The notes under the pieces are model-generated. The model was not told the origin of the DNA, searched no databases, and saw only the letters and a program-made list of their open reading frames with translations. Shown here piece after piece: positions 1 to 64,000 of a stretch of 64,000 bases of DNA. Within the stretch, counting starts at the first letter, position 1. Every line of letters starts with the position of its first letter. Made by a program: the position numbers and the translations under genes. The DNA comes from Asterias rubens (Eukaryota), in NCBI RefSeq assembly GCF_902459465.1, contig NW_022985708.1, positions 62,001-126,000 on the forward strand, given 5' to 3'.

Positions 1-1
1 G

Positions 2-919
2 ATGTCAAACTCTTTGGTGGCTCTCAAGTCATGTATGCCAAGAGAATTTTCTCGCAAGCCACGCACACTTACAGAAGTTGACAGGTGGAAAGCGACGGAG
101 TTCCGGCAATTTCTTTTATACACTGGTCCTGTTATCCTTGCCCATGCTTTACCTAATCCAATGTATAAAAATTTCTTGCTGTTTTCAATGGGAATCCACA
201 TTCTGATCAGCCCATCTCTCTGTCATGCTATGTGCGATCTTGCCCACAAGCTTTTAGTTGCTTTTGTGCGGCATTTTGGCGACATGTATGGAAAGGATAA
301 ACTGGTGTACAATGTTCATGGACTGGTTCATCTTGCTAATGAGGTCAGATTGCATGGCAATTTGGACAACATATCAGCATTCCCATTCGAAAATTTCTTG
401 GGTCAGTTGAAAAAAATGGTTCGTTCTCCCAAGAACCCCCTTCAGCAGGTAATCAGAAGATTGTCGGAGAATGGTTCAATCACAACACACAAGAATAGAG
501 GCATCAACGGAGTGAAAAAACGGCATTCTGAGGGTCCTCTGCCTGTACACTTCGGGGCATGTCATCAGTACAAAGCGGCTAACCTTCCTGTTGGTTATGT
601 TTCTTCAGTGGAAGGTGATAACTGTGTGATGGTCAACCAGCAGATAAGCTTGGTTCGAAACTTGCTGGTGAAGAACAATGTTATCTACATTGCTTTTCAA
701 CCATTTCAGCAGTGTCGGGATTTCTTTTCATATCCACTGAAATCATCACATGTTGGAATATTCGAAGTGGCCATGTTGAACGATGATCTTGAGGTTGTTC
801 CGGCTCAGGCTATTTCATCTAAATATGTACTTCTTCCCAAAGTCAGTTGCAGGGTAAATGACAGACCGGGTGATGTTAATGAAATTTACATTGCTGTACC
901 ACTTCTCCATACAGTATGA
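2..919 (+). CDS. EnSpm/CACTA transposase, C-terminal part (copy A)
   Basis: Motifs RWKATEFRQFLLYTGP, YNVHGLVHL and LDNISAFPFEN; nearly identical to the C-terminal 305 aa of 47744-49960. Confidence 0.9.
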   Translation: MSNSLVALKSCMPREFSRKPRTLTEVDRWKATEFRQFLLYTGPVILAHALPNPMYKNFLLFSMGIHILISPSLCHAMCDLAHKLLVAFVRHFGDMYGKDKLVYNVHGLVHLANEVRLHGNLDNISAFPFENFLGQLKKMVRSPKNPLQQVIRRLSENGSITTHKNRGINGVKKRHSEGPLPVHFGACHQYKAANLPVGYVSSVEGDNCVMVNQQISLVRNLLVKNNVIYIAFQPFQQCRDFFSYPLKSSHVGIFEVAMLNDDLEVVPAQAISSKYVLLPKVSCRVNDRPGDVNEIYIAVPLLHTV

Positions 920-1003
920 GAAATGACTACAAAATTAGTTTGCATGTCACATATTGTATTTTTTTAAATCAATGCAACATCAGGTGTATTTAAATGAATC
1001 TTT

Positions 1004-4000
1004 ATGCAGCAACTCACCATGGATCTGAAAACATATGTGATGGTCGAGTTCAAATCCAAGGCAGAGGTCGCTGTGGTCCACAAGAACTGGATAGTTGTAG
1101 GAGACCACAATACAAAATGCAAGTGGCCCCAAGTGTCACCAAGTGCAATTCGTCTTCACCGAATGGTAGTGGGAGAGATGAAGGCAGCAGCAGAATGGGA
1201 CTGTCATGACATCGAAATCCTGTATCAGTCGGGTAAGTACATATAACTTCGGTGTTCTGTGTACATGAACACAAGAAGAGTTTTGTTGCATATGTTTCAT
1301 ATCCAGTTGTGGCATTTTTGAGAACAAATTCCATTATCCGTCTCAGGAATGATCGATATGTACGTGATGCAAATTATCTTTTCACATTTTGTGAAAAGAG
1401 AAGAACACTTTGTAAAAAACGCACTGTACATGTATATATCCACACATCTGTTTTTCTAGCAAGAAGCCATAAATATTCTGTTTATTTCGGACAGTTTCAT
1501 GTTTCTGTATGATTTAAATAGTCACACCGCTAATGTCAAAATGTAATTAAAGACTAAAAAATGAAGCTTACTGCTCTTATACATTTGTAGATTCCAGTTT
1601 ACACATTAGCTCGTTATAAAGATGGAGCCAATACAGAGTAATAACATGCCCCATACATGGTATAAATACAAAATATACTTGCATCAATGTAAAATACTAA
1701 ACTTTGTAGGTGGGGCAAATTTAATTGACAAAGCTTTCAAGAAGCAGTGTTGATACAGAATTTCCCAAAATAAGAAAGCCTTGTAAGATATGTATTTACT
1801 TTGATGTGCTTGAAACTATTAGATGACTATCTGAAGTGCAAGGAGAAGATGAAACTTCTTCTTAAGGAGGATGTGTCCATAGAATGCCTGCAGACGCCCT
1901 CTGAAGGCTCAACAGCCGAGAACATCAGGAAGAGCAAACGAAGAAGGATGTAAGTAATTAGGGAGTTTGGTAAATGGTCTCACATACATGTACCTTGACA
2001 GGCCCATCCATATCCATGTGTTTACTTCTACTTGCCTCTGCAAATAACACATTTTTCCTCCAAGTATTCCTTTGATTTTGTTAAACAAGGAATATGTAGG
2101 TGGTAACATGTAGCTCTTAAATGTTTTTCAAAAGCAGTGCATGCTGTGAGATTATCATTGTGCTTAGGTAACACAGCAAACATTCAAATAGTTCAATTGG
2201 TTTTAATTTCCAGGCAAAGCCACCGATACAGCCCATTTGAGTCGGACAGTGATGAGGACAATGGGCAAGACACACCACATCGCCCCAAAAAGGCAAGGAT
2301 ACATTTTCCACCCCTACCAAGGATCCAGTTCATCCATCCAGATGAACTGGAAAGTTGTCCACCCTCACCATCTATCATGCCACCCTCGTCCACGAGGCCA
2401 CCCTCAACAGCTGCCAGGCCACCATCATCTGGCAGACTGCCTTCATCATCTGTCAAGCCAACCTTGCCATCTGCTGGTCTGTCTGCATCTGCCAGGCCAT
2501 CTTCATCATCCACCAGGCCTCCATCTACATCTTCTAGGCAACCGACATCATCAATGAGGCCAACACCTTCCCCCAGATCACCCATAATATCACCCATGTC
2601 ATTTCCCGCTATTGAGCCATCTACCTCCCACAGCAGTTCCTCTCGCTCCTCTAGCTCCTCTAGGACATCGCTGGCCCAATTAACTCAAGAGAAGGCTGCC
2701 AGCAAGGGAGTTTCAGGTATTGAGATGAATACCCTTCAATATCACGACCTCAGGTTTAGCACTAAAAAGTTAACTTGACCTGAATTCAAACAGATCTTGA
2801 ATAATCTTTTACCAACGTTCCAGCTGGTTTCTATTGTCTTCTGCACAACAATTGCAGTTGCACATAGACTAACAGTAATTTTGGGGAAATATTAATTTCT
2901 ATCGGTAATTTTCACTCAAGTATCAGGCTTTGAAAACCTGTGATGTAAACTGGTCAGATGACCTGTACATGTATCATAAACGAATACATTTTCATTTTAT
3001 TGCAGCAACCGAGGCTAAAATCCTTGAAACACTCGAGGCAATTTTGCTTCAAGTTGAGAGGAACTCAAGGATGCTCACCATGCTTGTTTCGAACAAGGAA
3101 TCTTTGGAAGAGAGAGAGGATCTACCAGAAGAAGTCGACCTTCCCTTGCCCACGTACGACTCTGCAAAGGATTTGGATCAGCGGCTTGCCGAAAACCAGA
3201 CTCTTAAAAAATCATTGGTAGGTATATTTAATAGCACAACACAATTGTACTGCAATTTATATGACATGTTCCATAGAATATATACGGCATTTCATGTCAT
3301 TTGGTCATATGATATTTTTAATTAATGCAAATACAATATGACAACATGCACAGCGTGGGAAGCGCTCAAGTGTAAAATGTGTTTGGAAATGTTTTCACTC
3401 CTTTGCAGTTGTTCTACTGTGGCACTTCTTTCATGGTAAATTTCTACATAGAAACAATTTTACACACATCAAATTTGGCGGTGACTTATGTGACATGTCA
3501 CTGTAAACAAGTTCATTTAAACTCCTGTGTTTAAGTCAGTGTATCATATACTATTGAGGACAAACAATGCTGAGATGAAAACATCATGGTTCGCTTTCCT
3601 ATGACCGGTTTTCATAGGAAAGCGAACTATGATGTTTTCATCTCAGCATTGTTTGTCCTCAATAGCTTGAGACATAATAGGACAGCACACATGTTAGTAC
3701 TTGGCTTTGTTTAAATATAATACCACATTAATATTGACCATGAAAAGTAGAGTGTAACGCTTGAATGAATGGTGCTGATGAATTCACCCAAAGAATGTCC
3801 CTCTATAAGATATCTTCCTATGTATGTATGTTCTTGAAAATAGTAGATTCATATCATTGCCTTTTGGGGCAAAAATTGCTCAAAAAATTGTTTAATACAT
3901 GTATTTTTTATCAATTACATATTCAGTCAACCCGTGTGCTCTTGTTCTGCTTAAATGACTAACTGAAACATTAATTGTCATTTTTGTTTGGTTCAGATTA

Positions 4001-5284
4001 AGCGCCTCTCATTGATCGGCGGTGCCACCTTAGGAAAGGTGGTTCGAGGGATCATGGTTGATCTGGTGTCAACAGCCTTGGCCACACAGTGCAATTGGGT
4101 TGGGCAGAGAGGGCCAAAAAAGCCTTTTAGTGTTCTCAAGAACATTTTCTCTGTGATAATCAGTAAGTAGGATTGTTTCTGTATGTACCTTAGGAGGGAG
4201 CCTTTTCAGTTTGCCAAAATGCATCTATTAACCCTTCTATGCTTGGGGTCACCTCTGGCCCAGGCCCTGCTAATCACAACCCCTCACAGCTGTGAAGCAA
4301 TGTGAAGTGCAGAAATTTCCCTCAATAGGATTTTAGCGTGGAGTTTCTTTGTTAAGCCTGCATCCCTCAAAGGAACATACTTAATGCCTGCTGCACACGT
4401 GCAGCACGCATTGTATATGTTCCATTGAGGGATTCAGGCTTAACAAAGAATGGAATACAATACACAGTAGCTACAATGGACGAAACAAAAGTGGTAATAA
4501 TGGGGTGTTCATTGGGCAACTTCATGGCCAGCCCCTTTTGCTGCCCTTCACAAACACCCATGCAGCTTTAAGGAGCAGGGTGGCTTTGCCCACAGGTTGT
4601 GTGTGAGGCATTAGCATGCATATACCAAAGCATCCAGAGGGAGAGTTAATGCACTTGTAAACAGTTGGATTTCAGCCATTTACCAAGCAAAAGAACAGAT
4701 TCTTTCAAGTCATTTTGGTTTTGTTCTCATTTAAGTTACATGTATGAGATGATTTTTATGTTGAGCTCATGCATGCATGTACCAACTCGCTGCTAACTCT
4801 GATGTTGCTGCGTGAATTGCACTGAAACTGAAATATACAAATTTCTTTGAATTAGTCAGAGAGAAGCATGAAGGTATATATACCTAACAATGTTTTGTTA
4901 ACAAATATGAAACATACATTATAAGAAAACAAAAATATTGAACAAGTTTGTGGAGAATTTTCCAAGAAGCCTAGCTGTGTAAACGTTTGTAAGTCCCACA
5001 GGCAAAAGTGGCAATCCGACAGGGTGAACAACCCCAATTACCATTTTTGTAGGCTACTGTATTTATCTAATATTTTTACTTTTTCACCAGAATCAGTGCG
5101 ACGAAACGGGGGGCATGAAAATGCCAGCCAAGAGGCAGTGCGGGATGCAGTGTCCAACCATCTCCGCTACAGCTTTGATTTGGATGGACGTGGGTCCATC
5201 CGCAAGAAAAAATTCAAGGATGGAAGAACCACGGAGACCACTGCAGACCCTTCAAGTGAGCCGGACAGTGACACTGAGACATGA
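1004..5284 (+). CDS. Six-exon accessory gene of the EnSpm element (DUF4806/BEN-like C-terminus), copy A
   Basis: Exons 1004-1232, 1823-1949, 2214-2716, 3006-3217, 3997-4162 and 5091-5284 have GT-AG ends and compatible phases, giving ~476 aa. N-terminal YVMVEF..VAVVHKNWI..KWP, Pro/Ser linker, C-terminal RLSLIGG..IM..L..NWVG..K..F..LRYSFDLDGR. Confidence 0.78.
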
Positions 5285-6574
5285 AGGAGGTGTGAAGGAT
5301 ATATTGGACAATTTTGGCTGTTTTTGCACTTTTAGGAAAAGCCATTCTTTTTCGTTTTTGCTTTTCTTTTGACTTGTAAAAAGGGCTTTGTGGTTTGCAG
5401 ATGAGTGTCCCTAGTCGACTGGGGCAATTTACATTCAACCAGTCCCAAGCAATCTCCCTGAAGACCAGAATCCAATGTGTGTTATTGATTTACTGAAATT
5501 GTTCTTTGTTTCTTTATTTTATGAGAACAACCATTATGTAACATTTGACCATTTTCTGGGTTTTTTTTTATGTTGCCTCCGAATTGCTTATCAAAGTTGC
5601 CCTGTTGACATAGGCCTTTTGGGACCTAATTGTATAATAAAGAAAAAAAGGAGTGGAGAACAAAATGTAGAATTACAGTTAATTGTTAAAAGAATGTTTG
5701 ACTCTTAAGTGACTAAGAATAGGAACACAAATTATTGTTGTCATTTCAATCACTTCATTACCTTCTCCATTTCAGAGACATTGGAGAATGAATAAGTGTA
5801 TATTAAGTTGCATTTATCGTTTGTTAAACTCATACATGTACACTGCTTTTTCTTTTCTGCACTTTCCAGACGTCAATTTTGTTAACAGATATGACTGCTT
5901 GCTGATGTACAGAGTATGTTAAACCATCAAAACTGTTTGATTAGAACAACTGAAAACACTTCATGAATGGATTATATTTGTGGAAGAAATAGGAATTCGG
6001 GCTACGCATTCAGACTTCCCTCTATGATTTGTTTTGCCCTTTAATAAACAATTGAACCTATATAGGTGGCCATGTTTGTGACAATCAGTTGTCCACGCGT
6101 CTCTCCATATATGCACTGAGTATATACAATGAGTTCGCCAACTATCAAGCAGCCAGTGTCTTGCCTAGACTTGTTTTAACTCATACTGGGGTAATGCTGT
6201 TACATGTTTGAAATGAAACTAGGCCACTACGTTTGAAATTTTCAACGTTTCACTGTTTATATCGTGCCTGCAAAATTTCTATTTCATTGTACATGTACAT
6301 GCGTTTTTAAGAATAAAGTGATATTTGTCAGTATCGCAGTCATTTGTCACTTTCGTTGTTATGCTGTCGGATGAGTTAAAGCTCATTCCAAGTTTGTGGA
6401 AGTCACTTTATTAGTCATTTGTCTATTCATATGCCATGAAGCCTAAAATGGTCTGTTGGAAAGTTGCTGGAAATTTGTTGGAAGTGGGTGGAATCTGGTT
6501 GGATTAACATTGGAAACTTGTGGGATTTGTTGGGAATAATGACAAGTTTGGTTGGATATTGTGGGAATAACGTA

Positions 6575-6736
6575 AATCCAACGTTGGAGCAACGTTGGAT
6601 CCAGCGTCGCTGCAACGTTGTCTCAACATGCAAAATAACGTTGGTGCAACGTTGCCGGACAACGCTGGTCCAACGTTGTCATCCGTATTTGACAACGTTG
6701 GTGCAACGTTGGACCAACGTTGGCTTGCTACCTGGG
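6575..6736. repeat. Right TIR and subterminal palindromic CAACGTTG repeats of copy A
   Basis: Dense CAACGTTG/AACGTTGG motifs ending in the 33-bp TIR. Confidence 0.9.
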
Positions 6737-7203
6737 ATTAAATGGGAATTGAAGAGGCTATCTCGTCAAGCATCTGACGTGCGTGCGCCGCCAGCTTGCA
6801 GTGGTTTCGCTATCAGCAAAATCAAATTCCATGCAATTAACAGTGTGACGAGACAGCCCAGTTAATAGTTATTTCAAAATTAAACATTTGGTGGTTTAAC
6901 ATGTTTTGTGGGTGTTTACTGCGAATTTGCAGTATTTTTGCTGTTTTAAAAACAGTTACAGGGTATGAGCATAAAATAAAACCACCAGCCACACAACACA
7001 AACTTCTTGACAATTAAGGGGTTTAACTTGTCTGACTGTTGGCGAATTATTAAATGTTTTCAACTTTATTTACAGGCAGATTCATGTATTTGATTTTGTC
7101 AGACCCATGTCATCTCAAAAGGAAATCTAGAACGGAGTAACAAAACCGATGAAAAGAAAAGTGGTTTTTATTACTCAATATTCATAGTTGATTTTTCTCA
7201 TAT

Positions 7204-7395
7204 GGGCGCAATTTCGTAAAGCCTATAAGCACATAATCTTGATAAGCACAGAACAATCTTGTTTAGCAGAAACAGGTAACCAGCCAAAATTCCTCAATGC
7301 TTACATTGTTGTGACTGGTCCCCACTCAACTTTTGCTTAGTAGAGAAATTTGCTAAGCAGTATTTTCTGCTAAACAGCTTTATGAAAATGGGCCC
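7204..7395. mobile_element. MITE with GGGC(G/C)CAATTTC(G/A)TAAAGC-type TIRs
   Basis: GGGCGCAATTTCGTAAAGC at 7204 and GCTTTATGAAAATGGGCCC ending at 7395; no clear TSD. Confidence 0.6.
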
Positions 7396-7499
7396 TGCAT
7401 GGTGGGAGGTGGCAGGTTGGAGGAGACTTCCCCTTCAGTTAAACAACTGACGGCATGCCTCAGATTTTAATCTGTGTCCTGTACTTTTGCAAGGTGTTT

Positions 7500-8445
7500 A
7501 TCAGCAAAGCGAAAGCACTATCATTATACCCGTGCTTTTAAATACATTGACATGTCTATTTTTATGTTACACTTACAATTGAAAAACATGTCGGTGGACT
7601 GTGTTTAAAAATGTTAGAGGCCCATAAATACGTCAAAGTGTTTATAAGAAAAGTACATGAACAAGATTTAAACATGCATGTGAACAACAATTTTTTAAAC
7701 ACATTGTTTATAATTGTTTAGTTTTCTTGTTTTAGAGCTAACACGTCAAAGTGTTTATATGTACACATTGTTTATACGTATGAGGGTGAAATCTTTGTAA
7801 AAACACATAGACGTGTTTATAATTTTTGTTATTGTTTAGAGCTAAACACGTACACAATTTAAAAACACGTCTGAGTGTTTAGAAATTGTTCCAGGCATGT
7901 AACCACGTCAAGTGTATACAAATAAACATCTAAACATTTTGTATACGTATAAGTGTGAACAATCTTTAAAAACACATAGACGTGTTTATAATTGTTGTAC
8001 TGATTAGAGCTAAACACATGCACAATTTAAAACACGTCGGTGTGTTTAAAAATCGTTACAGGTCTGTAAACACGTCAAAGTGTTTATTTAATAAACATTA
8101 AACATTTTGATAAACAGTGTTATGTTTAGGTATTAAACATGTTGTGGTGTTTAACAACAAATAATAAATATGTTTAAGTGTTTAATATTGTTAAACATTT
8201 AGATGTTTAATCGAATAAACGTGTTTGCGTTCTGAAATTAAGCGTGTGTTGCTGTGTTCAGTTATTAAACGTGTACATGTTTAACACATAAACATTACTG
8301 TGTTTACAATCAACGTTTAAGTCCCAGTATTAAACATGTTTAGAGTCTAAACACAGTTTATAAGTAAATGCGTCAAAACGTTTATAAATCGTTACAATTT
8401 GGCGTTTATGAAGCGTTTAGATATTAAACGTTTGGTTTTACAGTG
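7500..8445. repeat. AT-rich degenerate ~165-bp tandem repeats ending in a CACTG-type transposon terminus (probable non-autonomous EnSpm end)
   Basis: Recurrent ACACGTCAAAGTGTTTA (~7741, 7905, 8069) and TTAGAGCTAAACAC motifs. Ends TTTTACAGTG at 8436-8445, followed by TA. The partner end was not found. Confidence 0.55.
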
Positions 8446-8584
8446 TACGTCTTCAGTTCTCTTCTTATAGTGCCGTCTCTATTAAACACTCGAGTTTGTT
8501 GTGACGAAGATGTAGAGCGTCAAAGTCTTTTTGTGTGATCTGTCCTGTGTAAATAAAAATAAAGATTCATAAGTTATTTGTTCT

Positions 8585-8830
8585 TTAAATAACAACAATT
8601 GTTGTTTTCCGTTTACACTTTTTATATATATTGTGACAAATGTTGGTGTACATACCGTCTATTTGGTCCTGAAGATTGCTAGTAATCCTGTTGACATGCC
8701 TTCTTCCAAATATCACTATTGCAACAAATATGATTAGTGATATCCCGCCAGTAATTGTTTGCGTCAATGATGTTTCTACAAACGGAGCAAGGCTGTCTGT
8801 GATGCTGTTAGTCTCATTTGTAATTGTTGA
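8585..8830 (-). pseudogene. Small single-TM ORF, paralog a (no in-frame ATG seen)
   Basis: Reads ..TNETNSITDSLAPFVETSLTQTITGGISLIIFVAIVIFGRRHVNRITSNLQDQIDGMY. Minus-strand TATAAAA at 8858-8864. Confidence 0.6.
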
Positions 8831-9095
8831 GTGCGAACGTTTGAAAGTTGTTCTCTCTTTTATAGCTCCGCGTGTGTTATGATTTTGTTATTGTATGGCG
8901 TTTTAAAACTCAAAAAATTCTAACGTACGCGCAATTCTCTCCTGTACGCGCGCTTCACCTTAATACGCGCGCGCTTTAACCCGCCGCTAATTCCAAGTTT
9001 TTTAAATCCGAGTGGGTGCTTTCTTATATATTAAGAAGTTGTGACCGTCGCCGTTGGGACAAAGGCCAGGTTGTTATCTTCTTAATATATTATAA

Positions 9096-9183
9096 GAAAG
9101 GACCACCGCTGCCGTTGGTTTTGGGAGTGGCGTACGCCACCCCACGTACGTGGGCCAAAACCAACGGCAGCGGTGGTCCTTTC
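9096..9183. repeat. T-shaped parvovirus-like terminal hairpin 1
   Basis: Perfect 29-bp stem (9096-9124/9155-9183) enclosing GA, arm GTGGCGTACGCCAC (9127-9140) and arm CCCACGTACGTGGG (9141-9154). Confidence 0.9.
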
Positions 9184-9547
9184 AAACTATTGCGTTGGAA
9201 TGATCAACAGGTTCATTATGTTTTAGAGTATCTGAACTAGTTTTAGGTCCAACAAATTTACTCATAGGCATATGTAATTTATCAGTTAAGAATTCTCTTG
9301 GTTCTTGTTTACTGTTATGACCAAAACTAATATCTTTATCTACTTTAAACCATTTATCTTTAGTAATGGCTTGTGGATTAGTATCAGCAGTCCTTTTATT
9401 AGCCCTTCGAGTAATTTTCTTGTCCCAATTTGGAAAAAATTTTCTATGTTCATTTGTCCAAGTATCCATGCGCTGTTTATTTTCTTCAATCTGTTTCTGT
9501 TTTTTAGTTCTAGTTGCGCAAAGTGTTGGTTGTGTACATCTATCCAT
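9182..9547 (-). CDS. Unassigned 121-aa basic ORF within the viral concatemer
   Basis: ATG-initiated ORF running into hairpin 1; no recognisable motif. Confidence 0.25.
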   Translation of the reverse strand: MDRCTQPTLCATRTKKQKQIEENKQRMDTWTNEHRKFFPNWDKKITRRANKRTADTNPQAITKDKWFKVDKDISFGHNSKQEPREFLTDKLHMPMSKFVGPKTSSDTLKHNEPVDHSNAIV

Positions 9548-10631
9548 TGTTGCTTATCTGCTTCTTTGGCATCTTCCTACAAATCAGAAATTTTCTGATT
9601 ATTGTCTTTAAGTACTTGTGCTTGATCTAATTGCATTGCTTTAATTTGTAATAGTACATCAAATAGTTCTAAAACTATGTAAAAATTCTTCATTCAATTT
9701 TTTTACTACGTTCTTGATAGGCTGTTAATCCCATAGTAGTAAAGAAATCGTCCCAAAAGTTTTTTTTCTGTGTGACAAGTAGAATAATTCACATCCGGGT
9801 ACTTTGCATTTATTCATAGTCACCTTTTTAAATACACCGGTTAGCGCGCCCTCATCGGCCGCAAGACGTCAGAGGGCCACTCTTTCCTTTGACGTCGGAG
9901 ACTGAACATCACATTATTTTCTCCGTCTTTAATTCAGGTAATTACCATTCTATTTTCCATCCATTCTCCCCTAGATTTCATTTAAATTCCTCTTGTATAA
10001 ATTATTCGTAGAGTTTAGGCTATTTTATGACATGTTTCTTTATGACAAGAGAACGGTTTTCTAGAGTTAATTTACTTAGTGTTTAGTCGGGAAAGGAAAC
10101 TCCCCTTATAGATATATTTCTTTTTGATTTGAATTTTCTCAAGTCTCCTCTCTTAGATTTTGTTTCTAGTTTTGCATTACTAGAGATCTAAAGTAATGCC
10201 GTACTTGTTTTCCGATTTAATGATGTAAATATTGCTGATTTTGCGGAGTTATCCTCTAATTTTGGTACAATTCCAAGATGGTGGACGTCATTAAACTTTT
10301 GGCGGGAACTTTAATTATATTATTTAGTTTGCCGTTATTTATGCTTTTCTGTTTGCCATCCATTTCCAATCTTTGGCAAATCGTTTATTATAGATAGTCT
10401 TTATCCAAGTTCACGGATTATTTCATTGATTTGTTTATTCTAAAATACATAATTTCTAGGCTGGAAAACAGCAACACTCTCGCGTCTGTTAAGGATTTCC
10501 TAATTAATTGTAAATAGTATTTGTGACTGTAAGTTTTATTCTAAATGTTTTATTTAAAGTATGTTTATTTAATTACACTCTTTCCTTTGACGTCGGAGAC
10601 TTAACACCACATTATTTTCTCCTTCTTCAAT

Positions 10632-11183
10632 TCAGATATAAATAAAAGTATGGAACAGCGAAGATTGTGTCCCGCAGGATCCTTTATTTAAGCCGATCAC
10701 ATCTGTTTTTGTTAGATCACATTTAGATTGGAAATCAAATGACATTCTATACATATCATATGCTTCTACTTTATGATTAGATTGACTATAAATGTTAATA
10801 TTATGTTTGACTCTTTTTGCTTCTAGTTCTTCAATTGCAGTACCTTGTGCAGTTAACGATGCCAATGTAAATTTATCTTTGTCTAGAAAGCATTGATGTT
10901 TTTTCCTATCTAAATCATAAATTAAAATATGTTTTGTGACTTGTAACATAGCAAAAAATGCAAGTCTACTATTGCAGTCATCGTAACAATCGTTCAGCGT
11001 TAGAAAATCTTTATAATCTTCCCAGTTGTTATAATCGGCAAATTCTTCTTTAGCTTGTATAACCAACGGCGAGAAATCAATATTTAGTTGTCTTTGATTT
11101 CTGACTAACGCTGTTCCGATTTTTCCAAATTCTTTCGCCCACGGTTCCACATCTTCTTCCGTTTTGATAGATCTTTTTGTCAT
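10632..11183 (-). CDS. ORF X (183 aa), unknown protein occupying the NS1 position in unit 2
   Basis: ATG lies ~20 nt after an AAGGTA motif, as do the NS1 ATGs at 12854 and ~13270. No HUH or helicase motifs. Confidence 0.5.
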   Translation of the reverse strand: MTKRSIKTEEDVEPWAKEFGKIGTALVRNQRQLNIDFSPLVIQAKEEFADYNNWEDYKDFLTLNDCYDDCNSRLAFFAMLQVTKHILIYDLDRKKHQCFLDKDKFTLASLTAQGTAIEELEAKRVKHNINIYSQSNHKVEAYDMYRMSFDFQSKCDLTKTDVIGLNKGSCGTQSSLFHTFIYI

Positions 11184-11358
11184 AGTGTTGCCGTACCTTT
11201 AATATATTTTCCTGGTTCTTCTTATAGATTCTTCTTTTTTTATACTTCCGTTCCTTCCAAATTCTCTGATACGTTTTCTTGTACGTCTTTGGCACTTTGT
11301 TCTTTTGATTTCTGTCCTGTTAATAACAATATTGAATACTAAATTTTGTGTAATTCTT

Positions 11359-11577
11359 TTAAAAATTGTGATTTTGTTTATAGTTAATTATAAAATGTTT
11401 GTACTCGCCGTCAATCTGGTCCGAAAATTTGCGTATAACGTTATTCAGTTGTCTGCGTCCAAAAATTGTTATCGCTATCAGTATTACTAATGCAAATCCA
11501 CCGGTAATAGATTGCGATAACGAAAATGACGACTCCAGAGCTGATTGGTTTAATGTCAGTCCAGTTGTATTGTTCAT
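11359..11577 (-). CDS. Small single-TM protein, paralog b (intact, 72 aa)
   Basis: MNNTT..NQS N-glycosylation sequons, TM segment GGFALVILIAITIFG, then RRQ..FSDQIDGEY. Minus-strand TATAAAA ~35 nt upstream (~11612-11618). Confidence 0.65.
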   Translation of the reverse strand: MNNTTGLTLNQSALESSFSLSQSITGGFALVILIAITIFGRRQLNNVIRKFSDQIDGEYKHFIINYKQNHNF

Positions 11578-11811
11578 GTCGATATGAGCGTATTTTATTT
11601 GAATCGTGTCTTTTATACTTTTGCTTGTTATTTGTTTTATTCTATTACGCGCTATATTAGAGCGTTCCGAACCCGTAGGGGAGAGGAAAAAAAAAAATCA
11701 CGTCCTATTAATAAAAAAAACAACCGTCGCCGTCTAAATTTCCTTCTTCTTTAAAAAAAACTTCCCACCGTTGCCGTCGCTAAAATCTCAGGTTGCTATC
11801 TTCTCATTACA

Positions 11812-11934
11812 TATAAAAGCTCACCGTTGCTGTTAGTTTGTACACGAGGTATAGGATATCACACGTATGTTTGTGTCGTACGCCACATACCCTATACCTC
11901 GTGTACAAACCAACAGCAACGGTGAGCTTTTATA
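11812..11934. repeat. T-shaped hairpin 2a (long stem, degenerate arms)
   Basis: ~48-bp stem TATAAAAGCTCACCGTTGCTGTT..GAGGTATAGG paired with its reverse complement (two mismatches); encloses CACACGTATGTTT and GTGTCGTACGCCAC. Confidence 0.8.
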
Positions 11935-11940
11935 CGATAC

Positions 11941-11991
11941 TTGGTTGTGGCCCACGTACGTGGGGGTGGCATACGCCACTACCACAACCAA
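11941..11991. repeat. T-shaped hairpin 2b (left stem truncated)
   Basis: TTGGTTGTGG-CCCACGTACGTGGG-G-GTGGCATACGCCAC-TA-CCACAACCAA. Confidence 0.8.
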
Positions 11992-12077
11992 CGGCAACCT
12001 TTGCACAGCAACGGCGGTGAAATATTCTTAATATATAGAATATAAAAACACGCGCGAAGCTATAATACCTAACCAAA

Positions 12078-12854
12078 CTAACTATTCCTACACGATCCAA
12101 CGACGGCCCACCATAGTATCAAATGTAAGTGTAAGTCTTCTTTGTTGTCTGCTTTTGAGCATGCAGATGGTTCCATATTTACTACACTACTGTACCCTGA
12201 CGTGTCTTCTCTTCTCTTCTTAGTTGCTTGACATACATTTACTGGCCCTTTACCTACAATATTATCAATTCTGCCTGTGTCGAATTCTGGGTCTCCGAAA
12301 CTATCTATGACCAATTCCCAATCTATAGTCGGAACATGTAATGTACAAATATAGCCTATGCTATCTTCTAATCCACTGAGATACTCCCTTGTTGTTCGGA
12401 TTACATCCCCAATACTCTTATCCTCTGATCCTCTACTTATTACCATACCAGTAAATGAATGTTGTGCACATAGTTCTTTTTTGGTTTGATACTCTCTTCC
12501 GAATCTTTCACCACTATAAATTTCCGCCATCTTCAGGCTTCTACTCTCGTATTCAGACAAATACGAAGCCATCCGATCCGAAAACTCATATGGTCCTTCA
12601 TACATTGGCCAATCGCTAACCGATGCCGTTTTACTGACTGTGAATGATGTGTCCCTCTTTACGTTTTCTATCCCTCTGAAGTTGCATCTACTTATTACTG
12701 GCGTTACGCCTTCTATGACCTTTCTTGATAATGATCTACCCTTTAAGTTTGTGGCACTATTCTTATACCATCTACCAGCGATATTCGCCGCTAATACATA
12801 TTTCTTCAAAGTATGTAAATTATCATGACTTGTGTTCCGGAATCCGGTCGCCAT
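12078..12854 (-). pseudogene. NS1: Parvoviral NS1 N-terminal fragment (truncated just after the HUH motif)
   Basis: MATGFRN... to EDLHLHLILW. Colinear with the N-terminal region reconstructed at 16136-16680 (SVSDWP.Y.GP.EFSDRMASYL.EYESR; IDSFGDPEFD.GRI), but a divergent variant. Confidence 0.8.
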
Positions 12855-24100: not shown

Positions 24101-27100
24101 TTCTTTTCTGCCAACAATTGCTTCTAGAGTTATATAGTCCACAGACAGTGCAAAATAATAATTATGAAAGTGAAAGAGTTCAGCTGTCAAATCACAAGTT
24201 TTGCAATATTATTATGAGGTTTTATATTTAACTTTAAGTTTTCTAACCATGTATCTCAAGGCTAAGAAAACATAGGTACCACCCTATTTGTCTTAGGACA
24301 TGGGAAAGAACATGTGTATGCTTGAAAGTGTTTCTCACCTGCTTGAATATAATAGCCCTTTGGAGTAAAGTCAGTGGACTGTGAATAGCTGTACTCAACT
24401 CCCAAAAGCTCTTGCTCTGAAGGATCTGGGTCATCTTGGTCCATTGTGGAAGAAAAATTGGGCTGAAATAAATTCTTTTCTTTCCCAAACAGGATTTCGG
24501 CATGGTTGTTGAGCCTCTGTACCTGTCTGGGATCGAAGCATGAGGTTCCTGTCATCCCTCCAGCAATCTTCCGCTTGTTCATTTTACCATTCCATTGAAC
24601 GGCGAAGGAGATGAGATAAACCTGGTAAGAGGGACAGAAAATGACTCGCCACATTATAGAGTACATGTTTTTAAATGAAATTTTAACATACCTGTCAAAA
24701 TGCACTTTATAATGAATGTATTTTAAATGCATACATTCTAATTTGATTGACAGAACAAAGGAGTGACAGAATGAAAGAGGAGTCAAACCTGTGCGCATCA
24801 CTCAACATAGACCTGAATCTGTCCTCCATCAGGGTCAACACAACTTAATTCAGAGGTGAACTGTTTTATCAAAATGGACTAATGCTCATTATTTCTGACC
24901 ATGGAGTGAAACCAGTGAACATGTTCTTTTAAGACCATGGTCAGACCTGTCCTACTAAATTGGTAGTTTTTTTTTATTAAATGTCCATCTGTTCTGCTTG
25001 TTCTGAGTGATTGATTGCATACACTCTATACTCAAGTGTGAGGCACAACAGGAATTCTTAAACTTGTCACAAAATGCACCATACATGTGTATGTACAAAA
25101 GAGGTGCTACTTTGTAATTCTGACTGAACATATGATACCAGAACAATATAAATGTAGACGCTAACCTGGAAAGGAATTATTCCACATCGCTTCGAAGGGA
25201 TGGCATTTAGTAAGTGGGAATGGAGCCCTTCCAAGGCGTTGCTGCCTCTTCTACATCTGTATTTGTTCAGTTTTACCCCATTGATAGTAACAATCTTGGT
25301 CGTAACGTACAGCTGGACATTTGGTGGATCCTGAAAATAATGACCAAAATGTTGATAATTCCGAAACTTTTATCAAAAGTTCTGCATATAATGTTTTTAC
25401 ATTCTAAAGTCAAATCTTCTGGCACTAAAACTATAGCTATAACTATAGGGAAAACGATAGCGCTTCTGTGTCCCATATCTAACGTGGCCGAAGGCAGAGT
25501 TGGATATGGGATGCAGAAGCGCGTGTGTGATAATGTCTTTATCTTCAAGCAAACTTGGCGCGCAGTTAGAACACACCAGACGCAGGGTGTGATATGGGCC
25601 ACGAAATATAGGTTTATATCACACTCTTGATAGCTATGGATCAACCAATCAGAATCAAGGATTCAAGCCTAGTTTAAAATAATTTAAATCATCAGTTTTA
25701 AATTTGTCATTCTGTTTAACACTTAGAGCATGTACATTGGGGTCTTCTATAAATTATGTCAGACCTTCTCTTTTTGTACAAATTGGGAACAGTCAAGACT
25801 TAACGATCACTGCATAATTTGGTTCTAAAATGAAGTATAGTAGGGCTTAAACAGATATGGTGTCACACATTTAAAAGTTTAACACTTACTCCCAAAGCAA
25901 TACAGCCTGCAGATTGAAAAAAAAATAGTTTAGCTTCATCACTTGTATCGGGACTGTAATATTCTGATACCAGTACAGGAGCATAGATGCTTGTTGTTAC
26001 AAGTTAGTTGGACACAGGGGTACAGTGTACCGATACTGGATTGTAACAAAATCACCTTTTGCGCTGTCAGTGTTGTACAGATCAACTATTAGCAGGCTAT
26101 TGCTGTGTAACGTAATAACGCACTGTTTATTCTTAACTGCATACAACTCAGATGTTTACTAGCAGTTTCCCAATGCTTATCGACAGCTTCGTGTGATTTG
26201 AATAAAGGGATGCCATCGATGTCTAGCCCAGCTCGACCCTAAAACTCTTCCAAGATGTACTCAATAGCAAGTGCACTCTCCTGCAGAAACAAACAAGAAA
26301 TCTGTTTAAATGAACTAATTTTAATAAATCATGATTCCTTAGTTTTTCACATACTTAATTCCTGAGTGAGCAAGAAGACAAAACAACAGTGAAAAGTTAC
26401 TGATGGGTATGTTTTACACTTAACAACATCTGAACATCAACAATGCAAAGATCATTTTTAGTTCTTGAAAAGAAAATAGGCACAAAATAAATCAGTTTAC
26501 CTGGACACCACATGTCGCTCGCCGCACGTAAGATGATGCCTGATATGGCTTGACGAAAGACAGCATTTCGTCATCCCGGTACTGCGAGAAGTCCCTGTCC
26601 CCTTTTCGGATGGCTTGGATCAGTTGGTTCATGTCATGCTTGTTATATGCCAGTACTGCACCAGCTAGAGCACTAATAAAAACTCCATACTTGGCATGTG
26701 ACTGCTTGATCACTACAGCTTCCCATCGGTGGAGCCAGTGCCAAATGTCAAGTCTGATGACCATACCATCATCACTCCAGTCCTGGAAGAGGGACTGAAG
26801 TCATGAGGCCCCACCATCCCTGAAACAAATGCAATCAGAATTGAACAGAAATTGTCAACCATTTCCACTTTATTCCATATAAATGTTATGGTGAAAATAA
26901 GCATACCTCATAGGTTAGTTTGCCAAAGTGTATGATCGTTTGAACAGAACACAATCTTACTACTTAGCGATTTAAGATCACGGAAGAGGCCATTGTTGAT
27001 GAAAGTATTTTTACAGTTCAAAACAGTTTGAAAGCCGTTCGGTGAACAAACATATGAACCATGATGGTCAAGGGGTTCTTTGTAAATCAATTATTGATTG

Positions 27101-29542
27101 GGGTTGTAGGTTCGAGGGTCAGCATGCTGTTTCCCCATGAAGAGAGATGACTCTGCTAATTTCCTGGTAATAATAATGGCTGTGGAATGGGACTATGGTG
27201 AAAAGCTGATATGGCGGCAAATTACCAAAGCACAAAAAACTTGACCTACCTACAACAGTTGTTGTCAGCGTAGAGCACTTTTGGCGCTGCAGCATTGGCA
27301 CGTTTAAAGCGTCTGATGAGTCCCTGAGCAAACCTCCTGTAGCAATTCTCCGACTCGGAGGTGACCACAACAGTTGTCAGAAACTGGCCACTCGTTCAGC
27401 ACACTGGTAACATAATGCATGGTGCCTTTTCCATCTCCATAAACTTTCTTAAGAACCTGTATATAGCATACATGAAACGCAAAATTACAGCTGTGGTAAA
27501 AAAAATCTGTCCAAGACCGATTTCTTCATGTTCATCTTCAATAAGGGAATAAATGTGTGGTGACAAGCTCTTAAAGGGTAGTTGAGAACGAGTCACTGCT
27601 CTTTTTACTTGTCTGTTTTCCAACGTTCTTGAGGTCTGTTAATGCTGGTGTGCATTTTTAGAAGGCAATTTTTGGATAGCATTTGTGTGCATAGTAATGC
27701 ATCCTCAAATCCATGCTATCCGAAAACAACCGGTTATAAACAGCTCTGGCTGTGCCTTTATCAACCCTAACACCCCCGCTTGACATGCTCTCCAGAAATA
27801 GGGATAGCAAAACTGTCTGGGGTATTTCTGAGTTGCAATTTAAAATCAAATTTTCAATTACTCTTACAGAAATATTAAAAGCTCCTTTTTCTTCAACACG
27901 ACAAAAAAGTACATTTTGTTTTAATTTTCACTTTCTGGCTCAAGATTTTTTTCTAGATTTAATTTTTTACTGTGCCATAGTAGTACTTTGGTAACGAAAC
28001 TGAAAAAGGTCAGAATAATAAAAAAAAATAAAAAAAATAGAAATTTACCTGTTTTGTACCATCCATGCACAGTGTCTCTCCAGTCACACTCGTGATAATT
28101 GATCGGTAGACAGACATCTTTTCCATCTCAACGATGAGTTGAGCTCTACGGAGGACACGGGGGACGCGGGGTGTAGTGTTGGTCAGTGAAGGAGAGTATA
28201 CCACGCTGTGATTTAGGTGCTTTGCTGGCAGTATGTGCCTCCATCAGTAGTGTCTGGTACAAGTCTCGCCTCTCTGCATACCATTCGTCATGGCCTTGCT
28301 GGATCATCCGGTGCACCTTGGTCATAGACACAGAATTGAGCCTGTCACTCAGGAATGTCACCACATTCTTGTCTATAGCCCGCTTTCCGCAGATGATGGC
28401 TGGGAACATGCTCCTAACTGCTGGAGAAAGTTGCATGAGGATGCTTGGGCTGAAGGCATGCCATCGATATTGGAGTTGCTGATCATCTTCACTCTTGGCC
28501 TGCTGTCTAAGTCTCATGCAGGGATTGCGTTTAAGTCTTTCCGTCAAGAGGGTGTAGTCGTTCCTCATGCCGCATACTTGTCGAGCAGTGTTTCCATAGC
28601 CGCTTTTGGTCAGGTAGCTTCCTGGTGGAGCAGGACACTTTGGATTGGGGCACTTCATCTTGATCTCCATCACTCCAACTGGTCTCCAGAAGAGGACAGG
28701 AGTGGTGAAGAAAGACAGCATAGATGGCAAGGACCCTTTTCACTGAAGTTGGAAGAGGTGGGGGATTAAATTCCATCTTCTTCTTGAAGATTTGCCGAGT
28801 CCCAAATTCTCCTTTGGCAGTAGTGTACATCTTTGCACTTTCAAAGATGCCATATGGCCCATCAGTCTTTAGCCATCGGACGTTTGAGGGAGGGATGCCC
28901 TGAACTTGCGCTGGAGGCTCGTCCCAGAATTTCTGCCACCCTTCCTGCAAGGTAGAATCATCCACAGAGGACAAAGATCTGTCTGCTGATGACGTCGAAG
29001 GTCTGTCTTCTGATGGCAATGTTGCTGTTGATGAAGGCAGAAGCTTTCCAACAGATGTTATTTGAGTGGACACACCAACCCCCGAGTCTATGAGTACATC
29101 CTCTGAAAAGTCAGAGTAAATACCAATTTTAGTTTTAAACAAATAAGAAAAACAAATGATGCTACATTCTTTCAAATGTACCATATTTTCACCATAAATG
29201 AGCTATTTATATAAAGATGCAATAAGGATCTACAGCAAAGGAGTAGGTCACTGTCCATTTGCTCGAGCCGTCACCCCCTACCTATAACCCAGAATGAGTC
29301 GAAGATTAAACGCCTTGTAAAATTTGAATGTTCTGCCTACACTCAACATTTGTTGTATATTTTACAGACACGATCTGGATACTTTGGTACCAGTATACAG
29401 AAAATATAAAAGATATAATAGGATCATGACCTGCCCCTTTAAATTTGTAAAGATCAGAGCAAAGGGAAGAAACCATATAGAAAGAGCAAAATGAAAAGTG
29501 ATTGGAACAATCACACAACATCAAGATTAGTTAGTAATGCAG

Positions 29543-29895
29543 TAGCCTTGATCAAGGCGCTCTAGCCAGCAGCGACCTGCATATCCGAGTACCCACTGAA
29601 TTCGGCCAGCGCACATGCCCCCAGCCCCATACAAAGCGTGCATATAATACGTGTGCAGCGTATGTACATGTACATCACATGGTACACCTATCGTACATGA
29701 GTACTTTCTGTTTGAGCCACGTGTACGAGGTTGAAAGTAGAAAGACAAGACCGTACTCACGACTTCGCTATACTGTTCTCGCTGTACAATGTACTGTACA
29801 TACAATATATATGTGGTTTGTATATGCACAGCGTGCAGACTGCCGAACCACCGGACTGGGGCACATACTACGCCAACAGCCTTGAGTCAAGGCTA
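29543..29895. mobile_element. Mutator-like MITE in a Dada intron
   Basis: Termini TAGCCTTGATCAAGGC / GCCTTGAGTCAAGGCTA; 9-bp flanks GTAATGCAG / TTAATGCAG (8 of 9 match). Confidence 0.7.
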
Positions 29896-30616
29896 TTAAT
29901 GCAGTAGAATAGATAATCACTTTTATTTACAGAAACAGAAATAAAGTAGTTACAGCTACCACATCTACAGAAAGAAACACACTGAAGCTATCACAGCTAA
30001 ACAGAGTTATGCCAGGTACAGAAACAGCTATGCCAGCTACAGAAACACAGCAAACAGAGCTACAATATCAAGAATACTAGGCAAATTAGAGTTACCTCAA
30101 CACCACACAAAAACAAAAAGTTCTCACCAATGCTGCGCAATGCACTTCAACTTCGAAATGAAAACTGAAAGAAAATTTTACCAACATTGAAGATGGAAAC
30201 ATCAGAAACTGTCAATACTGATAGGCATTCATCATCAAGCAGGGTATTGTTCATTTTTGTTTTTATCAAAAACAGTTTACCTCAATCTTTTTTAAAAGAT
30301 TACAGACAAAAAATCAACTGTAGCTTACCTGCCATTGCCAGTAGTTCAGCGTCTTTTATATAGTCATCATCAAAGTCCCCTGCTGCGGTAGGTGCATTAA
30401 CTTTTTTCTCCTCCCGCTTCTGCAAATGAAAAAAGAAGCATCTTTCTAACTTCCTGTTCAATTGAAATTGCAAGTCAAACTGTAATGATTAGCAATGGGA
30501 TCCATCTCAGTCAAGCATGTTCGTGTATGTTCTATATAACTCGTCTGACTCGTCGCTGATTCTCTTCATGGCTTATACTTAAAGTAAAACCATCTCGTAT
30601 TTTATTACACCATTAA

Positions 30617-30776
30617 GCCCGGTTCATACTTCCTGCAAATGCGAATGGGAAGCGAAATTGACGTCACAAACCTCCTTTCGCAAGTGATTTGCACAGAATT
30701 GAACTGCTGGGAGTTATTTGTTGCAAATTTGTGACGTCAACATTCGTATCGCAATCGCAGGAAGTATGAACCGGGC
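30617..30776. mobile_element. TTAA-flanked MITE
   Basis: TIR GCCCGGTTCATACTTCCTGC at both ends with TTAA on each side; superfamily unresolved. Confidence 0.8.
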
Positions 30777-32250
30777 TTAAGTCTTGTATTTTGGTTCTTT
30801 AGTTCAGTATGCTATCATCCCATGAGTTTGGGAGAACTTTATGCAATGGTCATGCCCCACATTATGATTACAGCTGGGTTAAACTAAACTAATCTATTTG
30901 ATACAAATACATGAAGCTACATGTGAACCCAGTGAAACCACTCCCAAAATAATGGTGAGATACTGTTCATTGTATTTAAAACTTACCTTCAGTTTGTTGT
31001 CAAGATGGCACTTCACAGAGGGAAATTCATTGACAAATTCTAGCAGTCTCTCTTTCTGCCAGAGCATGCTGGAGCACTTCTCACCATGAATGCTGAAGGC
31101 ATCCAATAGCCACACCACCAAGCCAACATCGTTCTCAAGGAGCCACTTGAAACTTTGGCCGGAATACTTTCCAAATTGGATGACTAAACTGGATCTCCAC
31201 AAGGAGCCACTAATGCCCCTTGCGTCTGATTCAGCTTTCTCTGGATGCCACTCATTGTCAACTGGGGTCTTATAGGAGCGACCAGCTACATGTGTCGCTT
31301 CTTGGGAGCATTTCAGTCTTGCTTCTCCACTCTTGAAACTGGGTATTGCTGGATAAAAATGCTGCTTTGAGTGACGATTTAAGTTTTGTTTTAGTGTAAA
31401 CTTCTTGCTGCAACCTGGGCATTGAAGAAGTTTTTCCTCATGTGTTTTGAAGTGTTTAGTCAAGTTTGATTTTACATAAAACTCTCGATGACACTTGTTG
31501 CATTCGTATGGCCTCTGCTTTGCCTCCATCCTGACCTGTTATTGTTAATAACAACAAGACATAAAATTAAAAGTTTGTCTATTTAATTTAACTGAAATTT
31601 TCGCTAAAGTAAAACATGTGGTTTGAACAGTACAACAATTTTCTTAATGGTACATTTTTAATATGAGTCATGACTTTCGATGAATGTTGTACACGAAGGG
31701 GGTGGGGATAGTAAAAACCGAGTCTGGACTCGAGTGTCAGGGGTCAATTTCACCGCCATGGTGTCACCATCTACCTCCCATAGAATGGATGGTGTCACTG
31801 TAACTCACGGCCCCATTCCACACTCGACCCACCCCCACTGGCACTAGACATTAGAGAGTAGACTCTGGGTTTTTTATTAGTCCCAATACTATCAGATGAA
31901 TTGCATTGCATCCATCTAAGAATTATTCACATCCTCTGTTTTAATAATTAAGAAAGTAATATGAGAGGTGTGTTGCAGCAAGAGCAAATGGCAGGATGGA
32001 TCTGCGGAAACTTTTTCCCATTAAAATTCCATATATATACTTCGTACGTACACTTCAAGAAATGTATGCCTTTAACCGGCCAAGAAGTAATCGGATCTTG
32101 CATAAAATTTACGTTTTCTTACTTACTCAGTAGTCTCAGCAAACACCATGAACAGAAGCGATGGCTGTCGGATCCATGTGTCATCTGTCAGCTCGACATG
32201 TTTTTGTCGTGCTGTTATTTATGGAAAACAGGAGTCACGGTTAAGCTCTC

Positions 32251-35200
32251 TTAGGATGAGCAACCCTGGATACTTACTGAAGCAGCATATCCGAGGGGAT
32301 CGAATAGGTTGTTGTTGATGGTAGACAATACCCCACGTCTTGTAAATGGCTTGTCACTGGTCGTCGCTTGGAAGGTGAATGTGTCTGCTGCCAAGTCCCA
32401 CTGAAGGCCCAAGCTCCGCTGTGTTTGAAGGGAGTCTTGTCCAAGGTCAAGGTTCTGAAGCCCTTTGGCGAGGTCTTCTTTGGGAAAGGCTTTCATGACA
32501 TCTGAACTGTGTTAGATGCGATTTTGTGAAGACGAAGATAGGACTGTGCTAGCATGTCTTGTGATTTCTCCAACACTTCAACAGCCTTGCCCACACTGGG
32601 AAATGACTGAAGCCCGTCATCGACGTAGAAATGACGATCGACGAAGAGTCTTGCTTGGTCACCATACTCTTCATGTCCTTCTGTAGCCGTTCTCTTAAGT
32701 CCATAGATTGCTACAGCTGGTGACGGACAGTTGCCAAATACATGGACCCTCATGCGATAGTCCAGGATGTCCCAATCGAGGTTGTTGTTGTCAGACCAAA
32801 GAAAGCGGAGGTAATCTCTGTTCCTTCTTGACGAGAAAACTATGGAACATCTGCTGGATATCGGCCATGATGACTATTGGTTCACATCTGAAGCGAATGA
32901 GAATGCCTAGCAGACTGTTGTTGAGATCTGGACCTCTGAGTAGCACGTCGTTCAAGGATACATTGTCATGTTGAGAGCTTGAGTCAAACACGATTCTTAT
33001 TTGGCCCGCTTTCTTCGGGTGATAAACACCTAAGCTAGGTAGGTACCAGCACTCTTGGCCTGGCTGGAGTGGTAAAGCTAACTCTGCATGACCACTGCTG
33101 AAGATCTTGTCCATGAATTCAATGTAGTGGTCTTTCATCTCGGGTTTCTTGAGAAGAGTGCGACGAAGAGACATAAGACGGTTCACTACTTGTTGTCTGT
33201 TGTTGGTTAGGCGTCGCCGGGGGGTTTGACAATCTTCATTCATGATGGAGAGGAAAGTGTCGTCTTCAACTGACGGGGCCAACTTGTAATATTCAGGAGA
33301 CTCAAGGAAGACATCAGAACCGATACTATCTAGCTGTTGTTTCTCGTGTCTGGAAGTCTTGTTGACGAACATTTCCTTCACATGGAATTTGCTCTCACAG
33401 GGTGTTAAGTAGCGTGGACGGCCGTTATCAAGGATACTCGTTTTGAAGCTATTGACGGCTGGTTTGTGAGCTCCCCCGAGGCAGACATCTCCCACTATGA
33501 CCCATCCCAAGTCCAGTTGTTGGGCGTAGGGGGCAGTGTGGGGTCCGTTGCTCTGACTGCGAACCTTGTGGACCTGAATTACATCTCTGCCAAGTAGAAG
33601 AAGAATCTGCGCTGTTTGATCAAGCGGAGGGATAATGTGAGCGATGGCCTTTTTAGGTGAGGATGATGACTTGCAGCCTCAGGAGTTGGAATTTCACATC
33701 GATTGTTTGGGATAGAGTCACACTCGAGGAGTGGTGGCAAGGCCAGCTGGACTTCTTCATCTGCTGATTGTATTATGAAGCCGTTAGCTCTCATTCCATG
33801 AGCGCTTGTTGTGCCAGAACATGTGCGGAGTTCGTAGGGAGAGGTGTCTCCAATAATGTTGAACATGTCAAAGAAGGCAGACCTGGCAAGCGAGCGGTTG
33901 CTTTGATCATCTAACATCACATACACCTTCACCTTCATGTCAGGTTGGCCCTGCGGATACACGCTGGCTAGACATATCTTGGAACACGATTTTCCAGGTA
34001 GACCATCTCCACAAACGTCTGTGCAACTTGTGGAAGCTCCTGATGGCTCTTTATTGGGTTGCTCCCCGCCATGGTTTTCCACAGGCAAAGAATCAGTTCT
34101 TTTCCAAGGTGGCAGGCCATTATGAAGGGCGGATACATGACGATCGCTGTCACACTCGGTGCAGCGAATTTTCCCATTGCAGTCGTTTGCCATGTGAGAA
34201 GTAGAAGCATAGCACCTGTAGCAAATAGCATGCTCTCTGAGAAAGGCCTTTCTTTCCTCCAATGGTTTTGCTCTGAAGCCACGGCACTTTCTGAAGGAGT
34301 GGGGTCTCTTGTGAATGGGGCACTGCTTGTCTGGGTCCATCAGTTCATTGGGGGCAAAGGTCGAATTTTTCTCCACCTCAGTCTTGTGCACAGCGATTGA
34401 GGGCTTTGATATGAACGGACTTGGCGTGAGCTTATGGCTTGTGGATGTCGCCGTGCTGGACGAATGGAAAGCAAAGCTTGGATCAGTCCTCATGTCGGCC
34501 TGTGAGTACACAAAGTCAGCGAAGAAGGTAAATGGGGGAAAGGAACATGATGCGTTTTCTTGTACATCGAGCCCTGAGTTAACCACTTTTCTTGTAGAAA
34601 TTGAGGGAGCTTTTCAACAATCGGATTTATATCCCTCTGGAAGTGTCCAAGTAGTTAAGTCCGGGTAGGTTGTCTTCAAGCTTTGCTGCTTTCACTTCTG
34701 TGAGAAGATCTGCAAGTTCATGTAGTCTCGGGTAGTCTCTGTTTCCAATCTTAGGGAAGGTGTCCAGACGAGAAAAGAGTGACTCCTCTATGGCCTCAGG
34801 GGACCCATATATCTTGTCCAACCTTTGCCATACCTTAATTAGGCCATCTGAAGGATTGTTTATGTGGACTGCCCTGATCCTCGTAGCATGCTGAAGTGAC
34901 TCTCCACCAAGCCACCTAGTAAGTAGATCGAGTTCTTCACTTGCTTTTAGGTTTAATCCCTGCGTAACATTGCGGTAACTGGCTCTCCATGACAAGTAGT
35001 TCTCTGGCCGATTATCAAAAACCTTGAGTCCGGCTGTGAGAAGGTCTCGACGAGCGAGGTGGGCTGTGAGGTCAAAGACATCTGAATGGCTTTGCAAAAA
35101 CGGGTTTGACCTCACGTTGTCATGATATCGTCCGACTGATTGGTCAGTGAATTGTGCAGTGTGTAGAAAGGGATGTAGCGCACCAGCTTGCGAGGGCGGA

Positions 35201-36348
35201 GTATAGAAGTCGGGCGGATCCAAGGGGGGTTGAGGATGTGAGAGAGCTTGAGATTCAACAGCGGTGCTTTGTGGGTGCGAGTGTTCATCAGGGCTCTCTT
35301 TCGGATTAATCTTAGCAGGCTGGTTATCGGTGTGGTTATCATGATGGTCAAAATGTGCATTTATGTATTCTTCCGTACGTTGCTCGGGTTGGACTGATAG
35401 GGCAAGATGATTGGTGATGCTTGATCTATCCTCAGTTTCTTTGGCATTTACAGCTGCCTCCAGTGTTTTAGCAGCAGCCAATGCAGATTCAGCTTCACCT
35501 TCTTCCTGCATGGCGAACAGCATAGCGTCAATGCGTGCACGTTCTACCTTCATCTCGATTTGACGCCTGGTGTAATCAGCTTTTATGCGTGCGGCCTCTG
35601 CTTTAGCACGTGCCTCTACTGCAGCCAAGCTGATGTGTGACCTGGTTGAACATCGTGAAGATGAGGATGATCCGGGTTTGTGTTCTGAAAGTATCTCCCA
35701 GTTCTGAGAAACTCTTGGAGGAGATGACATTTTGATAGTAGTGTTGCAGGGAACCACCAGTTAATGAAGATGCTCTTGTTGAGAAGCTAATCTTTTCACT
35801 CTTCTGACCCTCACTAAGTCGAGTACGTGACGAAATTAGTCAGAGGCTAAACACTATTCCACTGTCAGACTGTCATTTGTTTCTTTATTGGAACCAGTGT
35901 GAAACTGTAATAAACAAGAATAAAACATACATTTAGTTATAAAGCATAACGTGAAGGAAGCCTTAAAATATAAAAAAGCTGACATAGAATGTGTAAAGTC
36001 ACAAAAAGGACCCTAAATCCATGCTGAAATACCAAACATGAGAATTGCCCAGTTTCCGGACAAACGTTGAACGTGTAGTGCCTTCGCAATGCACACATGG
36101 TAAAAAACTACATGTAAGGTGCACATGTTTTAAGGACAGTAAACTAGCCTGAAAACACTAATAAATCGAGCGAGCTAGACAAGGAATGATTTATAATAAG
36201 ACAGAATGAAAAACTTACAGATTGTGCTTGATCCAAGGGAAAAAACAAGGATGTTGAGGCTCAAAACTGCAGAATTAGACGAAGGCTTTATAACGGGAAA
36301 ATGATAGATGCGAGTAAAAATAATGAACACTTGAGGGCGCTATCTACA
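32251..36348 (-). mobile_element. BEL/Pao LTR retrotransposon, 3'-truncated and frameshifted
   Basis: Gag 34627-35757; Cys/His knuckles and protease VMLDDQSNRSL at 33579-34586; RT (RIVFD, LLRGPDLNN, ADIQQMF, HVFGNCPSP, YVDD) at 32493-33510; start of RNase H (TRRGVLST..FDPLG). No integrase or second LTR. Confidence 0.9.
35800..36348 (-). repeat. Putative 5' LTR of the BEL element
   Basis: Starts TGTAGATAGCGCCCTC on the minus strand, contains AATAAA, and ends just before GTGAAAAGA upstream of gag. There is no partner LTR to confirm the boundaries. Confidence 0.5.
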
Positions 36349-37284
36349 AAGGCGAGAGGCCTATTAAGTTCTCGGGGCAAGACATTAACTTTGCCAAAAA
36401 GTGCATTAATCATCAAAAGTGCATAAATCAAGTGCATTTTTGTTCATCTAGAGAAACATTTTTATTAATGCATTGCAAAACCCATCGTATTTTGAATATA
36501 AACCCACACAAAGTAAAAACTGAAACTTAACTCGCTATACCTTGGTATTAGATTGTGAAATTTCTTAGGTCGAGAACCAGTCAACTGACGTGTCACAAAA
36601 CTTTGTCTCCTCTTTAAAGTTGAACGATGGTTATGCAATGATCACTGAATGCTGAGCCTTTCATTGCAGTCTATGGTCGCAGTCTAGGTATCAGCATTGT
36701 CTATAAACTGCGTCGCGTGTCAATTTTAGTGTCGCATGCCATCGCGAATGTGATCGGTTACTTAAATCGTCCTCAAACCATGAACTTCATCGTCTCTGTT
36801 GATATAAGGTAGCAATAGAACCGAGGCATGCCGCATGATGATGCACGCTATAGGGACCAGCTTCATCAACTAATACAATTTTGTATTGAATTTTGTTGTC
36901 TATGTTATGTTGGTGGGAAAAATACCACGGTATAACAAAACAACAAATGTTGCACGCTATGATGGAGTCCATAGGTTTTGAACAACATGGACCACATGTG
37001 AGCGTGCAACAATTTTATAATATGACTGGTTAGAACCTCTTGTCAAACTTTGTCTTTGCAGATTTGGTTCGTCAGAGATATGGGGATGCGGAAGCAGCAA
37101 AAGTGAATCGTCACATCACAGAGAAAATTGCTGACCTAAGGAAACTAGAAAAAAGGACTAGCCTTCCAAAAGAATTGTAGATTATCATCCAACTGTTTTT
37201 TTTTCTGTCTCTCTCTCTCTCTTCGCCTACAGGAATAAGTACCATAAACTTAATTTATGTGACCTTTGAAAACCATAAAAATAA

Positions 37285-37777
37285 GGGTCATTCCGTGTCA
37301 AATCAACAAATTTTCAGAAAGACACCGCCCGTGTCACCCAGGTTGACCCTGCGATCAATTGAAAAATGTTTACTTATACACCAAATTTCAGCTTTGGCAC
37401 TCGACTTTTTCATGGTGTAGTGGCAATTTCAGTAATAAAACACCTAGGGAATATAGGATTGATTTGACCCCTCATGTGGGCACAGGGCTTGGGCGACCCC
37501 AAAATATCACAACAACATTTTCTGATTAAAGTGCCTACTTTGGGTAACTAGAAAATTAAAGGAGATACATTTAAATTGTTTGCAGATTCATGAAATTTTG
37601 AGCTTGAGCTCTCTACCTGGTAAAAAAACTAAATTATAAGCTTTCAAAGTTGGGGGAGAAAAAAAAAACACTGTTCGCGTCTCGCGCGCGCACACAATGC
37701 CCGACTCAACCAAATTCCATAACTGTGTGAGGGTCATCACCTGAGGACCACTGGTTGATTTGACATGGGACTGACCC
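37285..37777. mobile_element. MITE (PIF/Harbinger-like)
   Basis: GGGTCATTCCGTGTCAAATCAAC at the left and GTTGATTTGACATGGGACTGACCC at the right; flanks TAA / AAA. Confidence 0.65.
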
Positions 37778-38095
37778 AAAAGCAAAATACATTTTATCTT
37801 CCAGTACGCGCTAATCCACCAATCAGATGCTTGAACTACTAGGGGGATAAAAACATTTATAACACCCCTTACAAATGTTCTGCCTTTTCATTGGTTTTAA
37901 GCGCGTCACATGATATGTCTTAGTTTTACTATGCAGCGGCCGTGTGATAGTGCATTGTTTGTCGTGTGATAGTGCGTCATTTGCCGTGTGATAGTCCGAC
38001 GCTATCACACGACATGCAGTACCCATACTGACGAACGTTACGTGTACAAAGATGACTAATAGTGACTGCTTCAACCCAAAGTATAGAATAGTTAA

Positions 38096-38452
38096 AGGAA
38101 CACGTTGCCTTGGATCGGTCGAGTTGGTCTTTGAAAAGCGTTTGCAACCGTTTGTTATGAAATGCATATGGGTGGAAATATGTTGTAAATACAATGATCC
38201 ACACAACCATGCTTCGAAATTGCGCGGTTTTCCTTTTACATCGACGACTAACACGGTCGGCCATTTATGGGAGTCAAATTTTTGACTCCCATAAATGGCC
38301 GACCGTGTTAATTCGCAAAGTAAAAAGAAAACCACGCAATTTCGAGGCAATGTTGTGTGGATCATTGTATTCTACTTTTAAAACATCTTATAACAAACGG
38401 TTACAAATGCTTTTTATAGACCAACTCGTCCGATCCAAGGCAACGTGTTCCT
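38096..38452. mobile_element. Foldback MITE with TTAA TSD (Kolobok-like termini)
   Basis: TTAA-AGGAACACGTTGCCTTGGATCGG...CCGATCCAAGGCAACGTGTTCCT-TTAA; central perfect hairpin around 38270-38290. Confidence 0.85.
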
Positions 38453-39875
38453 TTAATTTGATGTTTTGTCAAAACTGTGGCGGCTATTATTGTCATGAAG
38501 TTTTTTAGGTTAGTCTGAGCATTTGAGTGTTTATTTCTACATAGTGAATGTGTGTTTTTTAAAATGTTTCCCGGTGTTGTAAAGTATTTGGATTTGGGTC
38601 ATTTCATCAGGTTGGACACTGCTGTGACATTTGTCTAACTTATTTCATATTTTTACACTGCAAAAATGGTGTTTGTCAGTTTAGTCTATAGACCCTTTGA
38701 GATACCGATCCATTATGCTCCGCCCACTACACACCTTTAGCAACGACATCTGAACCTCTCCCAATGCCTCTTCATTTTTTTGGAATTGAGGTTGTTCAAA
38801 ATCCCAGCTGTGATTAGTCATTGAGCTATGGTGCAAAGGCTTAATGGATCGGTCTTTTTTCGTACATTACACGGACTCCCATTGTTTTTGACAATGGGTG
38901 GTCATAATTTGCTTGAGCCAGTTTGTAAATCAATTATTATTATTTAAGTTTTAGAAAGGAAGTTAAATTTTCTTATGAAATAAATGTGAAATTACATGGT
39001 AAACTGAATGGTAATAAAAACATGTTTCCTTAAATTATGCCAATTTGTTGCTATATCCATTACTTCCACCAATCAGGAAGAAGTTTCTTTCTTGGTAGTT
39101 TTAAACTCCATGCATGCACATGGGTAAAGTTTTTAAACGTCCGTTCGTAATAATGCTTTTATTGAACTGTTTGACCTGGCAAACATATACAAAGCCACTG
39201 GAATGATGATACTAGGCCTCTTACTTTCCCAGTAATGGAGTTTTGAAAGATAAGGACGCCATTTGAAAAATGGCGGACCTTATAGTCTGACACACTCAAT
39301 ACTGCTTTTATTTAACTGTTGGAATTGATTAACAAAAACAAAACCAATGGAATGAAAATACTACCAGCCTCTTACTTTCAGAGTTATAGAGTGTTTTAGT
39401 CAAAATTGGCGGCCGCTCTGAAAGATGTGAAAACCATAGCAAAACACCTTCCGAAGTACTTGGTGATATCAGAGGGCCCAGGAGACCAAGAAAAAGAATG
39501 AAGAGAGGAACACTGGCTCTGAGGCAAATAATTGGAAGGAGGCTCAAGACAAGGAAGGATGTATAGTCTGTGGTGGGTCATGTGATGATAATGGGAAGGA
39601 GGCCAGTTAAATGGCTGGCAATAGTGCCCCCGATGAAGATGGAGATCGAATTGAAGCTACACACAGAGAAAAGATTACACAACTTGTGTAAAATATTACC
39701 TGTTTTAGATGTAGTGGGCGAACACCATAACTATTATATATCTTGCTTAATAGCTGTGTAAAAGTTTACAGAAATATTGGGTAGTTAAACCCACTCATGT
39801 AAAATAATTACTTAATTTTGAAGTAAAGATTTTACCGATTATTAAATATGTACTAAAGCCCATTAGTGCCATCGC

Positions 39876-40028
39876 AAGTACATATTCAGCGATTCTTGTT
39901 TTTTTTAAGTACATATTTCAACGATTCTTGTTTTTTTGAAGTACATATTCAGCGAATCTTGTTTTTTGAAGTACATATTCAGCGAATCGTGATTTTTTTT
40001 TTAGTACATATTTGGCGAGTTTTTTTTT
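39876..40028. repeat. ~31-bp tandem repeat, ~5 copies
   Basis: Unit AAGTACATATTCAGCGATTCTTGTTTTTTT. Confidence 0.8.
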
Positions 40029-40934
40029 AGATATGTTTTCCCCCATCCTCGCGCGGCGTCAGGTGCACGGCGTGTGAGGGCGCATTTGACATGATGGATT
40101 CTTCCGGATCAGGTAAGCGGCGGATTTTAGCTTTTTTTTATCTTCATCTTTTTCATGATTTAGTTTTTAGCCAAGTGAAGGTTGATAGGTACGCCATTCT
40201 TTATAGCTTTGAGGCTGTACCCCTTCACTTTACAGACGATAACAAGGTCAAACAAATTATATTTTATAAATGTAAATGCACCGTAATTAGGCCTATGGTT
40301 TTGCTTTTCTTGCCTGTGTGCGTATGTACTGTACTCTCAAGTTAGGATTGAGTTTGAAGTCATAGGTCTAGGCCTAAGATTGGCCTATCAAAAGTACCGC
40401 TCAAGGAGCTCCTTTGATTTAATTAATATAATGAGCAAGTAGGCTCCCTATAATTGATAAGGTAGCCTTGAAATATCTACAAAGTACAATTATCAGCATC
40501 CTGTTTTATAAAAATACATGATCTATGTCTTGCACCAACATGACCAAACAATTCCAACTTAAAGAAATGTTATGGGTCCCTGTTTGTAGGCCTACTAGTA
40601 GTTGTAGTAGTGCAAGTGACAGGAAATTTTTAAGATTAATGGAGTCTTGATTGGAGTCCGGGTATAGGCAGCCTACTGAAAACTGTGAAAACACCAGAAA
40701 GACTTTATCCATATAATGCTCTTGGGCAACAGTGTGCATTTATGAACTTATAAAACTAAGAAACACAACACCAAGTATCTATTGAATTTTGATTGGCCTT
40801 TTAGCTATTTAGCCTTCTTACTGTTGTATAAAAAACTGTTATTGTATATAGGTGAAAGCTACTGTTTCAAAATCGTTAAAGGTGTTCCTTTAACGTTGTA
40901 CTTTTTTTTCTTTTTTTCCCCATAACCATCAGCT

Positions 40935-43900
40935 ATGGATCTCTTCCAATTTATGAGAGACAGGGCCATCCCAGAATCGATAATTGACAGAATGAAGAAA
41001 GAGAAGGTATACACACTCTTGATTTTACACTGAAATAGTAGCTTTGCATATTTTTCTTCATCAAATAATACTGCAAACCTGTCTGTTTGATATTGCTAAT
41101 TGTTTTAATCTAATGATGTTACTCTAATGACATGAGGGTAAGGTGGGCCTCACAGTTTTGGACAATCCCCTGTGATGTTCCATTAAGTCCAATTGCATTC
41201 GAGAACGACTGCAAACACTCCTAGGCTTGTTCCAGCCAATATTTTTCGTTTAATTGTAAGAAATATTGTTTTTTTTAAGATCTAAGAAGGTGCCTCATTT
41301 TTTTAATAAAGCAAATCGAAACCTGCTTTGATCTTCTGTGAAAAAGACATGAAAGCATCTCAGATTGAACAAGATGTTGTTTTAGCAATTGATTTGGTCC
41401 ATTTTGGATTTTTGTTCAGTAACAAACCAGCATTTCTGAGTTTGGGTCCGTCGCGGATGAAATGTTTTTTTGTTAGTATCAAAACACGGTTTTGTTAATA
41501 GGCTCCACGTAAAAGTAAATAATAAACGAGTAATTTTCATGAAAAGCTGTTTCCTATAAAGACAAAGTGTTTCCTATAGGGTTACATTATAGTTTACAGT
41601 TAGTGATAAACTTTAAACAATAATTCTAATTAGGTTTACATTTTTATTTTGTTTGCAAGGGGGCACTTTGCACAGTTTAAAAGTCTTATTTGAGCATGCA
41701 TGTTATACATTTTTTAACACATCAATTGTTGATGGAATATGAGCACATTAACTAACGATGCACAATATTGGTGATGAATCTGAAACAATCCAAGGCTCAA
41801 AACTGACATTGAATATTCAGATGTGTAAGAAGGCTGCCAATGAAGTTTTTGAGCATTTTTTCTAAAAATATAACATTTTTTGTATGCAGATTGATGAGAG
41901 AACACTACTTCTAATTGAGGAAAAAGATTTTGAAGCATTCATTCCACACCTGGGTGACCGAGTGGCAGTGAAACGTTTCTGCAAGAAAAGGATGAAGCAA
42001 TCGTCTTCCAGTGATAGTGAAGATACTGAGAAGGGGAAACTCCTGCAGAAACTCAGACTGAAACTGCAAAACAAAAGAGCTGGTGGTAAATCACAAGCTC
42101 CAAACATGCACCTTGTTGGTAACAAACATGCCAAACGCACTACACGAAAAATAGATATTGGGTGGATGCATTACGATGAAGTCCAAAAACAATACAAGCC
42201 GGTCAGGAAACAAAATGGGGGAGGGACAAGAAAACTGTCAGTATGTAAGTCGTCAACAGCAGATACCCTACAAAAAATAGCAGAAGGCCTCTTTTTCAAA
42301 GTGGGCAAATCCTCCAAAGGATCGTTGGAATTGCATGAGACCCAACTTACTGACGTTGGGCACCAAGTGGTGCTGAGCAGTGCTACAGTGGAAGAGCTGT
42401 ATGACGAAGCAAAGATGACAGTCCTACGATTGTATCTGAAAACGAAACACCGTGATGTGGAGAGTGGAGAGGAAGAATTTTTTGACTTGTGGGATACCCC
42501 AGAAGTAGAAGTGGAGACCTCAACGGAAGTTCCTGATGATCAGGTATTTTGCAGTTGATGGATGTTTTCCTCGTAGAAAGGACTAACGAAACCAATTAGA
42601 GGCCCGACAGGCAAAGTTAGAAAATTATTTTATTTATCAATTGACCAAGCAAACAAGACAGTATAGCAAACATTTTCCATCAGTTAGTGGAAATAGAAAC
42701 ATCACCCTTAGTTAAGCTGTACACGTTGTACATGCCTAAAACAAGTAAGTATGGGCCTACAGGAACTGACTGGTCAACCTCAATTCAAGTGTGTGCAACA
42801 ACTGATTCTAAACCATTTGTTTTGTCTTCAGCAAAACTAGCTTTTTCAAAATACAGTTTGTTTTTTATACTGACTAAGACTTAGGTGGCACTAATCTGAT
42901 CAATTGTAAATAATACAGTCATTAACTGGTACAGGTGAACATCATGTCTGCATGATTATAATAATTTTCTTATCTTGTGTAAAGTTTTGCTGCTGTTATT
43001 GTTATTGTTATTGGTACTATACTGTTACTTTTATTACTAGAAAGGTTTGCGGTAACACCATGTGAAAACTCTTTTGAGTTGTGTTGGTTCTGAAAAGAAC
43101 TGGGGGTTTCCCCCACTGGTTCTTTTCAGAACCAACACAACTCAAAAGAGTTTTCACATGGTGTTACTGCAAACCTTTCTTAGTTATACTTCCATCATGC
43201 AAAGTTTCAAATCCTACTTGTTACCTTTATTGTTCTTGTCACATAGCATTCAGACATGGAAACCAGCAGTAGTTTTGAGAAAACTGATACACCAACCATT
43301 CTGTTTCGTAACCGACGTCAGGTAAGATTAGTATAGTTTAGCATCATGTGTTGAATGAGATAGCTTTGTCTGCATATCAACTCCCTCAGTTAAATAGATG
43401 TTAAATTTGCATCGTGGATAAATCCTATTATTTTGTTTTTACCATTCCACCGATGTGTGTAAAGCACTGTATACTCGGTATTTTCCCCGAGTCCTGTGAA
43501 AAAAAACAGGCATATTATTCGGGTGGGATTCGAACCCACTCCCTCAGTTTTGGCAATATGCAAGAATGAAGAACTGCACTTTTTTCCTCCATGTTACCAG
43601 TATTTTTTTTAAATTTGACATTTGATATTTCTAAATAAATTATGGTCTTTCATGACACCTACATTTGATCATAAGTAAAAGGAAAGAGCTTAAAATTAAA
43701 TGGCTCACATTGTTTTCTTCTTACTAAGGAGTGTAATGTACCATGTACTGACAGTACATACCAATCCTACATGGAAATTCTTGACAGTGACAGTGATGAT
43801 GAAGAAGCTTCATTAGCTGCTGCAATTGAAGCAAGTTTGAACGACATCCAGCCACCACCAGAACAAAGGTAATGTTGATCTATATAATCCTTACCCATGA

Positions 43901-45024
43901 ATTTTGTTCAGGGGATATATCGCTCTGTTTTTAGATTTCAAAATTTAAATACACATTTATTTCATACACTCCTTGACAATGTAGTAATATTTTCTCTGCA
44001 AAACACATGGAATTGAAAATGGACTCTCTTACAGTAAAGGGAATGTAGTATATATGGTATTACATTTATGCAAACTAACAAAAGTGGGAGTATGAGGCTG
44101 TTCAGATAAGCCAAAACTTGTATGCTAGGTTCACGAAGGACAAACAAAGCGGACTTGACAATCCTATGTGAGAAAAAAATATGCATGCCAGGACAAAGAA
44201 AGACAAAAACACACACCAAAAAAACCAACAAACAAACAAATCACAACCAAACGAATGAACAGACAAAACAAACCATAAGAATTACAATGGTAGGTAAATA
44301 CAACATGCAGGTGGTCTGTCTAAGCAGAAAAGCTAGCTATATATAGCCTACATTATGATAAGAGAACTCTTGTAAGAAGATTTCAATTGTACATATCTGT
44401 GGCATTTCTTAGGTCAGAATTTATAGGTCAGAATTTTTATAGTCCAACATAGTAATATGATAAAAATCTTGTGTTTAAAATTCAAATATTGACATCAGTG
44501 ATAAATTGACTTGTCTTGTTAATTGAAATGATACATTTATAACAGAATGGTGATGATGATGATTACTATTTTGTCTTTATCCAAATTATAAGAATTATAT
44601 GCTATGACGCCTGTTCCCCTTGACATATTATTGGAAAATTTTTTGTTGCGTGGTCAATAAATAGGAAGGAAATGTATGCAACAACCACATTTCTGACATT
44701 CATAGTTGATTTTGTTCTTGACAGTCTGTGAATGTACAAGTTCTAAACTTTATACAGTTACTTATGGATGCTATTTTTTCAGTTTGTTGGTTTACCTTTC
44801 ATTATTTCTAACAGAACAGAGGAAACGCTGCATCATATAATTTCACGTCTCGAGCAATCAGTCACAGGAGATCCCATAATGATCATTGCATGTAGAAAAA
44901 GGTTACTGAAGTCAGCTCTACATGCTACTCAAGCCCGGGAATTTAGTTTTGATAGACCACCTTGTGTGACATTTGCTGGTGAGGAGGCCGAGGATGAGGG
45001 TGGCCCAAGTAGAGAATTTTTTAA
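40935..45024 (+). pseudogene. SAM-like + UIM + HECT E3 ubiquitin ligase gene (G2E3-like type), 3'-truncated
   Basis: Phase-compatible exons 40935-41006, 41890-42543, 43247-43321, 43729-43868 and 44815-45024. Motifs IDERTLLL..IPHLGDRV, RKIDIGWMH..GGGTR, UIM DEEASLAAAIEASL, and HECT start VTFAGEEAEDEGGPSREFF. No further HECT exons were seen. Confidence 0.75.
43465..43542 (-). mobile_element. Possible tRNA-derived SINE fragment
   Basis: B-box-like GGGTTCGAATCCC on the minus strand; short. Confidence 0.35.
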
Positions 45025-45446
45025 GTAAGTGCACATGTTTTAACCAGATTGATTTTCTTGTGTTTCAATTGTCTTGTTTTGTTTCCTCTCTTCACCTACA
45101 AATACTTCCCAAGTATCCAGCCCCCTCTCCCTTCCTCGATTATTCCCAACATGCTCACCCTCTCTTATCTTGCTTTACCTATCCCTTTTCATACTTCCCA
45201 ACAATACCACCTTTAGGTCAATGAAGTAGACTACTAGTTTCTCATCACAATTCTTTTTATTATTACCCAAATTTCATTATTTTTCCCAAAAAGTTGGAAA
45301 AATCTGACACAAACTGCTCCCATCTTAAGCACATAAAAAGGTCCAGACCAGTTGTACGGTTGGTATTTTTGCAGCTTCCAAGGAAAAGAAGGGAAGAACA
45401 ATACATCAAACCAGTTTCGAAAAAGCAGTTTGTGTGTGTGTGTGTG

Positions 45447-45954
45447 CGTTTGTATATGGTGTAAATCGAGGACACATACGTGAATACATACCCACCTACT
45501 GAGGGCAGTCGGCTCACCGAGGACTGTCCTCGGTAGGATATCCGTTTTAAATGCAAAAATCGATGAAATCTCATGTTTTCCTGCAAATCTCACGAGAAAA
45601 ATTGGGCGTCCTCGTTCAAGCGACACAGAACGTGTGGAGTGTTACCGTGTGTGAAATTCAGCACATGGTTGTGTGTTGGTCTACTACCCAACGTCCCCAC
45701 TAATGCGGCAGCACACATGTTTAGTCGAAACACAAGGTACCAGTCTAAATGCAGTACAACCGAGCACTTCACTGTTGTTGGGAACGAACAGCGACATCCT
45801 TACGCTTGGATTTCAAGACAAACAACGTAAGTGGCACATTTTTGACAGTCTTTAATTAAGAGAGCTATAGTTTATTTTACTTTCATAACGTTAAAAACCT
45901 AGGAATAGTACTCGAAGTAGTGCATGTGTCCTCGATTTACACCATATACAAACG
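45447..45954. repeat. 508-bp segment bounded by perfect 31-bp inverted repeats
   Basis: CGTTTGTATATGGTGTAAATCGAGGACACAT at 45447-45477 and its reverse complement at 45924-45954; no TSD seen. Confidence 0.7.
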
Positions 45955-47743
45955 CCGTGATTCACGCGGCATCAAATGTGGCCATCATCAAACATGGCGC
46001 CGGACATGACACAGCGTGTTGAGCATCAACTCTGTAACCAAATTAGAAATCTTACGGTTGCTGTAATAGTTTTGTTCATTTTGTTCATTTTTCTTACATT
46101 CTATACATTTTTGAGATCGTTCATGTAAGTTAACAAAGTCTATGAATAATTATTCACAACTTGCGACTCGGCTGACAGTGCTAGTGGCCGACAGTGTAAT
46201 AAACTTTCAAGTTTCATCAATGATGACATGACCTCAATAATACAATCATTCGTGGTCCCGGTGATGTATTTTGTTTAGCTGTGGTTTGAGGAGGGCTACA
46301 ATTTTTTTTTACTGGAGTAGGCCTACTTTGTTTGAGTGTGAGTGATCTTTTTTTGTAAGTTGCATTGAGTTGTTTTCCCAGGTAGCAAGCCAACGTTGGT
46401 CCAACGTTGGAAACTCGCAACTTGTTGGACGTTGGAAAAACTGGTTGGTCCAACGTTGCGGCAACGTCGGATTTCATTTGCTATAACGTTGGAATCTTTG
46501 GTTAGTTTCACGTGTTTCCAATGTTGGAAACTTGTTGGGAGTAAATGAGAAATATTTTGTTGAAGAAGAAATGGTCGGGGTGGGGGATGCTGCTGGAAAT
46601 TACGTCTACTGGATATATTTTGTTAAACCCAAGTACCATTTCCATTGTTAATTCATGTTTCTGATTGTGTGTAGTATGCTTGAACAATAAAAAAATACAT
46701 GTATCTCATAAACATTTGAAGGAAAAAATAACAATATTTTATTCAGGCAGTTTTTAAAATATACAGACACACTGGCGGATCTATAATTTTTTTGGGGGGC
46801 CGGCCTAAAAGTCAAAATTTCAGTAAAATAGTTAAACAGAGAAAACACGAAAAGAAAAACATTCACATAAAACTAACATGGTTAAGGCATTCCCCTTCCT
46901 TCTCTCCTCTCCCTTTTCTTTCCTTTTCCTACTGTTTTTTACAATTTCTTTTGCGGGGGGGGGGGGGTGGGGGAGCTTTGGTCTGTGGATGCAAGAGTTA
47001 CACCAAAAACAGACTTGTTCCCAATACGTATTGGGAGCACCGTGTTTGTATAGTATTGTTGTATTAGCACTTGCAAAGCAAACAGTGTAGAGACTGGAAG
47101 CCAGTTTATTCCCCATTCTAGGCTGGTTCCCACATCCAATGCTGCACATAAATGTCAAGTACAGTGCAGGGAACTAGTCTGGCTGTGGGCACATGTGTGC
47201 ATATACACATGGTCATACACACCACCACGTTGTTCATTCATCATAAGCACTCTGTTCCTTGACCTCGCCTCGTTATTTACCACAAAAATCTATCTGCTTT
47301 TGAGTGTGATTTGTTTCCACATTTTGACCCAGGTCGTCGTGCGTTATATTTATATGTTGCATTGGTTTCTTCAGTACAATTGTGGGTATGTATCAGGTCA
47401 TTATTATTTGTTCCATTGACTTGAAATTGCAGCTTTTTAGGCCACGTTTTTGATCAAAATGATGGATGGCTGTCACGAAAGTACTACTAGTACTACTACT
47501 ACTAGTACTATAGTGTCAGCGTTTTGCTTTCATTTTCAACATGGTCAAATGTAAATCAACGTGTAAAATTGGTAGCTGTTTGAAAATACTGACTTTATAT
47601 GAAGTTATATGGATGTTAGCCTTCAGCTGTCATAGGAATATTCACTGTCTTCATTCCTTACTATATAACCTCACATTATAGCTGAGCTAGATGGGTCTAC
47701 GACTTGTTGCATGTAGGGCAGGCCACCTTTGTAAAATTTCAGC

Positions 47744-49960
47744 ATGGCTCATCGACCTTTGTCATTGTGTGTGAAGTTCAAACCAACCTTCGTTTCAGCA
47801 CGCAATAGACAAGCCCGGACAAGAGTATTAAGATACCTTCAGTCAATTGAAACAGAGAGACCTAACTCCAATCATACAGCTCAGTCAGAGGTTGCTGGGG
47901 ATAACTGGCATTCTTTTGCAAATGGTACTGATGACATTTCAAATCGTGGTCCTAGTTCACACATGGATAGGCCTAGCACTACTAGTAGTCCAGAGCATTC
48001 ATCAGTCAGGGAAGAATCTGAACATTCCACAGCTGCTGACATTAAAAACGATATGTCTACGCCTAGTGATGATACTACTAGTACTAGTGATAGTGACGAA
48101 GATGATAGAGAACCTCATGAAATTGATTTTCAGGTGTACCCGCTTGATGAAACCGCCAGCAATTCAAGTTACAGTTCAAATGTCAGCGCTCACAAAGACA
48201 GGAATAATAATCAGTTAAAAGACAGTCTAGCTCAGTGGGCCATTGAATACAAAATTCCACAAGTTGCCTTGTCGGGTTTGCTATCCCTGCTTCAAGTTAA
48301 CCATCCAAATCTTCCAAAGGATGCTCGAACACTACTTCAAACAACTGTCTCTTACTCAACAAAGGTGATCGGTGGAGGGTCATATCATCATTTTGGACTA
48401 CAGACCTCAATAACATCTAAACTCAACTCTTATAGCGGGCCCCAGTATATGAACCAGTTGTCTTTGCAGATGAATATTGATGGGCTTCCATTATTCAAGA
48501 GCTCATCAGGTCAGTTCTGGCCAATATTGGGCATGATTGAGCAGTTACCGCAGAAGGAGCCCTTCATAATAGGGCTGTTCTATGGTAACTCTAAACCTCA
48601 GGTTACTGAATTTTTGGCAGATTTTGTTGAGGATATGCATGCAGTACAAGCCGCTGGAGGAATACGATTTAAGGATCGTTTGCTTCCTCTGGAGATATCC
48701 ACTATTATCTGTGACACCCCTGCCCGAGCGTTTGTGAAATGTGTGAAAGGTCACAGTGGCTATCATGGATGCGATAAATGCATTCAAGAAGGTGAATGGG
48801 ATGGACGCTTAGTCTTTCCTGAAACTGATTCTGCTCTCAGAACTGATAGGGACTTCAGTGACATGACTGATGATGGACACCACACAGGCACATCACCCTT
48901 TCATCTGTTAGGCCTTGGAATGATTTCGCAGTTTCCCGTAGACTACATGCACCTCGTTTGCCTAGGGGTAACAAGGAAGCTAATCTTGTTGTGGAAAAGT
49001 GGCCCACTGACATGTAGACTGAGTTCAAGAGAATTCCTTGGGATGTCAAACTCTTTGGTGGCTCTCAAGTCATGTATGCCAAGAGAATTTTCTCGCAAGC
49101 CACGCACACTTACAGAAGTTGACAGGTGGAAAGCGACGGAATTCCGGCAATTTCTTTTATACACTGGTCCTGTTATCCTTGCCCATGCTTTACCTAATCC
49201 AATGTATAAAAATTTCTTGCTGTTTTCAATGGGAATCCACATTCTGATCAGCCCATCTCTCTGTCATGCTATGTGCGATCTTGCCCACAAGCTTTTAGTT
49301 GCTTTTGTGCGGCATTTTGGCGACATGTATGGAAAGGATAAACTGGTGTACAATGTTCATGGACTGGTTCATCTTGCTAATGAGGTCAGATTGCATGGCA
49401 ATTTGGACAACATATCAGCATTCCCATTCGAAAATTTCTTGGGTCAGTTGAAAAAAATGGTTCGTTCTCCCAAGAACCCCCTTCAGCAGGTAATCAGAAG
49501 ATTGTCGGAGAATTGTTCAATCACGACACACAAGAATAGAGGCATCAACGGAGTGAAAAAACGGCATTCTGAGGGTCCTCTGCCTGTACACTTCGGGGCA
49601 TGTCATCAGTACAAAGCGGCTAACCTTCCTGTTGGTTATGTTTCTTCAGTGGAAGGTGATAACTGTGTGATGGTCAACCAGCAGATAAGCTTGGTTCGAA
49701 ACTTGCTGGTGAAGAACAATGTTATCTACATTGCTTTTCAACCATTTCAGCAGTGTCGGGATTTCTTTTCATATCCACTGAAATCATCACATGTTGGAAT
49801 ATTCGAAGTGGCCATGTTGAACGATGATCTTGAGGTTGTTCCGGCTCAGGCTATTTCATCTAAATATGTACTTCTTCCCAAAGTCAGTTGCAGGGTAAAT
49901 GACAGACCGGGTGATGTTAATGAAATTTACATTGCTGTACCACTTCTCCATACAGTATGA
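47744..49960 (+). CDS. EnSpm/CACTA DDE transposase (intact, 738 aa)
   Basis: NIDGLPLFKSS, ICDTPARAF, GHSGYHGCDKC, DYMHLVCLGV, WKATEFRQFLLY and AFPFEN. Confidence 0.93.
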   Translation: MAHRPLSLCVKFKPTFVSARNRQARTRVLRYLQSIETERPNSNHTAQSEVAGDNWHSFANGTDDISNRGPSSHMDRPSTTSSPEHSSVREESEHSTAADIKNDMSTPSDDTTSTSDSDEDDREPHEIDFQVYPLDETASNSSYSSNVSAHKDRNNNQLKDSLAQWAIEYKIPQVALSGLLSLLQVNHPNLPKDARTLLQTTVSYSTKVIGGGSYHHFGLQTSITSKLNSYSGPQYMNQLSLQMNIDGLPLFKSSSGQFWPILGMIEQLPQKEPFIIGLFYGNSKPQVTEFLADFVEDMHAVQAAGGIRFKDRLLPLEISTIICDTPARAFVKCVKGHSGYHGCDKCIQEGEWDGRLVFPETDSALRTDRDFSDMTDDGHHTGTSPFHLLGLGMISQFPVDYMHLVCLGVTRKLILLWKSGPLTCRLSSREFLGMSNSLVALKSCMPREFSRKPRTLTEVDRWKATEFRQFLLYTGPVILAHALPNPMYKNFLLFSMGIHILISPSLCHAMCDLAHKLLVAFVRHFGDMYGKDKLVYNVHGLVHLANEVRLHGNLDNISAFPFENFLGQLKKMVRSPKNPLQQVIRRLSENCSITTHKNRGINGVKKRHSEGPLPVHFGACHQYKAANLPVGYVSSVEGDNCVMVNQQISLVRNLLVKNNVIYIAFQPFQQCRDFFSYPLKSSHVGIFEVAMLNDDLEVVPAQAISSKYVLLPKVSCRVNDRPGDVNEIYIAVPLLHTV

Positions 49961-50043
49961 GAAATGACTACAAAATTAGTTTGCATGTCACATATTGTAT
50001 TTTTTAAATCAATGCAACATCAGGTGTATTTAAATGAATCTTT

Positions 50044-53000
50044 ATGCAGCAACTCACCATGGATCTGAAAACATATGTGATGGTCGAGTTCAAATCCAAG
50101 GCAGAGGTCGCTGTGGTCCACAAGAACTGGATAGTTGTAGGAGACCACAATACAAAATGCAAGTGGCCCCAAGTGTCACCAAGTGCAATTCGTCTTCACC
50201 TAATGGTAGTGGGAGAGATGAAGGCAGCAGCAGAATGGGACTGTCATGACATCGAAATCCTGTATCAGTCGGGTAAGTACATATAACTTCGGTGTTCTGT
50301 GTACATGAACACAAGAAGAGTTTTGTTGCATATGTTTCATATCCAGTTGTGGCATTTTTGAGAACAAATTCCATTATCCGTCTCAGGAATGATCGATATG
50401 TACGTGATGCAAATTATCTTTTCACATTTTGTGAAAAGAGAAGAACACTTTGTAAAAAACGCACTGTACATGTATATATCCACACATCTGTTTTTCTAGC
50501 AAGAAGCCATAAATATTCTGTTTATTTCGGACAGTTTCATGTTTCTGTATGATTTAAATAGTCACACCGCTAATGTCAAAATGTAATTAAAGACTAAAAA
50601 ATGAAGCTTACTGCTCTTATACATTTGTAGATTCCAGTTTACACATTAGCTCGTTATAAAGATGGAGCCAATACAGAGTAATAACATGCCCCATACATGG
50701 TATAAATACAAAATATACTTGCATCAATGTAAAATACTAAACTTTGTAGGTGGGGCAAATTTAATTGACAAAGCTTTCAAGAAGCAGTGTTGATACAGAA
50801 TTTCCCAAAATAAGAAAGCCTTGTAAGATATGTATTTACTTTGATGTGCTTGAAACTATTAGATGACTATCTGAAGTGCAAGGAGAAGATGAAACTTCTT
50901 CTTAAGGAGGATGTGTCCATAGAATGCCTGCAGACGCCCTCTGAAGGCTCAACAGCCGAGAACATCAGGAAGAGCAAACGAAGAAGGATGTAAGTAATTA
51001 GGGAGTTTGGTAAATGGTCTCACATACATGTACCTTGACAGGCCCATCCATATCCATGTGTTTACTTCTACTTGCCTCTGCAAATAACACATTTTTCCTC
51101 CAAGTATTCCTTTGATTTTGTTAAACAAGGAATATGTAGGTGGTAACATGTAGCTCTTAAATGTTTTTCAAAAGCAGTGCATGCTGTGAGATTATCATTG
51201 TGCTTAGGTAACACAGCAAACATTCAAATAGTTCAATTGGTTTTAATTTCCAGGCAAAGCCACCGATACAGCCCATTTGAGTCGGACAGTGATGAGGACA
51301 ATGGGCAAGACACACCACATCGCCCCAAAAAGGCAAGGATACATTTTCCACCCCTACCAAGGATCCAGTTCATCCATCCAGATGAACTGGAAAGTTGTCC
51401 ACCCTCACCATCTATCATGCCACCCTCGTCCACGAGGCCACCCTCAACAGCTGCCAGGCCACCATCATCTGGCAGACTGCCTTCATCATCTGTCAAGCCA
51501 ACCTTGCCATCTGCTGGTCTGTCTGCATCTGCCAGGCCATCTTCATCATCCACCAGGCCTCCATCTACATCTTCTAGGCAACCGACATCATCAATGAGGC
51601 CAACACCTTCCCCCAGATCACCCATAATATCACCCATGTCATTTCCCGCTATTGAGCCATCTACCTCCCACAGCAGTTCCTCTCGCTCCTCTAGCTCCTC
51701 TAGGACATCGCTGGCCCAATTAACTCAAGAGAAGGCTGCCAGCAAGGGAGTTTCAGGTATTGAGATGAATACCCTTCAATATCACGACCTCAGGTTTAGC
51801 ACTAAAAAGTTAACTTGACCTGAATTCAAACAGATCTTGAATAATCTTTTACCAACGTTCCAGCTGGTTTCTATTGTCTTCTGCACAACAATTGCAGTTG
51901 CACATAGACTAACAGTAATTTTGGGGAAATATTAATTTCTATCGGTAATTTTCACTCAAGTATCAGGCTTTGAAAACCTGTGATGTAAACTGGTCAGATG
52001 ACCTGTACATGTATCATAAACGAATACATTTTCATTTTTATTGCAGCAACCGAGGCTAAAATCCTTGAAACACTCGAGGCAATTTTGCTTCAAGTTGAGA
52101 GGAACTCAAGGATGCTCACCATGCTTGTTTCGAACAAGGAATCTTTGGAAGAGAGAGAGGATCTACCAGAAGAAGTCGACCTTCCCTTGCCCACGTACGA
52201 CTCTGCAAAGGATTTGGATCAGCGGCTTGCCGAAAACCAGACTCTTAAAAAATCATTGGTAGGTATATTTAATAGCACAACACAATTGTACTGCAATTTA
52301 TATGACATGTTCCATAGAATATATACGGCGTTTCATGTCATTTGGTCATATGATATTTTTAATTAATGCAAATACAATATGACAACATGCACAGCGTGGG
52401 AAGCGCTCAAGTGTAAAATGTGTTTGGAAATGTTTTCACTCCTTTGCAGTTGTTCTACTGTGGCACTTCTTTCATGGTAAATTTCTACATAGAAACAATT
52501 TTACACACATCACATTTGGCGGTGACTTATGTGACATGTCACTGTAAACAAGTTCATTTAAACTCCTGTGTTTAAGTCAGTGTATCATATACTATTGAGG
52601 ACAAACAATGCTGAGATGAAAACATCATGGTTCGCTTTCCTATGACCGGTTTTCATAGGAAAGCGAACTATGATGTTTTCATCTCAGCATTGTTTGTCCT
52701 CAATAGCTTGAGACATAATAGGACAGCACACATGTTAGTACTTGGCTTTGTTTAAATATAATACCACATTAATATTGACCATGAAAAGTAGAGTGTAACG
52801 CTTGAATGAATGGTGCTGATGAATTCACCCAAAGAATGTCCCTCTATAAGATATCTTCCTATGTATGTATGTTCTTGAAAATAGTAGATTCATATCATTG
52901 CCTTTTGGGGCAAAAATTGCTCAAAAAATTGTTTAATACATGTATTTTTTATCAATTACATATTCAGTCAACCCGTGTGCTCTTGTTCTGCTTAAATGAC

Positions 53001-54325
53001 TAACTGAAACATTAATTGTCATTTTTGTTTGGTTCAGATTAAGCGCCTCTCATTGATCGGCGGTGCCACCTTAGGAAAGGTGGTTCGAGGGATCATGGTT
53101 GATCTGGTGTCAACAGCCTTGGCCACACAGTGCAATTGGGTTGGGCAGAGAGGGCCAAAAAAGCCTTTTAGTGTTCTCAAGAACATTTTCTCTGTGATAA
53201 TCAGTAAGTAGGATTGTTTCTGTATGTACCTTAGGAGGGAGCCTTTTCAGTTTGCCAAAATGCATCTATTAACCCTTCTATGCTTGGGGTCACCTCTGGC
53301 CCAGGCCCTGCTAATCACAACCCCTCACAGCTGTGAAGCAATGTGAAGTGCAGAAATTTCCCTCAATAGGATTTTAGCGTGGAGTTTCTTTGTTAAGCCT
53401 GCATCCCTCAAAGGAACATACTTAATGCCTGCTGCACACGTGCAGCACGCATTGTATATGTTCCATTGAGGGATTCAGGCTTAACAAAGAATGGAATACA
53501 ATACACAGTAGCTACAATGGACGAAACAAAAGTGGTAATAATGGGGTGTTCATTGGGCAACTTCATGGCCAGCCCCTTTTGCTGCCCTTCACAAACACCC
53601 ATGCAGCTTTAAGGAGCAGGGTGGCTTTGCCCACAGGTTGTGTGTGAGGCATTAGCATGCATATACCAAAGCATCCAGAGGGAGAGTTAATGCACTTGTA
53701 AACAGTTGGATTTCAGCCATTTACCAAGCAAAAGAACAGATTCTTTCAAGTCATTTTGGTTTTGTTCTCATTTAAGTTACATGTATGAGATGATTTTTAT
53801 GTTGAGCTCATGCATGCATGTACCAACTCGCTGCTAACTCTGATGTTGCTGCGTGAATTGCACTGAAACTGAAATATACAAATTTCTTTGAATTAGTCAG
53901 AGAGAAGCATGAAGGTATATATACCTAACAATGTTTTGTTAACAAATATGAAACATACATTATAAGAAAACAAAAATATTGAACAAGTTTGTGGAGAATT
54001 TTCCAAGAAGCCTAGCTGTGTAAACGTTTGTAAGTCCCACAGGCAAAAGTGGCAATCCGACAGGGTGAACAACCCCAATTACCATTTTTGTAGGCTACTG
54101 TATTTATCTAATATTTTTACTTTTTCACCAGAATCAGTGCGACGAAACGGGGGGCATGAAAATGCCAGCCAAGAGGCAGTGCGGGATGCAGTGTCCAACC
54201 ATCTCCGCTACAGCTTTGATTTGGATGGACGTGGGTCCATCCGCAAGAAAAAATTCAAGGATGGAAGAACCACGGAGACCACTGCAGACCCTTCAAGTGA
54301 GCCGGACAGTGACACTGAGACATGA
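50044..54325 (+). CDS. Six-exon accessory gene (DUF4806/BEN-like), copy B
   Basis: Exons 50044-50272, 50863-50989, 51254-51756, 52047-52258, 53038-53203 and 54132-54325; phases 1, 2, 1, 0, 1 join into ~476 aa. Confidence 0.8.
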
Positions 54326-55812
54326 AGGAGGTGTGAAGGATATATTGGACAATTTTGGCTGTTTTTGCACTTTTAGGAAAAGCCATTCTTTTTCGTTTTT
54401 GCTTTTCTTTTGACTTGTAAAAAGGGCTTTGTGGTTTGCAGATGAGTGTCCCTAGTCGACTGGGGCAATTTACATTCAACCAGTCCCAAGCAATCTCCCT
54501 GAAGACCAGAATCCAATGTGTGTTATTGATTTACTGAAATTGTTCTTTGTTTCTTTATTTTATGAGAACAACCATTATGTAACATTTGACCATTTTCTGG
54601 TTTTTTTTTTATGTTGCCTCCGAATTGCTTATCAAAGTTGCCCTGTTGACATAGGCCTTTTGGGACCTAATTGTATAATAAAGAAAAAAAGGAGTGGAGA
54701 ACAAAATGTAGAATTACAGTTAATTGTTAAAAGAATGTTTGACTCTTAAGTGACTAAGAATAGGAACACAAATTATTGTTGTCATTTCAATCACTTCATT
54801 ACCTTCTCCATTTCAGAGACATTGGAGAATGAATAAGTGTATATTAAGTTGCATTTATCGTTTGTTAAACTCATACATGTACACTGCTTTTTCTTTTCTG
54901 CACTTTCCAGACGTCAATTTTGTTAACAGATATGACTGCTTGCTGATGTACAGAGTATGTTAAACCATCAAAACTGTTTGATTAGAACAACTGAAAACAC
55001 TTCATGAATGGATTATATTTGTGGAAGAAATAGGAATTCGGGCTACGCATTCAGACTTCCCTCTATGATTTGTTTTGCCCTTTAATAAACAATTGAACCT
55101 ATATAGGTGGCCATGTTTGTGACAATCAGTTGTCCACGCGTCTCTCCATATATGCACTGAGTATATACAATGAGTTCGCCAACTATCAAGCAGCCAGTGT
55201 CTTGCCTAGACTTGTTTTAACTCATACTGGGGTAATGCTGTTACATGTTTGAAATGAAACTAGGCCACTACGTTTGAAATTTTCAACGTTTCACTGTTTA
55301 TATCGTGCCTGCAAAATTTCTATTTCATTGTACATGTACATGCGTTTTTAAGAATAAAGTGATATTTGTCAGTATCGCAGTCATTTGTCACTTTCGTTGT
55401 TATGCTGTCGGATGAGTTAAAGCTCATTCCAAGTTTGTGGAAGTCACTTTATTAGTCATTTGTCTATTCATATGCCATGAAGCCTAAAATGGTCTGTTGG
55501 AAAGTTGCTGGAAATTTGTTGGAAGTGGGTGGAATCTGGTTGGATTAACATTGGAAACTTGTGGGATTTGTTGGGAATAATGACAAGTTTGGTTGGATAT
55601 TGTGGGAATAACGTAAATCCAACGTTGGAGCAACGTTGGATCCAGCGTCGCTGCAACGTTGTCTCAACATGCAAAATAACGTTGGTGCAACGTTGCCGGA
55701 CAACGCTGGTCCAACGTTGTCATCCGTATTTGACAACGTTGGTGCAACGTTGGACCAACGTTGGCTTGCTACCTGGGTTATTAGGTAGTAACGTAACATG
55801 AGTAACGGCACA

Positions 55813-56605
55813 TAGACCCAGTAACTGGGGCGCTGTAGCTGTACTCCTTTTTTCAAAATTTTCTTTTTCAAAATTTTATAGGTCGAACTACTAGCGACCG
55901 ATAATTTAAAAAAAAAATTTAAAGGAGTACAGAGCCCCAGTTACTGGGTCTAGTGTGCACCTGATTATAAATTTGACTATAGCCTAATTATGACAATGAG
56001 TTTCAAATTATTAAACGATTTTCAAAAGGTATTTTTAAAGTTTTAGTTTGAGCTTATTAAATACAATGTAGGTAACTATGGGATACTCCTAGAACTATGC
56101 GGTTTCATTCTGCTATCGTCTCCAGTAAAGCAGTAACCTCATAAACGTACATCTCTCATGACAATAAAGATACTGGTTCAATGAATTTTGGAATCGCAAA
56201 TCTCTTTTTTTTTTTTTTTTTTTTTCTTCCGAAATTAGGCTCTATGTGTCCTTTGAACTCTCATTGGTCCTGGGGCTGACGGAAAATCCACTCCGTGATC
56301 TCAAAAACTATCAAAAATTATAAATTCTTACCGTAATTCAGTCCCCAACTGCTTCGTTTTAACACTACACTACAAATGCCGGATGTCCCTGACTGTGCAC
56401 ATATTTTTTTTCCAGGACAAACGTGGAGAATTATGTGCACACGTTCGTCCTGAAAAGAAAAAATACCTAATCCTTGCTTTGTGTACAAAACATATCTGAG
56501 AACACACTTTTTGTTGACCGAAAAAAAAAGGACTACAGCGCCTAGTACGACCGATAATGACAAAAATTGTAAAAAAGGAATACAGCGCCCTAGTAACTGG
56601 GTCTA
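55813..56605. mobile_element. Non-autonomous TIR element with TAGACCCAGT(A/T)ACT termini and internal repeated ends
   Basis: TAGACCCAGTAACTGGGGCGCTGTA at 55813; inverted copies end at 55952 and 56605; no TSD identified. Confidence 0.5.
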
Positions 56606-56610
56606 GCCTG

Positions 56611-57037
56611 ACGCCATGTACATTGTACCTTCAGATTGTCACCTTTTTTTCAGATAAAAACCCCAAATGTTATGCCTAGACTTTTCCCCCAGTTGTCATG
56701 GAAACGATGTGCGCGCTCGTTTCAGTGTAATTTTATAAACAAATCTGGGGGCAAATCACTAAATTTACACCGTCGGCACTATGATGTTTACTGATGCGCA
56801 TGTGTACATGAGCGCTGATCTGATTTGCTGAAACGGACGCATTGCTTGCATTATGGCAATTTGCCCCAAGATTTGTCCATAAAGATAGACCAAAACGAGC
56901 GCGCACGTTTTCGTAGTAATGTGCATACGTACTAATGTACTGAGGTATAGTGGTAACTGGGGAAAAATCTAGGCATAACATTCTGGGTTTTTATCCACAA
57001 AAAAAGTGACATCCTGAAGGTACATGTACATTGGCGT
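56611..57037. mobile_element. Foldback MITE
   Basis: Long imperfect inverted arms ACGCCATGTACATTGTACCTTCAG..ATGTTATGCCTAGA..CCCCAGTT. Confidence 0.7.
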
Positions 57038-57257
57038 ATACGGCCAAGAAGCCGAGGGAGTACAGCGTATTGGCACTACTTATGGGGCTAGAGGTTCGTG
57101 AGCTCAGGGGGGTCCAGGAAATTCTTTCAGACATGTCAGAAAGATAAATTGATAGAAATAAATAAATAAATAATCAACGCCATTCATAATCCTTAACTAG
57201 CTGCTTTCTTAAGTTTCATGATTTCCTACAATTTTGTGTTTCCTGCAGGCAGTCATC

Positions 57258-60200
57258 ATGATTCGCTCACGGTTGCGAAACAGGTTTAAAAGAAAAGTAA
57301 GTACACTGTAGATGCAGGATAATTTTTTTAGTCCACATTTTTGGGGATTTTCCCAGTGCATGCATTATATATAAACATTTGGGTTAATGGTGTCTTTCAA
57401 TTTTAGCCTTGTGTGAAACAGTATATTTTTTGCACTTTTTAATTTTGTATTATTTTAGATCCAGTACTATTGAGCTACTCTCTAAGATCTTTGGTCTATT
57501 CTGACTACCCCATTACAGTCTACCCGCAGGTCACTCGATATAATAAGTTCCCTTTGTGATTTATCTGCACGATTTGGTGTGATTTTTCATGCGTGACCTC
57601 GGTTTGAATATATAATTAGTCCAAAGGGCTTCTAAAATTCAGTCTTTTTCGGCCTTATCTGAAAAGTATTGACAGAAATAATGTAGAACTTTTTGTTGGG
57701 TCAGGGACCAGTCTAGTGTATGCAGTTAGTCTTGGTTCAAAGACCATGGTGTTTGCTCGGTACATGCACAATCAGTACCACCAACGTTTGGATTTATGTA
57801 TCCCATATACACTGTACACGTTTGTAATGAATAAACATAGAGGGCGCTGTGACTAGTGTTATTTTCCCACCGACATCTGGATCAGGAAACAAAATTACAA
57901 CACGCTCTCTATGTTCATTCTTTACAAATGTACAGTGTGCGGTGTACATATGAACGTTGGTTGTGTGTACACGCAAACACCATGGTCTTGGAACCAAGAC
58001 TAGTATGCAGTGTGCATGTGGGACTGACCACTCTATCGGGACTAAAAACTCTAATCGACCAGCAGACCTGAACCAATTGTTGTGTGAACTTGCTCGATCC
58101 AGCAGGATGCTGGGCGTGCGTCATTTGGGACAGTCACGGTACGTCATTATCAGGAAATTGTGCATCGCAAAATGTATTTGACGTATTGTCATTGTAGGCA
58201 AAATGTGCGTCACATTTAAGACACAGTAATGTAATATAAATCCAGCTTACATTTGACAAGTGACGCACGATTCCAGGGGGGTCCTATGATGCGTCATACA
58301 ATTTACATTAGTGCATTAGTCTGACGGTATTTATAAAGACTTGTTCTAACAGTTCATCCATCCAACATCTTGTCAGTCTGATTACTGGTCTGTAAATCAA
58401 TCATACCAAAAAAATTTGAACGGCCTGATTCTTTGACCCATAGCAGAGTCTTTCTCAAGAAAGATTCTGCTGGGGGCCAAAACTTCAGGCCGTCAATTTT
58501 TTGTGTGCATTTATACCACACATACTTTTGTTTGGTGAACAGTTTGTAACAGCTAATTTTATTTTCTCTATCGAACCAAGTCTGACCAAATGTTTTAAAT
58601 CGTTACTTATTCTTTTAATTTGTGGATTTAAAACAAATTGTCTTGCAGTTTCAAGAAGGAGATAATGTCAAGGCACTGTGGCCTACTGATGGTTCATGGC
58701 ATGGAGCAGTTGTTGTTGGTTACAGCCAAGGTAATTGTTTTAACATTTATTCAGTATGCTAGTTTATAAAGCAGTTACATTCTGTGAGTTCCAACATGCA
58801 CAAATTTGGTGCTCAGCCCAATGATATTATTGTTAACCAAAGCTGGAAGTTCAAAAAAATTAAAGAGGTTAGGGGTTGAATTTTACATCTTTATATGCCA
58901 CCCAGTGAGATACTTGTCATATATGAAGCAGAAGGTTTTACGCTTGACATTTGAATGTATTATTCCTTGACCTACATCATAAACCATGCAGTTTGGTTCC
59001 TTAAATTTGTATCTGTTGCAGGCCATTACTTTTTGTCAAGGCATGGCACCTTGGTTCAAAAAAAATACCACGCAATCTGCTATGCAAGTGATGTTGATGA
59101 ATGACGGAGATCAGGCAGATTGATGACAATGACATTGTTTAATTAATTTATGTGATTGACAAAACAAATGCCATAAACAGATGATATATGCATCGTATGC
59201 TGACGAGAATCTCATCAATGCATGTTGTGCCAGTTTGTCTTTGAAAGCAGTTGAACAAGCTGTAATTTCAGAAAATGTTTGTTTGCCCAATTACAAAGTT
59301 TGCAGTTCTATCTATCGTACAGTTCTATCAATCCGGTCATCATTTCCATTTTTAAAATGTTTCTCAAGAGAAGGTTTCTTTCATTAAACTGTATTATTTT
59401 GACAATTTTTTTCAGGGAGATATATTGTGAAGTACAATGACGGTCTGAAGAAGACACTCCATGAACACCAAGTGAGTAATGTTCACAAAGTTGTAGATAA
59501 TTTTAGCCTGAGATGGTCCAATTATAACACTGACAACATTGATAAAGATAGTAATACAGGGCTCGACCCTAACGCTAGCCTAGCGTACATTGTCTAGTAA
59601 AAACTGCTGCGAGCAAGTAAAAACCACTTCTCAACTTCCCGGCGGGCTACTTAAAAACATGTGCACGATTCTTGTTTTTTATATGTGACTAATGTGATTT
59701 TGTGTGTCAAGCATGTCAAGCTTCAAGGCCATGGGCCAGGCGTAATGCATAACACCAGGCATCCAACTCTTCAGAAAACTACAACAAACTTATATTTTCC
59801 TATCACTTGCATGGACCAGACTGAAGCTAGCAGCGTATTGGGCCCCTATAGTGTCTGGTTCCCGCCTCATCACCTTATACAAAAAGCAACAAAAACACTA
59901 CGGAGCCAGACTGTTAAAAACATAGTGTAGAAGGTGTGCTGTATGAGGAGAACTTGTGTCTGTTTCAGGACTGTGTAATGCTTTTGTTCATGTGTAAACT
60001 TTCGTGGAGCCAGACTCTAAGAATCCTGAACCTTTATTATTTTTCAACAAGCAATGTTTCATTCAGTGGGATTTTTTTTGTTCATCTAACGCAGATTTTT
60101 TTTTTCATGCAGCTTGATTGTTTGTTTTTTTGGAAGTTTTTTTTGTAACGGCGGATTTCTATTTTATGAAATGGGGAAAACCACGGAAGAGTTGCATGCC

Positions 60201-63200
60201 TGTAACACGCGGAGGGCATATTAACTAAGACTAGTAAAAGCTCAAGTTAGATTGTTCTTGTTTACACATTTTGTACCATTGAACTTGAATCTTATACTGT
60301 GTAGTAGAGGGGATGATAAGCAAGTTTGCTATACAAGTTCGTTGTTGTATAATTTCGTTTTTGAAATTGGTTTCAAACAGTTACGTGTTTCAGATGAGAG
60401 AGACTCCAGTAACCTAGAACAGCGCACTTCTCCGTCAGTTGAAGAAAGAGACTCCAGTAACCTAGAACAGCGCACTTCTCCGTCAGTTGAAGAAAGAGAC
60501 TCCAGTAACCTAGAACAGCGCACTTCTCCGTCAGTTGAAGAAAGAGATTCCAGTAACCTAGAACAGCGCACTTCTCCGTCAGTTGAAGAAAGAGACTCCA
60601 GTAACCCGGAACAGCGCACTTCTCCGTCAGTTGAAGAAAGAGACTCCAGCCACCTAGAACAGCGCACTTCTCCGTCAGTTGAAGAAAGAGACTCCAGTAA
60701 CCTAGAACAGCGCACTTCTCCGTCAGTTGAAGAAAGAGACACCAGCCACCTGGAACAGCGCTCTTCTCCGTCAGTTGAAGAAAGAGACTCCAGCCACCTA
60801 GAACAGCGCACTTCTCCGTCAGTTGAAGAAAGAGACACCAGTAACCTAGAACAGCGCACTTCTCCGTCAGTTGAAGAAAGAGACACCAGCCACCTGGAAC
60901 AGCGCACTTCTCCGTCAGTTGAAGAAAGAGACTCCAGCCACCTAGAACAGCGCACTTCTCCGTCAGTTGAAGAAAGAGACTCCAGTAACCTAGAACAGCG
61001 CACTTCTCCGTCAGTTGAAGAAAGAGACACCAGCCACCTGGAACAGCGCACTTCTCCGTCAGTTGAAGAAAGAGACTCCAGTAACCTAGAACAGCGCACT
61101 TCTCCGTCAGTTGAAGAAAGAGACTCCAGCCACCTAGAACAGCGCACTTCTCCGTCAGTTGAAGAAAGAGACTCCAGCCACCTAGAACAGCATGAGAGAC
61201 AGTCGAGTCTTCACCTGGTACGGAAGACCACTACTTCAATGAATCAACAACGGCTTCAGCAAGCTCAATCATCACAAGCTTTGAAGCTTCACAGTATACC
61301 AGTATGGGAAGAAAATGACAAGCTGCAGCTGATATCAATTCCTGGATTTTCTCTTGACCAAATGGATGAAGTTTCATCATCAGTGGCAGAACAGTCTGAT
61401 AGTAGCTATGTTCCTGAATCAGAGTCGGATTCTGGAGAATCTATTGAAATTCCTCTTGCAGGGCTTGATCAGTTGCAGAAAGAAATGAGGGAGGCAGTCA
61501 CAGCAGATAACACAGAGGAATCAGAAGAACAATGTCAGCTGAGTAGTAGTGAAGTATCTTCAACCCTTTCGTTCTTGGTTTCTGAGATTAAAGTGGCGCA
61601 AACTACAAATGATGGAAAATCTAGAAACTGGGACAAGAAACAGTACTGTTACTTTTGTGGGCTTCCTCAAGCAAAATTATTCAGACATATCGAGTCTGTA
61701 CACAAAGAGGAGCCAGATGTTACATTCCTGCTTAATCACCCACATGGTGCAGCAAGAAAAAAGCTTCTTGTGAAAATCAGAAACTTGGGAAATCACAAAC
61801 ACAACTGCAATGTTCTCAGAGACGGGAAGGGCATGCTTGTTGTTGCATATCGGCCCTGCCATAGTAAAGCAAAGGCAAGTGACTATGGCCCATGTCCAAG
61901 TTGTCTTGCCTACTTTGTACGTAGAGAATTATGGAGACACACCCCCAAATGTCCATTGAGAAAGCCCTCAAAGAAGTCAGCAGATGGAAAGCCAACTTAC
62001 AGCCGGATATCCAGACAAAGTGACCTTCTAAAACCACCTGTTAAAGGTGTCTCATCACACTTAAACTTAATCATCCAGTCAATGAAGAAAGACGCTGTGT
62101 CCCTGGTAGTTAAGACTGATAAACTCATACTTGAACTTGCAAAAAGGGAATTCATGAAGGTGGGCCATGACGTTGACCAGTACAACTACCTGAGGACAAA
62201 ACTGAGGGAGATGGGCAGACTGCTGCTCCAACTACGACAAAACACAAAAAGGCCAAATGCATCACTTGAGTCCTTCATCAATCCCAGGTGCCTTACCGAC
62301 ATTGTGTCAGCTGTCCATGATCTTGCAGGATTTGACGAAGAAAGACATGATTACAAGGTTCCTTCACTGGCCCTCAAAATAGGGCACACATTCAATAAGT
62401 GTGCGGTTATTGTGAAAAGCCTTGCATTGGAATCTGAAGATAAAGACAAGGGAGCAAGAGCAGATGATTTCAAAGAACTTTGTGAAAGTAACTGGGAAGT
62501 GAGAGTCTCTACTCATGCCCACAGAACTTTAAGTGAGGCAAAACGCAACAACCCCACTACCTTGCCAACAAATGCTGACATCGTTAGAATGACCAAGTAC
62601 CTAAAAGATGTCGGGGCTCAACAAGTGAATTGTCTCAATGATGGCAAAGAAAATCCTCGAGATGCATGGAATCTGCTGAATGAGACAACACTCTGTCAAG
62701 CGATATTATTTAATAGGAGAAGACAAGGTGAGGTCTCAAAAATGAAACTCTCGGACTACACCAAGAAACATCGAGCAAAACCAGATGGTATGTGTATTCT
62801 CAGCAAGCTTGAGCAAAGTCTGTGTAAGATGTTTGAGATAGTTGAAGTTGTAGGTAAGCGAGGGAGAACAGTTCCTTTGTTACTGACTCCGGAGATGTCC
62901 GAGCAATTAAATTTGCTAATTGAGAATCGGCATGCTGTAGGGGTGGCGAGTGACAATAACTTTTTGTTTGGTCGTTCAAGCTACAGCAGTGAGGGACATA
63001 TCAGAGGATCCGATTGCCTGCGTAAACATGCAAGACTAAGTGGCGCTACTAATCCCAACAACCTGAGGTCAACAAAACTGAGGAAACACATAGCAACGGC
63101 TTCACAAATGTTGGCGTTATCTGAGAACCAGTTGGAGCTGTTGGCTTCGTTTATGGGCCACGATCTCCGAATACATAGGGAGTATTATCGAGTTCCGGAC

Positions 63201-64000
63201 ACTGTGCTGAGAGTGGCTAAATTATCAAAGTTGTTTCTAGCACTGGATAAAGGAACATTGCCATCACAAGAGGGGAAAACTCTGGACAACATTGAATTTG
63301 AGGATGACACTGAAGGTAATTAAAAATATTAGAGTATTTGCCACTTTCATCTGTTTCTGCTACATCTACTTATCTAATGTTGGTGCTCTTTATTGTATTG
63401 CCCATTATGCTACTTTAGTCCTTGTGATATTTCCCCCTGCTTTTGCCAATAGTTTTCATGTTACTTCCACCTCACCTCACTACCACTCCAACACCCTCGT
63501 CACTCTTGCAATTTACCTAGTCTTCTCATCATCACCAAACCATATTCAACCCTGCCCTGAACCCTATCAGTCCTAAGCCAATGTACCAAAAATTTAAAAT
63601 ACAGCATACTGACTACTGTTCATCAACCATCTCCACACCATCTTCCCAGCCTTCCCCTCTTTCAATGTACCAAGGTTTTTTTGAAAAGTAGCTTATGTGA
63701 CTTTTGACTTACCTGTGCCTTTTTGGGATTGGTTTTTATAATTTTATGCAGAGTCAGAAGCAGAGTCAGATGGAGAAGAGTCATCAAGGGAAGACAATGA
63801 AGATGAAGCAAAGCAGTCTTCAAGATCATCATCAGCTAGTGGTAACTTTGCTTGAATACTTTGCATTTCTTCTTGACTTTAAGAGATTTTCATTTCCGCA
63901 TAAGTTTAATTAAACTCTGAGTTGACAAGTTTTAACCACAACTATTGGTTTGTAGATGCTGTTTTGGATATTTTAATTGAGGAACCCCAACACCTTGCAT
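57258..64000 (+). CDS. Spliced gene: Tudor domain, 16-aa repeats and Crypton-like tyrosine recombinase; continues past the window end
   Basis: Exons 57258-57296, 58649-58730, 59416-59471, 60381-63315, 63752-63841 and on; phases 0, 1, 0, 1 are compatible. Tudor-like FQEGDNVKALWPTDGSWHGAVVVGYSQGRYIVKYNDG; YR motifs LFNRRRQGEV, GKRGR, STKLRKH, FMGHD and HREYY. Confidence 0.75.
57727..58002. mobile_element. Mutator-like MITE, 276 bp (intronic)
   Basis: TIR TAGTCTTGGTTC(A/C)AAGACCATGGTGTTTGC; perfect 9-bp TSD GTATGCAGT (57718-57726, 58003-58011). Confidence 0.88.
59756..60202. mobile_element. hAT-like MITE with 6-bp TSD (intronic)
   Basis: CAGGCATCCAACTCTTC ... GAAGAGTTGCATGCCTG, flanked by TAACAC on both sides. 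Confidence 0.7.
60402..61190 (+). repeat. Coding 48-bp minisatellite, 16.4 copies (DSSNLEQRTSPSVEER)
   Basis: Unit GACTCCAGTAACCTAGAACAGCGCACTTCTCCGTCAGTTGAAGAAAGA; 61170-60402 = 768 = 16 x 48. Confidence 0.95.

What the first reader, a model, noticed from the sequence alone, without database searches (positions are those of the whole stretch)
57258..64000. Tudor domain spliced to a Crypton-like tyrosine recombinase
Three small exons absent from the ORF track build a Tudor-like fold with aromatic-cage-type residues (W, W, Y, Y) and splice in phase to a 2.9-kb exon holding the repeats, a Cys/His region and a YR domain with its R, K, R, H and Y catalytic positions. The H of HxxR is replaced. 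A methyl-lysine or methyl-arginine reader on a recombinase would parallel chromodomain integrases, giving chromatin-guided integration or piRNA-pathway interaction. The frame remains open despite intronic MITEs, so the gene is either active or domesticated. I do not recall this fusion being described.
Basis: partly seen in the sequence, partly recalled or inferred. Interest (0 to 1): 0.75.

Follow-up and report, generated by a model that had tools for sequence, protein, structure and literature searches.

The report
Tudor-tipped tyrosine-recombinase jumping gene
This sea-star gene is a copy of a little-known jumping gene whose DNA cutting-and-joining enzyme carries a small Tudor module, of the kind cells use to read chromatin marks; a limpet and a worm have the same pairing, and I found no paper describing it.

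Summary
The window is Asterias rubens. RNA contigs from three studies show the joint 57296/58649 and one shows 58730/59416. The joint 59471/60381 was not seen in reads but is supported by homology.

The gene is larger than the finding. It has a 5' exon at about 45701-45826 and further exons from 63752 that run off the window.

Exons 2 and 3 plus the first three codons of exon 4 encode a true Tudor barrel. Its aromatic cage is incomplete (W, H, Y, G), like that of the lamin-B receptor. Exon 4 encodes 17 repeats of 16 residues, two zinc fingers and a two-domain tyrosine recombinase with R, K, R, H and Y. The His of HxxR is an invariant Thr across the family.

The same Tudor-repeats-recombinase protein exists in a limpet, as one intronless ORF inside a 7-kb unit present at two or more loci, and in Capitella, with the same two Tudor intron positions. 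Relatives carry SET, BRCT or FHA modules instead.

An 11-nt site motif in inverted arms next to (TG)n is conserved across all three phyla and flanks the Asterias 5' exon.

Best reading: a transposon copy, Crypton-like only loosely. This scan had already noted a SET-recombinase sister element on other DNA of this genome.

The parts
45431..45955 (.). 5' cis module of the element. (TG)8 is followed by a 32-nt perfect inverted-repeat pair (arms 45446-45477 and 45924-45955). Five CGAGGAC cores lie within 462 bp, including the palindrome CGAGGAC-T-GTCCTCG at 45518-45532.
   Evidence: 45428-45539 aligns colinearly with Patella L004 8931-9041 and Capitella L002 11302-11404. The 11 nt ATCGAGGACAC are invariant in 7 sites from three phyla.
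45701..45826 (+). Exon 0, the 5' exon, lying between the inverted arms. Its donor is GTAAGT at 45827. An in-frame ATG at 45749 follows three in-frame stops. The true 5' end is unknown.
   Evidence: Loose 93-nt end of the X1 contig maps to 45797-45826 and upstream. The X4 contig carries 126 nt upstream of exon 1. Translation.
57249..57296 (+). Exon 1. Acceptor AG at 57247-48. ATG at 57258 gives the basic leader MIRSRLRNRFKRK. Phase 0.
   Evidence: Joint 57296->58649 in X1, X4 and X7.
58649..58730 (+). Exon 2, the first half of the Tudor domain (FQEGDNVKALWPTDGSWHGAVVVGYSQ plus one base). Ends in phase 1.
   Evidence: Same intron place and phase as Capitella.
59416..59471 (+). Exon 3, the second half of the Tudor domain ((G)RYIVKYNDGLKKTLHEHQ). 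Ends in phase 0 right after HQ.
   Evidence: Joint to exon 2 in X4. Same intron place and phase as Capitella.
60381..63315 (+). Exon 4, 978 codons plus one base, with no stop. It holds Tudor strand 5 (LRV, 60381-60389), the repeats, the zinc fingers and the recombinase.
   Evidence: 100% identical to XP_033646694.1 from 61239 onward.
60393..61220 (+). Tandem array of about 17 copies of a 48-nt (16-residue) acidic, Ser-rich unit (EERDSSNLEQRTSPSV). It links the Tudor to the enzyme.
   Evidence: Transcribed: repeat contigs in X1 and X4 and depth over the array in X7. Patella and Capitella have unrelated repeats at the same place.
61647..61952 (+). Two zinc-binding motifs: CxxC..H....H (61647-61703) and CxxC..H...C (61893-61952).
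   Evidence: Seven of the eight ligands are invariant in the 45 sequences and the eighth, the second His of the first finger, is nearly so. Weak profile hits to zinc fingers in the PDB. High pLDDT.
62007..63266 (+). Tyrosine recombinase, core-binding plus catalytic domains. Arg I 62721-23, Lys 62856-58, Thr in place of His II 63072-74, Arg II 63081-83, His III 63159-61, Tyr 63186-88.
63752..63841 (+). Exon 5, an acidic, Ser-rich stretch. The last 69 residues, a conserved W-rich C-terminal domain, are encoded beyond the window end.
   Evidence: The same C-terminal domain is present in Patella, Capitella, Lineus and L001.

Best explanation
Window positions from about 45431 to beyond 64000 are one copy of a tyrosine-recombinase DNA transposon. 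It belongs to a large, mostly unannotated metazoan family.

Its single spliced gene makes one protein. In order, the protein has a short basic leader, a canonical single Tudor barrel, a fast-evolving repeat linker, two zinc fingers, a Cre/Xer-type two-domain recombinase with R-K-(T)xxR-H-Y, and a conserved C-terminal domain.

Shown: two of the three joints between the Tudor exons and the big exon, both folds, conservation of the fusion in three phyla, mobility of the Tudor branch in a limpet, and a conserved site motif at the 5' end.

Inferred: the enzyme binds the ATCGAGGACAC sites and the CGAGGAC/GTCCTCG palindrome, then excises and integrates the element through a circular form. The Tudor tethers the enzyme to a chromatin or protein partner and so biases where or when it acts, as chromodomains do for Gypsy integrases. 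In sister branches a SET, BRCT or FHA module takes the same place.
For: Splicing:
- Joints 57296/58649 (three studies) and 58730/59416 (one run), plus an upstream exon.
- All splice sites are canonical and in phase.

Tudor:
- The four-row profile hits LBR (6.8e-6), SMN (1.4e-5), SPF30 and PHF20 in the PDB.
- The AF2 model of the limpet segment superposes on TDRD3 at 1.0 A, TM 0.94.

One protein:
- Patella P0121 is a single 3423-nt ORF.
- Both Capitella Tudor introns sit at the same codon and phase as in Asterias.
- Strand 5 of the barrel is on exon 4.

Recombinase:
- Foldseek top hits are XerH, XerA, Cre, XerD and lambda Int over about 400 columns.
- The catalytic residues have canonical spacing and are invariant in 45 sequences.

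Transposon:
- Two Patella chromosomes share a 7-kb unit at 97% identity with unrelated flanks, and there is a third fragment.
- SET-type relatives occupy 12 or more loci in S. purpuratus and 8 or more in A. japonicus at 90% identity or more.
- Capitella has tandem copies.

Cis sites:
- Motif clusters lie next to the gene in all five loci, against 0.2-0.5 expected for the 9-nt core (found in four of the five) and a spaced 7-nt array in L001.
Against: - Only one such protein is on record for A. rubens, and no second copy or empty site was seen.
- The copy has sat long enough to collect a 9.4-kb transposon and several MITEs in its introns. That also fits a fixed, domesticated gene.
- The third joint was not seen in reads. 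NCBI's model starts after the repeats.
- The Tudor cage lacks two of its four aromatic residues.
- No recombination product, circle or binding was observed.
Confidence: 0.7

Rival explanations
1. Domesticated host gene. A once-mobile copy has been fixed and is now kept by the sea star for a function of its own, for example chromatin-linked DNA rearrangement or only DNA and chromatin binding.
For: - A single annotated protein in A. rubens.
- A multi-exon structure with long introns full of younger insertions.
- Spliced transcripts in three independent studies.
- An intact 978-codon exon with no stop or frameshift in four runs over 61162-63199.
Against: - All catalytic residues and the family's cis-site module, with perfect 32-nt arms, are retained.
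- Close relatives are demonstrably multi-copy elsewhere.
- It lies on a 220-kb record crowded with transposons, and a SET-type sister is noted about 41 kb before the window.
- No orthology or selection test was possible. The five SNPs seen are 3 non-synonymous and 2 synonymous.
Confidence: 0.2
2. Two transcription units. Exons 0-3 make a small stand-alone Tudor protein or a non-coding RNA, and the recombinase exon is expressed separately.
For: - Joint 59471/60381 is absent from the contig tables.
- One contig reads from exon 2 on into intron 2.
- The RefSeq protein begins at 61239.
- The openness of the repeat array alone is weak evidence, because the opposite strand is open there too.
Against: - The barrel's fifth strand and the conserved HQ-[LVI]-[RK] motif straddle the joint.
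- The limpet has it all in one ORF.
- Capitella has the same order of parts and the same introns.
- RNA contigs cover the repeats but not 60200-60380.
Confidence: 0.05
3. The Tudor does not steer integration. Instead it engages host silencing or RNA machinery, for example by binding methyl-arginine on PIWI or Sm-type proteins, to escape or exploit the piRNA pathway.
For: Sequence and fold neighbours include the methyl-arginine readers SMN, SPF30 and TDRD3.
Against: - It is a single Tudor of about 55 residues with only 13-42 residues ahead of it. PIWI binders use the extended Tudor of about 180 residues (established knowledge).
- The best sequence match is the LBR Tudor, a chromatin-associated domain.
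- Sister branches carry SET, BRCT and FHA, which are chromatin and DNA-damage modules.
- The cage is incomplete.
Confidence: 0.1

Closest known systems
Crypton DNA transposons (Goodwin 2003; Kojima & Jurka 2011, PMC3212892)
   Same: A DNA element whose only enzyme is a tyrosine recombinase, with no reverse transcriptase and no long terminal inverted repeats at the outer ends. It is found in echinoderms, molluscs and fish, and can be spliced.
   Different: - No DUF3504 match in over 120 members, whereas CryptonA recombinases match it at 8e-12 or better.
- Has two zinc fingers, a conserved C-terminal domain and an N-terminal chromatin module, whereas animal Cryptons are described as lacking a C-terminal domain.
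- The His of HxxR is an invariant Thr.
CryptonV (Repbase Reports 2012, cnidarians; cited in PMC8869645)
   Same: Crypton-class elements reported to insert specifically in microsatellites. Here a (TG)n run abuts the conserved 5' arm in Asterias, Patella and Capitella.
   Different: No CryptonV sequence or description was available to compare. Membership is a lead only.
Chromoviruses and Gypsy-10_Ec32 (PMC12477816)
   Same: A transposon-encoded DNA-joining enzyme fused to a Royal-family reader domain, a chromodomain or a Tudor, that is thought to guide integration.
   Different: Those are LTR retrotransposons with DDE integrases and a C-terminal reader. This is a tyrosine recombinase with an N-terminal reader. 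The 2025 paper calls its alga element the first reported transposon carrying a Tudor domain.
Single Tudor domains of LBR, SMN, SPF30, TDRD3 and PHF20
   Same: A five-strand barrel of about 55 residues. Profile E-values run from 7e-6 to 3e-4 (LBR, SMN, SPF30, PHF20; TDRD3 only 0.03). Foldseek rmsd is about 1 A.
   Different: Cage positions are W, H, Y, G in Asterias and W, Y, Y, D in Patella, instead of four aromatics. This is nearest to LBR (VKY-x-DG).
SET-recombinase element of the same genome (scan note s1-150128) and the SET, BRCT and FHA relatives
   Same: The same zinc-finger, recombinase and C-terminal core (39-55% identity). The N-terminal slot is filled by a chromatin or DNA-damage module.
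   Different: A different module. In the tree, the Asterias and Patella Tudor types form one starred clade, and the SET types are scattered.
Crypton-derived host genes (KCTD1, KIAA1958, ZMYM2-4, QRICH1)
   Same: Recombinase-derived domains fused to other modules in spliced host genes.
   Different: Those have lost most of the catalytic tetrad and are DUF3504. Here the catalytic set is kept.

Membership tests
Tyrosine recombinase superfamily (Cre/Xer/lambda Int) | Two-domain fold: helical core-binding domain plus catalytic domain | tested here: met
   AF2 model has pLDDT 86. Foldseek PDB top 20 hits are all tyrosine recombinases, with 370-436 aligned columns. BFVD gives phage integrases and VLF-1.
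Tyrosine recombinase superfamily (Cre/Xer/lambda Int) | Arg I, beta-hairpin Lys, Arg II, His/Trp III and Tyr nucleophile with canonical spacing | tested here: met
   R379, K424, R499, H525 and Y534 (numbering of P0001:117-700) are invariant or nearly so in 45 sequences. The spacings K-to-R 75, R-to-H 26 and H-to-Y 9 compare with XerD's 75, 23 and 9 (XerD numbers from established knowledge).
Tyrosine recombinase superfamily (Cre/Xer/lambda Int) | His II of the HxxR motif | tested here: not met
   Thr (T496) in all 45 aligned members, so this is a family trait and not decay.
Tudor domain (single, SMN/LBR type) | Sequence-profile similarity to solved Tudor domains | tested here: met
   LBR 6.8e-6, SMN 1.4e-5, SPF30 2.4e-5, PHF20 2e-4. 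Weak Pfam LBR_tudor, Agenet and SGF29 hits on Patella.
Tudor domain (single, SMN/LBR type) | Five-stranded beta barrel | tested here: met
   Shown on the Patella homologue: pLDDT 82, five strands, TDRD3 TM 0.94. Carried to Asterias by alignment of exons 2 and 3. The joined Asterias sequence was not folded.
Tudor domain (single, SMN/LBR type) | Four-residue aromatic cage for methyl-Lys or methyl-Arg | tested here: not met
   By alignment to SMN (W102, Y109, Y127, Y130 from established knowledge), Asterias has W, H, Y, G. No binding test was done.
Crypton (CryptonA/I sensu Kojima & Jurka 2011) | Tyrosine recombinase as the only enzyme; no RT or RNase H | tested here: met
   The 7-kb Patella unit has one ORF of its own. 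No RT domain was found in any scanned protein.
Crypton (CryptonA/I sensu Kojima & Jurka 2011) | Recombinase matches DUF3504 (PF12012) | tested here: not met
   No PF12012 hit for the window ORF, 8 long relatives or 45 aligned members, and none in the precomputed Pfam column for 120 hits.
Crypton (CryptonA/I sensu Kojima & Jurka 2011) | No C-terminal domain and no terminal repeats in animal Cryptons | tested here: not met
   A conserved C-terminal domain of about 60 residues is present. Inverted-repeat site modules lie at the 5' side.
Crypton (CryptonA/I sensu Kojima & Jurka 2011) | Several copies at unrelated loci | tested here: inconclusive
   Met for the family in Patella, S. purpuratus and A. 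japonicus. Not shown for the Asterias copy.
CryptonV (Repbase) | Sequence similarity to CryptonV consensus; microsatellite-specific insertion | not testable with these tools
   Repbase is not at hand. (TG)n abuts the 5' arm in three phyla, which is a hint only.
DIRS/Ngaro YR retrotransposons | Reverse transcriptase and RNase H ORFs beside the recombinase | tested here: not met
   None in the Patella unit or the window gene.

The most novel reading that the evidence does not exclude
A metazoan-wide superfamily of tyrosine-recombinase transposons uses a swappable N-terminal chromatin module (Tudor, SET, BRCT or FHA) to choose or mark its integration sites. It recognises a recombination site kept nearly unchanged since before echinoderms, molluscs and annelids split. 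In Asterias the two perfect inverted arms enclose the element's own promoter exon, so the enzyme could flip that 446-bp segment and switch its own expression on and off.
Probability: 0.15. Interest if true: 0.85.

Novelty: new variant of a known kind. Interest (0 to 1): 0.66.

Why it matters
Reader domains fused to integrases are the classic way retrotransposons pick safe chromatin. Here the same solution appears on a tyrosine recombinase, an enzyme class prized for programmable genome engineering, and in several interchangeable versions. A natural Tudor-, SET-, BRCT- or FHA-tipped recombinase family would make chromatin-guided site-specific recombination directly testable, because it comes with an identifiable 11-nt site and intact copies in several animals. 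It would also add a sizeable, largely undescribed branch to eukaryotic transposon classification. For genome annotation, the RefSeq model of this gene (790 residues) omits the Tudor and the repeats.

Tried and rejected
- Pfam on the big ORF gave only a spurious Fibrinogen_BP hit on the repeats.
- phmmer of the recombinase half and the full 45-row profile against PDB sequences gave nothing, or only zinc fingers. The fold search was needed.
- A word search with the Patella Tudor region found only itself.
- A Tudor HMM on the N-terminal extensions of the other hits found only Patella and Capitella.
- No Tudor exon was found within 10 kb upstream of the 65% homologue on L001.
- Ten other long N-terminal extensions had no clear Pfam domain.
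- The C-terminal domain has no Pfam match. My 'Myb/SANT-like' impression is untested.
- The transposase-like ORFs next to the gene in the window and in L001 are unrelated to each other.
- BFVD gave only generic integrases.
- P0006 is not on record for contig look-up, so the isoform P0121 was used instead.
Exons were used one by one by reference, and natural full-length homologues stood in.
- I did not run the large representative search. Its top 150 would be the family itself and carry no names.
Full report
**Organism and locus.** The big ORF 60252-63323 is 100% identical to XP_033646694.1, 'uncharacterized protein LOC117305914' of Asterias rubens, which lies on a 220-kb record. That RefSeq protein has 790 residues. 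It begins at an internal Met (window 61239), after the repeats. It continues past the ORF's stop through a splice at 63315/63752 and then off the window.

Read directly from the sequence:
- Exon 1 has its ATG at 57258 and a GTAAGT donor after 57296.
- Exon 2 is 58649-58730 and ends in phase 1.
- Exon 3 is 59416-59471 and ends in phase 0.
- Exon 4 opens at 60381 and is open for 978 codons.

Contigs from three runs of three studies behave as RNA, because they carry spliced joints. A fourth run covers the introns and looks like DNA.
- The joint 57296->58649 is in all three RNA runs.
- The joint 58730->59416 is in one run.
- The third joint was not listed. The spliced contig stops exactly at 59471, an unspliced contig crosses that donor, and the repeat array is not assembled. 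The RNA runs have no depth over 60200-60399, while the repeats and everything from 61162 are covered.
- One contig reads from exon 2 into intron 2, so some molecules are incompletely spliced.

**The gene is larger than the finding.** A 93-nt loose end upstream of 57249 maps to 45734-45826. This is a 5' exon with a GTAAGT donor, 11.4 kb upstream. It carries an in-frame ATG at 45749, preceded by stops and two out-of-frame ATGs. The start codon is therefore either 45749 (29 residues longer, weak context) or 57258. Most of that intron is a nested 9.4-kb transposon with perfect 33-nt inverted ends.

**Tudor.** Each was used by reference, alongside natural homologues.
- Patella caerulea (P0006/P0121) and Capitella teleta (P0014) have a homologous N-terminal segment, followed by repeats and the same recombinase.
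- A profile of those two segments plus the two window exons hits solved Tudor domains: LBR 6.8e-6, SMN 1.4e-5, SPF30 and PHF20.
- The AF2 model of the Patella segment is a five-strand barrel that superposes on TDRD3, PHF20 and SMN at about 1 A.
- By the HMMER alignment to SMN, the canonical cage positions in Asterias are W, H, Y and G. Patella has W, Y, Y, D. This is the LBR-like pattern (VKY-x-DG), so the cage is incomplete.
- The fifth strand (HQ|LRV) is encoded by the first codons of exon 4. The barrel therefore cannot be completed without the joint at 60381.

**One protein.** In Patella the 1140-residue protein is a single uninterrupted ORF (L003 10001-13423). In Capitella the Tudor is split by two introns. 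One is in phase 1, at the 23rd codon after the GD motif. The other is in phase 0, directly after HQ. Asterias has exactly the same positions and phases. This outweighs the missing read evidence for the third joint.

**Recombinase.** Sequence searches are nearly blind to it. Pfam Phage_integrase scores below threshold in 6 of 45 members, and the PDB sequence search found nothing. The AF2 model (pLDDT 86) has XerH, XerA, Cre, XerD and lambda integrase as top matches across both domains. R379, K424, R499, H525 and Y534 are invariant or nearly so, with canonical spacing. The His of HxxR is Thr in all 45 sequences, so it is a family trait. Two zinc-binding motifs precede the enzyme, and seven of their eight ligands are invariant.

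**The family.**
- Relatives occur in echinoderms, molluscs, annelids, nemerteans and many teleosts.
- The N-terminal slot holds SET, tandem BRCT, FHA or Tudor.
- SET-type members are multi-copy: 12 or more loci in S. purpuratus and 8 or more in A. japonicus, at 90% identity or more.
- In a quick maximum-likelihood tree of the core, Asterias sits with two unnamed sequences inside a starred clade that also holds the Patella Tudor protein. Capitella lies outside this clade and the SET types are scattered.
- The Patella Tudor element is mobile or at least duplicated. Two chromosomes share a unit of about 7 kb at 97% identity with unrelated flanks. One copy has a 1.3-kb internal deletion, and a third fragment lies nearby.
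- Capitella has tandem copies 8.6 kb apart.

**Conserved cis sites.**
- Exon 0 lies between two perfect 32-nt inverted arms (45446-45477 and 45924-45955), preceded by (TG)8.
- The arms contain ATCGAGGACAC. The same 11 nt are invariant in seven aligned sites from Asterias, Patella and Capitella.
- The 9-nt core occurs 2, 5, 6 and 15 times in the window, L002, L003 and L004, against 0.2-0.5 expected.
- Five of the window's seven CGAGGAC heptamers fall within 462 bp.
- A palindrome CGAGGAC(N0-1)GTCCTC lies about 50-80 nt inside the arm in Asterias and Patella and near the matching cluster in Capitella.
- Window 45428-45539 aligns colinearly with the Patella and Capitella modules.
- This looks like a recombinase-binding and crossover site. 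It places the element's 5' end at about 45431, so the whole transcription unit lies inside the element.
- Without the nested insertions the window holds roughly 8.5 kb of the element, of the same order as the 7-kb Patella and 8.6-kb Capitella units.

**Transposon copy or domesticated gene.** The family is mobile elsewhere, and this copy keeps an intact ORF, the catalytic set and the site module. On the other side, only one such protein is recorded for A. rubens, and the copy has collected younger insertions. The five SNPs seen across runs (3 non-synonymous, 2 synonymous) say nothing either way. I put transposon copy at about 0.7 and domesticated gene at about 0.2.

**Comparison with what is known.** Animal Cryptons match DUF3504 and are described as lacking a C-terminal domain and terminal repeats (PMC3212892). 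This family fails all three tests, so it is Crypton-like only in being a recombinase-only DNA element. CryptonV, a Repbase group reported to insert in microsatellites (PMC8869645), is a candidate name that I could not test. No paper in the library joins a Tudor to a tyrosine recombinase. A 2025 paper calls a brown-alga Gypsy element the first reported transposon with a Tudor domain (PMC12477816). UniProt already labels the Patella and Capitella proteins 'Tudor domain-containing', so the data are public but undescribed. This scan had already noted a SET-recombinase element about 41 kb before this window (s1-150128). I saw SET-type relatives in other echinoderms but did not examine that locus.

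Noticed in passing
window 46377-55777: A 9.4-kb DNA transposon nested in intron 0. It has perfect 33-nt terminal inverted repeats, subterminal CAACGTTGG repeats and a 738-residue ORF (47744-49960) with a weak DUF4218 match.
   Followed up: partly
window 57727-58002 and 56624-57024: MITE-like inverted-repeat elements in intron 1 and just upstream of exon 1. The region around the first reaches depths in the thousands in the DNA-like run, so it is highly repeated.
   Followed up: partly
window 45703 and 45717: Two out-of-frame upstream ATGs in exon 0 open short uORFs that end in exon 1, ahead of the in-frame ATG at 45749.
   Followed up: no
L003 5709-8288: In Patella, an 859-residue ORF with a retroviral-integrase-like motif runs into the 5' edge of the shared unit. 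That copy therefore seems to sit in or against an LTR retrotransposon. The other copy (L004) carries the (TG)n arm about 380 bp further upstream, so L003 may be 5'-truncated.
   Followed up: partly
L001 15841-16699: A tandem array with a 70-bp period, each unit containing GTCCTCG, about 2.6 kb downstream of the 65% homologue's last exon. It may be that element's 3' site region.
   Followed up: no
L001 4904-7402 (-): An 832-residue transposase-like ORF upstream of the homologue. It is unrelated to the ORF nested in the window's intron.
   Followed up: partly
L002 7884-18149: The Capitella gene model P0014 is a chimera of the tail of one tandem copy and the whole of the next. The copies are about 96% identical and 8.6 kb apart.
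   Followed up: partly
window 62721: All four runs read C where the window has A, in the first base of the catalytic Arg I codon. The change is synonymous (AGA to CGA).
   Followed up: yes
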